This document shows positions 1-64,000 of a stretch of DNA of 64,000 nucleotides, in pieces (the stretch's first letter is position 1; the number at the start of each line of letters is the position of its first letter). The notes below the pieces were generated by a model. The model saw only the letters and a list, made by a program, of their open reading frames with translations. It was not told where the DNA came from and did not search any database. The position numbers and the translations under genes are program-made. Source of the stretch: Candidatus Eiseniibacteriota bacterium (GTDB taxonomy: Bacteria; Eisenbacteria; RBG-16-71-46; JABDJR01; JAWXBZ01); the NCBI GenBank assembly GCA_034440375.1, contig JAWXBZ010000235.1, positions 29,563-93,562 on the forward strand, given 5' to 3'.

Positions 1-1
1 T

Positions 2-2494
2 TTCTGGGTGCACGTGGGATCGAACAACGAGAGCGGCGACCTGATGGGTTGGGCCCACGGCATCGAGCACATGCTCTTCAAGGGAACCGGACTTCGCCCG
101 CCCGGCGCCATCGCCCGCGAAATCAAGAATGCCGGCGGCGAGGTGAATGCCGCCACCGGCTACGAAACGACCAACTACTACATCGTGGTTCCACGGGAGG
201 AATTCCGGACGGCCCTGGACATCCACGCCGATGTCCTCCGGAACTCGGTCTTTGACCCGCTCGAGCTGGAAAACGAAAGACAGGTCCTCATTGAGGAAAA
301 CCAGATGTACCGGGACCGCCCTTCCGGTTACGGACACACCTGGGAGGAGCTGTTCCGGCTCGGCTTCACCCGCCATCGTTACCAGTCGCCGATCGGCGGC
401 CCGGACCGAAATCTGCGCGAGACCCCGCGCGAGCGCATCGTGGCCTACAAGGAGCGATATTACGTTCCGGCCAACATCGTCTACGTCATTACCGGTGATG
501 TCGAGGCCGAGGTGGCCTTTGCGGCCGTGGAGTCGGTCCTCGGCGACTGGCCGGCCGTCCCGTTCGAGGCCGATGTCTCGCCGCCGGAGCCTCTGCAGAC
601 CCGTTTTCGATACAAGGAGATCGAGGGGGACGTCTCCAGGGTCTACGGCAAGATCGGATTTCACGTCTCGAGTGAACTGGCCGACGACCACGACGCGCTT
701 CATGTCCTGTCGCATATCCTCGGCGTGGGCCGGTCGAGCCGCCTCTTCCGGGAAGTGCGGGAGAACCGGGGACTTGCCCACTCGATCAGTGTCCTGTCGG
801 TTTCCGGCGTCGATCCGGGTTACCTGGTCATCGATTTTACCGCGGACGCGCCGCGCGCCCTCGACGCCTTGACCGCCATCTTTCACGAGATCGGTCGGCT
901 GATTCGCGAGCCGGTGGCAAAGGCGGAGCTGGTCAGAACCCGCACCATGGTGGAGAGCGATTACGTTTTCGGCCTTGAAACAGTTGAGGGGCAAGCCTCC
1001 ATCCTGGGGCACTACGCCACGCTCGGGCAGCTCGAGCGGGCCTTCGACTATCCCGATCGGGTCGGTCGGGTCACCAAAGACGATGTCCGCGAGGTGGCCA
1101 CCCGCTACCTGGGCGTGGCAAAGGCGTCCGTGGTTCTATATCGGCCAAGGGGCGAGGCGCTGGCCGAAGATGTGGACCGCCTGGAGGCCAGGCTGTCGGC
1201 GGCGGAATCGGGCGTATCCGGCGCCGCGCCGCCTCTGGCGGCGGTCATTCCGGGTGCGAAGTTCCGCGTCAGCCGCCATCTTCTCTCGAACGGTCTGACC
1301 GCCCTCATCGAGTCGATTCCAGGCCCGCCGATCGTGGCGGTCACGGTGCCGATGCGCTGCGGCAGCGGCGAGGAAAGCCGCGCGAACAACGGGGTGACCC
1401 ACCTGATGCAGCAGCTCCGCCTGAAAGGGGCGGGGGGGCGTAATGCCGAAGCGCTGGCGTCGATCATCGAGTCGATGGGAGGGCACATCCGCCCCTTTGC
1501 CGGGCGCGACGTTTCCGGCGTGTCGATGTCGGTCCTTCGCTCGCGGCTGGACGACGCCCTGCCGATCCTGGTCGATGTGCTGCTGCATCCCGATTTCCCC
1601 CCCGAGGAGATCGAGCGGGAGCGATCCAAGACGATGGCCGACATGGCGGCCCTGCGCGATTCAAGCCTTCAGTTCACGATGCAGAGTTTCAACGAAACAA
1701 TTTTCGCCGGCCATCCGTATGGCCTGGCTCTCCTTGGCAACGTCGAGTCCGTGCCTGCCATCACCCGGGACGACCTCCAGAGTTGGCATGAAACCCACGT
1801 CGCACCGGAGCGTATGGTCGTGGCCGTCGTGGGGGACATCACCGAAACGGAGGCTCTTGATCGACTCGAGCGGTGGTTCGGCAAACTCGTCCCGGGAAAG
1901 CCGCTGGCGGAAGTCCCACTCGTGATGCCGGTGCTGCGCCCGAGCCGGACCGTGCTTGAGAAGGAGGTGGCTCAATCCGTCATCGTCCTTGGCAGCCCGG
2001 GCCCGGCCCACGACAGTCCGGAACGATTCGCGCTGGATGTCCTGATGTCGGTGCTGTCCGGGATGGGCAATCGGCTCTTCGATGAACTCCGTGATCGCCA
2101 GCACCTCTGTTACTTCACCGGAGCCTTCGCCAGCTTGCTGGCCCGGGGCGGCGTGGTTGGCGCCTACATCGGCACCCGACCGGCCAACGAAAATCAGGCT
2201 ATCGACGGGCTCATGGCGGAGCTGGAAAAGATCCGCCGCGAGCCACCGACGGAGGAAGAGATGCAGCGGGCCAAAAACACAATCGCCGGCGGTTACGTCA
2301 TCGATCTGCAGCGGCGCGGCGCGCGGGCACAACTTCTGGCCCAGGCCGAAGTGTCCGGTCTTGGGCTGGAGGAGGCTCTGGGCTACCTCGATCGAATCCG
2401 CACCGTCAGCGCCAGGGACGTTTGCGATGTCGCCGCCCGGTGGTTCCAACTCGAGTCGACAACACTCACGATACTGAAACCAAAGGTTACCTGA
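2..2494 (+). CDS. M16 family (insulinase/pitrilysin-like) zinc metallopeptidase, two tandem M16 units; 5' end truncated by the window edge
   Basis: Inverted zinc motif HxxEH (GWAHGIEHMLFKGT) at residues 16-20, so the N-terminus lies upstream of the window. Second M16 unit follows (GVTHLMQQLRLKGA). Length about 830 aa is typical of PqqL-like two-unit M16 proteins. Confidence 0.8.
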   Translation, partial: FWVHVGSNNESGDLMGWAHGIEHMLFKGTGLRPPGAIAREIKNAGGEVNAATGYETTNYYIVVPREEFRTALDIHADVLRNSVFDPLELENERQVLIEENQMYRDRPSGYGHTWEELFRLGFTRHRYQSPIGGPDRNLRETPRERIVAYKERYYVPANIVYVITGDVEAEVAFAAVESVLGDWPAVPFEADVSPPEPLQTRFRYKEIEGDVSRVYGKIGFHVSSELADDHDALHVLSHILGVGRSSRLFREVRENRGLAHSISVLSVSGVDPGYLVIDFTADAPRALDALTAIFHEIGRLIREPVAKAELVRTRTMVESDYVFGLETVEGQASILGHYATLGQLERAFDYPDRVGRVTKDDVREVATRYLGVAKASVVLYRPRGEALAEDVDRLEARLSAAESGVSGAAPPLAAVIPGAKFRVSRHLLSNGLTALIESIPGPPIVAVTVPMRCGSGEESRANNGVTHLMQQLRLKGAGGRNAEALASIIESMGGHIRPFAGRDVSGVSMSVLRSRLDDALPILVDVLLHPDFPPEEIERERSKTMADMAALRDSSLQFTMQSFNETIFAGHPYGLALLGNVESVPAITRDDLQSWHETHVAPERMVVAVVGDITETEALDRLERWFGKLVPGKPLAEVPLVMPVLRPSRTVLEKEVAQSVIVLGSPGPAHDSPERFALDVLMSVLSGMGNRLFDELRDRQHLCYFTGAFASLLARGGVVGAYIGTRPANENQAIDGLMAELEKIRREPPTEEEMQRAKNTIAGGYVIDLQRRGARAQLLAQAEVSGLGLEEALGYLDRIRTVSARDVCDVAARWFQLESTTLTILKPKVT

Positions 2495-2511
2495 ATCAAG
2501 GAGCCTGATTG

Positions 2512-4800
2512 ATGCCCGATATGAGGCAACTGCCGGCCACCCTGTACCTCATGGTCGGGGCGCTGGCGGTGTTGCTGGGCGTGGTCATCTTTCGGGAGAA
2601 CGCCCGGGAACGGATTCATCGGGTCACGGCCACCCTCCTGATCCTGGTGGGGCTCAAGGCCGCCTACGAAGGGTTGGTCTATGCGTCGGTCACAACGGCG
2701 CTGGCTGCCACCCCGGCCGACCCCATTCTCGGGGCGCTCGGCTTTCTCTGGGAATTTTTCTTCCCGACGCTGGTCCTCTTTGCCTCGATCTTTCCGGCGG
2801 ACTCCGCCTGGATGCGCCAATTCCGCTTCGGCCCGCTTCTCCTGTTTCTGCCGCACACGTTTCATTTCGTCCTGATGGTGTACCTCGGGGTTTTCGGGCG
2901 CACTGACCTTGGACTGTCGGCGGTGGCGCCGGAAGGGGGATGGGTTCGCGGTATTTTTCGGCTCACGGAAACCATCTTCGGCCTGCTCCTGTCGGTGCAG
3001 CTGGCATTCTTTTCACTGGTCAACATTTTTTATCTGACGCTGGCCACGGCCCTCCTCTATCGCTCCTGGCGGGCTACTTCCAATCCACGACTCGGTACCC
3101 AGCTCCGGATCATCACCATTGGCCTCGGTTCGTGCGTTGGCCTGTACATGCTGGCCGAGCCGATGCCGACCCTCCTCGGCATGGAACTCGCGCCCTGGCT
3201 CCGGCAGGGTCTCGTGGTCGGCGCGCTGACGCTGGCCGTGGGCGCCATTGCCTGGTCAATCGTCCGCTATCGTTTCCTCGACACGCAGCTCCTGGCCCGG
3301 CGCTCAATTCTCTACGCGCTGGTGACGGCGGCCCTGGTGGGCGCATACCTCACGCTGGTCCGCCAGGTCCAGGAGTTGCTGGCCCGCGCGCTGGGCCGCG
3401 AACTGACCGTCATCGAGCCGGTGTTCCTGGTACTGGCGCTGATCCTGTTCCAACCCGTGTTGCAGCGGCTGGAGGAGCTGATCGATTCCTGGTTTCTGCG
3501 CGACCGACACGATCACCGGAACATCCTGCGCGACCTTTCGCGTGACATCATTTCGATCCTTGACCGGAGGGATCTGACGCGCCGGATCGTGTCGACACTT
3601 TCCGAGGGGGTCCTGGCCCGCCATCCGATCCTCATCGACCTGGAGGCGCCGGCGGGGGAGCGGGTCACGGCCGACGAGGTCGTATCCTTAGAAGCCCTGG
3701 CGCTGGAGGAGGATTCCATCCTAGCGGAACTGCGCAGGCTGCCTCTCGACCAGGACTTCATCCATCGCGATCAGATGGCTGGACGACTCCAGGCCTGGGG
3801 AACACCGATCATCGACCTCCTGTACCGGCTGCGCATTCGCTACCTGGTGCCGATTCGCCATGGTGACCGGCTCCTTGGCGTTCTGCTGCTCGGTCGCAAG
3901 GTGACCAATGTGTCGTACACCGGCGAGGAGGTCAGCCTCCTGTCGACACTGGCCAACCAGCTCGGGGTGGCGCTCCAGAATTCAGCTCTCTACAAGCAGA
4001 GCCTTGAAAAAGCCGTCATGGAAGAAGAATTGGCGCTGGCCCGTCAGATCCAGGAGCGGCTGCTGCCGTCCGAGCTGCCGCGCATCGACCCGTTTCATGT
4101 GTCGGCCATCAACGTCCCCAGCAAGACGGTGGGCGGTGACTTCTACGACTTCGTCGAGCTGGAAGATGGTCGCCTCCTATTTGCCATCGCCGATGTGGCC
4201 GGCAAGGGGGTGCCGGCGGCGCTCCTTACCTCCATGCTGCAGGCCTCGCTCCGGACGCAGGTTCACGTGATGACCAGCCCCAGCCGGATACTGGCCAATC
4301 TCAACGACCTGACGTACCGGTTCACCGCCGCTGATCAGTTCGCCACGTTATTCCTCGGGGTGCTCGACCCGGCCCGGCAGACGCTGACCTACGCCAATGC
4401 CGGGCACAATTTTCCGATGCGGCTGGCCGCGGACGGCACGGTGGAAGGGCTGACCGAGGGGGGACTCCTGCTCGGTGCGTTTCCGGGCATTCAATGGACG
4501 GAAACGACCATTCATCTCGTGCCCGGGGAGTGCCTGGTGTTTTATACCGATGGCGTCACGGAAGCCCGTCCGGCGGGAATCGACGAGGAGTACGGGGAGC
4601 GCCGGTTCCTGGAGCAGCTTCATCGCCTGCGGGAGGCGCCGCCAGAGCGGATCATGGACGCCATCCTGGAAGACGTGGCCGCTTACGCCGGTGACGAACA
4701 GGCCGACGACATCACGCTCATCATCATCCGGATCGACGACACACCGGTCGAGCGGGGGGAGGTCGACCAGGTTCCGGCGATGCTGGAAGAGAGTCTCTGA
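2512..4800 (+). CDS. Membrane-bound PP2C/SpoIIE-family serine phosphatase with N-terminal polytopic (7-8 TM) sensor domain and central GAF domain (RsbU-like)
   Basis: About 300 aa of hydrophobic helices at the N-terminus. GAF-like segment (LLGRKVTNVSYTGEEVSLLSTLANQLGVAL). C-terminal PP2C signature (VGGDFYDF...FAIADVAGKGVPAALLTSMLQ...FYTDGVTEA). ATG at 2512 lies 18 nt after the M16 stop. Confidence 0.7.
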   Translation: MPDMRQLPATLYLMVGALAVLLGVVIFRENARERIHRVTATLLILVGLKAAYEGLVYASVTTALAATPADPILGALGFLWEFFFPTLVLFASIFPADSAWMRQFRFGPLLLFLPHTFHFVLMVYLGVFGRTDLGLSAVAPEGGWVRGIFRLTETIFGLLLSVQLAFFSLVNIFYLTLATALLYRSWRATSNPRLGTQLRIITIGLGSCVGLYMLAEPMPTLLGMELAPWLRQGLVVGALTLAVGAIAWSIVRYRFLDTQLLARRSILYALVTAALVGAYLTLVRQVQELLARALGRELTVIEPVFLVLALILFQPVLQRLEELIDSWFLRDRHDHRNILRDLSRDIISILDRRDLTRRIVSTLSEGVLARHPILIDLEAPAGERVTADEVVSLEALALEEDSILAELRRLPLDQDFIHRDQMAGRLQAWGTPIIDLLYRLRIRYLVPIRHGDRLLGVLLLGRKVTNVSYTGEEVSLLSTLANQLGVALQNSALYKQSLEKAVMEEELALARQIQERLLPSELPRIDPFHVSAINVPSKTVGGDFYDFVELEDGRLLFAIADVAGKGVPAALLTSMLQASLRTQVHVMTSPSRILANLNDLTYRFTAADQFATLFLGVLDPARQTLTYANAGHNFPMRLAADGTVEGLTEGGLLLGAFPGIQWTETTIHLVPGECLVFYTDGVTEARPAGIDEEYGERRFLEQLHRLREAPPERIMDAILEDVAAYAGDEQADDITLIIIRIDDTPVERGEVDQVPAMLEESL

Positions 4801-4843
4801 GTGTGTGAGCCCGAGGAGATTCCACCGGATTCCGCCGAACGCG

Positions 4844-5155
4844 TCAGGCCGCTTCCCGGAGTGCCAGGCCGATCATGATCACCACAGTGGCCAGCGTGAT
4901 GAGCGCCGTGATCACCACCGACACCGCCAGAAACCGGCGCGCCGTGGGACCGTGGACGATCCGCTCCCATCCTTCGTCATCCACTGACATCCGAAGGAAG
5001 AGAAGCAGGCCGCCAATGCACATCGTCGAGGCCGGCACGGCCGCGCCCAGGCTCGCCTGTTCCGAGGCCGCAATGGCCAGGAGCACCAGAAGCCCCGAGA
5101 ACGCCGAAATCGCCGCCAGCCATCGCCATGAGGATCGTTCAGTGATTCGTCTCAT
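4844..5155 (-). CDS. small hypothetical membrane protein (3 predicted TM helices)
   Basis: ORF with strongly hydrophobic segments (WLAAISAFSGLLVLLAIAA; MCIGGLLLFL; AVSVVITALITLATVVIMIGLAL). ATG at 5155. No recognisable family. Confidence 0.35.
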   Translation of the reverse strand: MRRITERSSWRWLAAISAFSGLLVLLAIAASEQASLGAAVPASTMCIGGLLLFLRMSVDDEGWERIVHGPTARRFLAVSVVITALITLATVVIMIGLALREAA

Positions 5156-5323
5156 GGCATTCCCATCGGCCGGATTGCCGCCCCCCTTTAGTTGCAACTG
5201 AGCGAATCGCACGAGTCACGTGCCCTCCGAATCGGCCTCGTGCCAGAGGAAACGTCCGGGGGATCCAACCCATTGAACAGCAGGCCGTGCCCGGAGGTCC
5301 AATGACTCAATCGCTTTGCCGGT

Positions 5324-5700
5324 GTGGGAGAACTGAAGGACGTGACGGCACCGAGAGGACTAACGGAAGAATCCACGATCTCCACCACGCCGCGTCAGCC
5401 GGGCCTTGACCTGCTCCGTCTCGTGGCCATTGTGCTGGTGCTCGGCCGTCATCTGTTGCCACCGCCGGATTCGTTGCCGGGCGGCTGGCGAATGGCCTTG
5501 GCCACCTGGCAGCAGGGTGGGTGGATTGGCGTTGATCTCTTCTTCGTCCTGAGCGGCTTCCTGGTGTCCGGGCTCTTGTTTGCCTAGTTCAAGTTGCATG
5601 GCCAGGTGACGCCTGCCCTGTTTTTTGCCCGCCGGGCGTGGAAAATTTATCCGCCGTACCTGGTGCTCATTGCCGTCACGGTCCATTCCTGTTCACGGTG
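5324..5700 (+). pseudogene. Acyltransferase family 3 (OafA/YrhL-like) gene remnant: only the first about 110 codons, interrupted by an in-frame TAG at 5585-5587
   Basis: N-terminal acyltransferase_3 signature LDLLRLVAIVLVLGRHL...GWIGVDLFFVLSGFLVSGLLFA, then TAG. The same frame resumes with ...ARRAWKIYPPYLVLIAVTV (canonical continuation) and then degenerates into non-homologous sequence. It collides with the convergent msrBA gene at 5780. Full-length members are 350-650 aa. Confidence 0.55.
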
Positions 5701-5779
5701 GGGCTCACTCTCTTGTATCTCGGGGGCCGTTGGACCACCCAGTGCCAACGCCCCATCTCCCTCCGGGAGCAGGCCCCAC

Positions 5780-6953
5780 TCAGTGAGCCGCGTCCTCACC
5801 CCAGAGCTCTTTCAACCGGGCATCACGACCACAGCCGAGTCGGTAGCCGAAATAATGGACCGGGTTCTTCCGGTGATAGTCCTGATGGTATTCCTCGGCG
5901 GGCCAGAAGGTGCCGGCGGGACTGATCGTCGTGACGATCGGTCCCGACACCTTCAACTTCGTGGCAGCCCAGTCCCGGCTCGCCTCGGCCAGCGCCTGCT
6001 GCCGGGTGCTGCGAGGGAAAATGGCGGCCCGATAGGTGTCGCCCCAATCGCAGAACTGCCGGTCGTCCGTCGTCGGATCGACGTTTCGCCAGTACACCTT
6101 CAACAGGTCGGCGTAGCTCACCTTTGTGGAATCAAAGGCTACCCAGATGGCTTCGATGTGGCCCGTCGTGTGGGTATTGCTCATCTCATACGTCGGGTCG
6201 TCCATATGCCCGCCGGTGTAGCCGGAAACAACCGCATAAACTCCAGGAATTTTCTCGAAGGGTAGTTCCATGCACCAGAAGCAGCCACCGGCCAGGATGG
6301 CCACATCCTGGTTCGGTTGGTCGGCCGGCAGCATGGCCATGCCGGAGTGCTTCGATTTCGGCGCCCGCGAGAGCTGGAATCGGGCGGCGTCGGCGCCCCG
6401 CAATTCCGGCAACTCTTCCTCGCCGGGTACAAATCGGAGTGACACGCCGTTATTGCACCAGCGCTGGCCGGTCGGGGGGGGGCCGTCATCAAAGAGGTGG
6501 CCCATGTGTCCGCCGCACCGCACGCAGTGATACTCGGTTCGGGGCACGATCATCTTCGTATCCTGCCTGAGCCCGAGCCGCCCCGGTATCGGTTCGAAGA
6601 AGCTGGGCCACCCCGTGCCGCTGTCGAACTTGCTTTTCGACGAAAAGACCGGGAGATAGCAAGCCGCGCAGACGAACGTTCCCGCGCGGTGTTCGTCATT
6701 CAACGGGCTGGTGAAAGCCCGTTCCGTTCCGTCCTCGAACAGGACCCGCCGGGCTTCCGGCGAGACCTTGTCGCGCCAGAAGTCGGGGGTCACGGCCAGC
6801 GGTGAAACGGCCGTCATGTCCCAGGCAGCGGCGTGAGGGCCAACCGTCGGGGGCGTGTCGGCGCGCGTGCTGTTTCGGGGAGTCGCCCCGCAGGCCATCA
6901 GGAGGAGGGCGGGGAGTGTCAGGCCGATAAGCCAGGCCGGCTGGCGGTTGGGT
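5780..6953 (-). CDS. Peptide methionine sulfoxide reductase, fused MsrB-MsrA (domain order B then A), with lipoprotein-type signal peptide
   Basis: MsrB motifs (CAACYLPVF...GWPSFF...HCVRCGGHMGHLFDDG) are followed by the MsrA active site GCFWC (ILAGGCFWCMELPFEKIPGVY). Probable start is ATG 6953 (MSPNRQPAWLIGLTLPALLLMACG, lipobox-like) rather than the ORF-track start at 7081. Confidence 0.8.
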
Positions 6954-7081
6954 GACATGCCGGGTTGGATGCCGCGGGAAGGCGGCTGGTTTCCTTTAAT
7001 ATCGGGTGACGTCAGGATTGCTGATAGGGAAACCACGTGTAATTGCTCCCAAAAGGCATCGATTCTCGTGACAGGCTCCAT

Positions 7082-7990
7082 TCACTTACCGCGAAAGTTG
7101 ACTTTTCGGCCCGCGTTGCAAATGGCGACGACGGCCGGGTGACTTAAGCGCCGCTCTGCAGAGATGGCGTAGAATCGCTGGCGGAGGGTGCCGACCCGCC
7201 CGACAACCCGCACGCGGTAGCGCTTGACCACGTCCGCTTCGATGGCGGAAGGGCCAGCGAAGACCCCGACGCCGGCCTCTCCGAGCACCTTTAGGAGGGC
7301 GCTGTCGTCGATCTCGCCGACGATCCGCGGCCGCAGCTTCTGCGACTCGAACCAGTCCTCGAGGCTCCGGCGCAGTGCTGCGTTGCGGCCCGGAAGCAAG
7401 AAGGGGGCTCCATTCAACCCACCGGGAAACCGCTTGTGCAGGGTCGCCGCCACACGTGGGTTCGCGAAGAAGCAGGTGCCGGTCTCGCCAAGGAGATGAC
7501 TGAATAGCTTGACCGGCAGCTCCGACCCCGCAGGGGCATCGGAGAGCACAACATCGAGGCCGTGTACCGCCAACTCAGAGAGGAACCCTTCCAGGGACCT
7601 GTCCTCGCGACAGACGAGACGCACGGGCTCACCCAGTTGCAGGGCCGGCTCGATGAGTTGTTGCACGATCGCTTTGGGCACCGCGTTTGTAACGCCGACG
7701 ACGAGACGGAGCGGGTGTCCAGCCGCTTGTCCTCTGACGGTCTCAACAAACTCCCGCCCGAGAGTGAAGATCTCGTCGGCATAACGAAAAGCGACGCGCC
7801 CCACATCGGTGAGTACCAGGCGTCGCCCAACGCGCCTGAAGAGCTTCTCACCCAGCATCTCCTCCAGCCGTCGGATCTGACCGCTGACAGTCGGCTGGGC
7901 GAGCCGGAGCTCTTTGCTCGCTCGCACAATGCTGCCTTCCCGGGCGACCATCCAAAAGTAGAGAAAATGGTGGTAGTTGAGCCACTCCAT
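7082..7990 (-). CDS. LysR-family transcriptional regulator (NhaR-like N-terminal HTH)
   Basis: N-terminal HTH MEWLNYHHFLYFWMVAREGSIVRASKELRLAQPTVSGQIRRLEEMLGEKLF. LysR substrate-binding C-terminal region. Divergent from the carbonic anhydrase gene. Confidence 0.8.
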   Translation of the reverse strand: MEWLNYHHFLYFWMVAREGSIVRASKELRLAQPTVSGQIRRLEEMLGEKLFRRVGRRLVLTDVGRVAFRYADEIFTLGREFVETVRGQAAGHPLRLVVGVTNAVPKAIVQQLIEPALQLGEPVRLVCREDRSLEGFLSELAVHGLDVVLSDAPAGSELPVKLFSHLLGETGTCFFANPRVAATLHKRFPGGLNGAPFLLPGRNAALRRSLEDWFESQKLRPRIVGEIDDSALLKVLGEAGVGVFAGPSAIEADVVKRYRVRVVGRVGTLRQRFYAISAERRLSHPAVVAICNAGRKVNFRGK

Positions 7991-8180
7991 GGCCGGCAGT
8001 ATACCTCGTATTTTACGAAGGATTGCCTCTAATCTTTCTTATTTTATTCAGGGCTCGTGTATCCGATTCTTCACATGTGCCTCGCGAGGTGCGAACCCGA
8101 TCTGAACTTCCGAGGAGATTCTGCCGGAACCCCGTACGGGGACCCGGGTCACTTACACGTCACACGAGGGGCCAACCCCG

Positions 8181-8885
8181 ATGACCACACTACAACTCGC
8201 GCCGACTTTTCTCCTGGCTTCACTGCTGCTCTGCGCGTTGCCCGCGATCTCCAATGAGCCACGGCGCGACCGGGAACACCCGAAAGTTGTCGCTGCCGAT
8301 GCATTCGCCCGTCTCGAAGACGGCAACCAGCGCTACGTGGCTGCAGAAAGCTCATGCCTCCACGACAGACAGGACGCCAAGCGCCGCGTCGATCAGGCCA
8401 CCGATCAGCATCCGTTCGCAGTCATCCTCGGTTGCGCGGATTCGCGCACTTCACCGGAGCTGTTGTTCGACCAGGGCCTCGGTGATTTGTTCGTCGTCCG
8501 GGTGGCCGGCAATGTTCTCAACGACCACGTCCTCGGCAGCATCGAGTATGCGGTCGAACATCTAGGGGCTCGGATCGTCGTCGTCCTCGGCCATGAGCGC
8601 TGCGGCGCGGTTAAAGCCACCAGAGACATTCTTGCAACCAAAGCCGAGGCGCCATCGCACATCAACTCGCTGGTTAGCGCCATTCGGCCGGCGGTGGAGG
8701 CCGCCCCCGGGACCGACCTGGAGGTCATGATCCACGCGAACATCCGATACGTGGTTCAAGGTCTGCGCTCATCCGCCCCCACTCTCAAGAGCAAGGTTGA
8801 CTCGGGGGAGATCGTCGTGGTGGGTGCCTACTACGACCTCGATACGGGTAAGGTGGTTTTCATCGATGATGGGCAGGATGACTGA
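8181..8885 (+). CDS. beta-class carbonic anhydrase with Sec signal peptide (periplasmic)
   Basis: Signal peptide MTTLQLAPTFLLASLLLCALPAIS. Beta-CA zinc ligand motifs (LGCADSR...VLGHERCGAVKA). Confidence 0.8.
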   Translation: MTTLQLAPTFLLASLLLCALPAISNEPRRDREHPKVVAADAFARLEDGNQRYVAAESSCLHDRQDAKRRVDQATDQHPFAVILGCADSRTSPELLFDQGLGDLFVVRVAGNVLNDHVLGSIEYAVEHLGARIVVVLGHERCGAVKATRDILATKAEAPSHINSLVSAIRPAVEAAPGTDLEVMIHANIRYVVQGLRSSAPTLKSKVDSGEIVVVGAYYDLDTGKVVFIDDGQDD

Positions 8886-9075
8886 AACAGAGCGAGATCA
8901 CTGTGGATCGTCATGCCGGTAGCAGGGGCGTGTCTGAAACAGCACTGGTTTCCGCGAAGTCGCCGAGGCGCGGATTCTGCGATGAGCGCCAATCACGAGG
9001 ACTACAACCAGCCCACGCCGAACCATGCTCAGACACAAGGAACGCCGGTCGTGTGGCCGCAGAGAGGTGAAGTCA

Positions 9076-10289
9076 TGAACAGGTACTCAACCACCGGGAC
9101 AGGCGACACTGAGATGCCAACCATGGATCTGAGCGAGCTCCAGGCTCACATCCGTGCCCTCATCACGTTGGAGGAGACTGACGCGCCGACGCTCAGTTGC
9201 TACCTGAGCGTGGGGGGGCCGGTCAACGACCCCCTGCCAGCGTTTGATCGGCGCGTGAACGCAGTCCGCAAGGTGCTCCGGCGGGAGGAACGCGAGCCCT
9301 TCGAGGAGGCACTCAACCACATCAAAAACTTTCTGGCCAATGAAGTGCATTCCGCCGCACAAGGCGTAGCGGTCTTCTCCCGGGCCGGGACGAGGCCCTT
9401 TTCCCTGGGACTGCAGTTTCAGGTGCCGCTTCCCGACCTGCTATTGGTTGACTCGACTCCAAACATCCACCACCTGGTCGAGCTCAAGGACACTTACCAC
9501 CGTTACGTCGTGCTCATCACCACCGAGAAGTGGGCGCGTATCCTCGAAGTCAACCTCGGCGCCATCACGGAAGAACTATGGACCGCGCGACCCGAGCTGC
9601 GCGAGCGGGTAGGCCGTGAGTGGACTCAGGAGCATTACCAGAACCACCGTCGCGATCGTGGCGAACGCTTCCTCAAGGAAAAGATCGAGGTTCTCGAGCA
9701 ACTCATGTCAGCCGGCGGACACACCCACCTGATCCTGGCGGGTAGCCCCCGTCTGACTGCGAGGGTACGCAACTGCCTCCCGAAACACATCGCCGCCAAG
9801 CTTGTGGACACCGTGTCGGCCTCAGCGAACGTTCGTGTAGACGATGTGGTCACTGCGACGCTGTCGAGTTTCGTCGAAGTGGAACAGGAGGAGTCGCTGA
9901 CCGCCGTGGCTCAGCTCGTCAGCAACCTGCGGCGCGGTGGTCTCGCTGTATCCGCTACCGGACCCACCCTCCTGGCCCTGCGACGCGGGCAGGCCGACGT
10001 CCTGGTCCTGGCCACGACATACGAACCGCCGCTCGGGGCAAGCTGCCGAGCCTGCGGGTGGATCGATGCTGTGTCCCGAATGCCCGCGGAATGCCCGGAG
10101 TGCACATCGGCCGAGCTCAGGGCCGTGAACCTCAAGGAGGCAATGGTCAAACTCGCGGTGGAACGATCCACCGAGGTCGAGTTCGTCCGGGACAGCGACA
10201 CCCTTATGGATCTCGGCGGTGTGGGTTGCCTGTTGCGATACGCGATGTCGAAGCAGGGCATGTGGGTTGGATCCGAAGAGGGCATGTGA
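9076..10289 (+). CDS. eRF1/Pelota-like (baeRF-type) protein with C-terminal Cys4 zinc ribbon; function unknown
   Basis: Three-part architecture with a central RNase H-like core (HRYVVLITTEKWARILEV...THLILAGSPRLTARV). C-terminal CRACGW...CPEC zinc ribbon. ATG 9076 is preceded by GAGAGGTG. Assignment is by motif resemblance only. Confidence 0.4.
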
Positions 10290-10341
10290 TGAAAGTCAAT
10301 CTCCGCAGATCTCGTGGCCCAGTACCCAATCAAGAGATCTC

Positions 10342-11340
10342 ATGACGCAGGAGCTGTGGCTATGGATAGGGTTCAACGCTTTCATCGTCGGAATGCTGGT
10401 GCTGGATCTCGCCGTGTTCCACAAGAAACCGCACGAGGTGAAGTTCAAGGAGGCCGCGGGCTGGAGCGTATTCTGGATCGCCCTCGCTCTCGTGTTCAAC
10501 GCGGGCCTGTGGTTCGTGCGCGGCCAGCAGGCGGGGCTCGAGTTCCTGACCGCGTATCTCATCGAGAAGTCGCTCAGCGTGGACAACCTGTTCGTGTTCC
10601 TGCTGGTGTTCTCGTACTTCGCGGTGCCCGCGAAACACCAGCACGGGGTGCTGTTCTGGGGCATCCTCGGCGCGCTCGTGTTCCGCTTCATCTTCATCAT
10701 CGCCGGCATCGAGCTGCTCGAGAGCTTCCACTGGCTGATCTACGTGTTCGGTGCAATCCTCATCGTGTCCGGGGTCAAACTGTGGCAGGAGAAGGAGAAG
10801 AAGATCGAGCCCGAGAAGAACCCGCTCGTGCGCCTGTTCCGTCGCCTGATGCCGGTGACGCCCGAGTACCACGACGGAAAGTTCTTCGTACGGCAGTCCG
10901 GAAAGCTCGCGGCCACGCCGCTGTTCGTCGTGCTGCTCGTGGTCGAGACCACCGACATCGTGTTCGCGGTGGACTCGATCCCGGCGGTCCTCGCGATCAC
11001 GCGCGACCCGTTCATCGTGTACAGCTCGAACGCGTTCGCGATCCTCGGGCTCCGCGCGCTGTACTTCGCGCTCTCGGGAGTCATGCGGATGTTCCACCAC
11101 CTGCACTACGGCCTGTCGGCGGTCCTCGTGTTCATCGGCGTCAAGATGATCGCCTCGGAGTTCGTCAAGGTGCCGACCGTGGCCTCGCTTGCGGTCGTGG
11201 CTGCGATCCTCGCGGTCTCGATCTGGGCGAGTCTCCGGTGGCCCGCGAAGGGCGGGCATGCGGTGTCGGAGACCCCAATCGCTTCGGGCGATACGGCCGT
11301 GCGGCCCGAGGTAGCCGAGGATGCGGAGAGCTCCCGGTGA
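10342..11340 (+). CDS. TerC family integral membrane protein (Alx/TerC-like)
   Basis: TerC signatures LIEKSLSVDNLFVFLLVFSYF and VETTDIVFAVDSIPAVLAIT with multiple TM helices. ATG at 10342. Confidence 0.8.
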   Translation: MTQELWLWIGFNAFIVGMLVLDLAVFHKKPHEVKFKEAAGWSVFWIALALVFNAGLWFVRGQQAGLEFLTAYLIEKSLSVDNLFVFLLVFSYFAVPAKHQHGVLFWGILGALVFRFIFIIAGIELLESFHWLIYVFGAILIVSGVKLWQEKEKKIEPEKNPLVRLFRRLMPVTPEYHDGKFFVRQSGKLAATPLFVVLLVVETTDIVFAVDSIPAVLAITRDPFIVYSSNAFAILGLRALYFALSGVMRMFHHLHYGLSAVLVFIGVKMIASEFVKVPTVASLAVVAAILAVSIWASLRWPAKGGHAVSETPIASGDTAVRPEVAEDAESSR

Positions 11341-11437
11341 GCCGGCCGTTCCAGTTCTGACCGCAGGGGGTCGCCCGCGAAGAGATCCTTCCAGAGCCGC
11401 GGTGTGATGCGGCCACGGGAGGAAGAATGGGCGAGCC

Positions 11438-11860
11438 TCATGGGAGTACAGAGAACCCCTCACGTCGAGCCGCGCTCGAGAGGCGCGTGTCGAGCGATAT
11501 GAAGGAGTGGCCAGTGGGGTCGTCGTGTGTTGCGATCAGGGCCGCGCCCAGTTGAAGTGCATCGCCGGCGCGGATGGCGTGGATTCCCAGGAGTCGCTTG
11601 GCCCGGAGTTTGACTGGTTCCAGCAGCGAAATGAGCTCGATGACCTGCCAATGGAACTCGGCTTCCTCCCGAGCCTGACGGATCATTTCCTCGGAAACGA
11701 TCCGTTCACGCTCCAGCCGGGCGAGGGCGGATCGGATCTCGACATCGCTCAGGGTCCATGTATACACGCGGCCACCGAGCTCAAGGATGTCACGGACGTC
11801 GTCGCTGCTCGCCTGACTGACGTAAAGGGCCACCAGTGCCGATGAATCCCAGTAGGTCAT
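11438..11860 (-). CDS. vapC: Type II toxin VapC (PIN-domain ribonuclease)
   Basis: PIN-domain N-terminus MTYWDSSALVALYV. About 140 aa. 4-nt overlap with the upstream antitoxin gene. Confidence 0.7.
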   Translation of the reverse strand: MTYWDSSALVALYVSQASSDDVRDILELGGRVYTWTLSDVEIRSALARLERERIVSEEMIRQAREEAEFHWQVIELISLLEPVKLRAKRLLGIHAIRAGDALQLGAALIATHDDPTGHSFISLDTRLSSAARREGFSVLP

Positions 11861-12144
11861 TCCCTGTCTCGGTCCTCGCTCAGGAGGCGGACGATGTCCA
11901 CCGGGCAGGGGATCGGCGGATTCAGTGGACGACGCGGCCCCGATCGGTGTTGCGCCGGGGTCACGATGCCCTCGCGGACCAGGCGCTCCAGATAGGCGTC
12001 CTCGCTCTCGAGCGTCTTCGGAAGGCCCGATAGGTGGGCAATGGGGACCGAGTGCTCAAGGACCTCTATGGTCTCCCCACTCTTGACCAATCGCAGGTAC
12101 TGGCTCAGCCGGTTCTTGAGTTCGCTGACGCTCACTTTCTTCAT
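11857..12144 (-). CDS. Type II antitoxin (Phd/YefM or VapB-like) partner of VapC
   Basis: MKKVSVSELKNRLSQYLRLVKSGETIEVLEHSVPIAHLSGL is a typical Phd/YefM-type antitoxin N-terminus. ATG at 12144. ATGA overlap with vapC. Confidence 0.65.
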   Translation of the reverse strand: MKKVSVSELKNRLSQYLRLVKSGETIEVLEHSVPIAHLSGLPKTLESEDAYLERLVREGIVTPAQHRSGPRRPLNPPIPCPVDIVRLLSEDRDRE

Positions 12145-12200
12145 TTGGCTAGAATAGCTATATTTATTAGGCCTGTCAAGCCTGATTAGACGGTGCCTGG

Positions 12201-13769
12201 TCATCGTTCCGCCCCCTCCCGATCCAGGCACCGATACTGAATGGCCTCCGCCACCTGTGCCGACGACAGCATGTCGGCGCCGGCCATGTCGGCGATCGTT
12301 CGCGCCACCTTGAGAACGCGCCGGTGGGCGCGGGCCGACAGTCCGAAGCGTTCCATGGCCCGGCGGAGGAGGTCGGTGGCGGCCAGATCGGTGGCACAGT
12401 ATTGGTCGGTCTCATCGTGTGACATGCGAGCGTTGATCGGTGGACGGGGGCGCGCCAATGATTGCGCGGCCGCGGCAAGGCGGATCGTCTGGATTTCCCT
12501 CGCCGCGGCCACCCGCTCCCGGATCGGCAGCGAGGGCTCGCCACGCTCGCGCGAGGCCAGGTCGTCGAAGGCCACCGGCGGCAACTCGAGGTGCAGGTCG
12601 AAGCGATCCAGCAGCGGCCCGGAAACCCGGGCGCGATAGGCGCGGATTTCACGATCCGAGCAGAGACACCGGCGGCGCGAGTCGCCCAGGTGGCCGCAGG
12701 CGCAGGGGTTCATGGCGCCGACGATCATGGCGTCGGCGGGGTAACGAACGTTGAGCATCGAGCGGCTGACGCGGACGAAGCCCTCCTCCAGCGGCTGACG
12801 CAGGGCCTCGAGAACGTTGCGGCGAAACTCGGGGAGTTCGTCCAGGAAGAGCACGCCACCGTGAGCCAGCGAGAGTTCTCCCGGCAGGGCCCGTGGGCCG
12901 CCCCCGATCAGTCCGGAGTCGGAGATCGTGTGGTGGGGCGATCGGAACGGGCGATCGAGCATCAGTGGCCGGCCGAAGGGCAATCGCCCCGCCACGGAGT
13001 GAATGCGGGTGACGACGAGCGCCTCATCCAGGGCCAGCGACGGCAGAATCGTCGGCAGGCGCCGGGCGAGCATCGTCTTTCCCGAGCCTGGCGGGCCAAC
13101 GAACAGAATGTTGTGGCCTCCGGCCGCCGCTACTTCGATGGCCCGCCGGGCCGGCAGTTGGCCGCGCACATCACCCATGTCCAGGTGACTGTCGCGACGG
13201 GAAACGTGGGCCCATTCCCCGTCCGGAAGGGAACTCGGCTCCGGCCCGGATTCGAGCAGCCAGTCGAGCGCCTCGCGCAGCGTGGCCAGCGGCACCAGCG
13301 GGATGCTCTTCGCGAGCGCGGCCTCGCTTCGGTTTCCCAGGGGAAGAAGAAAGGAGCGGGCGCCCATACCGACACCCATCATGGCCATCGACAGGACGCC
13401 ACGAACCGGCCGGATGGATCCGTCAAGCGCCAACTCGCCGGTGGCCAGGAATGGACCGTTCCGAATCAGGTCTTTCGGACGGCGGCCGTTGTCGGTGGCG
13501 GCCAGGAGTGCCAGGCTGATCGGCAGGTCGTAGGCGGTGCCGGATTTTCGAACATCCGCGGGGGCCAGGTTCACCGTGATGCGGCCGGAGGGGAAGCGAA
13601 GGCCGGAATTCTTGAAGGCAGCCTGGATCCGTTCGCGGCTTTCCCGGACGGCCATGTCGGGGAGGCCCACGATGGTGAAGACCGGCAATCCCGGTGCCAC
13701 ATCGACTTCGACGTCGACCGGTCGGGCTTCGATGCCGGCCAGTGTTGCGGAAAGAACGCGCGCCAGCAT
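12201..13769 (-). CDS. yifB: YifB/ComM family Mg-chelatase-like AAA+ ATPase
   Basis: N-terminus MLARVLSATLAGIEARPVDVEVDVAPGLPVFTIVGLPD. Walker A GPPGSGKT (ILFVGPPGSGKTMLARR). C-terminal ChlI-like region. ATG at 13769. Confidence 0.85.
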   Translation of the reverse strand: MLARVLSATLAGIEARPVDVEVDVAPGLPVFTIVGLPDMAVRESRERIQAAFKNSGLRFPSGRITVNLAPADVRKSGTAYDLPISLALLAATDNGRRPKDLIRNGPFLATGELALDGSIRPVRGVLSMAMMGVGMGARSFLLPLGNRSEAALAKSIPLVPLATLREALDWLLESGPEPSSLPDGEWAHVSRRDSHLDMGDVRGQLPARRAIEVAAAGGHNILFVGPPGSGKTMLARRLPTILPSLALDEALVVTRIHSVAGRLPFGRPLMLDRPFRSPHHTISDSGLIGGGPRALPGELSLAHGGVLFLDELPEFRRNVLEALRQPLEEGFVRVSRSMLNVRYPADAMIVGAMNPCACGHLGDSRRRCLCSDREIRAYRARVSGPLLDRFDLHLELPPVAFDDLASRERGEPSLPIRERVAAAREIQTIRLAAAAQSLARPRPPINARMSHDETDQYCATDLAATDLLRRAMERFGLSARAHRRVLKVARTIADMAGADMLSSAQVAEAIQYRCLDREGAER

Positions 13770-13878
13770 GGTGATAATCTCCCTGGGGGGAGGCGGAATG
13801 GGGTGGGGGATGGGTCGAGCGGACGGGTCTCGACCGTAGCGTCCTTCGTTCCGACTCGTCAAGCATCAGGGAGATCCC

Positions 13879-15102
13879 GTGACGTTTAGTGATCCAGCCG
13901 CGCTCCGCGCTCGATTCCCCGCGCTGGCGGGCCAGACCATCTACTTCGAAAATGCCGGCGGCTCGCAGCTGCCCGACGTCGTGATTGACGCCATGACCGA
14001 CTATCTCCGGCATCACTACGTGCAGCTCGGCGCCGGATACCCCGCCTCCAGGGAGGCCACGCGAATCGTCGACGAGGCGCACGCGTTTGCACGGCGACTG
14101 GTCGGCACCGAGAACGGCCACGCCATCCTCGGTGCCTCCACGACCATCCTCCTGCGGATCCTGGCCGACTGCTACGCCGACATCCTGCCGCCAAAATCGG
14201 AGATCGTCATCAGTGAAGCGGGGCACGAGGCCAACATCAATCCCTGGCTGCGGCTGGAACGGGCCGGCCACGTCATCCGGTGGTGGCGGGTCGATCCAAC
14301 CCGGGAGGACGCCCCGCTCTCGAGCCTCGACGCGTTGTTGAACGAGCACACCCGCCTGGTCGTGCTGCCGCAGGTATCGAACCTGCTTGGCGCCGTCACC
14401 GACGTGGCGGAAGTGGCCCGGCGTGCGCATCGGGTCGGCGCCCGCGTCGTTGTCGATGGCGTTGCATTCGCGGCCCACCGGCCCGTCGACGTGACGGACT
14501 GGGATGTCGACTGGTACGTCTTCTCAAACTACAAAGTATACGGGCCGCACATGGCGGTCCTTTACGGGAGCGCCGCCGCCGTGGCCGAATTGACCGGCCC
14601 GAATCACTTCTTCATCCCGAAGGAGATGGTCCCGTACAAGTTCGAGCTCGGGGGATCCAATCACGAGGGATGCGCCGGGCTGGTCGCGCTGGGGCGATAC
14701 CTGAACGTGGTGGCCGGTCGGCCGGAGGCGGATCCCTGTGACCGGGAGACCGTGGTGTCGGCATTTCAACGCATGGGTTCCCTCGAACTCCCGTTGCAGG
14801 CCCGCCTGATCAGCTGGCTGGCTGATCGCCCCGGCGTCCGGATCGTCGGGCCAGGAACCGCCGGCCCCGAGCGGGTCCCGGTGATCAGTTTCCGGGTGGC
14901 GGGGCGCGCCTCGGCCGAGATCTGCCGTGCCGTTGATGACACCGGAGTCGCCATCCGATCGGGCCACATGTACGCGTATCGCCTTTGCCAGGCACTGGGG
15001 ATCGACCCGGCCGACGGGGTCGTCCGCGTCAGCCTGCTCCACTACAACACCCTGGCCGAGGTGGATCGGCTGATCGAGGTCCTGGACGGTGTCCTCATCT
15101 GA
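13879..15102 (+). CDS. Aminotransferase class V-fold PLP-dependent enzyme (SufS/CsdA-like fold, but lacking the catalytic Cys of cysteine desulfurases)
   Basis: PLP-lysine context FSNYKVYGPHMAVLYG. Class V fold throughout. At the position of the desulfurase HCA cysteine it has RSGHMYAYRL, so it is probably not a cysteine desulfurase. Confidence 0.6.
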   Translation: MTFSDPAALRARFPALAGQTIYFENAGGSQLPDVVIDAMTDYLRHHYVQLGAGYPASREATRIVDEAHAFARRLVGTENGHAILGASTTILLRILADCYADILPPKSEIVISEAGHEANINPWLRLERAGHVIRWWRVDPTREDAPLSSLDALLNEHTRLVVLPQVSNLLGAVTDVAEVARRAHRVGARVVVDGVAFAAHRPVDVTDWDVDWYVFSNYKVYGPHMAVLYGSAAAVAELTGPNHFFIPKEMVPYKFELGGSNHEGCAGLVALGRYLNVVAGRPEADPCDRETVVSAFQRMGSLELPLQARLISWLADRPGVRIVGPGTAGPERVPVISFRVAGRASAEICRAVDDTGVAIRSGHMYAYRLCQALGIDPADGVVRVSLLHYNTLAEVDRLIEVLDGVLI

Positions 15103-15341
15103 GCCGGTTTTCGGCCCCGGATCCCGTTGGAAGGGCCCGGCCGGGCTGGCCTCCCGGGGAACCCCAACCGGCAATTCGGGTTAAGGCCGGTTATCCCACG
15201 ACCGGCCTCGAATTTCCGGTTAAATTGACACTCCTCCATCGCAGGAAGTAAGCTTTCCCCTTCATTTTATGGCTGATGGGCGCGCGAGCGCCGAATGGAG
15301 CGTTGATGTGTCCAACCTACTACTGCTGACAGGTAATCGAC

Positions 15342-16144
15342 CGATGACAACAAGTCGTGCGGAGTCCCTTGCGGGACGTTTCTACTGGGTGCCACTGCTT
15401 CTCATTGCCGGTCTTCTGGCTGTGGATCAGGTCAAGGGACCGGTTTTCCACCCCACGCCCGGCAAGAAACCACGGTTGCCGAAGAGTTCTGCCGCGGCGG
15501 CGGCTACCCTGGACCGTGAAGACCCGCGGGCGGATGCAACATCCACGCTCACCGCCGCTCCGGACCTTCTATCCCAGGACGAGCGGGTCGGCGGGCTTCT
15601 TTCCGGCTCGGGCAGCCCCGATGAGGCCACCAAGAAGGTCGATGGAATCCGTACTCAACTGGCGGTCAACCCCAGGGATTATCGCCTGCACTATGAACTG
15701 GGCAACGCCCTGTATGATGCGGGCGACCAGCCGGCGGCCATTTCGGCCTACCGGAAGGCGATCGAGATCAACCCGAAGTTCGTCAAGGCTTATGTCAACC
15801 TTGGCGAGACATTGCGTGAGCGCGGCGATCTGAAGGAAGCCGTGACATCCCTCGAAACCGCGCTCGCACTGGACGACAAGAGCGATGTGGCTCACGCCGC
15901 GCTTGGATTCGCCTACTACACCGACAGGAAATATCCCGACGCCATGAGTCAATTCAAGACGGCGTTGACGCTCAATCCCAAGTCCGTTCACGCCACGTAC
16001 TACATGGGGATGGCCTTTGCCGACGCGCAGATTTATCGTGAGGCCATCACCTGGTGGGAAAAGGTCTGCGACATCGACCCGAACTCGGATGCCTGTCTCG
16101 AGGCTCGGGAAAACGTCAATCTGTTGAAGAGAATCGTCAACTGA
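15342..16144 (+). CDS. TPR-repeat protein, exported (signal/anchor)
   Basis: Hydrophobic N-terminal segment FYWVPLLLIAGLLAV. Several TPR units (YRLHYELGNALYDAGDQPAAISAYRKAIEINPKFVKAYVNLGETL...). Start could also be ATG 15269. Confidence 0.6.
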
Positions 16145-16191
16145 GGCCGCCGGGGCGCCTCGTGGTTGATATCCCGAAAGGAGTTCCACTC

Positions 16192-17100
16192 ATGACCCGT
16201 TTCAGGCCCCGTTGCCGCATCTTCATAGCGGCATGGCTCCTCGTTGCAGCCGTTTTGCCGATCCTGGGCCACGCGGCAACCGCCGACGACATTCAAAAGG
16301 ATATCGACGAGGGGCGGCTGATCAAGGCGCTGGAGGCGGCAACGCTCCTCTGCGCCTCCGCGCCCGTCGACTGCCGGGCCTGGCGTCTTCTTGGCGATGC
16401 CAACCGCAAGCTGACACGGGTCGGGGCGGCGGGCCAGGCGTACCGGACCGGAATCGAGGCCTGCCCCGAGGACAAGGAACTTCTCCGCACGTTTGGATTG
16501 ATGCTTGAGGAGTCGGAACAGTACGAGGAGGCTGCCCGCATCCTCTCCCGCTACTGGGCCCTCGACACGAGCGACCCCTCGGTCGGGTCCCGTCTCGGTG
16601 CCGCCTGTTATCGGGCCGGAAAGTGCAACGAAGGTCGCCTCGCGTATGACGCGCTACTTCTGGCGCATCCGGAAAGATCAAGCGATCGGCTGGCCTACGC
16701 ACAGTTGCTGTCACGCGTCTGCCATGACCTCCCGGCCGCCCGGGCCCAGTTCGAAAAGCTCATGGTTGAGCGACCCAATGATCCGTCCGTACTTTGCGCC
16801 TGGGTTTACGCGCTGGCCGATGCCGGGCAAGCGGACGAGGCGGCGAAAGTGGCGGCCGGCGGGTTGACTGCGGCCGGCGGTTCGGCCGGCTGTCTGTATG
16901 CCGCGTGGGGTCGTGCGCTGGAGAGCGCGGCGGACAGTCTGATGATCAAGGGTCAGGTCGAGGAGGCTCGCGCCCGCTATCTGGAGGCACTCGATCCGCT
17001 GAGCAAGGGAACCACCGACCCCGTTTTCGGCACGTACTGCGAGGCCATTCTGGCACAGGTCAAGTACAAGGAATCGCCGATGGAGGAGCTCAAGCCATGA
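16192..17100 (+). CDS. TPR-repeat protein with signal peptide
   Basis: AAAGGAG RBS lies 8 nt before ATG 16192. Signal peptide MTRFRPRCRIFIAAWLLVAAVLPILGHAA. TPR-like helical repeats. The ORF-track start at 16054 is an upstream extension overlapping the previous gene. Confidence 0.65.
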   Translation: MTRFRPRCRIFIAAWLLVAAVLPILGHAATADDIQKDIDEGRLIKALEAATLLCASAPVDCRAWRLLGDANRKLTRVGAAGQAYRTGIEACPEDKELLRTFGLMLEESEQYEEAARILSRYWALDTSDPSVGSRLGAACYRAGKCNEGRLAYDALLLAHPERSSDRLAYAQLLSRVCHDLPAARAQFEKLMVERPNDPSVLCAWVYALADAGQADEAAKVAAGGLTAAGGSAGCLYAAWGRALESAADSLMIKGQVEEARARYLEALDPLSKGTTDPVFGTYCEAILAQVKYKESPMEELKP

Positions 17101-17714
17101 CGAAGCGCCACCCGCTACCCGTCGTCGCGCTCCTTCTGGCGCTCGGATTCGGATTCGCTCTGAATATCGCCGCGCCGGGGAGCGCCGACGCGCAGATCAT
17201 CTCCAACAAGAAGGAGACGGCCACCCTGGAAACCGCCTTCGGCAAGATTGTGGTCGAATTTTACGAGGACACCGCGCCGAAGCATGTGGCGTCCTTCAAG
17301 AAGAATGTCCGGACCGGCGTTTATGACGGGACGAGCATCTTCAAGATCGTCCCGGGCTTCGTCATCATGGGCGGCGATCCGTTCACCAAGGACAAGAGCG
17401 CCGCCAATGACGGTTGGGGCGGGTTTGGTCCGCCGATCCCCAATGAATTCAACACCACTCACAAGAATGTGCGCGGCGCCCTCGGCGCCCCGCGGAAGCC
17501 GGACGCCGTGAATCCGGACAAGTCGGGAAATGGTTTCCAGTTCTATATTGCCCTGGCGGACCTCCCCTCGCTGGATGCCTCACAACACACGGTCTTTGGC
17601 CGCGTCATCTCCGGGATGGACGTGGTCGACCGGATTGCCGGCATGGCTCGTGATGACAAGGGTGCACCGAAAGACAAGGTCGAGTTCAAGAAGTTCTATC
17701 TCGAACGGAAATAA
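17097..17714 (+). CDS. Cyclophilin-type peptidyl-prolyl cis-trans isomerase, secreted
   Basis: ATGA overlap with the upstream stop. Signal peptide MTKRHPLPVVALLLALGFG. Cyclophilin motifs (FGKIVVEFYEDTAPKHVASF...GNGFQFYIAL...HTVFGRVISGMDVVDRIA). Confidence 0.85.
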   Translation: MTKRHPLPVVALLLALGFGFALNIAAPGSADAQIISNKKETATLETAFGKIVVEFYEDTAPKHVASFKKNVRTGVYDGTSIFKIVPGFVIMGGDPFTKDKSAANDGWGGFGPPIPNEFNTTHKNVRGALGAPRKPDAVNPDKSGNGFQFYIALADLPSLDASQHTVFGRVISGMDVVDRIAGMARDDKGAPKDKVEFKKFYLERK

Positions 17715-17722
17715 CTCGATCC

Positions 17723-18892
17723 GTGTTCGGAGAATATCTCGACCATAATGCCGCCGCGCCGCTACGCCCGGAGGTCCTGGGGGCGCTTATGCTGGCGATG
17801 GAGCAGCAGCAGGCCAATCCCGGAAGCGCCCATGGCGCCGGGCGGTTCTGGCGTCGGCGAATCGACGCGGCACGCCGCGAAGTGGCCGGGCTTGTCGGCG
17901 CGCAACCGCATGAAATCGTCCTGACCGGTTCCGGAACCGAAGCCTGTTTCCTGGCGCTTCACGGTGTGATCGAAGCGGCGCGCACCCGTAGCGTGGAGCC
18001 GCCGCTTGTGCTGGCAACACCCATCGAGCATGCGGCCATTCGCGAGCCTCTGTGTGCCATGGCGGCGCGGGGCACGATCCGGCTTCTCCTGTGCCCGGTT
18101 GGCGCCTCCGGCCGCGTGGATGCCGATTGGTTCGCGGATCATCTGACACAAATTCCGGTCCTGGTCGTCTGCCAGTGGGCCAACAACGAGACGGGTGTCA
18201 TCCAGCCGGTACTCGAGGTGGCCGATCTGTGTCGGGCGCATGAAACGAGGCTCCTGGTCGACGCCGTTCAATGGGCCGGCCGCGGACCCATTGATCTGAC
18301 CGCCCAGCCGATCGATCTGCTGGTCCTCTCCTCACCCAAGCTCGGCGGCCCGACGGGCGCCGGCGCGCTGTTCATCCGCGAGGGATTGGCGCTCGAGCCG
18401 TACCTGGTCGCAGGCAAACAGGAGGGGGGCCTTCGTGGTGGTACGGAAAACAGTCTCGGCTGGATCGGTTTCGGCGCGGCGGCCGCGGCGGCTCGCGAGA
18501 CGTGGGCGGCGGAGGTCGCTCACGAAGCGCCTCTCACGGCCCGCCTGGTGGAGCAGGTCCTGGCCCGGGTTCCCGGCGCCCGCCTGGCCGGCGATGGATC
18601 GACCCGCATCGCCAATACGGCTCAATTCCTCGTGCCGCACGACGACGAGGAGATGCTCATCCTGGCGCTCGACCGGCTGGGGTACGCGGTTTCAGCCGGC
18701 TCGGCCTGCGCGGCGGGTGCCCACGAGCGCTCCCATGTGCTCCGTGCCATGGGCCTTCTCGAGCCTGGCTTCGCCTCGGTCCGCGTGTCGATCGGATCGG
18801 GCACGACCGCCCGTGCCATCGACGATTTTGTGACCGCGCTCTGCACTGGCATCCAGGCCGCCCGGCCGGATGAGGCGGAGGTGGCCCGATGA
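17723..18892 (+). CDS. iscS: Cysteine desulfurase (IscS/NifS-like, class V aminotransferase)
   Basis: YLDHNAAAPLRPEV N-terminus. PLP-lysine SSPKLGGPTG. Active-site cysteine loop SAGSACAAGAHERSHVLRAMG. Immediately upstream of, and overlapping, mnmA. Confidence 0.8.
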   Translation: MFGEYLDHNAAAPLRPEVLGALMLAMEQQQANPGSAHGAGRFWRRRIDAARREVAGLVGAQPHEIVLTGSGTEACFLALHGVIEAARTRSVEPPLVLATPIEHAAIREPLCAMAARGTIRLLLCPVGASGRVDADWFADHLTQIPVLVVCQWANNETGVIQPVLEVADLCRAHETRLLVDAVQWAGRGPIDLTAQPIDLLVLSSPKLGGPTGAGALFIREGLALEPYLVAGKQEGGLRGGTENSLGWIGFGAAAAAARETWAAEVAHEAPLTARLVEQVLARVPGARLAGDGSTRIANTAQFLVPHDDEEMLILALDRLGYAVSAGSACAAGAHERSHVLRAMGLLEPGFASVRVSIGSGTTARAIDDFVTALCTGIQAARPDEAEVAR

Positions 18893-19974
18893 GCAAGGGA
18901 CTCGTGGTCGTGGCCATGTCCGGCGGCGTTGACAGCGCGGTGGCCGCTGCGTTGCTGCGTCAGGATGGATACGATGTGTACGGCGTCACGATGAAGCTCT
19001 GGTGCTACCAGCGCGAAGCACCGACGGCCAAAGCCTGCTGCTCGATGGCCGCCATCGGCGAGGCCCGCGCCACGGCGGTTGTCCTGGGTATCGAGCACGC
19101 CGTGGTCGATCTCGAGGAGCAGTTCGAAGCTCATGTCATCGGCCCCTTCGCCGAGGACTATCGAGAGGGGCGGACGCCAAACCCCTGTGTGAACTGCAAC
19201 ACCTTCATCAAGTTCGGCACGCTGCTCGAGAAGGCCCGTCGCCTCGGCGCGGGCTGGGTGGCCACCGGCCACTACGCCCTCATGGAGCATGGTGCCGGGG
19301 GGCCTGTCCTGAAGCGCGGCATCGACGCCAGCAAGGATCAGTCGTACGCGCTGTGGGGCTTGAACCGCAAACGCCTGGACAAGGTCCTGATGCCTCTCGG
19401 CGCGCTGACCAAGTCGGAAGTTCGGGAAATGGCCCGTGCCCTGAAACTCCCCGTGGCCGACAAGCCGGAAAGCATGGACATCTGTTTCGTCGAGGGTGGC
19501 CACTACGCCGATTTCCTCGTGAACCGCCTTGGCGCCTTCGCCCAGGCCGAGCCCGGCCCAATGGTGGACCAGGCCGGCCAGGTCGTTGGACAGCATCAGG
19601 GCGTCATGCGCTACACCGTGGGTCAGCGAAAGGGCCTCGGCCTCGCGCGCCCCGAGCCGACTTTCGTCGTGGGTATCGACGCCGCCACGAACACGCTGAC
19701 CGTCGGGGAGGAGAGCGACTTGTATCGAAGCGCCTTCCACGCCGGCCGCGCCAACTTCGTCTCGATCGATGTTCCCACGTCGCCGATCCAGGTGGACATT
19801 CGCGTCCGCCATCGCGGCCGTGCCGTTCCCGGCACCGTGACGCCGGAAGGCTTCGGCCGCCTCCGCATCGAACTCAGCGAACCCGAGCGCGCCATCACGC
19901 CGGGTCAGTCGGCGGTGTTTTATGATGGTGAGGTGCTTGTGGGCGGGGCGCTGATCGAGACGGCGATCGGCTGA
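18889..19974 (+). CDS. mnmA: tRNA-specific 2-thiouridylase MnmA
   Basis: PP-loop VVVAMSGGVDSAVAA. MnmA conserved Cys residues. ATGA overlap with iscS. Confidence 0.85.
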   Translation: MSKGLVVVAMSGGVDSAVAAALLRQDGYDVYGVTMKLWCYQREAPTAKACCSMAAIGEARATAVVLGIEHAVVDLEEQFEAHVIGPFAEDYREGRTPNPCVNCNTFIKFGTLLEKARRLGAGWVATGHYALMEHGAGGPVLKRGIDASKDQSYALWGLNRKRLDKVLMPLGALTKSEVREMARALKLPVADKPESMDICFVEGGHYADFLVNRLGAFAQAEPGPMVDQAGQVVGQHQGVMRYTVGQRKGLGLARPEPTFVVGIDAATNTLTVGEESDLYRSAFHAGRANFVSIDVPTSPIQVDIRVRHRGRAVPGTVTPEGFGRLRIELSEPERAITPGQSAVFYDGEVLVGGALIETAIG

Positions 19975-20043
19975 TCCGGCCGCCCTTCCGCGGTTGTCGG
20001 GCCGCCCCGCCATCTGCTAGCCTTTCCGGCCTTGACTTCCTGC

Positions 20044-20133
20044 GGAGGGGTGACCGAGCGGCTCAAGGTGGCACCCTGCTAAGGTGTTTATCGGGAAACT
20101 GATACGTGGGTTCGAATCCCACCCCCTCCGCCA
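20044..20133 (+). tRNA. tRNA-Ser (anticodon GCU), class II with long variable arm, CCA encoded
   Basis: Acceptor stem GGAGGGG/CCCCTCC. Anticodon loop CT-GCT-AA. T-arm GTGGG-TTCGAAT-CCCAC. 90 nt including the 3' CCA. Confidence 0.85.
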
Positions 20134-20202
20134 GTTGGACCTGCCCGGCCCAACCGGTCTTGAGCCAGGTGGGTCAGCGAGTGGGCGGCCTTCGCGCCCT
20201 GG

Positions 20203-20685
20203 TCAACCTCTTGCGGTGGTCTCCGCCGGCAGCCTGGCCCGCCACTCCGCCGCCTGTCGCGGACGTCCTGTCTGTTCGTATATCGTCACGAACGACCGGA
20301 CGGCCTGCTTGATGCCGCGTCCCTCGGGATCCAGATGTACGATGATGGCGTAGGCTTCACGAAGCGGATCTTCGGCTTCGGCGTACCGCTTCATGGCCAC
20401 GAGCGCCTCGGCATAGGATTGAAGGATGACGCCCCGTCCGAAGAAACCGGTGGGAAGAACTTTTCGCGTGGTGACCGATGCCCGGCGCAGTATCAGTTCC
20501 GCTTCATCGAGCTTTCCCTGCTTGATGAGCAGGCGGCCCAGGTTGCTCATGGCCGGCAGCGTGTTCGGGTGCTCGTCGCCCAGCAACTGGCGGCTGACCT
20601 CATACCCTTCGCGATACAAGGGCTCGGCTTCGGCGCGTCGATCCGTCTGCATGTAGAGGACGGCCAGGTTGTTGATGGAGTCCAT
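20203..20685 (-). CDS. TPR_12-like (kinesin-light-chain-type) repeat protein; appears N-terminally truncated (a TPR unit continues upstream of the only canonical ATG, up to an in-frame stop at 20839-20841)
   Basis: Repeats (SINNLAVLYMQTDRRAEAEPLYREGYEVSRQLLGDEHPNTLPAMSNLGRLL...). Upstream in-frame translation ...HWQVGRYAEAESLCVRTLALRRKVLGNDHLDTM is still TPR-like but contains no ATG/GTG/TTG. Confidence 0.5.
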   Translation of the reverse strand: MDSINNLAVLYMQTDRRAEAEPLYREGYEVSRQLLGDEHPNTLPAMSNLGRLLIKQGKLDEAELILRRASVTTRKVLPTGFFGRGVILQSYAEALVAMKRYAEAEDPLREAYAIIVHLDPEGRGIKQAVRSFVTIYEQTGRPRQAAEWRARLPAETTARG

Positions 20686-20961
20686 CGTATCCAGGTGATC
20701 GTTGCCCAGGACCTTGCGGCGCAGCGCCAGCGTCCGGACGCAGAGCGATTCCGCCTCGGCATACCGCCCAACTTGCCAATGACCCGGTACGGGCCGATCG
20801 TTTCGCGGGTCCGGGTGGGGTCCGACGCATGATGTCTGTCAGGCTCTTGATCGGGCCGGATTCTATCAGGGGAGCGGCGGCGGCTGAACAGGTTGCCAGC
20901 CTGTTGCTATCATCCCGGCCGACCCGTCCGCTTGTTTCCATCTCCGGAGTCCTTTCGAATC

Positions 20962-22782
20962 ATGGCGTTGATCAGTCTGAACGACGTGTCCCTCAAGTTT
21001 GCCGGGCCCCTTCTGCTTGATCAGGTCAGTCTTCAGATCGACGAGGGGGAGCGGGTGGGGCTTCTGGGGCGGAACGGCGCCGGCAAGACGACACTGCTCA
21101 AGGTGCTGGAGGGCTCTCTGGCGCCGGATTCGGGCGACGTGGTGCGGCGGCCGGGCCTCCGCGTTGTCAGCCTGCAGCAGGATGTACCGCAGGGCCTGGT
21201 CGGCACCGTGGGGGTGTACCTGCATCATGTCTGCGGCGCCACGACCAGCGACATCTCCTGGGAGATCGAGCGCCGCATTGATCGGGCGGCCGTTGACCTG
21301 TCGCTGGATCTCGACGCCGACATCGACACGCTGTCGGTCGGCTCCAAGCGGCGTGTCCTCCTGGCCGCGGCGCTGGTGCGAGATCCGGACATCCTGATCC
21401 TGGACGAACCGACGAATCACCTGGATGTCGACGCGATCAGTCATCTCGAGGAGGCGCTGGCGCGCCGACGCGGAACGATCGTCTTCGTGACGCACGATCG
21501 GACCTTTCTCCAGAACCTGGCTACGCGCATCCTGGACTTGGATCGCGGCACGCTTCGCAGCTATCGGACGACTTATGACATCTATCTCGAGATGCGCGAA
21601 GCGGAGCGGGTGGTCGAAGCGGACCAGGGAGCTCTCTTCGACAAGCGGCTGGCACAGGAAGAGGCGTGGCTCAGGCAGGGCATCAAGGCGCGACGCACCC
21701 GGAACGAGGGGCGCGTCAAGGCGCTCGAATCGATGCGGGTCGAGCGCGGGGCCCGCCGCGGCGAGGTGGGGCGAGTCCGGGCCACTCTCCAGGAGGCCGA
21801 GAAGTCGGGACGCGTCGTGATCCGCTGCCGGGATTTGACGTTCGCCTACGACGGGATGCCCATTGTTGCCGGATTCACCGGGACGCTCCTTCGCGGCGAC
21901 CGCATCGGCATACTTGGGCCGAACGGTTGCGGCAAGACGACGCTGATCGACCTCCTTCTTGGCGACCTGGCACCGCAGGGAGGCACGGTGACCCCGGGCA
22001 CGAAACTCGAGGTGGCACACTTCGAGCAGTTGAGCGACTCGCTGGACGACTCGAAGAGTGTCGTCGACAACCTGGCGGAGGGGCGCGACACGATCACGGT
22101 GGGGGGTGTCGTCCGGCATGTCGTCGGCTACCTGCGCGATTTTCTCTTCAGCGGGGACCAGATCCAGGGCCCCGTCCAGAAACTTTCCGGTGGGGAGCGC
22201 AAGCGTCTCCAACTGGCCATGATCCTTTCCCGCCCGTGCAATGTTCTGGTGCTGGACGAACCGACAAACGACCTGGACCTCGAAACGCTCGAGTTGCTGG
22301 AGGAGATGCTGCTGGACTTCCAGGGGACGCTGCTGGTCGTCTCGCACGACCGGACCTTTCTGGACAACGTCGTCACTTCCACGCTGGTCTGGGAGGGAAA
22401 TGGCGAGTGGAGTGAGTATGCCGGGGGGTACGCGGATTGGTTGCGCCAGCGGAAGGAGGTTGGGTCGGCGTCGGGATCGAAACCAGCCAAGGCCTCACCG
22501 AAGCCATCCAGGCCGTCACCGGATCAAGTCCGCACCTTGAAACCGCGCCGCACCTCGTTCAAGGAAAAGCGGGAGCTCGAGGAATTGCCCGGCCGGATCG
22601 AGCGGTTCGAGGCCGAGAAGCAGAGCCTCTTTGACCGGATGGCCTCCCCCGATTACTACACGATGAAGGGAGACCAGGTGGCCGAAACGAAGCAACAGCT
22701 GGCCGCGGTGGAGGAGGAACTTCACCGGGCCTATGAGCGCTGGCAGGAACTGGAATCGTTGGTGACGGGGGAGGAGGGATAG
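20962..22782 (+). CDS. uup: ABC-F family ATPase Uup-like (two ABC cassettes plus C-terminal coiled-coil domain)
   Basis: Two Walker A motifs (GRNGAGKTTLL; GPNGCGKTTLI). Two ABC signatures (LSVGSKRRVLLAAAL; LSGGERKRLQLAMIL). C-terminal charged coiled-coil. ATG at 20962. Confidence 0.85.
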   Translation: MALISLNDVSLKFAGPLLLDQVSLQIDEGERVGLLGRNGAGKTTLLKVLEGSLAPDSGDVVRRPGLRVVSLQQDVPQGLVGTVGVYLHHVCGATTSDISWEIERRIDRAAVDLSLDLDADIDTLSVGSKRRVLLAAALVRDPDILILDEPTNHLDVDAISHLEEALARRRGTIVFVTHDRTFLQNLATRILDLDRGTLRSYRTTYDIYLEMREAERVVEADQGALFDKRLAQEEAWLRQGIKARRTRNEGRVKALESMRVERGARRGEVGRVRATLQEAEKSGRVVIRCRDLTFAYDGMPIVAGFTGTLLRGDRIGILGPNGCGKTTLIDLLLGDLAPQGGTVTPGTKLEVAHFEQLSDSLDDSKSVVDNLAEGRDTITVGGVVRHVVGYLRDFLFSGDQIQGPVQKLSGGERKRLQLAMILSRPCNVLVLDEPTNDLDLETLELLEEMLLDFQGTLLVVSHDRTFLDNVVTSTLVWEGNGEWSEYAGGYADWLRQRKEVGSASGSKPAKASPKPSRPSPDQVRTLKPRRTSFKEKRELEELPGRIERFEAEKQSLFDRMASPDYYTMKGDQVAETKQQLAAVEEELHRAYERWQELESLVTGEEG

Positions 22783-23012
22783 ATGCACCTTTCGGACCGT
22801 TTGGTATCTCATTGATAGGCAGCGAATTATCCGGCATCGCGTCAGAATGGCTTCACACCGACTCGCAGCGGTGCCGGTTGCTTCGCATGTTTGGGTGCGA
22901 TTTGAGTTAGACATAACTGACAAGACTCGGTCCAGACCGAGTTACCGGGCCTCGTTTCGGACGGGCACGGCTGACTTCCGACGATCGAGTGCCGTTGCCG
23001 CTTCCAACGTCT

Positions 23013-23558
23013 TCAGCCGTTCGGCAGCGAGAAGGGCGCGATGACCCCCGTGAGCGTCTCGTCGCCGAGCGCCACGTAGAGCTGCCGGTCGGAGACGGTC
23101 AGGTCGAGGATCATCCGGCGCCCCAACCGTTGCACCAGGGCCGCCACCAGTTCCCGATCGACGGCGTACAACTCCAGCTCATCCCCGCGATGGATGCGTT
23201 CGCCCGTGAGGTGCCGGACGAGGAGGGAGGGGTCCTTGTGCGTGTACACGGCCACCCGCGGCGACAGCTTGCCGGCCTTGTGCAGGCGCGCCGCATCCGG
23301 AACGCCGATCTCGATCCACGACTGGATGGTTCCGGTCATGTCCCGCACCGACAGCGCCGGCTCCTCCGGCTCGGACAGTCCTTTCGAGAAGGCGATCCCG
23401 TCGGTGTATTCAAGGCAGTAGGCCAGGACGCGCGTGATTAGATATTCCTCCGACTCGGATGGGTGGCGCGCCACCCGAAGCGCCAGCGATTCGTAGCAAC
23501 CGCGGTCGACGTCGGACAGTGAAATCTCGAAGGTGTGGATCGTGGCGGTCAACGCCAT
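23013..23558 (-). CDS. yaeQ: YaeQ family protein
   Basis: MALTATIHTFEISLSDVDRGCYESLALRVARHPSESEEY matches the conserved YaeQ N-terminus. About 180 aa. Confidence 0.75.
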   Translation of the reverse strand: MALTATIHTFEISLSDVDRGCYESLALRVARHPSESEEYLITRVLAYCLEYTDGIAFSKGLSEPEEPALSVRDMTGTIQSWIEIGVPDAARLHKAGKLSPRVAVYTHKDPSLLVRHLTGERIHRGDELELYAVDRELVAALVQRLGRRMILDLTVSDRQLYVALGDETLTGVIAPFSLPNG

Positions 23559-23576
23559 GTCGATCCCATCATTGAA

Positions 23577-24191
23577 TCAGATGATCCGCACCACCGTCGC
23601 GGTGCCATCGAAGCGAACCGGCAGATGTCCATCCTGGAAGGCATAATAGGCGAGCCCGGCCCGCGCCATGAGGAGGACGTCCTGGCCGATCGCCTTGGGC
23701 CACAATGAATAGGTACGACTGAGCATTCCCGGCTCCGTGTCGCCGCGGAAGTTGATGCAGATCGGGCATCGGGTCGTGGTGGCGAAAGTCGCCATTGCGT
23801 CGCCGCAGGCCGTCGCCGGCCAGATGTGGATGATGTCAGGCCCGGCACCCAGAATGATGACAGCATGCAGGCCGTCGCCGGCATACCCGACCGGGTGGTA
23901 GGAGTGGAGGCTCGCTTCATAAGCTGCTGGGTAGTCGTCGCAGAGGCACGGGGTGGCGCTGCAATCGGTGACCGCGGTGGGGACCCCTGTCCCGATTCCC
24001 TGCAGGGGGCGCTGTGGCGCCACCAGTTGCTCCCCATGGCCGCAACCGATGAGGACGAGGAGGCCAATGCTCCAGTGTCGCAGGAGCAGGCCAATGCTCG
24101 GGTGTAAGAGGGCCACGGATCTTCCCCCCGGAGGATCTCCGGCCGATCGGCGTGATCGGCCCGCTGGTATACATCGCAAGAATCGGACCAC
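23577..24191 (-). CDS. hypothetical Cys-rich protein, possibly exported (hydrophobic N-terminal segment); frame choice uncertain
   Basis: One of three overlapping minus-strand ORFs. This frame has a signal-like segment (LLLRHWSIGLLVLIGCGHG) and about 75% GC3 where sampled. Confidence 0.25.
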   Translation of the reverse strand: MVRFLRCIPAGRSRRSAGDPPGGRSVALLHPSIGLLLRHWSIGLLVLIGCGHGEQLVAPQRPLQGIGTGVPTAVTDCSATPCLCDDYPAAYEASLHSYHPVGYAGDGLHAVIILGAGPDIIHIWPATACGDAMATFATTTRCPICINFRGDTEPGMLSRTYSLWPKAIGQDVLLMARAGLAYYAFQDGHLPVRFDGTATVVRII

Positions 24192-24331
24192 CGAAAGTTA
24201 GAATGCCGAGGCCGTGGAAGGGCACCGCGCGCGTCCAGCGGGTAAGGATGGGGTGATGCCGGGGAGGGAGCCGATCAGAATGACAGGCCACCCCGCCAGC
24301 GGGGTGTGTCATCTCTTCCGACCGCCGATCC

Positions 24332-26089
24332 TTAGCGATCCTGCAACTCCGGCACCGGCATGACCTCCGTGGATGGCAGGAGGCCGATTTCGGCGCTGGT
24401 CCAGAGCATCCGGTCGTAGCTGTTGGTCCGGTTGGGTCCCGGTGCGATGGCCACGGTGGTATTGAGAATCATGACCGAGTGGGAGACGCGGGTCGGCAGC
24501 GTGACGGAGGGCAGAAGTCGCTCGGGCATCCGGATCTTGATTCCCGCTTCGCCGAGCGCCTTGAGCTTTTGGATAACGCCGTCCGGGTCGAGCAACATGC
24601 CGCAGCGCGACAGTCGATCCTGCGTGGCCAGGCTGGCCCGAACCGCCGCCCATGAGTCATCCGTGAGCGTCATGGCGATGGGGTGGCGGTCCCGTCGGAG
24701 ACTCGTTCGAAGGGAGATTCCCCCGGGAGTGTCGACCAGGCTGACCACCCCGGCAAGGCCATGATCCTGCGGCAGGACTCGGGCGGCCACATGGACCGTG
24801 TCACGAAATCCGTGGCAGAGGATCGAGATCAACTTTTTCGGTTTCCAGGCGAAATCAAAGGTCATTCGGCCGCTCCCCGATTCAATATGGGTCGGCACGC
24901 GGAGTGAGATAATGCCCTCCTGGCCCACGTCGACCCGGGGTCGGCCGGCCCTGAGGATGCCGCGCAGCCCTTCGACCTGGAGGTTGATCGACCAGCCGCC
25001 GGCGTTGATCCTGCCGATGGGCGTCCCGACCCGGAGCGAACCGGTTTCCTCCTCCTGGATGGCGGCTTCCATGTCGACCTCGACCCGGTCCAGGTAGCGT
25101 GTTGCCACCTGCTCCAACATGGCGTCGAGCAATCCTTCGCTGGTGCCGACGGTCACGCCGGCCTTGTCGGTCATCATTTTCTGGAGGACGAGGTCCTGCC
25201 GGAAGCGATAATCGAGGCTGTCACGCAGCGCGGTTTCCTGATCGACGGAGGGAGCCGCCCGGCGCTTCAAGGCTTGTTTCACCGGCCGGGTGGCCCGGAC
25301 TCGGCCCACGGACGCCGCGCTGCGGGCGGCGGCCGAATCGAGTCGGTCGGCACTCAGGAGTTGGACCGGAATCCAGAGACGATCAAAGAGGGCCACCGGT
25401 GCGCCAACCGACACATCGAGCGGAATTGAGGCCGGCTCAATCTTGACGGGCAGATCGAGTTTTTCGTCCGACGCCAGATCGGGCAGCGCCAACCGATCGG
25501 CCACCCGGATCGGAATTTCAATCTCGTAATTTACCCCTTCGAAGTTTCGTGCCCCGAGTCGGGCGAGGTCGCTGATGAAGCCGCGCCATCCGACGGGCTT
25601 GACGCCGGTCGGCTGCGATTCAACGGCGAGCACCCGGGAGCGCGCCCGGAGAATTCCGTCGGCAGCCTCGAAGCTGATCGACTCGATGACTCCCTCGACC
25701 TGAACGGTCATGGTGGGCGCGGGCGCGGGGCGTCCGGAGCCATCGGTTGGGCCGGCCGTGCCGCTCAGGTGCAGGAGGGGGAGGCCGTCATTGAACTCAA
25801 CCTGTACCGCCTCCAACCGGACGAGAAGCTGTCCCTTGACAACCTGCTCGAATGGTAGTGCGGCCGCAAGAAGCCGCTGGATCACTTCCTCGTGGATGAC
25901 CAGCAGCGATTGATCGCGATCGATGAGTTGGCTCGCGGCCGGGCGGGCCAGGAGTTCCTGCATCGCTTCGATCCGTTTTGCGGCGAGTACGGTTTCGCGC
26001 GGTTCGTCCCGCCGGAATCGGGCGCAACCCATGAAGCACAGCGACAACGCGCAGAACACCAGGAGGACGCGTCCGGCGTGCCGATTCAA
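24332..26089 (-). CDS. large hypothetical lipoprotein (585 aa)
   Basis: Lipoprotein-like signal MNRHAGRVLLVFCALSLCFMGC. Long ORF with coding-like composition. No recognisable family. Confidence 0.5.
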   Translation of the reverse strand: MNRHAGRVLLVFCALSLCFMGCARFRRDEPRETVLAAKRIEAMQELLARPAASQLIDRDQSLLVIHEEVIQRLLAAALPFEQVVKGQLLVRLEAVQVEFNDGLPLLHLSGTAGPTDGSGRPAPAPTMTVQVEGVIESISFEAADGILRARSRVLAVESQPTGVKPVGWRGFISDLARLGARNFEGVNYEIEIPIRVADRLALPDLASDEKLDLPVKIEPASIPLDVSVGAPVALFDRLWIPVQLLSADRLDSAAARSAASVGRVRATRPVKQALKRRAAPSVDQETALRDSLDYRFRQDLVLQKMMTDKAGVTVGTSEGLLDAMLEQVATRYLDRVEVDMEAAIQEEETGSLRVGTPIGRINAGGWSINLQVEGLRGILRAGRPRVDVGQEGIISLRVPTHIESGSGRMTFDFAWKPKKLISILCHGFRDTVHVAARVLPQDHGLAGVVSLVDTPGGISLRTSLRRDRHPIAMTLTDDSWAAVRASLATQDRLSRCGMLLDPDGVIQKLKALGEAGIKIRMPERLLPSVTLPTRVSHSVMILNTTVAIAPGPNRTNSYDRMLWTSAEIGLLPSTEVMPVPELQDR

Positions 26090-26093
26090 TTGA

Positions 26094-26789
26094 TCAATCC
26101 ACCAGTCGCGCGGACTGAATGTAGTCGAGCCTTGGAAAACCGTCGATCAAGTAGGCATTTCCTTCCGTCTGGATGCGTCCCTGGTCGGGGCCAAGCCCTC
26201 TTGGCATGCCCTCACCATACCCCTTGTAGAGTCGATCGACGACCTCCATGCCGATCGCCACCTGCCCGAACGGCGTGAAACCCTGAGAGTCGATCGCGGC
26301 GTTGTCCTTGAGGTTGATGAAGAGCTGGGTCGTTCGGCTGTCGGGCGCTCCTGTTTTGGAGAAGGTGATGTAGCCGCGCTTGTTGCTCTGCCGGTCGGCC
26401 CCCGCGGGCGTGTCATCCGGGATGGTGGCCTCTCGCCAGTGGCGCTGGATGATCGGGTCGCCGTTGATTCCGAACTGGGCCACGAAGTTTTCAATTACAC
26501 GGAAAAAACGGACATCGTCATAGTATCCGTGCTTCACCAGATTGTAAAAGCGATCGGCACCGCTCGGCGACCAGGCCCGGGTTACCAGGACGGTGAATCT
26601 CCCCTGGCTGGTCGTGACATGAACCGCGAAGATTGCCGGAGCCCGGTCGGTCAGCTGCGACGGATCGATCAACAGGCTCCGGTCGACCTTCATCGATTCG
26701 GTGGGGGAGTCCGACTGGCAGCCGAAGCCCGAGTTCATGCCAAGGACAAGCAGTAACAGAAGGGTGATCCCGCGCCGGCCGGGCAACAT
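26094..26789 (-). CDS. Cyclophilin-type PPIase, lipoprotein signal (paralog A)
   Basis: MLPGRRGITLLLLLVLGMNSGFGC signal. Cyclophilin core (RAWSPSGADRFYNLVKHGYYDDVRFFRVIENFVAQFGINGDP...FGQVAIGMEVVDRLYKGYGEG). TGATG overlap with the upstream gene. Confidence 0.85.
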   Translation of the reverse strand: MLPGRRGITLLLLLVLGMNSGFGCQSDSPTESMKVDRSLLIDPSQLTDRAPAIFAVHVTTSQGRFTVLVTRAWSPSGADRFYNLVKHGYYDDVRFFRVIENFVAQFGINGDPIIQRHWREATIPDDTPAGADRQSNKRGYITFSKTGAPDSRTTQLFINLKDNAAIDSQGFTPFGQVAIGMEVVDRLYKGYGEGMPRGLGPDQGRIQTEGNAYLIDGFPRLDYIQSARLVD

Positions 26790-27760
26790 CACCCCGGCGC
26801 GATGGCGTCCAGCGCCCGCTTCATTTCTGCGCGGATGGCAGCGTCCGCACCGGCGGGCCAGGCCGACGGATCGTCGCGGATGAAGGTGGTCAGGTCGTTT
26901 CGGTTGTCGAAACGGGTGACCGGGAGGTGATAGCTCTTGCCCCGCGTGTCGACCCGAACGGTACCCGGCTCGCCGCTCGTCTCGATCAGGTGCGCCATGT
27001 CGTCGGTGCCGTAGTCGCCGAGCATGACCTTGATGGGGACGCCGTGGTGAAGGATGGAGGCGTCGCCGTCGCGGCCGGGTTTGGCGCGCTCCTCGTTCTT
27101 GCGGCGCGATTCCTCGGGCGTGACCCAGATATAGAGAATGGCGGCCCGGCCGAGGATATGGTCCGACAGGCGCCCGAAGCTGTACTGATACCCGTACGGC
27201 GGGGTCAGCGGCATCGAGGAATTCTGGGGGCCGCCGCGCGCAAATTCGATGACGATCGTCCTCCCCTCGAGCGAATCGGGTATGCCGGCCATTTTGTCGT
27301 TCAAGAGTTGTCGCGCCTCGGGTTCCAGCGCGGACTCGAGACGCTTCCGCAACTCCGGGGGCAGCTTGCCGAGTGCCGGTTCCGCCCCGACCTTGATGCG
27401 AGCCGCGTCCAGTCGGTCCAGCAGCCACCCGGCGGCGGATGGCGGGTTGATCGCGGGCCTGGCGTGGAGGTCCTCGTAGTCCTCGTTAATCAGCTCGATC
27501 AACGTACCCCAGTCGAGCGACTCCTGAAACGGCTCCAGCCCCGATGGAAAGAAGATTGGGTCGTGGCCGGCGTGAGTCAGTTCCTCCGAGATGCGCCGCA
27601 TCATGTGGACGTACGGGTAGTCGTCGAGCTGGACCGTTTCGCCCATGTGAAAATCCCGCGACTGGGACACAAAGTCCTGCATCGCCAGCCACCGCCGGAC
27701 CTCGGACTTACCCGAGGCCGGCAGGGCTGTCAGCAGCAATGTGTCGAAATTTCGACTCAC
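26789..27760 (-). CDS. P-loop protein with 6-phosphofructo-2-kinase-like Walker A (ALPASGKS); predicted kinase, function unknown
   Basis: N-terminal LLLTALPASGKSEVRRWL resembles the 6PF2K/AAA_33 P-loop (GLPARGKT). No other motifs recognised. Translationally coupled to the downstream cyclophilin. Confidence 0.35.
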   Translation of the reverse strand: MSRNFDTLLLTALPASGKSEVRRWLAMQDFVSQSRDFHMGETVQLDDYPYVHMMRRISEELTHAGHDPIFFPSGLEPFQESLDWGTLIELINEDYEDLHARPAINPPSAAGWLLDRLDAARIKVGAEPALGKLPPELRKRLESALEPEARQLLNDKMAGIPDSLEGRTIVIEFARGGPQNSSMPLTPPYGYQYSFGRLSDHILGRAAILYIWVTPEESRRKNEERAKPGRDGDASILHHGVPIKVMLGDYGTDDMAHLIETSGEPGTVRVDTRGKSYHLPVTRFDNRNDLTTFIRDDPSAWPAGADAAIRAEMKRALDAIAPG

Positions 27761-27786
27761 GCCTGGCTTCTCCCGATGGGGGGGTA

Positions 27787-28503
27787 CTACTTTGAGATGC
27801 GAGCGGTTTTGATGTAGTCCATCTTCGGGAAGTCCTTGTTCAGGTAGGCATTCCCTTCCGCCTGGAGGCGTCCCTGATCGGGGCCCTGGCCGCGCGGTGC
27901 ACCTTCGCCATATCCCTTGTAGAGCTTGTCGACGACTTCCATGCCGCTGGTCACCTGCCCGAACGGCGTGAAACCCTGCGAGTCGAGCATGGAGTTGTCC
28001 TTGAAGTTGATGAAGAGCTGTGTGGAGCGGCTGTCGGGAGCGCCGGTCTTGGCGAAGGTCAGGAAACCACGCTTGTTGCTCTGCTTGTTCGGCGCGGTCG
28101 GGGCGTCATCCTTGATGCTGGCCTCGCGCCAATGTCCCTGGAGGGTCGGGTCGCCGTTGATGCCAAACTGGGCCATGAAGTTCTCGATGACACGGAAAAA
28201 GCGGATATCGTCGTAGAAGCCGTTCTTCACCAGGTTGTAGAAACGGTCGGCGCCGTTGGGCGACCAGGCCCTTGTTACGGAAACGGTGAAATTGCCCTGG
28301 CTGGTGACGAAATCGGCCTTGAAGGTGGCCGGGGCCTGCTCGCTGCACTTCGATGGATCCGTCAGCATGCTCTTGTCGATCTCCTTGGACTTCGAGGTCT
28401 TCGGCTGGGAAGCCGGGGGTGCGGCCGCGTAGGTCACGCAGGCAGCCGTGACGAGCAGGGCGGTTGACAGCGCGAGCCGGGTGGCGAATCGAATACGGGA
28501 CAT
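27787..28503 (-). CDS. Cyclophilin-type PPIase, Sec signal (paralog B, about 75% identical to paralog A)
   Basis: GAGGAG lies 7 nt before ATG 28503. Signal MSRIRFATRLALSTALLVTAACVTYAAA. Core RAWSPNGADRFYNLVKNGFYDDIRFFRVIENFMAQFGINGDP...FGQVTSGMEVVDKLYKGYGEG. Confidence 0.85.
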   Translation of the reverse strand: MSRIRFATRLALSTALLVTAACVTYAAAPPASQPKTSKSKEIDKSMLTDPSKCSEQAPATFKADFVTSQGNFTVSVTRAWSPNGADRFYNLVKNGFYDDIRFFRVIENFMAQFGINGDPTLQGHWREASIKDDAPTAPNKQSNKRGFLTFAKTGAPDSRSTQLFINFKDNSMLDSQGFTPFGQVTSGMEVVDKLYKGYGEGAPRGQGPDQGRLQAEGNAYLNKDFPKMDYIKTARISK

Positions 28504-28652
28504 CGGCATACTCCTCGGCCAAATGGCCGGATAGGGAAATTGTTGGACGAGACGAAGCCGGGGAAGACTACCCCAGCGTGCGGTCCGGTGGTACCCCCTG
28601 GAGCCCCGAAAGGTTTCGGGCAAACGTCGGTTTCGGGAGGCCCCGGGAGCGA

Positions 28653-29234
28653 TCAGCCGGTCCTGGGGGGCATGGCGTCGAGGAGCGCTCGAAAGTCGAC
28701 CCGGCCGCGATTTCTGGCCTGCAGGACGTCCGCCAGCGCCGTCGAGAGGCCGGTCGCGCCGGACTTGTCCGACACGTGGACAGTCGGGGTGGAAGGCGTA
28801 AGAATCACCCCGGCCCCCACACGGGCGCCGGCCTCATCGCGGCACCGGACAAGCCGTCCGGGGGCGCGCCCCTCACAGGCCAGGAAGAGTCCGGCGTCGG
28901 GTTCGTAGCCGTCTGGAACGGTCATGCGCAGCGAAAAGCTCAGGATGGAAGCCGCTTCGAGCCACGCGTGCAGGTCCGGCGTAGCCGGACCGACCCAGGC
29001 CACGGTCAGGTCCTCGAGAGAGTGGCCATCCTGGCGCAACTGGTGAAGTGATCGAAGCACACTCCACGACTCGTCGCTGAGCCGATGGCTGGCAGTTGTC
29101 ACTTCGGCGTCCGACACCGCCGGGTCGAGGTGACGCGGTGCGCCTCCGTCGAGTTCGTCGGCGCGATCGAACAGGCCGAGAATCTCCTCGCGAGAAAAAT
29201 CGGCCAGGCAGAGCTCAAGGCTGGATCGGGTCAT
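28653..29234 (-). pseudogene. argF: Ornithine carbamoyltransferase (ArgF)-derived ORF with a roughly 110-residue internal deletion; lacks the STRTR carbamoyl-phosphate motif and the HCLP motif, so it is a degenerate/pseudo-enzyme
   Basis: N-terminus SLELCLADFSREEILGLFDRADEL matches OTCase (FLSFMDYSPEELIGLIRRGSEL). Segment LTVAWVGPATPDLHAWLEAASILSFSLRMTVPDGYEPDAGLF matches [41 protein letters not shown]. Only 193 aa, where OTCases are about 310 aa. It sits at the end of the arg operon. Confidence 0.6.
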
Positions 29235-29259
29235 GGCGTCACTCTCCTTTCAAGACCGG

Positions 29260-31272
29260 TCAGAGCGAAATGGCGTCGGCATCGACTGAAATCGGCCGTC
29301 TCGCCGGTGGAATCGGAAGCTCCCAGTGCTGTGGGGCGGCGTCGGCCCTGGCCGTGGCTCCGGGAACCAGGTCGAGGACGACGGCTGTTTCATCGCAGGC
29401 ATGGCGACGTGGGCAGTGAATGCAGTCGGTCCACACTTTTCGCGGCAACGACTCGCGCGTCACGATGCGAAAGCCGCAACGCTCGAAAAACGCCACCTCC
29501 CGCGTCAGGGCGATGACACGCTCGAGCCCGATTGGTCGGGCATCCTCCACGACCTCTGCCACCAGCATCCGGCCGAGACCCAGGCCCTGGGCGTCGCTCC
29601 GGATGGCCAGCGAACGGACCTCGCCCAGGTCGTCCCACAGGACACGCAGGGCACAGCAACCGACCACCTCACCGTTCCGTTCGGCCACGTGGAATTCGCG
29701 CACCGACTGGTACAGCTCTCCGACTGGCCTCGGCAAGAGTGTTCCGTCTGCGATGTGTCCCGACATGAGCCGCGAGATGGCCGGGACGTCGGTGGGGAGG
29801 GCCCGGCGGAGCCTGATATTGGCCGCCAGGGCCGGCGGTGATTGCGCGGAAGGCGTGTCGGTTTCAGCCGGCGCCGACGCGGTCATTTGAACAGGCGTCA
29901 CGCCGAGGCGTTCTGCGTGCCGCGCAAGCTGCCTCGCCACCGATTCCGGACCTCCGCCCGGCGTGGCGTTGCGACGAACAACGGCCGCTTCATGATCGAG
30001 CGTGGCCAGCGTGGCGTCGTTGAAGTGGGGCGAGATCGACAACCGCTCCGCGGATGGCAGTTGGGAGGGGGCCACCCGGGCCGCCTCAGCCGCCAGCCAC
30101 AGCCGGCCGACGGCCGAATGCGCCTCCCGAAACGGCAGGCCCCGCCCGACGAGAAGATCGGCCAGTTCGACGGCCAGGAGGTCGTCACCGAGGCCTTCGC
30201 GGATCCGATCAGGCCGAGGCGCCAATGCCTCGATCGCGGCCGGCAGGACGCCGAGCAGTGCTTCGAGCGTGGCCGCTGTGTCGAAAATGGCCTCCTTGTC
30301 TTCCTGCAGATCCTTTTGATAGCTCGACGGCAGTCCCTTCAGCACAATGGCCAGCCGGCTGGCATTGGCGATCAGTCGCCCGGACTTGCCCCGTGCCAGT
30401 TCGAAGAGATCCGGATTGCGCTTCTGCGGCAGGAGGCTCGACCCGGTCGAAAAGCCATCGGGCGGTGCGTACCAGCCAAAGCCGGGCGAGCACCAGAGGA
30501 CCAGGTCCTCGGCCATGCGACTCAGATGAACCGCCAGCGTCGAGGCGGCACCGAGGTAGTCGAGCGCAAAGTCGCGATCTCCCACGGCGTCGACGGAATT
30601 GTCGGCGGCGCGGGTGAAACCGAGCCGGCGGCTCAGGGCACCTCGATCGTAGACCAGCGGTGTGCCCGCCACGGCGCCGGCACCGAGCGGCATCCGGTCG
30701 GCCGACTCGCGGGCGGCGCGGAAACGATCCTCATCGCGGAGGAACGCCTCGACATGCGCCAGCCAGAGGTGTGCCAGGCGGACGGGCTGCGCGGGCTGCA
30801 GGTGGGTCTGGGCCGCCGCATTGAGATTGCCGGCCAGTACGGCCTGGTGAAGCAACGCGCGGGCAAGCTCCTGAAGACCCGCGACGGTATCGTCGCAGAG
30901 GCGGAGAACCCGCAGGCGGACCAGCGTGACGACCTGATCGTTGCGGCTTCTTCCGGTATGGATTTTCAGTCCGGCGTCGCCGGCCCGGCGGACCAGCTCC
31001 GCTTCGATCGCCGAGTGGATGTCCTCCCCGACTAGCGTCTGCCGGCCCGATTCCAGATCGGCCTGGATGTCGAGCACCGCGCGATTCAATGCCGCACACT
31101 CGGAGGAGGAGAGAATTCCCGCCTCGACCAGCGAGTCGGCATAGGCCCGGGCCAGTGCCAGCTCTTCCGGCCAGAGCACCCGGTCGATCGGCAGGGACTC
31201 GTTCAGCGCCTGCGCCCGCGGGTCGAGCCCGCCGAGGCGCCCCGCCCAGAGGCGGTGGTCAGTCGTTGCCAT
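29260..31272 (-). CDS. argH: Argininosuccinate lyase fused to a C-terminal GNAT N-acetyltransferase domain (ArgH(A)-type bifunctional protein)
   Basis: ASL N-terminus MATTDHRLWAGRLGG...ALNESL and fumarate-lyase signature. C-terminal about 170 aa is GNAT (IRLRRALPTDVPAISRLM...RSLAIRSDAQGLGLGRMLV). ATG at 31272. Confidence 0.8.
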   Translation of the reverse strand: MATTDHRLWAGRLGGLDPRAQALNESLPIDRVLWPEELALARAYADSLVEAGILSSSECAALNRAVLDIQADLESGRQTLVGEDIHSAIEAELVRRAGDAGLKIHTGRSRNDQVVTLVRLRVLRLCDDTVAGLQELARALLHQAVLAGNLNAAAQTHLQPAQPVRLAHLWLAHVEAFLRDEDRFRAARESADRMPLGAGAVAGTPLVYDRGALSRRLGFTRAADNSVDAVGDRDFALDYLGAASTLAVHLSRMAEDLVLWCSPGFGWYAPPDGFSTGSSLLPQKRNPDLFELARGKSGRLIANASRLAIVLKGLPSSYQKDLQEDKEAIFDTAATLEALLGVLPAAIEALAPRPDRIREGLGDDLLAVELADLLVGRGLPFREAHSAVGRLWLAAEAARVAPSQLPSAERLSISPHFNDATLATLDHEAAVVRRNATPGGGPESVARQLARHAERLGVTPVQMTASAPAETDTPSAQSPPALAANIRLRRALPTDVPAISRLMSGHIADGTLLPRPVGELYQSVREFHVAERNGEVVGCCALRVLWDDLGEVRSLAIRSDAQGLGLGRMLVAEVVEDARPIGLERVIALTREVAFFERCGFRIVTRESLPRKVWTDCIHCPRRHACDETAVVLDLVPGATARADAAPQHWELPIPPARRPISVDADAISL

Positions 31273-32572
31273 GAAGGACGACCTCCGCCGTTTCGGTGTG
31301 GATACTGGACATGGATTCATCGGGTGTGTTCCCGGGGATCGATTTCATCAAGGCCGGGGCGACATCCCCGTGCCGCACCTGGCGCGACGTGGCCACCATC
31401 GGCAACCCGAAGAGGCGGATGAAACCCTCGGCATCCTTTGGACGATAGCCCGCCATGTCGAAGGAGGCGAGCGCATTGTCGTAGAGCGAATTAGGACTGG
31501 TGCGGGCCACGGCACGGACCTGCCCCTGGTGAAACTCGAGCGTGACCGTGCCCGCCGCGACCGACATCGCTTCGTCAAAGAATGCCGACAGTGAGCGGCG
31601 GAGCGGCGAAAACCAGAGTCCGTTATAAATGAGGTCGGCCAGCGTGAGGGCCATCGTTGCTCGCGTCCGATGGAGATCGTGTGGAAGCACGAGACGGGCC
31701 AGATCTTCGAGCGCCTCGTGGAGCGCCGTTCCAGCCGGCGTCTCGTACACCCCACGGGACTTCATGCCGACCAGCCGACTCTCGACGAGATCGGCCCGGC
31801 CGACGCCGTGACGTCCGGCGAGAAGGTTGAGTTGCTCGACCAGCGGGACGGGATCGAGCCGTGCGCCGTCGAGAGCCACCGGAATGCCCGCCTCGAACGT
31901 GACATCGATCGTGTCGGGAAGTGATGGACGTTGGGCCGTAGCCGCCGTCAACCGGTAGAGCGATTCGGGTGCCGGGTTGGCCGGATCCTCGAGCAGGCCC
32001 CCCTCGTGGCTCATGTGCCACAGGTTGGCATCACGCGAGTAGAGATCGGCGGTTGTCTGCTTGACCGGGATATCGTGCCGCGCCGCGTAGGCGAGCGCTT
32101 CCTCACGCGATGAAATATCCCATTCGCGCCAGGGGGCGATGATCGGAAGCTCGGGCGCAAGGGCCATGGCGGTCAGCTCGAAGCGGACCTGATCGTTCCC
32201 CTTGCCGGTGCACCCGTGGGCCAGGGCATCGCAACCGGTGGCACGGGCCGCGGCGACCTGCCGCTCGGCGATCAGGGGACGCGCGAGCGCGGTGCCAAGA
32301 AGGTAGCGCCCCTCGTACAACGCGCCCGCCTTGAGGGCAGGGAACACGTAGTCGGTCAGGAATGGCCGGCGCAGGTCCTCGAGAATCACCTGGTCGGCAC
32401 CGATGCGGCGAGCCCGATCATGGAGGTCGGAGAGTTCATCCCCCTGGCCCAGGTCGGCGCAGAAGGCCACGACCTGGCAGCCGTACTTTTCCTTGAGCCA
32501 GGGGACGATGATGCTGGTGTCGAGTCCGCCCGAATAGGCCAGGGCCACACGGCGGTAGGTGTGTGCAGTCAT
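31259..32572 (-). CDS. argG: Argininosuccinate synthase
   Basis: VALAYSGGLDTSIIVPWLKE PP-loop. Full-length ArgG homology. Confidence 0.9.
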   Translation of the reverse strand: MTAHTYRRVALAYSGGLDTSIIVPWLKEKYGCQVVAFCADLGQGDELSDLHDRARRIGADQVILEDLRRPFLTDYVFPALKAGALYEGRYLLGTALARPLIAERQVAAARATGCDALAHGCTGKGNDQVRFELTAMALAPELPIIAPWREWDISSREEALAYAARHDIPVKQTTADLYSRDANLWHMSHEGGLLEDPANPAPESLYRLTAATAQRPSLPDTIDVTFEAGIPVALDGARLDPVPLVEQLNLLAGRHGVGRADLVESRLVGMKSRGVYETPAGTALHEALEDLARLVLPHDLHRTRATMALTLADLIYNGLWFSPLRRSLSAFFDEAMSVAAGTVTLEFHQGQVRAVARTSPNSLYDNALASFDMAGYRPKDAEGFIRLFGLPMVATSRQVRHGDVAPALMKSIPGNTPDESMSSIHTETAEVVLHGND

Positions 32573-34599
32573 GAGCGACCTCCCAAACTTTCCGAGACCG
32601 GCGACAGCCGGCCGAGCGCCCTGCCCAACCGGGCAAGAGCATCGTCAATATCAGCAACAGCAACATTCAGCGGCGGAAGCACCCGAACGCTCCAGCTTCC
32701 CGCCTTGCACAACAACAGCCCCTCGTCACGACAGGCGCCAACCAGCGCGGCCGGATCGAATCCCGCCGATTCGTCGATCTCGATAGCCCGAAGGAGGCCC
32801 AATCCGCGCGAGGCGGTCAGCGCGTCAAAACTTGCCACCAGTCGCTCGAGGCCGGCCGCGAGATACACGCCGCGCTCGGCGATGTTGTTCAGAAATCCGG
32901 GTCGGCTGATCGTGTCGAGCAGGTAGCCGGCCGCGGCGGCCGCGACGGGATTGCCGCCGAACGTCGTTCCGTGCTGGCCGGGTTCCAGGAGTCCCGCCAG
33001 TTCGTTGCGAATCAGGACGGCGCCGATCGGAATGCCGCCGCCCAGCCCCTTGGCCAGAATCGTGATGTCCGCCTGAACGCCGGCCTGTTCAGCCGCCAGG
33101 AATGTGCCGGAACGGCCGGCACCGCATTGGACTTCGTCGAAAAGCAGCAGCGCGCGATTCTCCGTCGTGCGACGACGAAGGTGATGCAGGAACGACGAGT
33201 CCGCCACGCGCGCTCCCGCCTCGCCCTGAACCGGTTCGATCAGCACGGCGTCGAGGGGTTTTCCTTCGGCCTCGATTTCGGAAAGAAGCGCATCGAACGC
33301 CGCGGGGTCATTGAACGGCGCGAACCGGACTCCCGGGACCAGGGGCTCGAATGGCTCGCGGTAGGCCGGCGTGGCCGTGGCCGACAGGGCGAAGGCCGTC
33401 CGCCCGTGGAAGGAGCCATCAAAGGCGACAATGACCCCGCTGTTCCGGCCGGCGGTCCGCGCGTGAAGTCGTGCGAACTTGAGGGCGGCCTCGTTTGCTT
33501 CCGTGCCCGAGTTGCACAGAAAGACCCGGTCATAGCCGGTGAGGGCTACGAGGCGTTCGGCCAGTTCGATGGCCGGCCGATTGCCGAACAGGTTCGACAC
33601 GTGAACCAGTCGATCCATCTGGCGGCAGACCGCCACCCGGAGGCCACGGTCGGCGTGACCGAGTGTGTTCACCGCGATGCCACTGACGAAATCGAGGTAC
33701 TCCCGTCCGTCCGCGTCGACGACCCGGCATCCCGAACCGTGAGACAGTTCGAGTCGGGGCAGGGGATAAACGGCGGCAAACAGATCCGACTCCGTCACCG
33801 TCGTGGCATCGATTCCGGCGCCCGTTGCCAGGAGCCGGGTCAGATCGCCAATCGATGTCCAGGTGGAGATGATGGCCTGACGAACACCCGCCTCGACCGA
33901 TTGACATGCCGCTCCGAGCTTCGGCTTCATGCCACCGGTCACCTCGATGTGTGACAGGAGCCGCTGGGCCTGATCCAGGTTGATCGTTCCCACCGGTCTG
34001 GATTCGATGGTGACTGCCGGGACATCCGACAAAAAGAGGATCGTGTCGGCGCCGAGGGCCACAGCGACGGCCGCCGCGGCCTCGTCGGCGTTGATGTTCC
34101 AGACACCTCCAGCCCGATCCATCCCGATGGTCGAGAGGACCGGCACCCGGCCCGTGGCCATGAGATCTTCCAGCAGGCCGGTGCTGACGTTCGATACGTG
34201 TCCGACATGACCCAGGCGGGCGGCATGCGGGTGGGGCTCGGCTTCCAGCGTGCGGGCGTCGATTCCGGAAAGCCCCACGGCCTCGACACCCCCCGCGAGC
34301 AGGCCCGCCACCAGGCGACTGTTGACGAGGCCCGTCAGGACCGCCGTAGCCACATCGAGAACAGCCTCATCCGTCACACGAAGACCATCCTCAAAGCGGC
34401 TATCCAGCTTGAGGTTATCGCACCAGCTATTGACGTCCTTGCCCCCGCCGTGGACCAGCACAATGGGACGACTCAGTGACGCCAGATCGGCGGCGAAATC
34501 GGCCATGCCGGTCGAATCCTCAAGCGCCCGCCCGCCGAGCTTGATCACCAGCGGTGTGGTGGATGACGCCGTCGGGGCGTCGCCAAGAATGCGCGTCAC
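32569..34599 (-). CDS. argB/argD: Fused acetylglutamate kinase (ArgB, N-terminal about 270 aa) - acetylornithine aminotransferase (ArgD, C-terminal about 400 aa) in one continuous frame
   Basis: ArgB motifs (LVIKLGGRAL...VLVHGGG...ADEAAAAVAVALGADTILFLSDVPAV). These run directly into the ArgD N-terminus (DLFAAVYPLPRLELSHGSGCRVVDADGREYLDFVSGIAVNTLGH), with the ArgD PLP-lysine region further on. Start is a GTG at 34599 overlapping the argC TGA (GTGA). Confidence 0.75.
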   Translation of the reverse strand: MTRILGDAPTASSTTPLVIKLGGRALEDSTGMADFAADLASLSRPIVLVHGGGKDVNSWCDNLKLDSRFEDGLRVTDEAVLDVATAVLTGLVNSRLVAGLLAGGVEAVGLSGIDARTLEAEPHPHAARLGHVGHVSNVSTGLLEDLMATGRVPVLSTIGMDRAGGVWNINADEAAAAVAVALGADTILFLSDVPAVTIESRPVGTINLDQAQRLLSHIEVTGGMKPKLGAACQSVEAGVRQAIISTWTSIGDLTRLLATGAGIDATTVTESDLFAAVYPLPRLELSHGSGCRVVDADGREYLDFVSGIAVNTLGHADRGLRVAVCRQMDRLVHVSNLFGNRPAIELAERLVALTGYDRVFLCNSGTEANEAALKFARLHARTAGRNSGVIVAFDGSFHGRTAFALSATATPAYREPFEPLVPGVRFAPFNDPAAFDALLSEIEAEGKPLDAVLIEPVQGEAGARVADSSFLHHLRRRTTENRALLLFDEVQCGAGRSGTFLAAEQAGVQADITILAKGLGGGIPIGAVLIRNELAGLLEPGQHGTTFGGNPVAAAAAGYLLDTISRPGFLNNIAERGVYLAAGLERLVASFDALTASRGLGLLRAIEIDESAGFDPAALVGACRDEGLLLCKAGSWSVRVLPPLNVAVADIDDALARLGRALGRLSPVSESLGGRS

Positions 34600-35633
34600 C
34601 ACGCGCGGGCTTCCAGGTCGAGGCCGGTGGCTTCGGGCCAGCCGGTCATGAGGTTCAAGTTCTGAATGGCCTGACCCGCGGCCCCCTTCACCAGGTTGTC
34701 GATGGCGGCCGTGGCCAGAAGAGTCCTTCCGCAATGAACGGTCGTGACGGCGACCTGGACCTGGTTGGTGCCATGGACGGCCCGGGTGTCCGGCCACTCG
34801 CCGGCCGGAAGGACCGTGACAAAGGATTCGTCGGCATACCGCTCGATATAACGCTCCCGGGCCAGGGTCTCATGGATTGGCTGCGACAGCGGCGTTGACA
34901 CCGTTGCCAGGATCCCTCGCGACATCGGCACGAGCTGCGGGGCGAACGCCACGGACGGCGTGGTGTTGGCGCCATAGCTCGCGAAGTTTCGTGTCATCTC
35001 CGACACATGTGAGTGGATCTCGCCGACCTTGTAAAAGGAGGCGCTTCCGGCGAGTTCCGCGAAGGAGTTGCTCAACACGGCGCGGCGACCGGCCCCGGTG
35101 ACGCCGGAAAGGGCTGACACCATGACCGCTCCGGTCACCCATCCCGCCTCCACCGCCGGCAGGAGAGCCAGCGTCGCGGCGGTTGGGTAACAGCCGGGAT
35201 TGGCCACGCGGGGCGTGAGGTGTAACCGGGCCCGATTTTTTTCCGTCAGCCCGTAGACGAAGCCCATGGATTCGTCCCTCCAGTCGGCCGACAGGTCGAG
35301 AATTCTTGTCGGGGCCTCAATCCAGGCCGGATTTCCCGCGACCAGTCCGGCCAGCGCTCCATGGGGGAGCGCGCTGACCAGCGTGTCGCAGGTGCCGCGA
35401 CCCAGCAGATCGGCAATCGCTTCCAACGAGATGATCGCTGGAAACTGGCTGGCCTCGCCCCGACCGGTGTCGAAACCGGGGGCCAGACAGCTTGCCGGCT
35501 GCCCGGCCCATTCGCGCGAGGCAAGAGCCGTGATGGTGATCCCGGGATGTCGGCGGGCCAGCCGAAGAAATTCCAGGCCGGCATATCCACTGGCCCCAAG
35601 CAGGGCCACTCGCGCCATGATCGGCGCCGTCAA
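34596..35633 (-). CDS. argC: N-acetyl-gamma-glutamyl-phosphate reductase
   Basis: MARVALLGASGYAGLEFLRLARRHPGI N-terminal NAD-binding region. Catalytic-Cys region (ANPGCYPTAATLAL). Confidence 0.9.
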   Translation of the reverse strand: MTAPIMARVALLGASGYAGLEFLRLARRHPGITITALASREWAGQPASCLAPGFDTGRGEASQFPAIISLEAIADLLGRGTCDTLVSALPHGALAGLVAGNPAWIEAPTRILDLSADWRDESMGFVYGLTEKNRARLHLTPRVANPGCYPTAATLALLPAVEAGWVTGAVMVSALSGVTGAGRRAVLSNSFAELAGSASFYKVGEIHSHVSEMTRNFASYGANTTPSVAFAPQLVPMSRGILATVSTPLSQPIHETLARERYIERYADESFVTVLPAGEWPDTRAVHGTNQVQVAVTTVHCGRTLLATAAIDNLVKGAAGQAIQNLNLMTGWPEATGLDLEARAW

Positions 35634-36130
35634 CGGGCAAGGCTCGATCCGGCGTCGGCCAGGGATTCGAGTTGACGACGGAAGGCCCGCGCGCGGGCCG
35701 CACTGGGTGTGACGACGAGTATGGTGTCGTCCCCGGCCACCGAACCAACCACATCGGTGCTGCAGAGGAGGTCGATCGCGCGGGCGACGCCGTTGGCGTG
35801 ACCAGGTGGGGTGCGGACGATGAGCAGTTGTCCCGCCAGCCGGATTTCGTTGATGAACGACTTGAGATCAAGTTCCTGCCGGTGGCGGTCGACGACCTCG
35901 GTGGCCGGTGACGGGAGTGAGTAGACTGCGCGCCCGTCACGACCCGGCAACTTGCCCACGCCTAAGCTGGCCAGGTCGCGGGACAGCGTGGCCTGGGTGA
36001 CCTGTATGCCGTGACGGCCAAGCGCGGACACGAGTTCCTCCTGGCTGCCGTGCCGTCCATCGGCGATCAGGCGGGCCAGCGGGGCTCGACGTCGTGCCGG
36101 GCCGCGGGGGGCGTGTGCATTAATATTCAT
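35630..36130 (-). CDS. argR: Arginine repressor ArgR
   Basis: Winged-helix region SQEELVSALGRHGIQVTQATLSRDLASLGV. C-terminal oligomerisation domain. ATG at 36130 (MNINAH...). First gene of the arg operon. Confidence 0.85.
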   Translation of the reverse strand: MNINAHAPRGPARRRAPLARLIADGRHGSQEELVSALGRHGIQVTQATLSRDLASLGVGKLPGRDGRAVYSLPSPATEVVDRHRQELDLKSFINEIRLAGQLLIVRTPPGHANGVARAIDLLCSTDVVGSVAGDDTILVVTPSAARARAFRRQLESLADAGSSLAR

Positions 36131-36133
36131 CGA

Positions 36134-36167
36134 TGTGAATAAAAACACAAAACCACTGAAAGTTTCA
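36134..36167. promoter_or_regulatory. AT-rich putative ARG-box operator/promoter region immediately upstream of the argR start
   Basis: A locally AT-rich stretch in a 67% GC genome. It contains TGTGAATAAAAACACA (36134-36149) and the palindrome TGAAAGTTTCA (36157-36167), both resembling TGAAT-N-ATTCA ARG-box half-sites. Confidence 0.35.
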
Positions 36168-36324
36168 AGTAGTATTTTGTCCAGGGCCCGCGCCGGGGCG
36201 CCGATGAGCCCGTTCCACGATCGTCGACACTCGCCTCTTGAATTTCGGGCCCGGCAACCCTAGACTCCTGCGCCTGCATTCACCGGGACTTCTGCGTCCC
36301 GGCGGCGGCGGATCAAGACCGGCT

Positions 36325-36401
<77 letters not shown>

Positions 36402-36575
36402 TCTCCACCGCCACCGCACATCCGCAGCCAATCGTTGGCCCCCGGTTGCGCCCGCCACGCCGATCCTCCTAAACTTTCTCCGGTATCGACGGTTGTTCCG
36501 ATCCATGGTGGCCGGTCTTGATTCCTTTAGGAGGCCCGGCCCTTCCGGTACCTGAGGCCCTGGCATGACAGGAGA

Positions 36576-37331
36576 GTGACTATGAAGCGCCTGATTGGAG
36601 CGATGGTTGCTGCCATCTCCCTCGTGGCGTTGGCAGGATCCGCGATCGCCGCGAAAGAGAAGAGCCAGCTGGCGGTCAAGGTTGATCCCGCCTTCTGGGA
36701 AAAGCCGCTGAACAAGATCGGCCTCCTCGGCATCAGCTATCCGATCTCGAATGACGCCATGATGGCGGAGATCGTGCCGGACCTGATCAACGGCACACTG
36801 CAGGACCAGGGGGAGTTTACACTGCTCTACCCGGATGACATCCGCATGGCGGCCGAGCGCGGGGGATTCAAGCAGGCCTATGACACGCTGATTCGTGTCT
36901 GGCTCTCCCGCGGCGAAATCGATCCACCCAGCCTCGCCACCGTTCAAGCCGCCGTCGGTCTGGATGCCATCGTCGGCGTTGAGTTGACCCACTGGGAGCA
37001 GCACAAGCTGGATTTCAGCGAGGAGGGGTACAGCACGACCACGGTCGGTCTGCGCTCACGACTCTGGAGTGTGTCCGACCGGATTCTCCTGTGGGAGGCT
37101 TCGCTCGTGAAGGTCGGCAAGTCACCGCCCTACGATCCGTCGGGCTCCTCCGCCTCCGACGCCAGCGGCACCAGCCGTCAGACGGTCAAGACGGTGCCCG
37201 ATCCGCCGAAGTATGAAGATATCGCCGAGGATGTTGTGCTCGAAGTGATCGGCTCGTATCCGAAGCCCGAGGACAAGGACCGACTGACCAGGGAAGCCAA
37301 GAAGAAAAAGAAGAAGGAGGCTGGGCGCTAG
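36576..37331 (+). CDS. hypothetical secreted protein with Sec signal and poly-lysine C-terminal tail
   Basis: MTMKRLIGAMVAAISLVALAGSAIAA signal. Ends ...TREAKKKKKKEAGR. No recognisable family. Confidence 0.5.
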   Translation: MTMKRLIGAMVAAISLVALAGSAIAAKEKSQLAVKVDPAFWEKPLNKIGLLGISYPISNDAMMAEIVPDLINGTLQDQGEFTLLYPDDIRMAAERGGFKQAYDTLIRVWLSRGEIDPPSLATVQAAVGLDAIVGVELTHWEQHKLDFSEEGYSTTTVGLRSRLWSVSDRILLWEASLVKVGKSPPYDPSGSSASDASGTSRQTVKTVPDPPKYEDIAEDVVLEVIGSYPKPEDKDRLTREAKKKKKKEAGR

Positions 37332-37379
37332 GTCCGACGGTCGAAATGGATGGCCGGACGCATCAAACCCAAACACGGC

Positions 37380-37883
37380 ATGACTGAAACACCAAACTCA
37401 TCGAGTCAATTCGACGAACGCTGGATGCAGGAAGCCCTGGTCGAGGCCGAACGGGCCGCCGAGGCGGGTGAGGTGCCGGTCGGGGCCGTCATCGTGCACG
37501 ACGGCCGCATTGTTGGTCGTGGCCGGAATCAGATGGAGGGGCTGTCCGACCCGACAGCCCATGCTGAAATTCTGGCGGTCACGGCGGCGGCCAACGCGCT
37601 CAAGTCGTGGCGGCTGGATGGGACAACGGTTTATGTGACGCTGGAGCCATGCGTCATGTGTATCGGCGCCATTTTCAATGCGCGCGTGTCACGCCTGGTG
37701 TTCGCCGCGCACGATCCCAAGCGGGGCGCGGTCGGCTCGGTCATCGACCTCTCCGAGGAGGAAAGGCTCAACCACCACCTGGAGGTTTCCTCGGGGCCAT
37801 TGCGCGAGGAGTCCACCGGGCTCCTCAAGACCTTCTTCGAAGAACTCCGCAAGAGGGCCCGGGCCACCGACAAGACTTCCTGA
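37380..37883 (+). CDS. tadA: tRNA-specific adenosine deaminase TadA (CDA fold)
   Basis: HAEILAV...LEPCVMCIGAI zinc-binding CDA motifs. N-terminus DERWMQEALVEAERAAEAGEVPVGAVIV. Confidence 0.85.
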   Translation: MTETPNSSSQFDERWMQEALVEAERAAEAGEVPVGAVIVHDGRIVGRGRNQMEGLSDPTAHAEILAVTAAANALKSWRLDGTTVYVTLEPCVMCIGAIFNARVSRLVFAAHDPKRGAVGSVIDLSEEERLNHHLEVSSGPLREESTGLLKTFFEELRKRARATDKTS

Positions 37884-37895
37884 GGACGTCGATGG

Positions 37896-38342
37896 TCAGA
37901 TCCCCGACGGGGCACCTGTCTCGTCGGGCTCGACGTGGAAAGTCAGCGCCGCCCGTATGGCATCGGGTATCGGTACCGGCTTCATCGTTTCCTGCGACAC
38001 CGAAACGTGGCGCACGGTCAGTACGGCGCGGAGATCGCCGTCCGGCCCCAGCAGACGGCAGCGGACGATGTAGGAGGTCGACTTGAGCTCCGTCAAGACG
38101 ATTTCACCCGTGATGACCTCGCCGTGGCGCATCGGCCGGCGGTAGCGGCAGTGACTCTCGACGACCGGGATCAGGATCTCGCCATCCTGGATGACGCTCG
38201 AAATTGAAAAGCCGATCGACTCGAGGAAAGACTCGTACACGTCGTGCATCAGGACATAGTACCGGGCGAAGAAGACGATGCCGGCGGCGTCGACGTCGTG
38301 GATTCGAATCGGGAACTCGCGGCGAAAGATATTCGGGCTCAT
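37896..38342 (-). CDS. Acyl-CoA thioesterase, 4HBT/YbgC-like hotdog fold
   Basis: FPIRIHDVDAAGIVFFARYYVLMHDVYESFLES is a typical YbgC/4HBT N-terminus. 148 aa. Confidence 0.7.
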   Translation of the reverse strand: MSPNIFRREFPIRIHDVDAAGIVFFARYYVLMHDVYESFLESIGFSISSVIQDGEILIPVVESHCRYRRPMRHGEVITGEIVLTELKSTSYIVRCRLLGPDGDLRAVLTVRHVSVSQETMKPVPIPDAIRAALTFHVEPDETGAPSGI

Positions 38343-38411
38343 GACACTGGCAATTTATCACCTTCGGCGCGATCGGGGTACCATGGGGAGTTGGATGATC
38401 GTTCGGAGGAC

Positions 38412-39494
38412 ATGGATTTGACGGCGGACAACGCGCAACGCGATGTTCACGCCACCGACGTCCTCATCGTCGGCGCCGGCCCGATCGGGCTTGAACTGGC
38501 CGTGGCGCTCAAGGGAGCCGGCGTTCCGTACGTGCAGGTCGACGCCGCGTCGATCGGTCACACGATCACCGGCTATCCCCGGCAGGCCCGATTCTTCTCC
38601 TCACCCGAGCGGATCGCCATTGCCGGCGTGCCGCTGGTCACCGTCGACCAATCGAAAACCAGCCGCGAGGAATACCTGGCCTACCTCCGCGGTGTCGTGG
38701 ACCAGTTCAATCTGGATGTGCGGACATTCGAGCGGGTCGTCGAGATACGGGTCGGCGCCGAGGGGCCGGGAAGATTTCGCGTGACGACACAATCGTCCGG
38801 TGGGACGCAACGCTACGAGGCGCGCCGGGTCGTCCTGGCCATCGGCGACATGGCCGACACGCGGCGCCTCGATATACCGGGTGAGGACCTGCCGCATGTC
38901 AGCCACCTGTTCGACGAGCCGCATCGCTACTTTCGCCGGCGACTGCTCATCGTGGGAGGCAAGAACTCGGCGGTGGAAGCTGCCATTCGATGCCATCGGG
39001 CCGGCGCGCGCGTCAGCCTGAGCTACCGGGGCGAGCGATTCCCCGAGAAGTCGGTCAAGTACTGGCTGCTGCCGGAGATCGAATCGTTTGTTGCGCAGGG
39101 GCACATCAAGTTTCTGCCGCGGACCGTGCCGGTGGTCATCGATGCCACGAAAGTGAGCCTGTCACGCCTCGATGAGCCGGCCGGCTCGGATCTCCTGCAA
39201 GTCCCGGCCGATTTCGTTCTGCTGCTCGTCGGTTATCGCGCCGACACGACGCTGTTCGAGATGGCCGGCGTGACGCTGGAGGGGGAGAACCGTGGCCCCC
39301 GGCACGACCCGGCCACGATGGAAACCGATGTGCCGGGGTTGTACGTCGCCGGGACGGCCGCCGCCGGCACGCAGCACCATTTCAAGCTGTTCATCGAGAA
39401 CAGCCACGTGCATGTGGATCGGATCTTGTCCCATTTGACGGGACGCCCGCTGCCAACGCGCGTTGCCAGGGGATTCAGCCTCCCCGAGAGTTAG
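38412..39494 (+). CDS. YpdA-family NAD(P)/FAD-dependent oxidoreductase (putative low-molecular-weight thiol disulfide reductase, Bdr/YpdA-like)
   Basis: Dinucleotide-binding DVLIVGAGPIGLELA. YPRQARFFSSPERIAIAGVP. Second Rossmann LLIVGGKNSAVEAAIRCHRAGARVSLSYRG. All closely parallel B. subtilis YpdA motifs. Confidence 0.7.
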   Translation: MDLTADNAQRDVHATDVLIVGAGPIGLELAVALKGAGVPYVQVDAASIGHTITGYPRQARFFSSPERIAIAGVPLVTVDQSKTSREEYLAYLRGVVDQFNLDVRTFERVVEIRVGAEGPGRFRVTTQSSGGTQRYEARRVVLAIGDMADTRRLDIPGEDLPHVSHLFDEPHRYFRRRLLIVGGKNSAVEAAIRCHRAGARVSLSYRGERFPEKSVKYWLLPEIESFVAQGHIKFLPRTVPVVIDATKVSLSRLDEPAGSDLLQVPADFVLLLVGYRADTTLFEMAGVTLEGENRGPRHDPATMETDVPGLYVAGTAAAGTQHHFKLFIENSHVHVDRILSHLTGRPLPTRVARGFSLPES

Positions 39495-39537
39495 GCTTTC
39501 ACGGTGCCAAACATCGACAAAGGCTCCCGGCGCCGCC

Positions 39538-40965
39538 TCACGTCTTCGGAATGGCTTCGAGCTTCTTCTTGAAGTTGGCGATGGCCCGCGGCGACCGCTG
39601 CGATTCCGGCATCGCCTCGGCGACCTGGATCGCTTTCTCCAGTGTCGCGCGGGCGTTCGCATTGTCGCCCATCGCCATCTGAATGTCCGCCCGAACGTCG
39701 AGCACGCGGAGCTGACGCGGGCCATAAACCAGGTCCAGCGCGCGCGAGTTCGCCTCGAGTGCCTTCGGGTAATCCTTCATCGCCTTGTAAGCCGCGGCGA
39801 GACGAGCCGGCGGATTGTAATCGGCCGGAAGATCCCTCTCCGCCTGGAGCAGGAAGGTTACGGCCTTGGCGGGTTCATTCAACTCGAGATAGGCCGATAG
39901 CCGGTGCGAATCGAAGACGGCGCGCGCCTCCGGCGTCGGCGCCCGCTTCGCTTCCTTGTCGAGGAAGTTGGCCCACTCACGCGTCAGCGCCAGCGCGCCG
40001 AGCGAATCGCCCAGGGCTTCACGGGCACCGATCAACGTGATGTAGATGCCGGACCGATCGTCGCCGGTGGCCGGAATGGTCGCATCGTTCAGGACTTTGC
40101 GCGAGGCGGCCTCAAACTCGGCCACGCGCTGCTTCCTCCCCTCGGCGTCGTCCGGCAGGTGGGCGGCCGCGTCCAGGCCGCTCGTGGCCACCGCCGCCGC
40201 CGAGGAGCCGTTGCCAAGCCGGGGCCACGCCTCGGTGGCCAGCTTCAGGATCGCCTGGTTGTCGCCGGTGTTCGACAGGCTGAACAGGGCCGACTCGACC
40301 GCGCGGCCGTAGGAGGCCCAGTCGTCCGGCGCCATGTCGATGGCCGTCCGGTAGACCACTGCGGCCATGGAATCCTGCTCGGCGGCATAGTAACGGTCGG
40401 CCCGCGCCAGAAGATCCGCCAGGAGGAGATCGTTGGCGCCACCAGAGCCTCCGGAAGTATTTTCCCTCTTGTCCGGATGAATTCCGGCCCACACCTGGGC
40501 TGGGTCGCCTCCCAGAAGCCCCGGGTTGGCCCAGGCGTTTTCGACGAGGCGGTGCCCGTCATTCAGAATTCGCTTGAGGCCGGGAACCGTGGCTCCGCCA
40601 ACCCAGCGAAGTGCGATGCGCTCGCTATCCGGTTCGACGATGAAATAGGTCGGCAGGGCTCGAAGCGGATACTTCTCGAGCACGTACGCGTTCTCGGGGC
40701 GGTCGGTGTCGATCTCGAGCCAGACGAACCGTCCGGCTTCGCTCGCGAGGGCGGGGTCGGTGAAGACCACGGCTCTCATCGAGCGGCACGAGTGTCACCA
40801 GGGTGCCCAGGCTTCGATGAAGATCGGAAGCCGTTTCTCGCGGGCTTGTGTCAACGCAATCTTGTAATCGTCGACGAAGGGGAGAACCGGGCCGGCGCTG
40901 GCTACCGTCACAGCGGCCATCGACAGCACGACATGGGCCACGAGGGCCAGGCGCAGGTGTTTCAT
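39538..40965 (-). CDS. Exported thioredoxin_7-like (YyaL/DUF255-type) domain fused to C-terminal TPR repeats, containing an in-frame TGA (40795-40797, codon 57) at the first Cys of the redox motif: candidate UxxC selenoprotein (alternatively a very recent pseudogene)
   Basis: From ATG 40965: MKHLRLALVAHVVLSMAAVTVASAGP (signal)...EKRLPIFIEAWAPW-[TGA]-HSCRSMRAVVFTDPALASEAGRFVWLEIDTDRPENAYVLEKYPLRALPTYFIVEP. This matches the thioredoxin_7 pattern (KPIFL..CHWC..ESF.D..VA..LN..FV.IKVDREE.PD) with TGA in place of the first Cys. The frame is unbroken afterwards. The ORF track only reports the downstream part (39538..40779). Confidence 0.6.
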
Positions 40966-41045
40966 GCCGTCATGCTACCAGACACGGAGTTCGAAAGTCA
41001 GCCGCCACTGGACGCCGGAAGCCACAACGGTTACAACTTGCCGCC

Positions 41046-43694
41046 ATGAGCCTGGCCGCCGGGACCCGCCTGGGTCCCTACGAAATTGCCTCCCCCCTCG
41101 GCGTCGGGGGAATGGGCGAAGTGTATCGAGCCCGCGACACCCGCCTTGGCCGCGATGTGGCCATCAAGGTCCTTCCGCCTCATCTGGCAGATTCGGCTGA
41201 CAGCCGGGCCCGCTTCGAGCGGGAAGCGAAGGCCATCTCCAGCCTGAACCACCCCCACATCTGCACACTTTTTGATGTCGGCCGTGAGGGGGAGACCGAC
41301 TACCTCGTCATGGAGCTCGTCGAGGGGGAGACACTGCAAAAGCGCCTGGAGCGTGGGCCCCTGCCGACCGACGAGGTGCTGAAGCTTGGCATGCAGATCG
41401 CAGATGCCCTCGACAAGGCGCACCGGCAGAACATGGTTCACCGCGATCTGAAGCCGGCCAACGTCATGCTGACCCGGACCGGCGCCAAGCTCCTGGACTT
41501 CGGCCTGGCTCGCGCCACCGGCCTCGCCGGAAACGTCAGCGAGCTGACCAGTTCGCCCACGATGACCCGGGCGTTGACCACCGAGGGGACCATCGTCGGT
41601 ACGTTTCAGTACATGTCGCCGGAACAGCTGGAGGGGCAGGAAGCCGACGCCCGCAGCGACATCTGGGCTCTCGGTGTGACCTTGTACGAAGCGGTGACCG
41701 GCAAGCGCGCCTTCGAGGGACGAAGCCAGGCCTCGCTGATCGGCTCGATCATGAACACCGAGCCGAGTCCGGTCACCAGCGTAGCCACACTGGCGCCGCC
41801 GACGCTGGAACGATTGATTCGCGGGTGCATGACCAAGGATCCCGACGAGCGGATTCAGACGGCTCATGACGTCAAGCTGCAGCTCCAGTGGATACAGGAA
41901 GGCGGGTCGCAGGCCGGCATTCCGCTACCGGTGGCGGCGCGCCGGCGTTCCCGCGAGCGGGTGCTGGTGATCGCCACGGTCGTATCGGCCCTGGCGACGG
42001 CGGTGCTGGCGGCCAAGATGATGCTGACGCAGGAACCCGAGTCTCCGGTGTACCGCTTCGAAATTCCGCCACCGTCCGGCATCCGGTTCATGGATGCGCC
42101 CCGCATTTCCCCCGACGGAAGGATGATCGCCTACAACGCCACCGACTCCGTCGGTGTGTCGCGCATCTATCTGCGCCCGCTCGATGCGCTGGTGGCCCGG
42201 CCGCTCGGCGGCACCGAGGGGACGCTGCGCCCCTTCTGGTCGCCGGACAGCCGCTTCCTCGGATTCATGGCCGGCGGCAAGTTGAAGAAGGTGGAAGTGA
42301 CCGGAGCCCCGCCCATCGTGGTCTGTGATGCCCCGACCGGGGCGGACGGCTCCTGGGGCGTGAAGGGGGACATTCTCTTCGACGGCCGCGCGGACGATCC
42401 GATCCGGCAGGTCTCTTCCGGAGGTGGCGTGCCGGTCCTGGCGGTCGGTCGGGATACGGTCAAGAATGTCACCCAGGTCGGCTGGCCGGAATTTCTTCCG
42501 GACGGGCGTCACTATCTCTTCCTGGCCATCGGCGCGAATTCGCGGCTGGCGGTCGGCGAGCTGGGCTCCACGAAGATCGTCGATCTCGGTCCCTGCGATT
42601 CCCAGATCAAGTTCGTGCCGCCGGGACACATCCTGTTTTCCCGGGGCGGCACGCTGGTGGCCCAGCGGTTCGATGCCGGGTCGCTCAAGTTTCGGGGTGA
42701 TCCGGTGCCGATCGCCGAGAAGGTGTCGACCGACGCCATCGGAACCTCCGAGTTTCATGCCTCCGACAACGGCATCCTGGTTTTCTCGACCCGGCGCGCC
42801 CAGCGGGGGCGACTGGTGCGCCTCGACCGCGAGGGGCGCGAACTGGGCGTGGTCAACGCCCCGGCCTCGGGCTTTCATCCGGCCCTCTCGCCGGACGGGC
42901 GCCGCCTGGTGTTTCGAGCCGTCGATGACGTCTCGCGCAGCCGTGATCTCTGGCTGGTCGACCTGGTCCGCGATGTCGCGACCCGATTCAGCCATGACGT
43001 CGGCAATGAGAATTACCCGGTCTGGTCGCCGGACGGCCGCAAGGTCATTTATTACTCCGATGGAGTCGGATCGGCGGGCCTGTATCGGAAGGACGTGACC
43101 GGTGCCGGCAAGAGCGAGATGATTTATCCCTTTTCGACCAGCGAATGTATCCCGACCTGTTGGTCCGCCGATGGCCGGCTGCTCTTCTTCGACCGCGCCG
43201 GCGTCGAGGGGCGCAGGGATATCTACGTGCTCGACTTGACCCGCCCTGGCTCCGAGCCGACGGCGTTCCTGGATGCGCCCTTTGATGAATGGCAGTCCAC
43301 GCTTTCGCCCGATGGCCGCTACCTGGCCTATACCTCGTTCGAATCGGGGCGCAACGAGGTGTACGTGCAATCGTATCCGGACCGCGCGGACAAGTGGCAG
43401 GTTTCGACCCACGGCGGCAATGAACCGACCTGGAGTGCCGATGGCCGCCAGCTCTATTACCTGTCGGCGGAGCAGAACATGATGTCGGTGTCGACCGGCA
43501 ATGGCCAGGGGTTCGAACCCGGCGTGGCCGAGCGGCTCTTCGCGGCCGTCGTGCTGCAGGCAGACGGGCCTCGCGTCCACTACGTCGTCACGCCCGACGG
43601 TGGGACGTTTTACATCGTGGCCCCGGGCAGCTCCCAGGCATTGCCGAGCACCTACGTGGTCGTGAACTGGTCGAAGGCGTTTCAGCAATCCTGA
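41046..43694 (+). CDS. Serine/threonine protein kinase with C-terminal TolB-like (PD40/WD40-like) beta-propeller
   Basis: Kinase subdomains (GVGGMGEVYRA...VAIKVL...HRDLKPANVML...DFGLA...GTFQYMSPEQ). One TM helix (VLVIATVVSALATAVLAA). Then repeated PD40-like units (SPDGR...). ATG at 41046. Confidence 0.85.
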   Translation: MSLAAGTRLGPYEIASPLGVGGMGEVYRARDTRLGRDVAIKVLPPHLADSADSRARFEREAKAISSLNHPHICTLFDVGREGETDYLVMELVEGETLQKRLERGPLPTDEVLKLGMQIADALDKAHRQNMVHRDLKPANVMLTRTGAKLLDFGLARATGLAGNVSELTSSPTMTRALTTEGTIVGTFQYMSPEQLEGQEADARSDIWALGVTLYEAVTGKRAFEGRSQASLIGSIMNTEPSPVTSVATLAPPTLERLIRGCMTKDPDERIQTAHDVKLQLQWIQEGGSQAGIPLPVAARRRSRERVLVIATVVSALATAVLAAKMMLTQEPESPVYRFEIPPPSGIRFMDAPRISPDGRMIAYNATDSVGVSRIYLRPLDALVARPLGGTEGTLRPFWSPDSRFLGFMAGGKLKKVEVTGAPPIVVCDAPTGADGSWGVKGDILFDGRADDPIRQVSSGGGVPVLAVGRDTVKNVTQVGWPEFLPDGRHYLFLAIGANSRLAVGELGSTKIVDLGPCDSQIKFVPPGHILFSRGGTLVAQRFDAGSLKFRGDPVPIAEKVSTDAIGTSEFHASDNGILVFSTRRAQRGRLVRLDREGRELGVVNAPASGFHPALSPDGRRLVFRAVDDVSRSRDLWLVDLVRDVATRFSHDVGNENYPVWSPDGRKVIYYSDGVGSAGLYRKDVTGAGKSEMIYPFSTSECIPTCWSADGRLLFFDRAGVEGRRDIYVLDLTRPGSEPTAFLDAPFDEWQSTLSPDGRYLAYTSFESGRNEVYVQSYPDRADKWQVSTHGGNEPTWSADGRQLYYLSAEQNMMSVSTGNGQGFEPGVAERLFAAVVLQADGPRVHYVVTPDGGTFYIVAPGSSQALPSTYVVVNWSKAFQQS

Positions 43695-43721
43695 TCAAAA
43701 GCCCCGGATTGCCACGCCCGG

Positions 43722-46505
43722 TCATGGCAGCGTGGTCAGATCCCCCGCGACGATCGTATTGAGCTTTGCCGGGTCGAGGTGTTTTTTCAGGGCGGCGTCG
43801 ACTTCCGCCTTCGTGACGCGGCGGAAGCGCTCCGGATATTCGTCGAGATAGCCGGGGCCGAAGCCGAATTTCTCCGCCTCGACCAGCGCCCGCGCGACGC
43901 CGGCATTCGAGCCGAGCCGTACCTGGTAATTGCCGGCGAAGTAACTCTTGCCGGTGGCCACCTCCGCCTCGGTGATCCCTTCCTTCGCGTACGCCCGGAT
44001 CACTTCCATCGTCGAGGCCATCGCCTTGGATAGATTTTGCGGGGCCACGTTGACATTGACCAGCCAGAGCCCGTCGAGTGCGTCGGTCCAGGTGAATCGA
44101 GAGGAGAGGCTGTACGACAGCCCTTCGGTATCACGCACTCGTTTGCCGATCCGGGAGGAAAGGGAGTTCTGGCCGAGCGCGGCATTGGCGATCAGCGCCG
44201 CCTCGAAATCGGAATCGGTGCGACGGAGGCCGGACGCCTGTCCGGCGATGAAGTTCATGTTGGCCTTGCCCGGAATCGTCACCACGGACTTCTGTGCTGC
44301 CTTCGGTGAGATGCGGGGTGCTTCCAGCGCGGGGGGGACGCCCCTGGGCAGGCCGGCAAAAAAAGCCTCGACCTTGGCCGCTACATCCTCCGCCTTGATA
44401 TCTCCCACGATCGCCAGCTTCAGCGAGCTCCCGACGATGCGACTCTTGTGCCAGGCGCGGAGGTCGTCCAGCGTCGTGGTCTTCATGGCCAGAAGGAGCT
44501 GGGTATGCTCGCTCTGGCGATAGGGATGACCTTCCGGATAGACGATCCGCGACAGTTGTTCGGTGGCGCGCTGTCCGGTGTTCTCGGCGGCGTCCAAGAT
44601 ATCCGACTGATATTCGGCCAGTACCTTGGTGTACTCGGAGTCGGGAAACGAGGGGTTCTTGAGCTGATCGGCCAGGATGTCGAGCAACAGATCGATATCG
44701 CGCGACATCCCGTTGCCGGTGATGAACATCTCCAGCGCCCCCGTCCCGATGAACAGGTTGGCGCCGGCCCTGGCCAACTGGTCACCGATCGTCTTCTTGT
44801 CGCGGCTTGTGGTGCCTCGCTCCATCATCATGCCGGTCAGGGTCGGCACGCCCGGCTTTCCGGTCGGGGCTGTCACCTGGCCGGCCAGCAAGAGGCCTGA
44901 GATGGCCACCGTTGGCACCGCGTGATTCTCGACCACGTCGAGGACGATACCGTTGGAAAGGACCCGGTGTGTCGTCCGCTCGGCAAACGTGCCGGCGCTG
45001 CCGGCGGCCGCGGTTATCGAACTGCCAAAGGACGCTGCGGTGCCCGGTCCATCCGAACCATCCGGCCTGGCCAAAGCGGTGTTCATGGCCTCGGCGGCCG
45101 CTTTCAACGGGGCCATCTGCTCGGCGCTGGTCGGCACGAACCAGCCGACCGTGGCGCGATCCGGAATGAGATAGAGGGAGGCCACCCGCTTCACATCTGC
45201 GGCCGAGACCGCTTTCATCCGATCGATGTAGGTGACGAACCATTTCCAGTCAGCCGATGCCACCGCCTCACCGAGGCTCGAGCAAAGGGGAAAGGTGCCG
45301 TCGCGGCCCCGGATGACGGCCACCTCGATCTGCTTGCGCGCCCGTTCCATTTCTGCGGCGGAAACGCCTTCCAGCGCCAGGCGGGCCAGCGTGGCCTTGA
45401 TGGTCTCCTCCACCTCGGCGTGATTCTTCCCCGGGGCCACCTGCACATCGATCATCAACGGGTAGGGGTCCCGGAAGGTGAAGTTGGTGGCAAACGCGGA
45501 GGTGGCCAGCCCCGTTTCGACGAGTGACTGATACAGCCGGCTGTTGACGCCGTCCGAGAGAATCGAGTTCAGCACTTCCATCGGCATGAAATCCGGGTGC
45601 ATGGATCCGGGGCGCAGGTAGCCGATCTGCACGATGCCGACGGAACCCGGGCGCTTGATGGTGACCCGGCGTTCGCCTTCCTGCGGCGGCTCGACGGTAA
45701 TGATCTTCGGAATCGGCCGTTCCGATTTCGGGAAGGAGCCGAATTCGCGGTCAAAGAGGGTCAACGCCGACTCCAGGTCGAAGTCGCCGACCAGGATGGC
45801 CGTGGCATTGTCCGGATGAAAATAGGTGTCGTAGTGCTCGCGAAGCTTTTCAGTCGGCACCCCTTCGATATCGGAGCGGTAGCCGATCGTGTCCCAGTGA
45901 TAGGGGTGCGCCACGATGGCCGCGCCGATCACCGCCTTCCAGAGCGCCTGATCCGGATCGTTCTCGCCGATCTCGTACTCGTTCCGCACCACCGACATTT
46001 CCGGCTGGCGCTCCGCATCGAGAAGGAGGCCCCGCCCGAGACGGTCCGCTTCAATTTTCAGTGCCAGCTCGAGCTGGGATTTCGGCAGCGTCGAGTAGCC
46101 GGTCATCCGATCGTTCCAGGTCGTCATGTTGGTGGAGCTGAAATCGGCCCCGGCCGCGTACAAGATTTCCTGAAACGTCGGGTGGCCGTTGGCCTTGCCG
46201 TAATTCAGCGTGCTCTTGTTGAAGAGGAGATGTTCAAGCAGGTGCGCCGACCCGGTATTTCCCGGCGCCTCATTCCGGCTTCCGACGCCGTACACCACCA
46301 TGAAACTGAACACGGGCGCCGCCGGATTGTGCGACACGAGGATCGTCATCCCGTTCGACTTGAGCCGGTAGGGCGAGATGCCGCCGAACGGCTCGAGGGA
46401 TTCGATGTTGGGGGGGAGGGCGGCGAGAGCGGGGTCCGTCGCGGCGGCCATCAACAGCAGGGCCAGTGGGGCGAGGAACCGCCCCGACGTCAAACGATTC
46501 AGCAT
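43722..46505 (-). CDS. M16 family zinc metallopeptidase, two-unit (PqqL-like), with signal peptide
   Basis: Signal MLNRLTSGRFLAPLALLLMAAATDPALAA. Inverted zinc motif HLLEH (GSAHLLEHLLFNKST). Second M16 unit in the C-terminal half. 927 aa. Confidence 0.85.
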   Translation of the reverse strand: MLNRLTSGRFLAPLALLLMAAATDPALAALPPNIESLEPFGGISPYRLKSNGMTILVSHNPAAPVFSFMVVYGVGSRNEAPGNTGSAHLLEHLLFNKSTLNYGKANGHPTFQEILYAAGADFSSTNMTTWNDRMTGYSTLPKSQLELALKIEADRLGRGLLLDAERQPEMSVVRNEYEIGENDPDQALWKAVIGAAIVAHPYHWDTIGYRSDIEGVPTEKLREHYDTYFHPDNATAILVGDFDLESALTLFDREFGSFPKSERPIPKIITVEPPQEGERRVTIKRPGSVGIVQIGYLRPGSMHPDFMPMEVLNSILSDGVNSRLYQSLVETGLATSAFATNFTFRDPYPLMIDVQVAPGKNHAEVEETIKATLARLALEGVSAAEMERARKQIEVAVIRGRDGTFPLCSSLGEAVASADWKWFVTYIDRMKAVSAADVKRVASLYLIPDRATVGWFVPTSAEQMAPLKAAAEAMNTALARPDGSDGPGTAASFGSSITAAAGSAGTFAERTTHRVLSNGIVLDVVENHAVPTVAISGLLLAGQVTAPTGKPGVPTLTGMMMERGTTSRDKKTIGDQLARAGANLFIGTGALEMFITGNGMSRDIDLLLDILADQLKNPSFPDSEYTKVLAEYQSDILDAAENTGQRATEQLSRIVYPEGHPYRQSEHTQLLLAMKTTTLDDLRAWHKSRIVGSSLKLAIVGDIKAEDVAAKVEAFFAGLPRGVPPALEAPRISPKAAQKSVVTIPGKANMNFIAGQASGLRRTDSDFEAALIANAALGQNSLSSRIGKRVRDTEGLSYSLSSRFTWTDALDGLWLVNVNVAPQNLSKAMASTMEVIRAYAKEGITEAEVATGKSYFAGNYQVRLGSNAGVARALVEAEKFGFGPGYLDEYPERFRRVTKAEVDAALKKHLDPAKLNTIVAGDLTTLP

Positions 46506-46751
46506 CGATCAGCTCCTGGTTTGTCCGGTGCCAATAGAAAACAGGGTCCTGTCGGGTCGGTCGAGCGCGCGAGGGGGAAGGGGCGAGACTATAAACGAAT
46601 CAGGTGCCTGCGGCGACTGCCACAAACGGGTAGAGGACGCGCCGTCCGCGGGTTTTGTTCAACCACCCCCGATCCGCCGGGACCGGCTATAGTCATCCCC
46701 ATCTTGACAACTCTCCGGGCCGCCTGTCATCCATGCCGTGAGCTCCTGCCG

Positions 46752-49205
46752 GTGATCCTGTTTCCTGTGCTGGCCCTGGCCGCAAGCCTCGCCACGGCCG
46801 GTCCGTCCCTGGCCCGCATTTTCGGATCGGACTACATTCCCATCGAGGCCCCGCGAGATGCCGATCAATACCTGAACGGCGAGTTCACCGGCGATGGGCG
46901 GGCGGATCTTCTGGGAATTGAATACGACGGATCAATGTGGCTCCTGGTCGCCCGGCGGTCCGGTGGATTCGAGGAGCCGCGCCAGCTGGAGGGTGAAAGC
47001 GAATTCGACCCGATGTCGGCGTCGGATCTGGACGGCGACGGCCTCACCGACCTCCTCGGCATGACGCGTTCGGGAAATCTCGCCGCCATTCGCCGGGCCA
47101 GGCTCGGCGGCGGATTCGAACCGGTGGAGATTCTTCCGGACACAATTCGAACCCGTTCGATGACAGCCGGCGATTTTGACCGTGACGGTCGCGTGGACGT
47201 GGCCGTCGCGGATTCGGATTCGGCCCGGATTCTGGTGCATTCGTTGGGTGACGACGGCACGTGGGAGGTGTCGATCAGCCGGCCGGTGTCCCCCCGCGCC
47301 CACGCGGTCCGAGCGGGCGACTACGACGGCGACGGTCAGAACGACCTGATGGTGCAGTTTTCGTCGTTTCAGTTTCTCGGGTTCCGTGGCGGCGTGTCCT
47401 TCCGCTCGTCACCACCGGACACGCATGCGGTGGACATCTTGTTCAGCCTTGGTCCCGACCGGTGCGTCCTGCGCGACATGGACCGGGATTCGAAGCCGGA
47501 AATGGTCCTCATCAGTGGATATGACGGAGAACTCTATGTCTGTCGTCAGGAATCCTCCGGCAGCTGGACGGTGGCGAGTCATCGATCGCTCCCGCAACAT
47601 TGGGGGGGACTGGTCGTGGCCGATATTGATGGCGATGCCTGGCCCGATGCCGCCGTCATCGACCAGTCGGGCGCCTACCTCTGGGCTTTTGACAATGACC
47701 GGGCCGGCGGCTTCCTTGACCCGCGGCCCATCCTGCTCCCCGGGCATGGACGCCGCATGGTGGTCGGATCCTGGTTTTCCGACGGGGAGGAGATTGCCGT
47801 CAGCACGACGAACGGCATCCTGGCGCTCGTCGGTCACGATCCGAACGTGCAGCCGGTGAGCAAGACGCTCCTCCAGCTGATGGGACGGGACCACGTGAAC
47901 GTGTTCCCCGCGGATCTGAACGGTGACGGTCATCTGGACCTGGTTCTCGGGCTCCTGGAATCCAACGAGACCGGCACCATCTGGGTGGCGATCGGCGATG
48001 GGCAGCGACACTTCGATCTGGTGGAACGACCAATCGGATTTCCTCCCCAGGTGATCACGGTGGCCGATGTGACCGGGGACGGTCATCCAGATCTGGTGGC
48101 CGCCTCCGGCCCCCGATCGGCCATCTGGCTCTTTGCCGGTGACGGAAAGGGTGACTTCGAACTGGGTCGCCAGATATTCGCGGGCGACATTGGTGCCAAC
48201 CTGTTCAGCAAGGCACTCATGGCCGCCGACCTAGACGACGACGGCGACATCGACCTTGCCCTTCCCGGGCCATTCGGCGAGCTCTGGGTCTTTTCAAATC
48301 CGGGAGATGGGCTGTTCGGTTCACCGGTCGTGGCGCCCGTCCGGGGATTCGTCACCGGCCTCGCGCTGGCCGACGCCGACGATCAGTCCGGACAGGAGTT
48401 ATACGTCCTCTCCTACCAACCTGGCCTCATCCAGAGTTTTCACCTGGAGCGAAATGGTCGCCTCGTTCCGCTCCGGGTCCAGGAGTCGATCAGCCGTTCC
48501 GATCGACAGACCCTGGCCGATCTGAATGGCGATTGCGTCGAGGACTTTCTGCTCCAGGTCGGTTCCGGTGATCGCGTCACGATTCAGTACGGCTACGGCC
48601 AGGGCGCTTTCGGGCCACCGGTCTTCGAACGCCTGGGACGGGAGCTGGCCTGGGCAACGGCCGGTGACACCGATCAGGATGGCCGGGATGATCTCATCGC
48701 CTATGCCGAGGGGTCGGGGATTCTTCTTGTTCGTCGTGGCGTGCCGGGCGGGCTCGGCGACACCGAGGAGTTTGCCGTCGGTGGCGCCCTGCGCGACTAC
48801 GTTCTGGTCGACCTCGATGCCGATGGCCGGCTGGATCTGATCGGCACATCGGACAATTCCTCCGATGTCCTGATCATCTGGAACGAGGGGGATCCGATCG
48901 AACCGGGTGTCGCTCCCGCGCCGCCTCGCCTTCAGCTCGCCCGGGTATCGCCGAACCCGGGTCGTGGCCAGGTGCAGCTCGACCTGGCGGGGCTCTCGCC
49001 CGGCGAGTCGGTCGAGTTGCACGTGTTCGACGTCAGCGGCCGACTTGTGTCAAGCCTCGGGCCGACGACATCGTCCGCGGAGCGACTTTGCCTGCGGTGG
49101 AACGGCCGCGGTGAGGATGGCTCGCTCGTTTCCTCCGGCGTTTACACCCTTCGCGTCCGGACAGATCGCGAACAGGTCACCACCCGGATCACCCTCCTGA
49201 GATGA
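46752..49205 (+). CDS. FG-GAP/VCBS (integrin-alpha-like beta-propeller) repeat protein with T9SS-type (Por/FlgD-Ig-like) C-terminal sorting domain
   Basis: Many D-x-D/N-G-D-G FG-GAP units (GDFDRDGRVDVAV; GDYDGDGQNDLMV; ADIDGDAWPDAAV ...). C-terminal roughly 85 aa with ...RVSPNPGRGQVQLDLAGL...LHVFDVSGRLV...SGVYTLRVRT. Start is uncertain (GTG 46752 or TTG 46704). The ORF-track start at 45597 is an artefactual extension into the M16 gene. Confidence 0.7.
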   Translation: MILFPVLALAASLATAGPSLARIFGSDYIPIEAPRDADQYLNGEFTGDGRADLLGIEYDGSMWLLVARRSGGFEEPRQLEGESEFDPMSASDLDGDGLTDLLGMTRSGNLAAIRRARLGGGFEPVEILPDTIRTRSMTAGDFDRDGRVDVAVADSDSARILVHSLGDDGTWEVSISRPVSPRAHAVRAGDYDGDGQNDLMVQFSSFQFLGFRGGVSFRSSPPDTHAVDILFSLGPDRCVLRDMDRDSKPEMVLISGYDGELYVCRQESSGSWTVASHRSLPQHWGGLVVADIDGDAWPDAAVIDQSGAYLWAFDNDRAGGFLDPRPILLPGHGRRMVVGSWFSDGEEIAVSTTNGILALVGHDPNVQPVSKTLLQLMGRDHVNVFPADLNGDGHLDLVLGLLESNETGTIWVAIGDGQRHFDLVERPIGFPPQVITVADVTGDGHPDLVAASGPRSAIWLFAGDGKGDFELGRQIFAGDIGANLFSKALMAADLDDDGDIDLALPGPFGELWVFSNPGDGLFGSPVVAPVRGFVTGLALADADDQSGQELYVLSYQPGLIQSFHLERNGRLVPLRVQESISRSDRQTLADLNGDCVEDFLLQVGSGDRVTIQYGYGQGAFGPPVFERLGRELAWATAGDTDQDGRDDLIAYAEGSGILLVRRGVPGGLGDTEEFAVGGALRDYVLVDLDADGRLDLIGTSDNSSDVLIIWNEGDPIEPGVAPAPPRLQLARVSPNPGRGQVQLDLAGLSPGESVELHVFDVSGRLVSSLGPTTSSAERLCLRWNGRGEDGSLVSSGVYTLRVRTDREQVTTRITLLR

Positions 49206-52036
49206 GCCATCGCACCCTCTCGCGGCGCCGTTCCGTCCGCCCAACGCTCCCCACGCTGCTCCTTGGCGGACTGCTGCTTGTTCCGCCGGCTTCCGCGGCC
49301 CGGCGTCTCTTCGCCGATCCGGTGCAGGTCATCCCTCAGCCGACTTCGCCGGCTCACATTCTTGCCCACACGTTTCCCGGCGGCGTCCGGCGCCTCCTGA
49401 TCACCAGCGTCCATCGCCAGGTTCAGATTCTCGACCCGACCGGGGCCAACCCCTGGCAGCCGCTCTCGGTCGTCGAGATGGACGGCGATCCCTCCGACAA
49501 CAACACGAGCTACCACTCGCGGCTCCTGCTGGCGGACGTCAACGAGGACCAGATCGACGACATGATCCTTGACGGCCGGCCGATCTTCGTGGCGCCGGGT
49601 CGGCCCGACGGCACCTACGCGGCGCCATTCTCCTGGGAGATGCCGGGCGAGGGGCGGGAACTATTCGTGCAGGATGTCGACGGCGACGGCCATGTCGACC
49701 TCGTGCGCCCCAACTACGGCAACCGCCTGGTCATTGTCCGCGCCGGGCGTGGCGACGGTCGGTTCAACCCGGTCGCGTACGGGATTTCCGTTCCCTCCGA
49801 GTCCTTCCTGTTGGCCGCCGACATGACCAGTGACGGTCTGATCGACCTGCTTCGAATTGGCGGGGATCGCGATTCGCTTTTCCTCGTCCGCTATGTCGCC
49901 GATGGTGCCGGTGGATTCGAGCGCACCGTGACCAGCCCGCTCTCCTCGGATATCGATCAGGTGGTGGGCCTGGGGCGGATGGACGGTGATGACGAACCGG
50001 ACCTTGTCACGGCCGAATATACCTATGACTACACACTCCCGGACACGATCCCGAGTCCGTTCCCGATTCCAAGAGCGGGGATGTTCAGCCTCTCCGTTCA
50101 TCCCGGGCTCGGGGATGGCCATTTTGCCGACCCGCTGGAGTCAGTCGCCTCGGAGCGGGCGGATTACTGGATGCTGTTCGATCTCGATGGTGACGGTCGG
50201 CTGGACGTGATCGCCCACGACGACGGCCACCTGTGGATGCATCGGAATGGCGGCGACGGCACGCTGGAACCGCGCGTCGACCTGGCCATGACCACCGGAT
50301 CCGGCGTCCCGCACTTTCAGGATTTCGACGGTGACGGACGAGACGACATCCTGGTGACCGGCCCGGGGTCGCTCCGGCTGGTGACGCGGGCGGACATCGA
50401 TCGATTCCCTGTTCCCCCAACCCTGGAGGTGCCGTTCGAAAACGACCGGCCGCTGCTGGTCGATCTGGATGGCGATGGAAGGCTCGACCTGGTCGGTGTC
50501 GGCCAGCCATACCGGGAAGGTGTGACGGTGTTCACCCGACCTGGCCTTTCGGGCGGATCGTTCGGCGCGATCCGAACCATGACGTTTCCCCAGATTCCGG
50601 AGCGCCCGTCAAACCTTCGGGCCGTCGATCTCGATGGCGACGGTGACCTGGACCTCTTCGGCACCTCCGGCTTCCTGGAATCGACGGCCGTGATCTTCGA
50701 AAACGATGGGTCCGCGGGGTTCACGGCCGGGCCCCCGATGCCCCTCGGACATCGAGCGCAGTTCAACCGACTCGTCGGTGTCGATGGCGACGGAATGAAC
50801 GAATTGCTAAGCGGGTCGTCGCGCTACGTTTTCGGCGAGAGTGACAGCACCTTTCTCAATATTCTCCGCGTCTCGACGACGGGTCCGGTGACGCAATTGT
50901 GGCGTGTCGCGATCGCCGGTCGGCTGGAAGGTTTCCTGCCCGCGGATGTCGACAACGATGGCCGGTCCGAGCTCATCGCCTGGTCCGGTTTTTATCGGGA
51001 ATCCGGCCTGCGCATCCTCCACCGCCGGGAGGGATTTTCATACCAGGCGGGTCCGCTCGAGCCGCTCCCGGATTATCCCGATTACATCCTTCCCGGGGAC
51101 TGGCTCCCGGAGCCCGGACTCGAACTGGTGGTGTCGGGTTTCCGCTACCTGTCCATCATGGCCCGGGATGCCGGTGGTGCCTGGACGATCCGGCAAATAT
51201 TGTCAGATCGATCGCCCGGGAGGACCGAATCCATACCCGACATGAATGGCGACGGGCGAGCGGAACTCAGCCTACATGGCAGCTCCAGCAGCTCACCCCT
51301 CACGCTCTACCTGAGCAATGACGTGACCGGTTTCGCGGACGGCATCGAGGTGCCGTTCGCTTCGAGCGGTGGGATTTCGACCCTTGCCGACATTGACGCC
51401 GATGGTCAGCCCGATCTCATCTATTACGAATCCGACACGCGGCTGGCCATTCGTTACGGCTTGCCGGTTGTGTCGCGCCCGGCGGTGGCCCTGACGGCCC
51501 TGGCCGATGACTGGTCGGTGATTCTCGACTGGACACTCTCGAATCCGCCCGCCGGGGAGGCCGAGATCTGGCGCGTCCCGGTCGGCACCACGACGGAATT
51601 GGAGGTGCGGCTCGATCCGGTTGCCCCCGTCACGACCGCCGGGCAGTTCACCGATAGCTCCATCCGGACCGCCGGCCGTTACCGCTATCGACTCGTTCAC
51701 CGCGATCCGGACGGGTATGGTCAGACACTCGGCGCCATCGAGGTGGAGGTGCAACCTGATCCGGGTCCACTTCGTCTCCTGTCGGTCCGGGCCAGCCCGG
51801 GGCCGGGGCCGTTTCGGTTGACCTACGAGGTCCGCGCGACGACCCGGGCCATGCTGGAAATATTCGCCGTCACCGGCCGTCGGATCGTGACACACGATCT
51901 CGGAATTCTTCCTCCCTCGCGCGGCGAGGTGGAGTGGAACGGGCGGGGCGATGACGGTCGCCCGGTCGCCTCGGGGATTTATTTCGCACGGCTGGCCCGA
52001 ACGTCCAGGGCGCTGCGGCTGGTTGTCCTGCGCTGA
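49202..52036 (+). CDS. Second FG-GAP/VCBS repeat protein with signal peptide and T9SS-type C-terminal sorting domain
   Basis: ATGA overlap with the previous gene. Signal MSHRTLSRRRSVRPTLPTLLLGGLLLVPPASAA. FG-GAP units (DVDGDGHVDLV; DLDGDGRLDVIA; VDLDGDGDLDLF ...). C-terminal ...RASPGPGPFRLTYEV...LEIFAVTGRRIV...SGIYFARL. Confidence 0.75.
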   Translation: MSHRTLSRRRSVRPTLPTLLLGGLLLVPPASAARRLFADPVQVIPQPTSPAHILAHTFPGGVRRLLITSVHRQVQILDPTGANPWQPLSVVEMDGDPSDNNTSYHSRLLLADVNEDQIDDMILDGRPIFVAPGRPDGTYAAPFSWEMPGEGRELFVQDVDGDGHVDLVRPNYGNRLVIVRAGRGDGRFNPVAYGISVPSESFLLAADMTSDGLIDLLRIGGDRDSLFLVRYVADGAGGFERTVTSPLSSDIDQVVGLGRMDGDDEPDLVTAEYTYDYTLPDTIPSPFPIPRAGMFSLSVHPGLGDGHFADPLESVASERADYWMLFDLDGDGRLDVIAHDDGHLWMHRNGGDGTLEPRVDLAMTTGSGVPHFQDFDGDGRDDILVTGPGSLRLVTRADIDRFPVPPTLEVPFENDRPLLVDLDGDGRLDLVGVGQPYREGVTVFTRPGLSGGSFGAIRTMTFPQIPERPSNLRAVDLDGDGDLDLFGTSGFLESTAVIFENDGSAGFTAGPPMPLGHRAQFNRLVGVDGDGMNELLSGSSRYVFGESDSTFLNILRVSTTGPVTQLWRVAIAGRLEGFLPADVDNDGRSELIAWSGFYRESGLRILHRREGFSYQAGPLEPLPDYPDYILPGDWLPEPGLELVVSGFRYLSIMARDAGGAWTIRQILSDRSPGRTESIPDMNGDGRAELSLHGSSSSSPLTLYLSNDVTGFADGIEVPFASSGGISTLADIDADGQPDLIYYESDTRLAIRYGLPVVSRPAVALTALADDWSVILDWTLSNPPAGEAEIWRVPVGTTTELEVRLDPVAPVTTAGQFTDSSIRTAGRYRYRLVHRDPDGYGQTLGAIEVEVQPDPGPLRLLSVRASPGPGPFRLTYEVRATTRAMLEIFAVTGRRIVTHDLGILPPSRGEVEWNGRGDDGRPVASGIYFARLARTSRALRLVVLR

Positions 52037-52144
52037 TTCGCCCGGCCGCCGCCGTGCCCGAACGGACTCAACCCGGCCCACTTGGCGACCCACTCCCAAC
52101 CACGTAACCTTCCGCCTTCCAATTCCCCGGAGGATGGGTCCCGA

Positions 52145-54703
52145 ATGATGCTGAATCGCACCTGTTGCCCGTTGTCTCTCGGCCGCTGGATTCTGGCCGG
52201 CCTGGCCGTCGTTGTTCTCCAGACCCCCGCGCTCGCCGCCGACGTCGCCCCGCGCCCACCCCTGAATGCCGCCGAGATCGACATGGCCTTGAAGCGGTTG
52301 TCGGTGGTCGGTACGGCGCTTTACGTGGCGGCGCATCCCGATGATGAGAACACGGCCATGCTCACCTGGCTCGAGAACGTGAAGGGGGTGCGGGCGGCGT
52401 ACATCTCCATGACGCGGGGCGATGGCGGGCAGAACCTGATCGGCAACGAAAAGGGAGATCTGCTCGGCCTGATCCGGACGCAGGAACTCCTGGCGGCCCG
52501 GCGGATCGACGGGGCCGAGCAGTTCTTTACGCGGGCCATCGACTTCGGCTATTCGAAAACTCCGGAGGAGACGCTTGATTTCTGGGGCCGCGAGATCGTT
52601 CTGGCCGATCTGGTGCGGACGATCCGGCTGTTGCGCCCGGACATCGTCATCAATCGATTCCCGACAACAGGCGAGGGGGGGCACGGTCATCACACGGCCT
52701 CCGCCATCCTGTCCGTTGAAGCATTCGAGGCAGCCGGCGATCCCGGCCGGTTTCCCGAGCAGGTGGCGCGGTACGGCACCTGGACGCCGAAGCGGGCCTT
52801 CTTCAACTGGTTCACCTGGACGGGGCCACCCGATTCGGCCACCGCGCGTGAACTGGTCCAGGTGGATGTGGGCGACTACGCGCCGCTGCTTGGCAAGTCC
52901 TCCAACGAACTCGCCGCCGACAGCCGCAGCATGCACAAGAGCCAGGGGTTCGGCTCGGCGGAGCGGCGCGGCCATCAGCTCAACTATTTCCGCGTGGTGG
53001 CCGGGGATACGACAACTACGGATCCTTTCGAAGGAATCGATCTCTCGTGGAATCGCGTGGCCGGCGGCAAACGAATCGGATCGATGATCGAATCGATCCG
53101 GGACGATTTCGATCCGCGGAGCCCGTCGGCCAGCCTTCCGGCGTTGGCAAGCCTTTACGGGGCCATAGCCAGCCTCCCCGATGCGGGCGGGCGAACCGGC
53201 AACGCGGAAACGATTGCCCGAAAGCTGGGCGACCTGCGCGAAATCATCCGTTCCTGCGCCGGACTCTGGCTCGAGGCGGTGTCCGTGGAGGTGGCAGTTT
53301 CAGGCGGGGATTCGCTTCACGTCACGGCCACCGCGGTCAATCGAAGCGCCGGATCCATTCAGTTCACCCGGGCCACGCTGGACCTCGCCGGGCACCCATC
53401 GGTGGTTCGAATCGAATCCGGCCGTCCGCTGGCCGACAACACGCCAATCTCGCTGCCCATGGGCCTCGTGATCCCGAACGACATCGACTGGACGGCAACG
53501 CAACCCTACTGGTTGCGGAAGCCGCACGAGCGCGGTTCCCATGTTCTGGATGACACCTCGATCCTGAATCACCCCGACAACGATCCGGTGGCGGTCATGC
53601 ATTTCGAGATGGTCGTGTCGGGGCAGCCGATGACCTGGGACGTGCCGGTCGTGAACCGCGCCGTCGATCGGGTGAAGGGAGAGTTGTACCGACCACTGGC
53701 TGTCGTGCCGCCGGTCACCGCCCATCTCGATCAGCAGGTCTATCTCTTTGCCGATCGGCAGCCGCGGCCGGTCACGGTGACGGTGACATCCCGCCGCACC
53801 GGAAACGGCACGGTTCAGCTCGAAATGCCCGACGGTTGGAGCGTCAACCCGGCTTCGGCACCGCTCCGGCTGACTGCCGCCGGCCCGCCGGTGCCGGTGA
53901 CCTTCCAGGTGACGCCGCCTGTGGCGACCTCGCCGGCCACCCCTCCGGTCATGACCGCGCGGGTCGATCTGGACGGCACGTCATACCGGCAGGACCAGGT
54001 CACGATCGAGTACGACCACCTGCCACGACAGACGGTCTTTCCAGGGGCGGAGGCCAAAGTGGTGCGCCTGGATCTGGCCACTCGTGGTCAGAAGATCGGC
54101 TATGTCATGGGCCCGGGTGATGAGATCCCGCCGGTCCTGACGCAGGCCGGCTACCGTGTCGACCTGCTCACGGACGCCGATCTCAATGCCGCGCGCCTCG
54201 CGGCCTACGACGCGGTCGTCATCGGCATCCGGGCCTACAACTCGCGCGACGGGCTGAAGCGACGCAATGGCCAGATTCTCCAGTATGCCGAGGCGGGCGG
54301 TACGGTCATCGTCCAGTACAACACGGCCGATAACACCTTTCACCGGGAGTTTGCGCCCTTTCCGCTGAAGCTCGGTCGCGATCGCGTCACGGTGGAAGAG
54401 GCGCCGATCACGCTACTCGAACCGGAAAATTCATTGCTGACCACGCCCAACCGGATCGCCGCGTCGGACTTCGACGGCTGGGTGCAGGAGCGCGGCCTCT
54501 ACTTCGCCTCCGAGTGGGATCCGAAGTTCACGCCGCTCCTCTCCAGCAACGATCCGGGTGAACCGGAGCGGAAGGGGGGGCTGCTCGCGGCGCGAACCGG
54601 CAAGGGAATGTTCATCTACACCGGCTACGCCTTTTTCCGGCAGCTGCCGGCCGGGAATCCGGGCGCCATCCGGCTCTTCGTCAATCTCGTCTCGGCCGAA
54701 TGA
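52145..54703 (+). CDS. Large PIG-L/LmbE-family deacetylase with signal peptide and C-terminal class I glutamine-amidotransferase-like (ThuA-like) domain
   Basis: LmbE motif (AHPDDENTAMLTWLEN...HTASAILSVEAFEAAGD). Signal MMLNRTCCPLSLGRWILAGLAVVVLQTPALAA. C-terminal GYVMGPGDEIPPVLTQAGYRVDLL...YDAVVIGIRAY (GATase1/ThuA-like). Confidence 0.7.
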   Translation: MMLNRTCCPLSLGRWILAGLAVVVLQTPALAADVAPRPPLNAAEIDMALKRLSVVGTALYVAAHPDDENTAMLTWLENVKGVRAAYISMTRGDGGQNLIGNEKGDLLGLIRTQELLAARRIDGAEQFFTRAIDFGYSKTPEETLDFWGREIVLADLVRTIRLLRPDIVINRFPTTGEGGHGHHTASAILSVEAFEAAGDPGRFPEQVARYGTWTPKRAFFNWFTWTGPPDSATARELVQVDVGDYAPLLGKSSNELAADSRSMHKSQGFGSAERRGHQLNYFRVVAGDTTTTDPFEGIDLSWNRVAGGKRIGSMIESIRDDFDPRSPSASLPALASLYGAIASLPDAGGRTGNAETIARKLGDLREIIRSCAGLWLEAVSVEVAVSGGDSLHVTATAVNRSAGSIQFTRATLDLAGHPSVVRIESGRPLADNTPISLPMGLVIPNDIDWTATQPYWLRKPHERGSHVLDDTSILNHPDNDPVAVMHFEMVVSGQPMTWDVPVVNRAVDRVKGELYRPLAVVPPVTAHLDQQVYLFADRQPRPVTVTVTSRRTGNGTVQLEMPDGWSVNPASAPLRLTAAGPPVPVTFQVTPPVATSPATPPVMTARVDLDGTSYRQDQVTIEYDHLPRQTVFPGAEAKVVRLDLATRGQKIGYVMGPGDEIPPVLTQAGYRVDLLTDADLNAARLAAYDAVVIGIRAYNSRDGLKRRNGQILQYAEAGGTVIVQYNTADNTFHREFAPFPLKLGRDRVTVEEAPITLLEPENSLLTTPNRIAASDFDGWVQERGLYFASEWDPKFTPLLSSNDPGEPERKGGLLAARTGKGMFIYTGYAFFRQLPAGNPGAIRLFVNLVSAE

Positions 54704-54846
54704 ACGGGCGTCCGGACGGCGAACGCCGCGTTGAAGACGAGCCGCCACCGCCCGGCGGCAGCTGGAATCGCCTCTACGCGGTGGTCATCGGCTTTCTCAT
54801 CCTGCAGATCATCGCCTACTGGCTCTTCACGAGGGCCTTTTCGTGA
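54700..54846 (+). CDS. Small (48 aa) single-TM membrane protein overlapping the start of the SSF symporter; likely a symporter-associated small subunit (YhdT/DUF3311/DUF4212-like arrangement); not in the ORF track
   Basis: ATG 54700 overlaps the PIG-L stop (ATGA). Translation MNGRPDGERRVEDEPPPPGGSWNRLYAVVIGFLILQIIAYWLFTRAFS. High GC3. TGA 54844-54846 abuts the symporter start. Confidence 0.45.
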   Translation: MNGRPDGERRVEDEPPPPGGSWNRLYAVVIGFLILQIIAYWLFTRAFS

Positions 54847-54848
54847 GG

Positions 54849-56552
54849 ATGCTGGACTGGTTCGTCCTGATCAGCTTTCTGGTGGGGATGGTCGTGTACG
54901 GCCTCTGGAGGGGGCGACGCCAGTCGAGCCTCGACGGCTACCTGCTGTCCGACCGCGACATGCGCTGGACGACGGTCTGCCTGTCGATCATGGCCACGCA
55001 GGCCAGTGCCATCACGTTTCTCTCCACGCCGGGGCAGGCTTATGTGGACGGAATGCGTTTCGTGCAGTTCTATTTCGGGCTACCCCTGGCGATGATCGTT
55101 CTCAGCATCACTGCCGTGCCGATCTTCCATCGGCTCAAGGTGTACACGGCCTACGAGTACCTGGAGGGGCGCTTCGATCTGAAGACACGGACGCTGGCGG
55201 CCGGACTTTTCCTGATCCAGCGCGGACTCGCCTGCGGACTCACGATCTACGCCCCGGCGCTGATCCTGTCCGTGCTGCTCGGTTGGAGCCTCTTCTGGAC
55301 CAACATTGCCCTCGGGGTGCTGGTGGTCATCTACACCGCCTCCGGCGGCACCCGGGCCGTCAACCATACCAACTCGCTGCAGATGATCATGATCCTGTTC
55401 GGCGTCCTGGCCGTACTCATCCTGACCATCATCCGGCTGCCGCCCGGCATGTCGGTGGGGGATGCCGTCTGGATGGCCGGCACGATGGGAAAGCTCAACG
55501 CGATCGACACGTCGTTCGACTGGAACAGCCGTTACAACCTCTGGTCCGGCCTGATCGGCGGCTTTTTCCTGGCGCTCTCCTACTTCGGCACGGACCAGAG
55601 CCAGGTGGGACGCTACCTTTCCGGCCAATCGATCACCCAGAGCCGGCTTGGTCTTCTGGCCAACGGCATGGTGAAAGTGCCGATGCAGTTTGTCATCCTG
55701 TTTTCCGGTGCCATGGTTTTCGTCTTCTATCTCTTCACGCCGCCGCCGGTCTTCTTCAACTCGCTTTCGGTGGATCGGGTCAGGAGTTCCGCGCACGCCA
55801 GTGAATTTGCCGCTGCCGAGCGAGAGTACGGCGTCGCGCACGCCGAACGCCGCGAGGCGCTGGAAGAACTGTCGAACCTTCGTCACGCCCCACCAAGCCA
55901 GCCGATGCTGGCCGACACGCAAACTGACTTGAATGAGCGCGTCACCAGCGCGGACCAGCGGGCCGGAGCGGCCCGTGGCAAGGCCATCGACGCCATCCAG
56001 GCCGCGGATCCCGGGGCGGAACGGCGCGACGTCAATTACATCTTCCTGACGTTTGTCCTGAACCACCTGCCGATCGGCTTCATCGGCCTGGTACTGGCGT
56101 GCGTCTTCGCGGCATCGATGTCATCGACGGCCGCGGAGTTGAATGCTCTCGCTTCGACGACGGTGGTCGACTTCTACCGCCGGAGCATCAAGCCGAATGC
56201 CGGGGACAGGGAGCTGGTCCGGGTCTCGAAACTTTCGACACTGATGTGGGGCGGCTTCGCCATTCTCTTCGCCGAGTTTGCCAGCAAGCTGGGGAGCCTG
56301 ATCGAGGCGGTCAACATCCTCGGCAGCCTTTTTTACGGCACGATCCTCGGCATCTTTCTGCTGGCGTTTTACGTTAAGCGGACCGGTGGAACGGCGGTCT
56401 TCGTGGGGGCGTTGATCGGGGAGGCGGTGGTGGTGGGCTTCTTTGCGTTCTCGAAGATTTCATTTCTCTGGTACAACGTGATCGGCTGCCTGGTCACAAT
56501 GGCGGCGGCGTGGATCCTGTCGTGGATCCCCGCCACCGCCAGAAAAACCTGA
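54849..56552 (+). CDS. Sodium:solute symporter family (SSF) transporter
   Basis: About 13 TM helices. SSF signatures (YLLSDRDMRWTTVCLSIMATQASAITFLSTPGQAY...GGTRAVNHTNSLQMI). Start is GTG 54843 or ATG 54849. Confidence 0.8.
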   Translation: MLDWFVLISFLVGMVVYGLWRGRRQSSLDGYLLSDRDMRWTTVCLSIMATQASAITFLSTPGQAYVDGMRFVQFYFGLPLAMIVLSITAVPIFHRLKVYTAYEYLEGRFDLKTRTLAAGLFLIQRGLACGLTIYAPALILSVLLGWSLFWTNIALGVLVVIYTASGGTRAVNHTNSLQMIMILFGVLAVLILTIIRLPPGMSVGDAVWMAGTMGKLNAIDTSFDWNSRYNLWSGLIGGFFLALSYFGTDQSQVGRYLSGQSITQSRLGLLANGMVKVPMQFVILFSGAMVFVFYLFTPPPVFFNSLSVDRVRSSAHASEFAAAEREYGVAHAERREALEELSNLRHAPPSQPMLADTQTDLNERVTSADQRAGAARGKAIDAIQAADPGAERRDVNYIFLTFVLNHLPIGFIGLVLACVFAASMSSTAAELNALASTTVVDFYRRSIKPNAGDRELVRVSKLSTLMWGGFAILFAEFASKLGSLIEAVNILGSLFYGTILGIFLLAFYVKRTGGTAVFVGALIGEAVVVGFFAFSKISFLWYNVIGCLVTMAAAWILSWIPATARKT

Positions 56553-56555
56553 TTC

Positions 56556-57434
56556 CTACTTCGACTTCTTCCACTCGGCGATCAACACTTCCATCTTGGC
56601 CATCTCCTCCGGGGGCGCCTCCGACTTCTTGCCCGCCTCGATGCACTTCTTTGCGTGCTCGATGGCTCCCTTTTTGTCACCTGCCGCCGCCAGCATGTTG
56701 GCCTTCAGGCGATGGTTCAGCCAGGTCGGCTTGATGGCGATCGATTTGTCCACCCACATCGCGGCCTCGTCCAGCGCCACCTTGTTGTCGAAGGCAAACG
56801 CGGCGGCGCGATAGGCCGTGGTGCTGTCGGTGGGCGAGAGGGAGGCCATGGCCTTCCGGGCGCTGGCCAGGGCCGTCTCGATCGTTGACACCTCGATGGT
56901 GAGAGGCACGCGCTTCTTTTCCCAGTCCAGGGCCAGGAGCGCCTTCTCGTTCGTCACCTCGGGAATGCTGAACATCATCCATTCGATCATGTCGTGCGAG
57001 ACGGGTGTAACGGTCACCCGCAGGGCATCGCTCTTCTGGTCATAGTCGTAGCTCCCCCAGAGATCGGCCGACTTGTTGAAGATGATCGTCCAGTCGCCGG
57101 CCGTGGGAATGGTGTGCAGGCTGTACTCGCCCGCCGGCAGCATCTGGCCGTTGATCTTGACGTCGGTCGAGAAGGTGATCGCGGTGGCCTCATTGGCTCC
57201 GGTGCGCCACACCTGGTCATACGGAACGAGTCCGCCCCAGATGGCGCGCCCTTTGACGCCTGGCCGGCTGTAGACGATCTTGACGTCGGTCAGCCCGATC
57301 CGCTGCTCCAGCGTCGACTTCTGGCTTGGACGGGGGAGCTGAAGCGTCGGGGCGGCGGACTGCGCGGTGACGATCGGGGCCGCAAGGCCCAGCAGGGCAA
57401 AGGCTGTGAGGGTGGTCGCAAGTGTGCGCGTCAT
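56556..57434 (-). CDS. DUF2911-domain exported protein with C-terminal TPR-like helical region
   Basis: Signal MTRTLATTLTAFALLGLAAPIVTAQS. DUF2911 core (RTGANEATAITFSTDVKINGQMLPAGEYSLHTIPTAGDWTIIFN). ATG at 57434. Confidence 0.6.
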   Translation of the reverse strand: MTRTLATTLTAFALLGLAAPIVTAQSAAPTLQLPRPSQKSTLEQRIGLTDVKIVYSRPGVKGRAIWGGLVPYDQVWRTGANEATAITFSTDVKINGQMLPAGEYSLHTIPTAGDWTIIFNKSADLWGSYDYDQKSDALRVTVTPVSHDMIEWMMFSIPEVTNEKALLALDWEKKRVPLTIEVSTIETALASARKAMASLSPTDSTTAYRAAAFAFDNKVALDEAAMWVDKSIAIKPTWLNHRLKANMLAAAGDKKGAIEHAKKCIEAGKKSEAPPEEMAKMEVLIAEWKKSK

Positions 57435-57469
57435 GTGTTTCACGATTGGTTTTACCTCCTGAATCAGGT

Positions 57470-58132
57470 TTAGTTGTACGTGGCCGAAAGACGAATAGCG
57501 AATGCCGATCCGGTGATGTCCTGGTCTTCGTTGTCCGTGGGAATGGAATAGAGATTGAGCCCCGCGGCCACGCCGAGCCCCCACTTGTTTCCGACCCACC
57601 ACTCTTTTCCGATCGTGAGGTCGACTGCGATGCCGGTGTCGGACTCTTCCTCATCGCGGTCAAGCTCCAGCGTCATGGTGGCGGCGCACAGCGAACCCGA
57701 CAGGTACAGGTTGACGGGCATGAAATAGTAGGTGAGGCCGGGCCCGAACATCGAGAGGCTCATCAAGGCGTCGTCGGTGTCACCCTTGAATCCACCGATC
57801 TCGACGTCCGGATTGCTGACGCTCCATCCCCCCAGCGTGGCATGCAGCGCCAGGTTTCGACTGACCGTCCCGCCGATCGCGAAGTTGACATCGCCGGATG
57901 TTCCGGACAGCTTCAGATCCCCGCTCGGAAGCTCTGGAAACCGCCTGAACACATCGTCAAATGTCGCGCTCGCCGCCCCCGCGCCCGCCGAGAGCCGCAG
58001 AAAAAAAGCCTTGTCATGCTGCCGCGGCTCGTTGGCCCGGGCGGGCATGACCGCAAGGAGGCCCCCGAAGAGGCCCAGAACAAGCTTGTGGCTGACATTC
58101 AGCCGGGCCAAGAACCCACTGGATCGACTCAT
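57470..58132 (-). CDS. Outer-membrane beta-barrel protein (porin/OmpA-like barrel family) with signal peptide
   Basis: Signal MSRSSGFLARLNVSHKLVLGLFGGLLAVMPARA. Alternating hydrophobic beta-strand pattern. About 220 aa. Ends ...RLSATYN. Confidence 0.55.
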   Translation of the reverse strand: MSRSSGFLARLNVSHKLVLGLFGGLLAVMPARANEPRQHDKAFFLRLSAGAGAASATFDDVFRRFPELPSGDLKLSGTSGDVNFAIGGTVSRNLALHATLGGWSVSNPDVEIGGFKGDTDDALMSLSMFGPGLTYYFMPVNLYLSGSLCAATMTLELDRDEEESDTGIAVDLTIGKEWWVGNKWGLGVAAGLNLYSIPTDNEDQDITGSAFAIRLSATYN

Positions 58133-58254
58133 CGAAGCCCCCTCCTGATACGTCCGGTCACCGGCCCAAGTCAGCGGGCCGGCAGGGATGATAGGGAGGG
58201 GGATGGGGGGTGTCCAGCGGTTGGGTGGGACAGGATCAGCCGATACCGAACGCG

Positions 58255-58464
58255 CTAAGCAGCCTGCCCGCTCTCCGGGCGTGGTGGGCGGGGGGGATGG
58301 TTCACCGGAACCCTACCCGCCTCCCGCTGACGCTGGCGCAACTGCTCACAAAGGGCATGGAGATCGCCGCCGAATTCCTTGACAATTCGATCGCGCGTGG
58401 CATGGATCTCGGCGACAATCGGGTCCACCCACGGGACCTGCCGTTCGTCAGGGGATGTCGACAT
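58255..58464 (-). CDS. small hypothetical protein downstream of and overlapping a PIN-domain gene (possible reverse-order antitoxin-like partner)
   Basis: 69-aa ORF. Its start overlaps the stop region of the PIN gene by 17 nt. No recognisable family. Confidence 0.3.
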   Translation of the reverse strand: MSTSPDERQVPWVDPIVAEIHATRDRIVKEFGGDLHALCEQLRQRQREAGRVPVNHPPRPPRPESGQAA

Positions 58465-58945
58465 CTGAGGACTCCTCTCCCATCAATTCATCTGGCGTAC
58501 ACAAGATAGGTGGCTCGTACCCAGCGCGCCGACACACGGCTTCGACGACCGGTCGTTTTTCCGCGTTCGCGATGTGAGCCGAGTTCCAAGTCAGCAGGTA
58601 CGAAGCGCCCTGGCTGGCCGCAATGGCGATGTGCACTGCATCCGCCCGGGCCCTTGCGGGAAGGGCGGCACCCGACAACAAGGCTGCTGCGAGTCTCTCA
58701 GCCTCGGGAGCTATTTCGACCGAGCGCAGGCCCGCCAGAACTCCCGCCCGCCGGGCAGCAGCGTTTGGGTCGCCGTCCGCGCATTCGAGATGCACCAATT
58801 CCGATACCACAAGGTCGAAAGCAGCGCGACGACGGTCCCACCACTCCCGTGTCAGTTGCTGTCGCCCCGCCACGATCACGTCCCGTGATGGCAACGCAAC
58901 CAGATAGCTGATCACCGACGTCTCCAGATACACAAGCGCAGCCAT
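58448..58945 (-). CDS. PIN-domain protein (VapC-like nuclease fold)
   Basis: N-terminus MAALVYLETSVISYLV. C-terminal ...DAVHIAIAASQGASYLLTWNSAHIAN, typical PIN acidic-residue contexts. Confidence 0.55.
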   Translation of the reverse strand: MAALVYLETSVISYLVALPSRDVIVAGRQQLTREWWDRRRAAFDLVVSELVHLECADGDPNAAARRAGVLAGLRSVEIAPEAERLAAALLSGAALPARARADAVHIAIAASQGASYLLTWNSAHIANAEKRPVVEAVCRRAGYEPPILCTPDELMGEESSDVDIP

Positions 58946-59435
58946 AGCACAAGTTTACTCCAGGGAGCAGGATCCTGGTACTGTCGGGACTCTCTTGATC
59001 AACAGGCTCTGGACGCCTCAGAACCGAATGCGGTAAGACTCGCCCATGGCGCGAATTACGATTGGAGCGATATCGGGCAAGGGGCGCAAGCTGAGTCGCC
59101 AGCGGCGATTGCGCCAGATCAAATTGGCACGACGGTATGCTGTTGCCGTCGAGGGAGCGACAGGTACAGATCCAAAGTCGGATCTCCTTGCGGCGTTTGA
59201 TGCATGCGTTGGGGTATGGGAGGGTAGAAGGGACCTAGGCTCCACGCGCCAATATGTTCGGCGCCTGCGTCGCGGGTCAGGACGCCGATGGCGGATTTCC
59301 AGGGGGTGAGGCTACCCCCCCCCGGCACCGGTTTCCAGAGTTGGGACTCCCATACAAGGTCACACCCCACAGAAACCGGTTGAGCGCTCCGCCTCCCTGT
59401 GCTAAGTTCTTCCGTCCGTTAAACTACGCGGGCCC

Positions 59436-59527
<92 letters not shown>

Positions 59528-59581
59528 GATGAAATGAGTACGGGGGTGGACCGGGAGTTCCTGCCTGGTCGGCCTCTTTCC

Positions 59582-59671
59582 GTGAAACTTCGGAGAGGTG
59601 TCCGAGTGGCTCAAGGAGCACGCTTGGAAAGCGTGTATACGGGTAACCGTATCGAGGGTTCGAATCCCTCT
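59582..59671 (+). tRNA. tRNA-Ser (anticodon GGA), long variable arm, CCA encoded
   Basis: Acceptor GGAGAGG/CCTCTCC. Anticodon loop TT-GGA-AA. T-loop TTCGAAT. 90 nt. Confidence 0.85.
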
Positions 59672-59729
59672 CTCTCCGCCACCATGTCAGGCCAGTCGGG
59701 GCGCCCGAAGGGGCGCCCTCAGGATTCGA

Positions 59730-59805
59730 TGGGGATGTAGCTCAGCTGGGAGAGCGCCTCGTTCGCAACGAGGAGGTCGACGGTTCGATCCCGTTCATCT
59801 CCACC
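59730..59805 (+). tRNA. tRNA-Ala (anticodon CGC) with G3:U70, CCA encoded
   Basis: Acceptor GGGGATG/CATCTCC with G3-T70. Anticodon loop TT-CGC-AA. T-loop TTCGATC. 76 nt. Confidence 0.85.
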
Positions 59806-59816
59806 AAGATGTGTTG

Positions 59817-59856
59817 ACGGGCTCCGGTCCCATGGGGGCCGGGGCCCGTTGGTTTT
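59817..59856 (+). terminator. GC-rich hairpin followed by T-run after the tRNA cluster (putative intrinsic terminator or processing hairpin)
   Basis: CGGGCTCCGGTCCC-AT-GGGGGCCGGGGCCCG forms an extended GC stem (one G-U), followed by TTGGTTTTTCC. Confidence 0.4.
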
Positions 59857-59858
59857 TC

Positions 59859-60140
<282 letters not shown>

Positions 60141-60226
60141 AAACTACTTCAGCCGGCTGTTCGCCGGCTGATGCTCCTTAGGTTTTTGGTACTGTGTCAT
60201 CGGCTGTCTCCGCGAGGGTATGACCC

Positions 60227-61972
60227 ATGGCTTACGTAGTCCTAGCAAGAAAATGGCGCCCCCAACGCTTCGAGGACGTCGTCGGCCAGGAGCACATCAC
60301 CGGCACGCTGGCCAACGCCATCTCCCAGAACCGGGTGGCCCACGGCTACCTCTTCTGCGGCCCGCGCGGCGTCGGCAAGACGACCACCGCCCGTATCCTG
60401 GCCAAGGCCCTGAACTGTGAAAAGGGGCCGACCCCCACGCCCTGCAACCAGTGCTCCGTCTGTCGCGATGTCGACCAGGGAACCAGCTTTGACATTCTCG
60501 AGGTCGATGGCGCTTCCACTCGAGGCATCGACGACATTCGCGAATTGCGCGACAACGTCCGCTATACCCCGGCCGGCGGACGGACCAAGGTCTACATCAT
60601 CGACGAAGTGCACATGCTCACGCGCGAGGCGTTCAACGCGCTGCTCAAGACGCTCGAGGAGCCACCGCCGCATGTCGTCTTCGTCATGGCCACCACCGAG
60701 GCCTTCAAGGTGCCGGCCACGATCCTTTCCCGCTGCCAGCGTTTCGACTTCGCCCGCATTCATCCCCGGGCGGTCGTGGGTCGCCTGAAGCACATCTGCC
60801 AGGCGGAGGGGATCACGATTGACGACGACGCCGTGGCGATCCTGGCCAGGCGTTCGGCCGGCGGGCTGCGCGATGCGCTCTCCTCGCTCGACCAGGTGCT
60901 GGCCTCCTCCCCCGACGCCACCGACATCAAGATCACCGAGGCCATGGTTGATCGGGTACTCGGTATCCTCTCCAGCGATTTCTACTTCGGCATCACCGAC
61001 AGGTTGATCGACGGCGATGCCGCCGGCGCGCTGCAGCTGTTGGATGACGCCTGGCATGGCGGGGCGGATCTATCGGAAGTCACCGAGGAGATGGCCCGCC
61101 ATTTTCGCAACGTCATGGTGACCTCGATCAGCGCCGGATCCGATGCCACGCTCGATGACCTGGGGCCGCACGAGATCGCCCGGCTGCGGGAACAGGCCGG
61201 CCGGCTGTCGCCAACCGCGGCGGCGCGCCTGCTCGAGGTGTCGCTGCGCACCTTGAACCTGGCCCGGCGCAGCGAGCAGATCCGTCTCCACCTGGAGATC
61301 TCGCTGGTCGAGTTGAGCCAGGTCAGCCGCGCCCTCTCGCTGGGCGAAGTGGCGAAACGATTGTCGGAAATGGAGCAGCGGCTCGGTGGCGCGCCACCCA
61401 TGCCGGCGGCCGCGCCTCCGGGCGCGCCGGCAGCCGCGCCGCGGGCAACAGCTCCAGCAACACCGCTGGCTAATCTCCCGCCAACACCGCCGTCCACACC
61501 GGCCGAGCCGGTCATCACCCGGGCGCCCGGGGATGCCGCATCGCTCTGGAAACGGGCTGTCGGCGTGGTGATGGAGCGGCGGAAGGCGATCGGCTTTTTC
61601 TTGGCCGGCAGCCAGGCCAGCGGTTTCGACGCCGGCGGAAAGTTGATCGTGGCGCCGGATTCCGGCGATCCGATGTCACGCGAGCATCTCGAAGATCCGG
61701 ACAACCGTCGCTACGTCGAAGAGGTGTTGCGCGAATTGTCCGGCGCGGCAATCAAGTATCGCGTCGAGGAGGCACGAGGACCATCGTCGAAAGCGGTGAA
61801 ACCGGCGGCAAAGGTTCCGGCGCCGGTGACGCCGGAGTCGATCGGGTCCCGACCCCCGTCACCGGCGCCCGACGAGTCGTCGGCGGCCGTGGAGGCACCG
61901 GCAACATCCCCAATGGACCATCCGATCATCCAGAAGGCTCTCGAACTCTTTGATGGAGAGATCACGTCATGA
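60227..61972 (+). CDS. dnaX: DNA polymerase III subunit gamma/tau
   Basis: Starts MAYVVLARKWRPQRFEDVVGQEHI. Walker A GPRGVGKTT. Zn module CNQCSVC. Pro/Ala-rich linker and C-terminal tau region. Confidence 0.9.
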   Translation: MAYVVLARKWRPQRFEDVVGQEHITGTLANAISQNRVAHGYLFCGPRGVGKTTTARILAKALNCEKGPTPTPCNQCSVCRDVDQGTSFDILEVDGASTRGIDDIRELRDNVRYTPAGGRTKVYIIDEVHMLTREAFNALLKTLEEPPPHVVFVMATTEAFKVPATILSRCQRFDFARIHPRAVVGRLKHICQAEGITIDDDAVAILARRSAGGLRDALSSLDQVLASSPDATDIKITEAMVDRVLGILSSDFYFGITDRLIDGDAAGALQLLDDAWHGGADLSEVTEEMARHFRNVMVTSISAGSDATLDDLGPHEIARLREQAGRLSPTAAARLLEVSLRTLNLARRSEQIRLHLEISLVELSQVSRALSLGEVAKRLSEMEQRLGGAPPMPAAAPPGAPAAAPRATAPATPLANLPPTPPSTPAEPVITRAPGDAASLWKRAVGVVMERRKAIGFFLAGSQASGFDAGGKLIVAPDSGDPMSREHLEDPDNRRYVEEVLRELSGAAIKYRVEEARGPSSKAVKPAAKVPAPVTPESIGSRPPSPAPDESSAAVEAPATSPMDHPIIQKALELFDGEITS

Positions 61973-62280
61973 AGTTCAACAGCATGATGAAGCAGGCGCA
62001 GGCCATGCAGTCCAAGATGGCCAAGATGCAGGACGAACTGGCCGCAATGGAGATCGAGGGAACGGCCGGCGGCGGCATGGTTTCCCTCAAGATGAATGGC
62101 AAGCAGGAAGTGCTCTCGATCAAGATCAAGCCGGAAGTGGTTAGTCCGGAAGACGTGGACGGCCTCGAGGATCTGATCATGGCCGCCTACAACGATGCGA
62201 AGGATCGCGCCGCCGTGCTCATGGAGGAACACATGAAGAAGGCCACCGGCGGGCTCGGCCTGCCGCCGGGTCTTTTCTAG
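61969..62280 (+). CDS. ybaB: YbaB/EbfC family nucleoid-associated protein
   Basis: MKFNSMMKQAQAMQSKMAKMQDELAAMEIEGTAGGGMVSLKMNGKQEVLSIKI is a typical YbaB sequence. ATGA overlap with dnaX. Confidence 0.9.
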   Translation: MKFNSMMKQAQAMQSKMAKMQDELAAMEIEGTAGGGMVSLKMNGKQEVLSIKIKPEVVSPEDVDGLEDLIMAAYNDAKDRAAVLMEEHMKKATGGLGLPPGLF

Positions 62281-62292
62281 GCCGCCGGACTG

Positions 62293-62898
62293 TTGATGCA
62301 GTACTCCAGCCGTATCGTCGAACAGCTTGTCGAGGAACTGGCACGTCTACCCGGCATTGGGAAAAAGACGGCCCAGCGCCTGGCGTTCCATCTCCTGCGA
62401 ACTTCGCGGGAGGAAGCGCTTCGGTTGTCGGATGCCGTGCGCGCGCTCAAGGAACGGGTCGATGCCTGCACGATCTGCGGCAACATCACCGAGGAAGAAC
62501 CCTGTCTCATCTGCCGGGATCCGCGGCGGGACAAGGACGTCATCTGCGTCGTCGAGACGCCGGTCGACGTCGTGGCAGTGGAGCAGTCGGGGGCCTTTCG
62601 GGGCCAGTATCACGTGCTCGGCGGTGCCATCAATCCGCTGGACAACGTCGGGCCTGATGACATCCGGGCACACGAGCTCGTCGAACGTGTGCGCATGCAC
62701 CCCACCCGGGAGGTGATCCTGGCCACCAATCCCAACCCGGCCGGTGAAGTCACCGCCAGTTACCTGGCGGAACTCCTAGGCCCTTCGGGCGTCATCGTGA
62801 CGCGGATTGCGCGCGGCGTGCCGGTCGGCAGCGACATCGAATATTCCGATCAGGCGACGCTCGCCCGCGCGCTGGAAGGTCGGAAGGGATTGTCGTGA
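62293..62898 (+). CDS. recR: Recombination protein RecR
   Basis: HhH LARLPGIGKKTAQRLAFHLL. Zn finger C-x2-C...C-x2-C (CTICGNITEEEPCLICRD). Toprim region. Confidence 0.9.
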   Translation: MMQYSSRIVEQLVEELARLPGIGKKTAQRLAFHLLRTSREEALRLSDAVRALKERVDACTICGNITEEEPCLICRDPRRDKDVICVVETPVDVVAVEQSGAFRGQYHVLGGAINPLDNVGPDDIRAHELVERVRMHPTREVILATNPNPAGEVTASYLAELLGPSGVIVTRIARGVPVGSDIEYSDQATLARALEGRKGLS

Positions 62899-62917
62899 GG
62901 GGACGGAAGGGACCATC

Positions 62918-63442
62918 ATGAAGGGCCCCCGATCGTTCGATGGGCCAAGGGCGCCGCTCGTAGCACGGTTGATTGCCACGGTTGGCCACACCGGATTCTT
63001 CCCCTGGGCGCCGGCCACGCTGGCCAGCCTGATCGTGGCGGCGGTCTACTTCATTCTGCCGCCGCTGGCGATATGGGTGCAGGCGATCGCGCTGGTCGTC
63101 GTCACACTGGTCGGTATCATTACGGCCACGATGATGGAGCAGGAGCTGGGGCATGACGCCGGTCCGATCGTCATCGACGAAGTGGCTGGCATGATCATGA
63201 CCTACCTGCTCGTGCCGATTCCCGAGGCGATGATGGCGAAACTGGCGGTGCTCGGCGCCGGCTTTGTCTTCTTCCGCATTTTCGACATTTTCAAGCCCTG
63301 GCCCGTGGCGCAGTTTCAGAACCTGCCCGCCGGGCGCGGCGTTGTGGCCGACGACATCATGGCCGGCCTCTACTCGAACATCGCGCTGCAGGGGCTGCTG
63401 GCTCTTGGCTTCCTGCGATGGATTTCAGGCGTCATCGGATGA
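62918..63442 (+). CDS. pgpA: Phosphatidylglycerophosphatase A
   Basis: PgpA motifs (GFFPWAPATLASL...IDEVAGM...FRIFDIFKPWP). Confidence 0.8.
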   Translation: MKGPRSFDGPRAPLVARLIATVGHTGFFPWAPATLASLIVAAVYFILPPLAIWVQAIALVVVTLVGIITATMMEQELGHDAGPIVIDEVAGMIMTYLLVPIPEAMMAKLAVLGAGFVFFRIFDIFKPWPVAQFQNLPAGRGVVADDIMAGLYSNIALQGLLALGFLRWISGVIG

Positions 63443-64000
63443 GCCACCCCGCCGCATCGGGCCTGGCGGCGGTCGAGATCCTGGCGATCGGCAACGAACT
63501 CCTCGCCGGCGACATTCTCGACACCAACTTCCAGGCCCTGGCCCGGGCGCTGCGTGATGTCGGTGCCGTCGTGACGCGTCACCTGACGCTGCCGGACGAG
63601 CGGCCGATCATTGCGGCGGCCGTCGCGGAATCGATCACCCGGGCCGATGCGGTCATTGTGACCGGTGGGCTTGGACCGACACCCGATGATGTGACCCGCT
63701 TTGGTGTGGCGGACGGACTCGGCGTGGCCCTCGTTCATGATGACGCGGCGCTCGAGGTGATCCGCGAGCGTTTTCGTCGATTCGGCGTCGGCACGATGCC
63801 GGTGATCAATTCGGTGCAGGCGCTGTTCCCGGCCGGTGCCGTCATCCTGGACAATCCCAATGGATCGGCGGCCGGATTTCGTTGCGATGGTTCGGGCGCG
63901 CGTCGCGCGACGGCATTCGTATTGCCCGGCCCGCCGGGGGAACTCGTGCCGATGGTCACGGCGCACCTGATCCCCTGGTTTACCGCGCGTGCCGGGACCA
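63439..64000 (+). CDS. cinA: CinA-like competence/damage-inducible protein, N-terminal MoCF-biosynthesis (MoaB/MogA-like) domain; 3' end truncated by the window edge
   Basis: ATGA overlap with pgpA. VEILAIGNELLAGDILDTNFQALARALRDVGAVV...AVIVTGGLGPTPDDVT is typical of the CinA N-domain. No stop before the window end. Confidence 0.75.
   Translation, partial: MSHPAASGLAAVEILAIGNELLAGDILDTNFQALARALRDVGAVVTRHLTLPDERPIIAAAVAESITRADAVIVTGGLGPTPDDVTRFGVADGLGVALVHDDAALEVIRERFRRFGVGTMPVINSVQALFPAGAVILDNPNGSAAGFRCDGSGARRATAFVLPGPPGELVPMVTAHLIPWFTARAGT

Follow-up and report, generated by a model that had tools for sequence, protein, structure and literature searches.

A short, motif-less relative of ornithine carbamoyltransferase at the end of an Eisenbacteria arginine operon: a predicted pseudo-enzyme under purifying selection

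The arginine biosynthesis operon described here ends with a gene for a short protein that resembles ornithine carbamoyltransferase (OTCase) and has none of its catalytic motifs, which raises the question of whether this gene is a decaying relic, part of an enzyme, or a protein with a role of its own. The gene lies at 28653..29234 on the reverse strand of the window (the whole 64,000-nucleotide stretch of DNA that was analyzed). It starts with ATG and encodes 193 aa, and the product, which we call mini-OTCase, is identical to MDZ4806355.1 at NCBI (locus tag SGI90_15970 of a Candidatus Eisenbacteria MAG), where it is annotated as 'hypothetical protein'. A first-pass annotation had described the ORF as an OTCase remnant and offered three explanations: an OTCase encoded elsewhere, a decaying pathway, or a repurposed pseudo-enzyme.

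The codon-position GC of the ORF (0.73/0.53/0.77) is as usual for coding frames in the window. An in-frame stop lies only 5 codons upstream of the ATG, so the protein cannot be longer, and the argH(A) stop, 25 nt before the ATG, leaves no space for a longer one. A Shine-Dalgarno sequence (AAAGGAGAG; 29242..29250, reverse strand) precedes the ATG with a spacing of 7 nt; it is kept as GAAAGGAG/A in all seven loci of the short family (see below) for which DNA is available, each with AAAGGAG 7 nt 5' of the ATG. The product is acidic (pI ~5, ~21 kDa), and its N-terminus, inspected by eye, shows no resemblance to a signal peptide. The surroundings of the ORF have no Rfam match, and neither a terminator nor a promoter consensus was found there; an RNA or regulatory explanation of the region was dropped for this reason.

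The genes upstream are on the same (reverse) strand. Directly upstream is argH(A) (29260..31272), a fusion of argininosuccinate lyase with a GNAT domain (short N-acetylglutamate synthase-type), followed by argG (31259..32572, argininosuccinate synthase), an argB-argD fusion (32569..34602, acetylglutamate kinase and acetylornithine aminotransferase), argC (34596..35633), and argR (35630..36130, arginine repressor), the first gene of the arg cluster. Pfam domains on the identical contig (L001) uphold the order argR-argC-argB~D-argG-argH(A)-ORF, and the earlier description of an uninterrupted ORF as the last gene of this series was thus accurate. We note a tRNA gene (68 bits) at 36325-36398 on the opposite (forward) strand, just upstream of argR. 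Pfam annotation of 20 other ORFs in the window revealed no arginine-related function, and tblastn of five full-length OTCases against the 64 kb window found no second OTCase or transcarbamylase-like gene.

OTCase is the sole family that mini-OTCase matches in Pfam, NCBIfam and PDB sequence searches, and all of these matches are partial. In Pfam, residues 75-124 align to positions 2-52 of the 157 positions of PF00185 with 16.7 bits (cut-off 29.4), and PF02729 gives no match even at E = 10. The NCBIfam OTCase model NF001986 covers residues 64-146 (model positions 142-223 of 307, E = 8.9e-8), and solved OTCases match the same stretch only (4f2g by its residues 152-197, human OTCase by its residues 139-230). 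The NCBIfam OTCase models score 22-32 bits for mini-OTCase with cut-offs near 300, e.g. 22.2 bits for the equivalog TIGR00658 (cut-off 280.85). The likeness is therefore limited to the N-terminal helix and part of the ornithine domain, as the first-pass annotation had it, and the profile searches that it proposed for mapping the deletion yielded the sub-threshold PF00185 match and no PF02729 match. The alternatives that it allowed for, a complete member of a different family or motifs overlooked through misalignment, were not found. We also considered missing OTCase parts hidden in other frames; tblastn of the full-length OTCases matched the ORF core alone, which rules this out.

Motifs were mapped by aligning mini-OTCase to its closest full-length OTCases, for example that of cluster P0010. 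Residues 1-33 (29136..29234, reverse strand, as are all segments that follow) contain an MTRSS N-terminus that is invariant in the short family and then helix 15-29, homologous to OTCase helix H1 (residue 21 corresponds to P0010 residue 24). The next ~100 residues of the carbamoyl-phosphate domain (P0010 ~33-133, including the STRTR motif, here SLRTR, at 57-61) are replaced by a ~20-aa linker (residues 34-53, 29076..29135), which is variable in length and sequence, predicted to be disordered, and evolves almost neutrally. The OTCase-homologous core (residues 54-146, 28797..29075) corresponds to P0010 134-226 and is 46-53% identical to Eisenbacteria OTCases; it comprises the inter-domain helix and, from the ornithine domain, four beta-alpha units. 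Within this retained core HPxQ (HPCQ at P0010 135-138) reads ESWS, and GDGNN has become GPATPD. A second linker (residues 147-159, 28758..28796), variable in sequence, marks the site of the second deletion, in which the DxxxSMG loop and the HCLP segment were lost (P0010 SMG 231-233, HCLP 266-269). The protein ends with two helices (residues 160-187, 28674..28757) that bear a derived, near-invariant motif, R-x-R-G-R-V-D-F-(R/K)-A-L. STRTR, DGNN (replaced by PATPD) and HCLP had already been reported missing or mutated, and the alignment adds HPxQ and SMG to this list. Since no defining OTCase motif is left and the scores are far below every family cut-off, mini-OTCase is not an OTCase in function, and it would be expected from its sequence to have no transcarbamylase activity.

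What remains is predicted to fold. AlphaFold2 run with a nine-member family alignment gave one good model out of five, and with a 37-sequence alignment all five models reached a pLDDT of 86.7-88.5 (pTM 0.82), with low confidence confined to the two linkers. The predicted elements are helix 15-29 (OTCase H1), the disordered linker, helix 54-68 (the inter-domain helix), four beta-alpha units spanning 77-145, the second linker, and helices 160-175 and 181-187. A Foldseek search of the PDB with the model returned OTCases and putrescine transcarbamylases at the top 44 ranks, and the model core (90-97 residues) superposes on solved transcarbamylases at 1.5-1.9 A. The models thus allow a confident prediction that mini-OTCase is a compact, foldable product.

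Mini-OTCase is not a singleton. A search of 5.8 billion proteins identified eight further clusters (P0002-P0009; 188-212 aa) sharing 56-73% identity over the full length. A more distant member, P0035 (205 aa, ~41% identity), emerged when 1.84 billion representatives were searched exhaustively with a profile; its architecture is the same, GAAS stands where DGNN would be, and the C-terminus reads RPRVDFRAL. All nine have the same two deletions as mini-OTCase. With two intermediate clusters described below, the 10 short ones bring the family to 12 clusters at 90% identity. All come from uncultured organisms, and the frame is intact in 12 out of 12; a scan of metagenomes for short-form DNA provided one more locus. 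Short-form genes are found on independent JGI, ENA, Logan and NCBI contigs, which rules out an assembly artefact. In every readable locus the short form is directly 3' of argH(A), and the longer contigs carry the full order argR-argC-argB~D-argG-argH(A)-short-cyclophilin.

The slot is that of argF. Eisenbacteria with the nearest full-length OTCases have the order argR-argC-argB-argD-argG-argH(A)-argF. When one genome per GTDB species was scanned, 71 loci were returned, 57 of them close OTCase loci (68-100% identical) mostly labelled Eisenbacteria; STRTR, HPxQ, DGNN, SMG and HCLP are intact in all 57, and argH(A) is directly upstream wherever upstream sequence is present. The orthologous loci of relatives, which the first-pass annotation had suggested checking for a full-length gene, thus have a full-length, motif-intact argF at this very position. 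Mini-OTCase is the positional orthologue of argF and descends from it in the same genomic place. The short form is absent from the 185,579 GTDB species-representative genomes, and a full-length OTCase query retrieves more than 7,900 protein clusters at E < 1e-60, from which it follows that canonical OTCase is the overwhelming norm and that the short form marks a small uncultured clade. Among the 120 listed of these more than 7,900 clusters, none is attributable to the SGI90 MAG.

The two intermediate clusters (P0022 and P0183; 243 aa each, 79% identical to each other) indicate how the short form may have arisen. P0022 is directly after argH(A). Both are without the carbamoyl-phosphate domain and read GRAT where OTCases have DGNN; the SMG and HCLP segments (TDRWESEE; MHDSP, VMHDSPARAGRE) and the C-terminal helix are still present in degenerate form. 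Their C-terminal end reads ERPRVDFSRLGL, and its RPRVDF tail is shared by the short family as R-x-R-G-R-V-D-F-x-A-L, so that the motif is derived and is not the ENRLHxQKA helix of canonical OTCases. In a neighbor-joining tree of the 93-residue core, bootstrap support is 87% for the short family with P0035, 94% for these with the intermediates, and 77% for all degenerate forms, where long-branch attraction could inflate the grouping of P0036 and P0037; the group of degenerate forms is nested inside Eisenbacteria OTCases in this 93-column tree. The identity of the neighboring ArgH(A) GNAT domain to that of the window is 85-92% in short loci, 81% in the P0035 locus, 70% in the intermediate locus, 71% in the closest canonical loci and 55-70% in other canonical loci, an order that is concordant with the core tree and independent of it. 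The sequences P0036 (206 aa) and P0037 (258 aa) are OTCase-like, with HPCQ kept and other motifs mutated (SMG to RIG or TGT, HCLP to HGFS or HGRP, GDGNN to GGASS); they may represent the earliest stage of degeneration, or may be fragments.

Taken in order, these forms suggest that argF at the operon end was reduced in steps in one Candidatus Eisenbacteria lineage. Catalytic motifs would perhaps have been lost first, then the whole carbamoyl-phosphate domain, giving the 243-aa form, and then the half of the ornithine domain that holds SMG and HCLP. The end product consists of helix H1, the inter-domain helix with a four-stranded alpha/beta half-domain, and a new helical tail with RxRVDFxxL. Series of this kind, in which an essential biosynthetic enzyme is whittled in situ to a smaller non-catalytic protein and the intermediate is preserved in related genomes, are rare. 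Calling the gene a remnant was correct in that it encodes a cut-down OTCase; the term undersells it, as the mini-protein is stable and derived and its evolutionary intermediate is documented.

We calculated pairwise dN/dS from the DNA of seven short-family members. Values for the OTCase-derived core (residues 58-146) are 0.08-0.29, those for the N- and C-terminal helices 0.09-0.57, and those for the two linkers mostly 0.5-1.4 (range 0.25-2.3); for the structured 157 codons, four methods give 0.04-0.25. In the same genome pairs, cyclophilin has 0.13-0.23 and argH(A) 0.11-0.23, and canonical argF, over the same 89 codons in 14 genomes, has a median of 0.27 (0.05-0.51). The core of mini-OTCase is therefore as constrained as the active enzyme over the same codons, and near-neutral evolution is limited to the two linkers that replace the deleted segments. 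Short-family genes are 567-639 nt long, always multiples of three, and their length differences are in frame. Invariant residues are found in the loops after the beta-strands (G82-P-A-T85, P107-D-G-x-E-P-D113 and R130-x-R-D-E134) and in the basic C-terminal motif.

These results bear on the idea that the gene is a neutral argF relic, still open since stop codons are rare in a GC-rich genome, in a lineage that is losing the arginine pathway. The loss of every catalytic motif, the two large internal deletions and the many spurious long ORFs in the GC-rich window fit such decay, as does the faster evolution of the protein relative to its neighbors (between the same genomes, identity is 58-73% for the mini-protein and 77-86% for ArgH(A) and cyclophilin). 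However, 10 clusters that have diverged to as little as ~41% identity share the architecture, the frame survives many indels, the core dN/dS equals that of canonical argF and the neighboring enzymes with near-neutrality in the linkers only, the ribosome-binding site is conserved, the fold is confidently predicted, and argH(A) is under purifying selection too. Given purifying selection, in-frame lengths and a conserved ribosome-binding site, we reject the reading of a decaying pseudogene or pathway as highly improbable; the decaying pathway of the first-pass annotation does not agree with a conserved family under selection as strong as on real enzymes and a constrained argH(A). The hallmarks of a pseudogene are missing (the frame is intact, the Shine-Dalgarno sequence is kept, omega is 0.04-0.29 in the structured parts, and the gene is conserved across clusters). 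Those of a pseudo-enzyme are present: an enzyme homologue, catalytic residues gone, and purifying selection. The repurposed pseudo-enzyme of the first-pass annotation gains support from the same combination of lost motifs and a conserved, selected family. A functional protein could also have nothing to do with arginine, having been recruited, e.g. with the downstream block of a cyclophilin, a 323-aa P-loop-like protein and another cyclophilin, so that its place in the operon is historical. These three genes are beside the short form in every long-enough locus, including that of P0035, and the block is absent downstream of canonical argF. Against this, only 25 nt lie between the argH(A) stop and the mini-OTCase gene, and in P0035 and P0022 the two genes overlap by 4 nt, a spacing that points to co-transcription with the arg genes or to translational coupling; a gap of ~150 nt with a separately conserved block lies between mini-OTCase and the cyclophilin gene, and no cyclophilin is found downstream of the intermediate P0022. 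We consider a role outside arginine metabolism unlikely.

Two further readings keep mini-OTCase closer to the carbamoylation step, and we hold both to be quite improbable. It could still be part of an enzyme, i.e. a subunit working with a separate carbamoyl-phosphate-binding protein or a full-length transcarbamylase, in a split or hetero-oligomeric OTCase or as its modulator. In favor of this, the half-domain inherited from OTCase is constrained as strongly as its counterpart in the active enzyme, the helices that connect the two OTCase domains (H1 and H5) are still there, and argG and argH need citrulline, so that some OTCase activity should exist. Yet the retained portion has none of DGNN, DxxxSMG and HCLP and so cannot supply the missing half of an active site. 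In OTCases, as is established, it is largely the carbamoyl-phosphate domain, the deleted one here, that forms the trimer interface and the active site, and no partner gene is found in the window. A split enzyme was judged unlikely because the ornithine-binding motifs are gone too. The other reading is that the clade has no conventional OTCase and makes citrulline by a non-orthologous route, with mini-OTCase and its new RxRVDFxxL tail as a required non-catalytic subunit or regulator of that route or of the fused ArgB-D or ArgH(A). If this were true, mini-OTCase would be the first transcarbamylase-derived pseudo-enzyme, and the steps of its domain erosion would be visible in living lineages. For the source of citrulline we prefer another answer: as argG and argH(A) are intact and constrained, a citrulline source is needed, and we infer that ornithine is carbamoylated by a transcarbamylase encoded elsewhere in the genome, outside the window.

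The reading we favor, and regard as fairly likely, is that mini-OTCase is an expressed, folded and non-catalytic pseudo-enzyme, derived from the argF of the operon itself, with an accessory role in arginine metabolism. Its role would be tied to arginine synthesis because the gene is tightly linked to argH(A), and operon position points most plausibly to an accessory or regulatory part in the pathway. The conservation pattern suggests that it probably acts by binding a protein partner or a small ligand. Alpha/beta domains usually bind ligands or partners through the loops that follow their beta-strands, and the conserved loops at the C-terminal edge of the beta-sheet, together with the derived C-terminal motif, are candidate binding sites.

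Compared with the anabolic OTCase of Eisenbacteria (ArgF/ArgI; EC 2.1.3.3; PF02729 and PF00185; TIGR00658), with which it shares ancestry and slot, mini-OTCase has 193 aa instead of about 330. Of the OTCase fold it keeps helix H1, the inter-domain helix and four ornithine-domain beta-alpha units; it has no carbamoyl-phosphate domain, STRTR, HPxQ, DGNN, DxxxSMG or HCLP, and gains the RxRVDFxxL tail. In arg operons the argF slot is likewise occupied by N-acetylornithine or N-succinylornithine transcarbamylases (argF'), and these too are often misannotated, but they are full-length, two-domain, active enzymes with altered substrate-binding motifs, whereas mini-OTCase has lost the carbamoyl-phosphate domain. 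PyrC' of Pseudomonas aspartate transcarbamoylase is an inactive dihydroorotase-like subunit. It and mini-OTCase are alike in that catalytic residues are gone from an enzyme homologue and selection is maintained within the same pathway context; however, PyrC'-type proteins have the full fold and a known partner, while ~40% of the fold of mini-OTCase has been excised in two steps. Mini-OTCase fits the general category of pseudo-enzymes, with PyrC' as its probable closest analogue in spirit. Full-text literature searches found no description of an OTCase-derived pseudo-enzyme and none of arginine synthesis in Eisenbacteria, and we know of no transcarbamylase-derived pseudo-enzyme.

For annotation, the gene is a trap, as labelling it either 'hypothetical' or argF leads to wrong calls of arginine-pathway completeness in one direction or the other. 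Mini-OTCase also raises the question of the source of OTCase activity in the clade, and, as a compact, natural, minimal ornithine half-domain, it offers a handle on fold stability and new binding functions.

Several other observations were made in the same loci. Only in the mini-OTCase clade do argB and argD form one protein of 677-689 aa (L001, L005 and JGI 3300056388), and they are separate genes in canonical-argF relatives (L007 4547-6635, L008 4199-6548); the fusion is a second clade-specific remodelling of the same operon. Wherever a close Eisenbacteria-type locus (L007-L065) includes upstream sequence, the argH-GNAT fusion precedes the OTCase gene. A 2006 survey found the argH(A) fusion confined to marine Alteromonas- and Vibrio-like gammaproteobacteria (PMC1382215).

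Downstream of mini-OTCase, between its stop and the cyclophilin start, there is a conserved intergenic block of ~45 nt (28554-28598, reverse-strand reading) with the consensus GGGGGTACCACCxGxCxG...GCTGGGGTAxTCT..CCCGGCTTC. It is found in 7 out of 7 short-family loci, and the P0035 locus lacks it. It matches no sigma-70 promoter, no terminator and no Rfam family, and may serve the cyclophilin gene as a promoter or leader. The 323-aa protein (26789-27760, reverse strand) has a Walker-A-like LPASGKSE and no Pfam match, and its gene is flanked by two cyclophilin genes (27787-28503 and ~26094-26789). The cyclophilin-323-aa-cyclophilin arrangement is kept downstream of mini-OTCase in L002, L005, L109, L112 and JGI 3300056388, and the P0035 locus encodes a version of the 323-aa protein that is 76% identical.

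Two observations concern canonical argF. Two loci from long-read assemblies, L073 and L074 (9638-10536 of the complete Candidatus Eisenbacteria chromosome OY970342.1), have an OTCase gene that runs across two frames, with STRTR in an 86-aa ORF and SMG/HCLP in another, reflecting either a sequencing frameshift or a genuine argF pseudogene. The MAG SJ457 has two different canonical argH(A)-argF ends (L015 and L020; JADLGX010000064 and JADLGX010000270), so that either the bin is mixed or the arg cluster is duplicated.

Follow-up and report, generated by a model that had tools for sequence, protein, structure and literature searches.

A single minus-strand gene in an arginine operon of a Candidatus Eiseniibacteriota bacterium joins N-acetylglutamate kinase (ArgB) head-to-tail to N-acetylornithine aminotransferase (ArgD). 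The sequence evidence points strongly to a heritable translational fusion, whose product is predicted to be one bifunctional enzyme of ~72 kDa catalyzing steps 2 and 4 of the acetylated arginine pathway. The gene, argB::argD, lies in a 64,000-nucleotide stretch of DNA (the window), within an operon ordered argR-argC-argB::argD-argG-argH(A).

One reading frame spans ArgB and ArgD

The fused gene occupies positions 32569-34602 on the minus strand. Translated from 34599 to the TGA at 32571-32569, its frame is free of stops for 676 amino acids, and with two complete domains that each score strongly, it cannot have stayed open merely by chance in a GC-rich genome. The single-frame fusion proposed in a preliminary description of this DNA is thus borne out, and it recurs in other sequence collections and in diverged relatives (see below). 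Two GTG codons in tandem, one at 34602 and the other at 34599, are start candidates, giving proteins of 677 and 676 amino acids, respectively. The true start is probably 34602, since relatives read ATG-GTG-ACG at this place and an identical NCBI protein (MDZ4806358.1) comprises 677 amino acids with the N-terminus MVTR.

From that start, the gene overlaps the TGA of argC (34596-35633, minus strand) by 7 nt (GTGGTGA, 34602-34596); the preliminary description had correctly reported an overlap with the argC stop, but as the 4-nt GTGA. The TGA of the fused gene also overlaps the ATG of argG (31259-32572, minus strand), as ATGA at 32569-32572, so that argC, argB::argD, and argG are all coupled through overlaps.

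The junction and its origin

No stop codon interrupts the join, as first described, but the claim that it has no linker does not hold: approximately 8-12 residues separate the last ArgB helix from the first ArgD helix. From AlphaFold2 confidence (pLDDT), variation among relatives, and comparison with unfused genes, we place the linker at 33790-33825 on the minus strand (approximately residues 259-270, ..LATGAGIDATTVTE..). It is predicted to be disordered, with pLDDT below 50 at residues 261-266, and disorder is confined to it in the model of the whole protein as a monomer (mean pLDDT 89.5), whose pTM of 0.70 is too low to fix how the two domains are placed relative to each other. The linker is the shortest of its clade, with those of relatives up to ~28 residues longer; it varies in both sequence and length among the fused relatives, with pN of 0.42-0.60.

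In the closest unfused relatives, contigs L082 and L088, the operon is the same, but argB and argD are separate genes that share 19-20 nt and are read in different frames, and a GGGAGG or GGAGG Shine-Dalgarno sequence precedes the ATG of argD. The fused genes lack the argB stop, the Shine-Dalgarno sequence, and this ATG, all of which once lay where the linker is now encoded. Also missing are ~30 residues from the ArgB tail and the ArgD leader, a difference of dozens of codons and not of one base. These comparisons uphold the earlier impression that a stop/start junction of two translationally coupled genes had been erased. In a neighbor-joining tree, which is rough (Kimura distances without support values, and unfused sequences taken from the best query matches alone), the fused clade is nested among ~100 unfused ArgD sequences. 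Identity to the nearest unfused ArgD is 60-63%, and to the unfused ArgB of L082 it is 45%. Because synteny is shared with unfused L082, the fusion appears to have arisen in place. We propose an Eisenbacteria-like ancestral operon, argC-argB-argD, whose argB and argD genes shared ~20 nt but were read in different frames; a deletion spanning the junction would have taken the argB tail and stop together with the argD Shine-Dalgarno sequence, ATG, and N-terminal leader, joining the two frames.

One open frame could nonetheless give rise to two proteins, either by internal initiation of ArgD, at the junction GTG (VTESD) or weakly at some non-canonical site, or by cleavage of a polyprotein in the manner of fungal ARG5,6. 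The GTG is in frame, 5 codons upstream of the ArgD core; the predicted disorder of the linker would make it accessible to proteases; and processing of the fungal ArgB-ArgC precursor is a precedent. We consider two products improbable all the same. The GTG has no Shine-Dalgarno-like motif, and a proline codon replaces it in a sibling protein of 94.5% identity (ATAPTESD), so we rejected it as a conserved internal start; internal initiation, which the preliminary description had named as a reading that would overturn its own, fails on these grounds. Moreover, no start codon occurs near the junction in L083, nor within the 50 codons examined in L089, and the strong Shine-Dalgarno sites that unfused relatives carry are lost. 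A conserved cleavage motif is also lacking, since the linker is unconserved in sequence and length.

Both halves are predicted to be catalytic

The ArgB half (residues 17-244; 33868-34551, minus strand) matches Pfam AA_kinase (PF00696) across profile positions 3-232 of 234, with an E-value of 3.9e-43 and 148 bits against a cut-off of 24.9. It also passes NCBIfam argB (TIGR00761) with 206.1 bits against 151.3, over model positions 2-231 of 231. Roles for residues of the amino-acid-kinase motifs KxGG, HGGG, GLRVT, NxNAD, and GGMxxK are established from work on the E. coli N-acetylglutamate kinase (NAGK). The motifs read VIKLGG, VHGGG, GLRVT, NINAD, and GGMKPK in the translation and are kept in the fused relatives, and pLDDT in this half is mostly above 90.

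Hexameric, arginine-inhibited NAGKs carry an N-terminal helix (~25-40 residues, ..ALPY..F.GK..VIKYGG) that is absent from both the translation and the AlphaFold2 model. Just 16-17 residues, without an ALPY-type motif, lie upstream of VIKLGG, and matches to plant and cyanobacterial NAGK structures begin at residues 39-59 of those chains. Because the helix is missing, we infer that the ArgB half is of the dimeric, arginine-insensitive type. The idea that only this short type tolerates fusion was rejected: four other fused proteins (P0122, P0130, P0135, and P0146) have the long ALPY..GK..VIKYGG N-terminus.

The ArgD half (residues 284-662; 32614-33750, minus strand) matches Pfam Aminotran_3 (PF00202) over profile positions 12-403 of 403, with an E-value of 3.9e-106 and 355.6 bits against a cut-off of 30.5. 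It passes NCBIfam argD (TIGR00707) narrowly (414.5 bits, cut-off 410.05) and, at 406.8, does not reach the cut-off of 457 of the equivalog model NF002874. The translation contains SGTEANE, FHGRT, FDEVQCG, and the pyridoxal phosphate (PLP) lysine within LAKGLGGG. In our alignment (A1), K517 (LAKGLGGG), D488/E489/Q491 (DEVQ), G365/E367 (SGTEA), and H398/G399/R400 (FHGR) are invariant or at least 90% conserved. Foldseek aligns the modeled half to the Thermotoga maritima ArgD structure 2e54 with a target-normalized TM-score of 0.96 and an rmsd of 1.6 Å.

It is conceivable that one half has become a non-catalytic regulatory or scaffolding domain, like the kinase-like domain of classical N-acetylglutamate synthase (NAGS). 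The same pathway supplies a precedent, the amino-acid-kinase domain of mammalian NAGS being inactive (PMC1865377). Within the fused clade the ArgB half has also changed more rapidly than its ArgD partner (identity 57-73% vs 73-81%; dN/dS 0.22-0.34 vs 0.14-0.22), and the ArgD half barely clears its TIGR00707 cut-off. Yet the catalytic motifs are kept in both halves (SGTEA, FHGR, DEVQ, and the PLP lysine in ArgD, and the five kinase motifs in ArgB), ArgB scores 55 bits above its equivalog-domain cut-off, and there is no further argB or argD in the operon or anywhere in the 64-kb window. We therefore judge the loss of either activity to be very unlikely.

Conservation and recurrence

The identical NCBI protein comes from a 96.8-kb contig of Candidatus Eisenbacteria and has the same junction, as does the 94.5%-identical protein in ENA; three sources (JGI, NCBI/Logan, and ENA) thus contain this protein or one nearly identical to it. 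Seven diverged relatives (P0002-P0008, 57-78% identity) are all fused in frame within the same operon, with linkers of differing length, and L081, L083, and the P0004 contig share the exact synteny of the fused gene. Purifying selection acts on both halves, with dN/dS of 0.14-0.34 at dS ~1.

These observations bear on whether two ordinary genes have been merged by an artefact of sequencing or assembly, such as an indel of 1-2 nt or a chimera formed where argB meets argD. The fused gene was read from a metagenome contig, and adjacent or overlapping argB and argD genes are common, so one indel could mimic a fusion. The preliminary description had foreseen such an error as a possible refutation, but the junction is shared by independent assemblies and by diverged relatives, it differs from the unfused arrangement by far more than a single base, and selection has acted on both halves across substantial synonymous divergence. 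An artefact is accordingly extremely unlikely.

Other ArgB-ArgD fusions were found in unrelated lineages, including marine Chloroflexota and a Clostridia metagenome-assembled genome (MAG), and in metagenome clusters. Among the 150 cluster representatives (50% identity) that scored best, ~29 are fusions, and some of these clusters are seen on many contigs; among the best matches within the same phylum, ~100 are unfused and ~8 fused. The marine Chloroflexota and two other lineages have argB::argD directly after argC, and the fusion holds this position in all four lineages in which the gene neighborhood was examined. That at least four lineages of differing context carry the fusion, and that the present clade is nested among unfused relatives, is solid; ~25 independent fusion clades would be an upper-end guess.

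The earlier remark that this is not a standard arrangement agrees with the wider survey. In a scan of GTDB representative genomes, which recovered no Eisenbacteria genome and shows background adjacency only, an ORF check of the loci matching both halves revealed separate adjacent argB and argD genes at 27 of 27, either in different frames or with a stop between them. The ArgB::ArgD architecture appears to be undescribed: our searches found no paper on it in the full text of the open-access literature and no solved structure. The fusion is not unique to the studied contig and is already present, unremarked, in public databases from several lineages, where the fused protein is labeled merely "acetylglutamate kinase".

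Operon context

The first gene of the cluster is argR (35630-36148, minus strand; Pfam Arg_repressor and Arg_repressor_C), encoding the arginine repressor, and its position is the same in L081, L082, and the P0004 contig. N-acetyl-gamma-glutamyl-phosphate reductase (argC; Semialdhyde_dh and Semialdhyde_dhC_1) and argininosuccinate synthase (argG; Arginosuc_synth and Arginosuc_syn_C) flank the fused gene. Two genes downstream of argB::argD is a second fusion of the same operon, an ArgH(A)-type argH with a C-terminal GNAT acetyltransferase (29260-31320, minus strand; Lyase_1, ASL_C2, and Acetyltransf_1), which probably starts at the ATG at 31272; its architecture (671-679 amino acids) is also found in L082, L083, and the P0004 contig. 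A scan of the operon for promoters and terminators found none on the coding strand.

The company of argR, argC, argG, and argH supports the predicted acetylornithine aminotransferase role of the ArgD half. A LysZ-LysJ-like pair acting on LysW-bound lysine or ornithine intermediates, as the homology of LysZ and LysJ to ArgB and ArgD and the LysJ models that do match the protein might suggest, is scarcely credible and was rejected, since those models score 251.9 bits (LysJ_Th_th) and 236.7 bits (LysJ_Sulfobales) where 700 is the cut-off for each and the models for argB and argD exceed theirs, Pfam reveals no LysX/ArgX-type ligase among the operon genes, and argH is here fused to a GNAT of the short-NAGS type (PMC1382215) in an operon of arginine genes.

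Implications for the arginine pathway

A fusion of two well-known enzymes with predicted intact chemistry is otherwise ordinary biology. A single chain would fix a 1:1 ratio of both activities, and re-initiation at argD would no longer be needed. The parent enzymes, ArgB and ArgD, are homodimers or larger, and for this reason an ArgB2-ArgD2 or larger assembly is probable, which would keep steps 2 and 4 together, provided that so short a linker lets the dimer interfaces of both halves form at once. Because these steps are non-consecutive, direct channeling between ArgB and ArgD is impossible without ArgC, the enzyme of step 3. ArgC, whose gene overlaps the start of argB::argD, may dock on the ArgB::ArgD assembly, so that the labile N-acetylglutamyl phosphate and the semialdehyde, which is reactive, would stay close by, and substrate channeling that includes ArgC is plausible.

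The rarity of the fusion fits a nearly neutral accident of overlapping genes as well as it fits an adaptive origin. A bolder interpretation, which we put forward tentatively and think unlikely, takes the repeated, independent fusion of ArgB and ArgD, always immediately after argC and in four lineages at the least, perhaps two dozen, as a 'Rosetta-stone' sign of a physical complex. Bacterial ArgB, ArgC, and ArgD would then normally form a metabolon shielding N-acetylglutamyl phosphate and N-acetylglutamate semialdehyde, and this metabolon would be hard-wired in the fused lineages. If true, the fusion would offer a naturally tethered system for the direct measurement of channeling in the acetylated arginine pathway.

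From sequence alone, few signs predict physical or functional coupling as well as the fusion of genes from one pathway does. The fusions described for arginine synthesis join steps 1 and 2 (NAGS-K), 2 and 3 (ARG5,6), and 8 and 1 (ArgH(A)). A conserved fusion of steps 2 and 4 that bypasses the reductase, beside an ArgH-GNAT fusion, suggests that the early acetylated steps may form a complex in bacteria, an idea for which ArgB::ArgD is a natural test construct. Two predicted activities at fixed stoichiometry in a compact 72-kDa protein might also appeal to pathway engineers. In addition, one-function labels can lead reconstructions from Eisenbacteria and marine Chloroflexota MAGs to call argD or argB missing wrongly.

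Comparison with known systems

Stand-alone ArgB and ArgD whose genes adjoin or overlap (as in unfused Eisenbacteria-like contigs, Clostridia, Fusobacteria, and Verrucomicrobia) share with the fused protein its domains, their order, the operon, and the predicted chemistry. The fused gene differs in encoding one polypeptide and in the deletion of the intergenic stop, Shine-Dalgarno sequence, start, and ~30 residues.

Fungal ARG5,6 is an ArgB-ArgC polyprotein that is cleaved after import, and the P5CS of plants and animals is a ProB-ProA fusion. The presumed gains of such fusions are stoichiometry and the local handling of unstable intermediates. Like ArgB::ArgD, both combine an amino-acid kinase that forms a labile acyl phosphate with another enzyme of the same pathway. 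They join a consecutive kinase and reductase, however, whereas ArgB::ArgD joins steps 2 and 4 and leaves ArgC separate but translationally coupled; and in contrast to ARG5,6, the sequence of ArgB::ArgD gives no hint of cleavage. Both ARG5,6 and the yeast NAGS/NAGK metabolon are cited in PMC1865377.

Among bacteria, the NAGS-K (ArgA-ArgB) of Xanthomonadales combines an active ArgB-type kinase with a second arginine-pathway activity (PMC1865377). It resembles ArgB::ArgD as a bacterial fusion of such a kinase to an arginine-pathway partner, but the partner is a C-terminal acetyltransferase (steps 1 and 2) and not a PLP aminotransferase (steps 2 and 4). ArgH(A) of marine gammaproteobacteria joins argininosuccinate lyase to a short N-acetylglutamate synthase, a fusion that its authors attribute to co-regulation, within an arg operon of tightly overlapping genes; it complements a NAGS mutant (PMC1382215). 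It too fuses non-consecutive arginine enzymes, although the domains differ and ArgH(A) has been shown experimentally while ArgB::ArgD is known from sequence. ArgB::ArgD is likewise a same-pathway fusion, but with a class-III aminotransferase as partner it has none of the defining pairs of NAGS-K (kinase and DUF619/GNAT), ARG5,6 (kinase and reductase), or ArgH(A) (lyase and GNAT).

Further parallels are the ArgB::ArgD proteins of other lineages (marine Chloroflexota MBH28422.1 and TARA contigs, the Clostridia MAG protein MBX6351263.1, and metagenome clusters), which have the same domain order in 596-839 amino acids and follow argC where context was seen. They are 35-48% identical to the protein studied here, have linkers of ~10-115 residues, and differ in operon content, with argJ, a GNAT encoded on its own, and an argH that is not fused. 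In some, the N-terminus forms the long helix typical of hexameric, arginine-sensitive kinases, which our protein lacks. Most likely, they represent independent fusion events.

An ArgB::ArgD fusion in the arginine operon

The window encodes a genuine ArgB::ArgD fusion, conserved among diverged homologues and read in one frame, in which both enzymes are intact; it came about when an overlapping stop/start junction was lost. On the minus strand of the window, a stop-free frame spans 34797 to 32569. The end of argC reads GTG-GTG-A (34602..34596), which is a sensible start region for the fused gene, and the product from GTG 34599 is 676 aa long. Pfam recognises two full domains in it, an amino-acid kinase (residues 17-244, E 3.9e-43) and a class-III aminotransferase (residues 284-662, E 3.9e-106). 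The N-terminal half scores as argB (NCBIfam TIGR00761, 206 bits against a cut-off of 151) and the C-terminal half as argD (TIGR00707, 414.5 bits against 410), bearing out the single-frame fusion claimed in the preliminary description. The gene sits in a minus-strand arg cluster, preceded by argR (35630-36148) and argC (34596-35633) and followed by argG (31259-32572), whose ATG is overlapped by the stop of the fused gene (ATGA, 32569..32572), and by a gene that joins argH to a GNAT acetyltransferase (29260-31320). No argJ, argE or argF (ornithine acetyltransferase, deacetylase and carbamoyltransferase) adjoins this operon (29260-36148), and no second argB or argD was found within the 64-kb window.

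Downstream on the same strand lie a 193-aa ORF lacking a Pfam match (28653-29234), with a positional counterpart of 198 aa in the contig encoding the fused homologue P0004, and two tandem genes for cyclophilin-type peptidyl-prolyl isomerases with long N-terminal extensions (27787-28623, 278 aa; 26094-27428, 444 aa). The P0004 contig has a Pro_isomerase gene at the same place.

Competence of the two halves

The ArgB half retains the motifs VIKLGG, VHGGG, GLRVT, NINAD and GGMKPK, and the ArgD half SGTEANE, FHGRT and FDEVQCG, as well as LAKGLGGG with its PLP lysine. In an alignment of 52 sequences, these ArgD columns are either invariant or conserved to at least 90%. An AlphaFold2 model has a mean pLDDT of 89.5, below 50 only at residues 261-266 and in the C-terminal tail; its pTM is 0.70, and it therefore does not fix how the two domains lie relative to each other. 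When the model is superposed on Thermotoga maritima ArgD (2e54), the ArgD half gives a target-normalised TM-score of 0.96. By sequence, the ArgB half is nearest to plant and cyanobacterial N-acetylglutamate kinases (NAGK), the match beginning at residue 39-59 of those chains, and its N-terminus comprises 16-17 residues without the ALPY..GK motif. In the light of established structural work on NAGK, the late start of the match and the short N-terminus lacking this motif suggest a dimeric, arginine-insensitive kinase.

Origin of the fusion

Judged by ArgD sequence, the two nearest relatives without the fusion are P0009, encoded on contig L082, and P0010, on contig L088. L082 carries the same operon in unfused form (argR-argC-argB-argD-argG-argH-GNAT), with an OTCase gene 3' of argH-GNAT, and on L088, a 2-kb contig, the argB-argD pair alone is visible. 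On each contig the argD ATG precedes the argB stop by 19-20 nt in a different frame, and a GGGAGG or GGAGG site stands 5' of that ATG, features that mark a classic translationally coupled pair. By comparison, the window protein is without the last ~14 ArgB residues, the ArgB stop, the argD ATG and about 23 ArgD leader residues, and its gene is without the Shine-Dalgarno site at the junction. A rough neighbour-joining tree was built from the ArgD domains (Kimura distances, no support values, unfused sequences taken only from the best matches to the window protein); in it, the fused clade P0001-P0006 is nested amid about 100 unfused sequences, and those bearing names are Eisenbacteria or Eiseniibacteriota. 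Beyond its own clade, the ArgB half finds its best match in the unfused ArgB of L082 (185 bits; fusions from other lineages reach 150 bits at best). It follows from these junction losses, the nesting and the ArgB match that the fusion formed in place by a deletion across the overlapping stop/start junction, much as the preliminary description had supposed of two coupled genes.

In the same tree, the fused P0007 (contig L089) pairs with P0009, which is unfused, and the clade of fused P0001-P0006 has the unfused P0010 as its sister. This placement would imply two fusions, or a fusion and then a fission, in one lineage; it may be a tree artefact.

Distribution and meaning

A homologue search that read all 1.84 billion cluster representatives returned 3,505 matches at E < 1e-30, and about 29 clusters among the best 150 of these hold both halves in one chain, so that other ArgB-ArgD fusions, for which a domain search had been proposed, do exist. 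Several recur (P0122 has 42 members, P0127 occurs on 9 contigs and the marine Chloroflexota protein P0014 on 6). The fused gene lies directly 3' of argC in all four lineages examined (the Eisenbacteria-like clade, TARA/Chloroflexota, P0082 and P0069), the remaining operon genes varying among them. Fusions from different lineages are 35-48% identical to one another, include kinases with short as well as long N-termini, and spread across about 25 clades of the rough ArgD tree, an upper-end guess; it is therefore very likely that the fusion arose independently several times. At 27 of 27 reference-genome loci matching both halves, the genes are separate and adjacent: argB-argD adjacency is common and fusion rare, in keeping with the earlier view of a non-standard arrangement.

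In marine Chloroflexota (L084/L085, TARA and JGI contigs), the genes after the fusion (L084 7001-8977) are a free-standing GNAT of 175 aa (8979-9506), probably a short NAGS, then argG, argJ and an argH without a fusion partner. The domains of the window operon are also present there, split among genes differently. Longer representatives include P0148 (839 aa, about 180 residues of them beyond the ArgD domain), P0202 (721 aa), P0262 (763 aa) and P0240 (651 aa); several long proteins join an ArgD domain to a non-ArgB extension and may be other ArgD fusions.

A single chain would give 1:1 stoichiometry without re-initiation, would probably assemble through the dimer interfaces of both parent enzymes, and might recruit ArgC, such that the labile acyl phosphate and semialdehyde stay local. 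A tolerated, nearly neutral accident of gene overlap suits the rarity of the fusion equally well. The chemistry and mechanism of ArgB::ArgD are unsurprising. The fusion is worth knowing for annotation, since pipelines will list one of its two steps as absent, and it offers a natural construct for metabolon tests.

Probably one chain, and a genuine junction

The default reading of the gene is a single 72-kDa chain. ArgD could instead be made separately by weak internal initiation, or the chain cleaved after translation, either of which we consider unlikely. The in-frame junction GTG (VTESD), once named as a possible internal start, has no Shine-Dalgarno-like motif and is replaced by a proline codon in a 94.5%-identical ENA sibling; a start codon is absent near the junction of L083, none occurs among the 50 junction codons inspected in L089, and no linker motif fit for cleavage is conserved among fused relatives.

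A sequencing or assembly artefact at the junction, also raised in the preliminary description, is barely credible, given an identical 677-aa NCBI entry on a 96.8-kb contig (MDZ4806358.1, Candidatus Eisenbacteria bacterium), the ENA sibling of the same 90%-identity cluster, in which 37 positions differ and the short junction is unchanged (...GAGIDATAPTESDLF...), and the in-frame fusion in all seven of P0002-P0008 (57-78% identity; JGI, NCBI and Logan assemblies). The linkers of these seven vary in sequence and in length, the longest adding about 28 residues; relatives with context share the operon (tadA-like deaminase, hypothetical gene, argR, argC, argB::argD, argG, argH-GNAT). At the codon level (window versus L083 and L081; dS about 0.9-1.1), dN/dS lies at 0.22-0.34 in the ArgB half and at 0.14-0.22 in the ArgD half, and the linker is free to change (pN 0.42-0.60). 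The fusion has thus been kept over a long span of divergence, with purifying selection acting on each half. Independent recovery, diverged relatives and selection thus agree that the junction is no artefact.

Comparison with known arginine-pathway fusions

The argH-GNAT product comprises Lyase_1 (33-316), ASL_C2 (381-447) and a C-terminal Acetyltransf_1 domain (542-617), and versions of it, 671-679 aa long, are kept in L082, L083 and the P0004 contig. A start at ATG 31320 gives a 62-nt overlap with argG; because the overlap in relatives is only 11-14 nt, ATG 31272 is the probable start. The same lyase and GNAT architecture, ArgH(A), was called confined to marine Alteromonas/Vibrio-like gammaproteobacteria in 2006 (PMC1382215); here it stands in an Eisenbacteria-like operon.

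Full-text searches of the open-access literature turned up no account of an ArgB-ArgD fusion, and no PDB chain spans both domains, by sequence or by fold. Databases name the fused proteins 'acetylglutamate kinase' or 'acetylornithine aminotransferase' only, MDZ4806358.1 bearing the former name. Described same-pathway fusions include NAGS-K (PMC1865377), fungal ARG5,6, which is cited there together with the yeast NAGS/NAGK metabolon, and ArgH(A) of marine gammaproteobacteria (PMC1382215). Like these, ArgB::ArgD is a same-pathway fusion, born in a tightly overlapping operon; its domain pair differs, and it therefore belongs to none of them, uniting steps 2 and 4 of the pathway while step 3 (ArgC) is a separate gene coupled by overlap.
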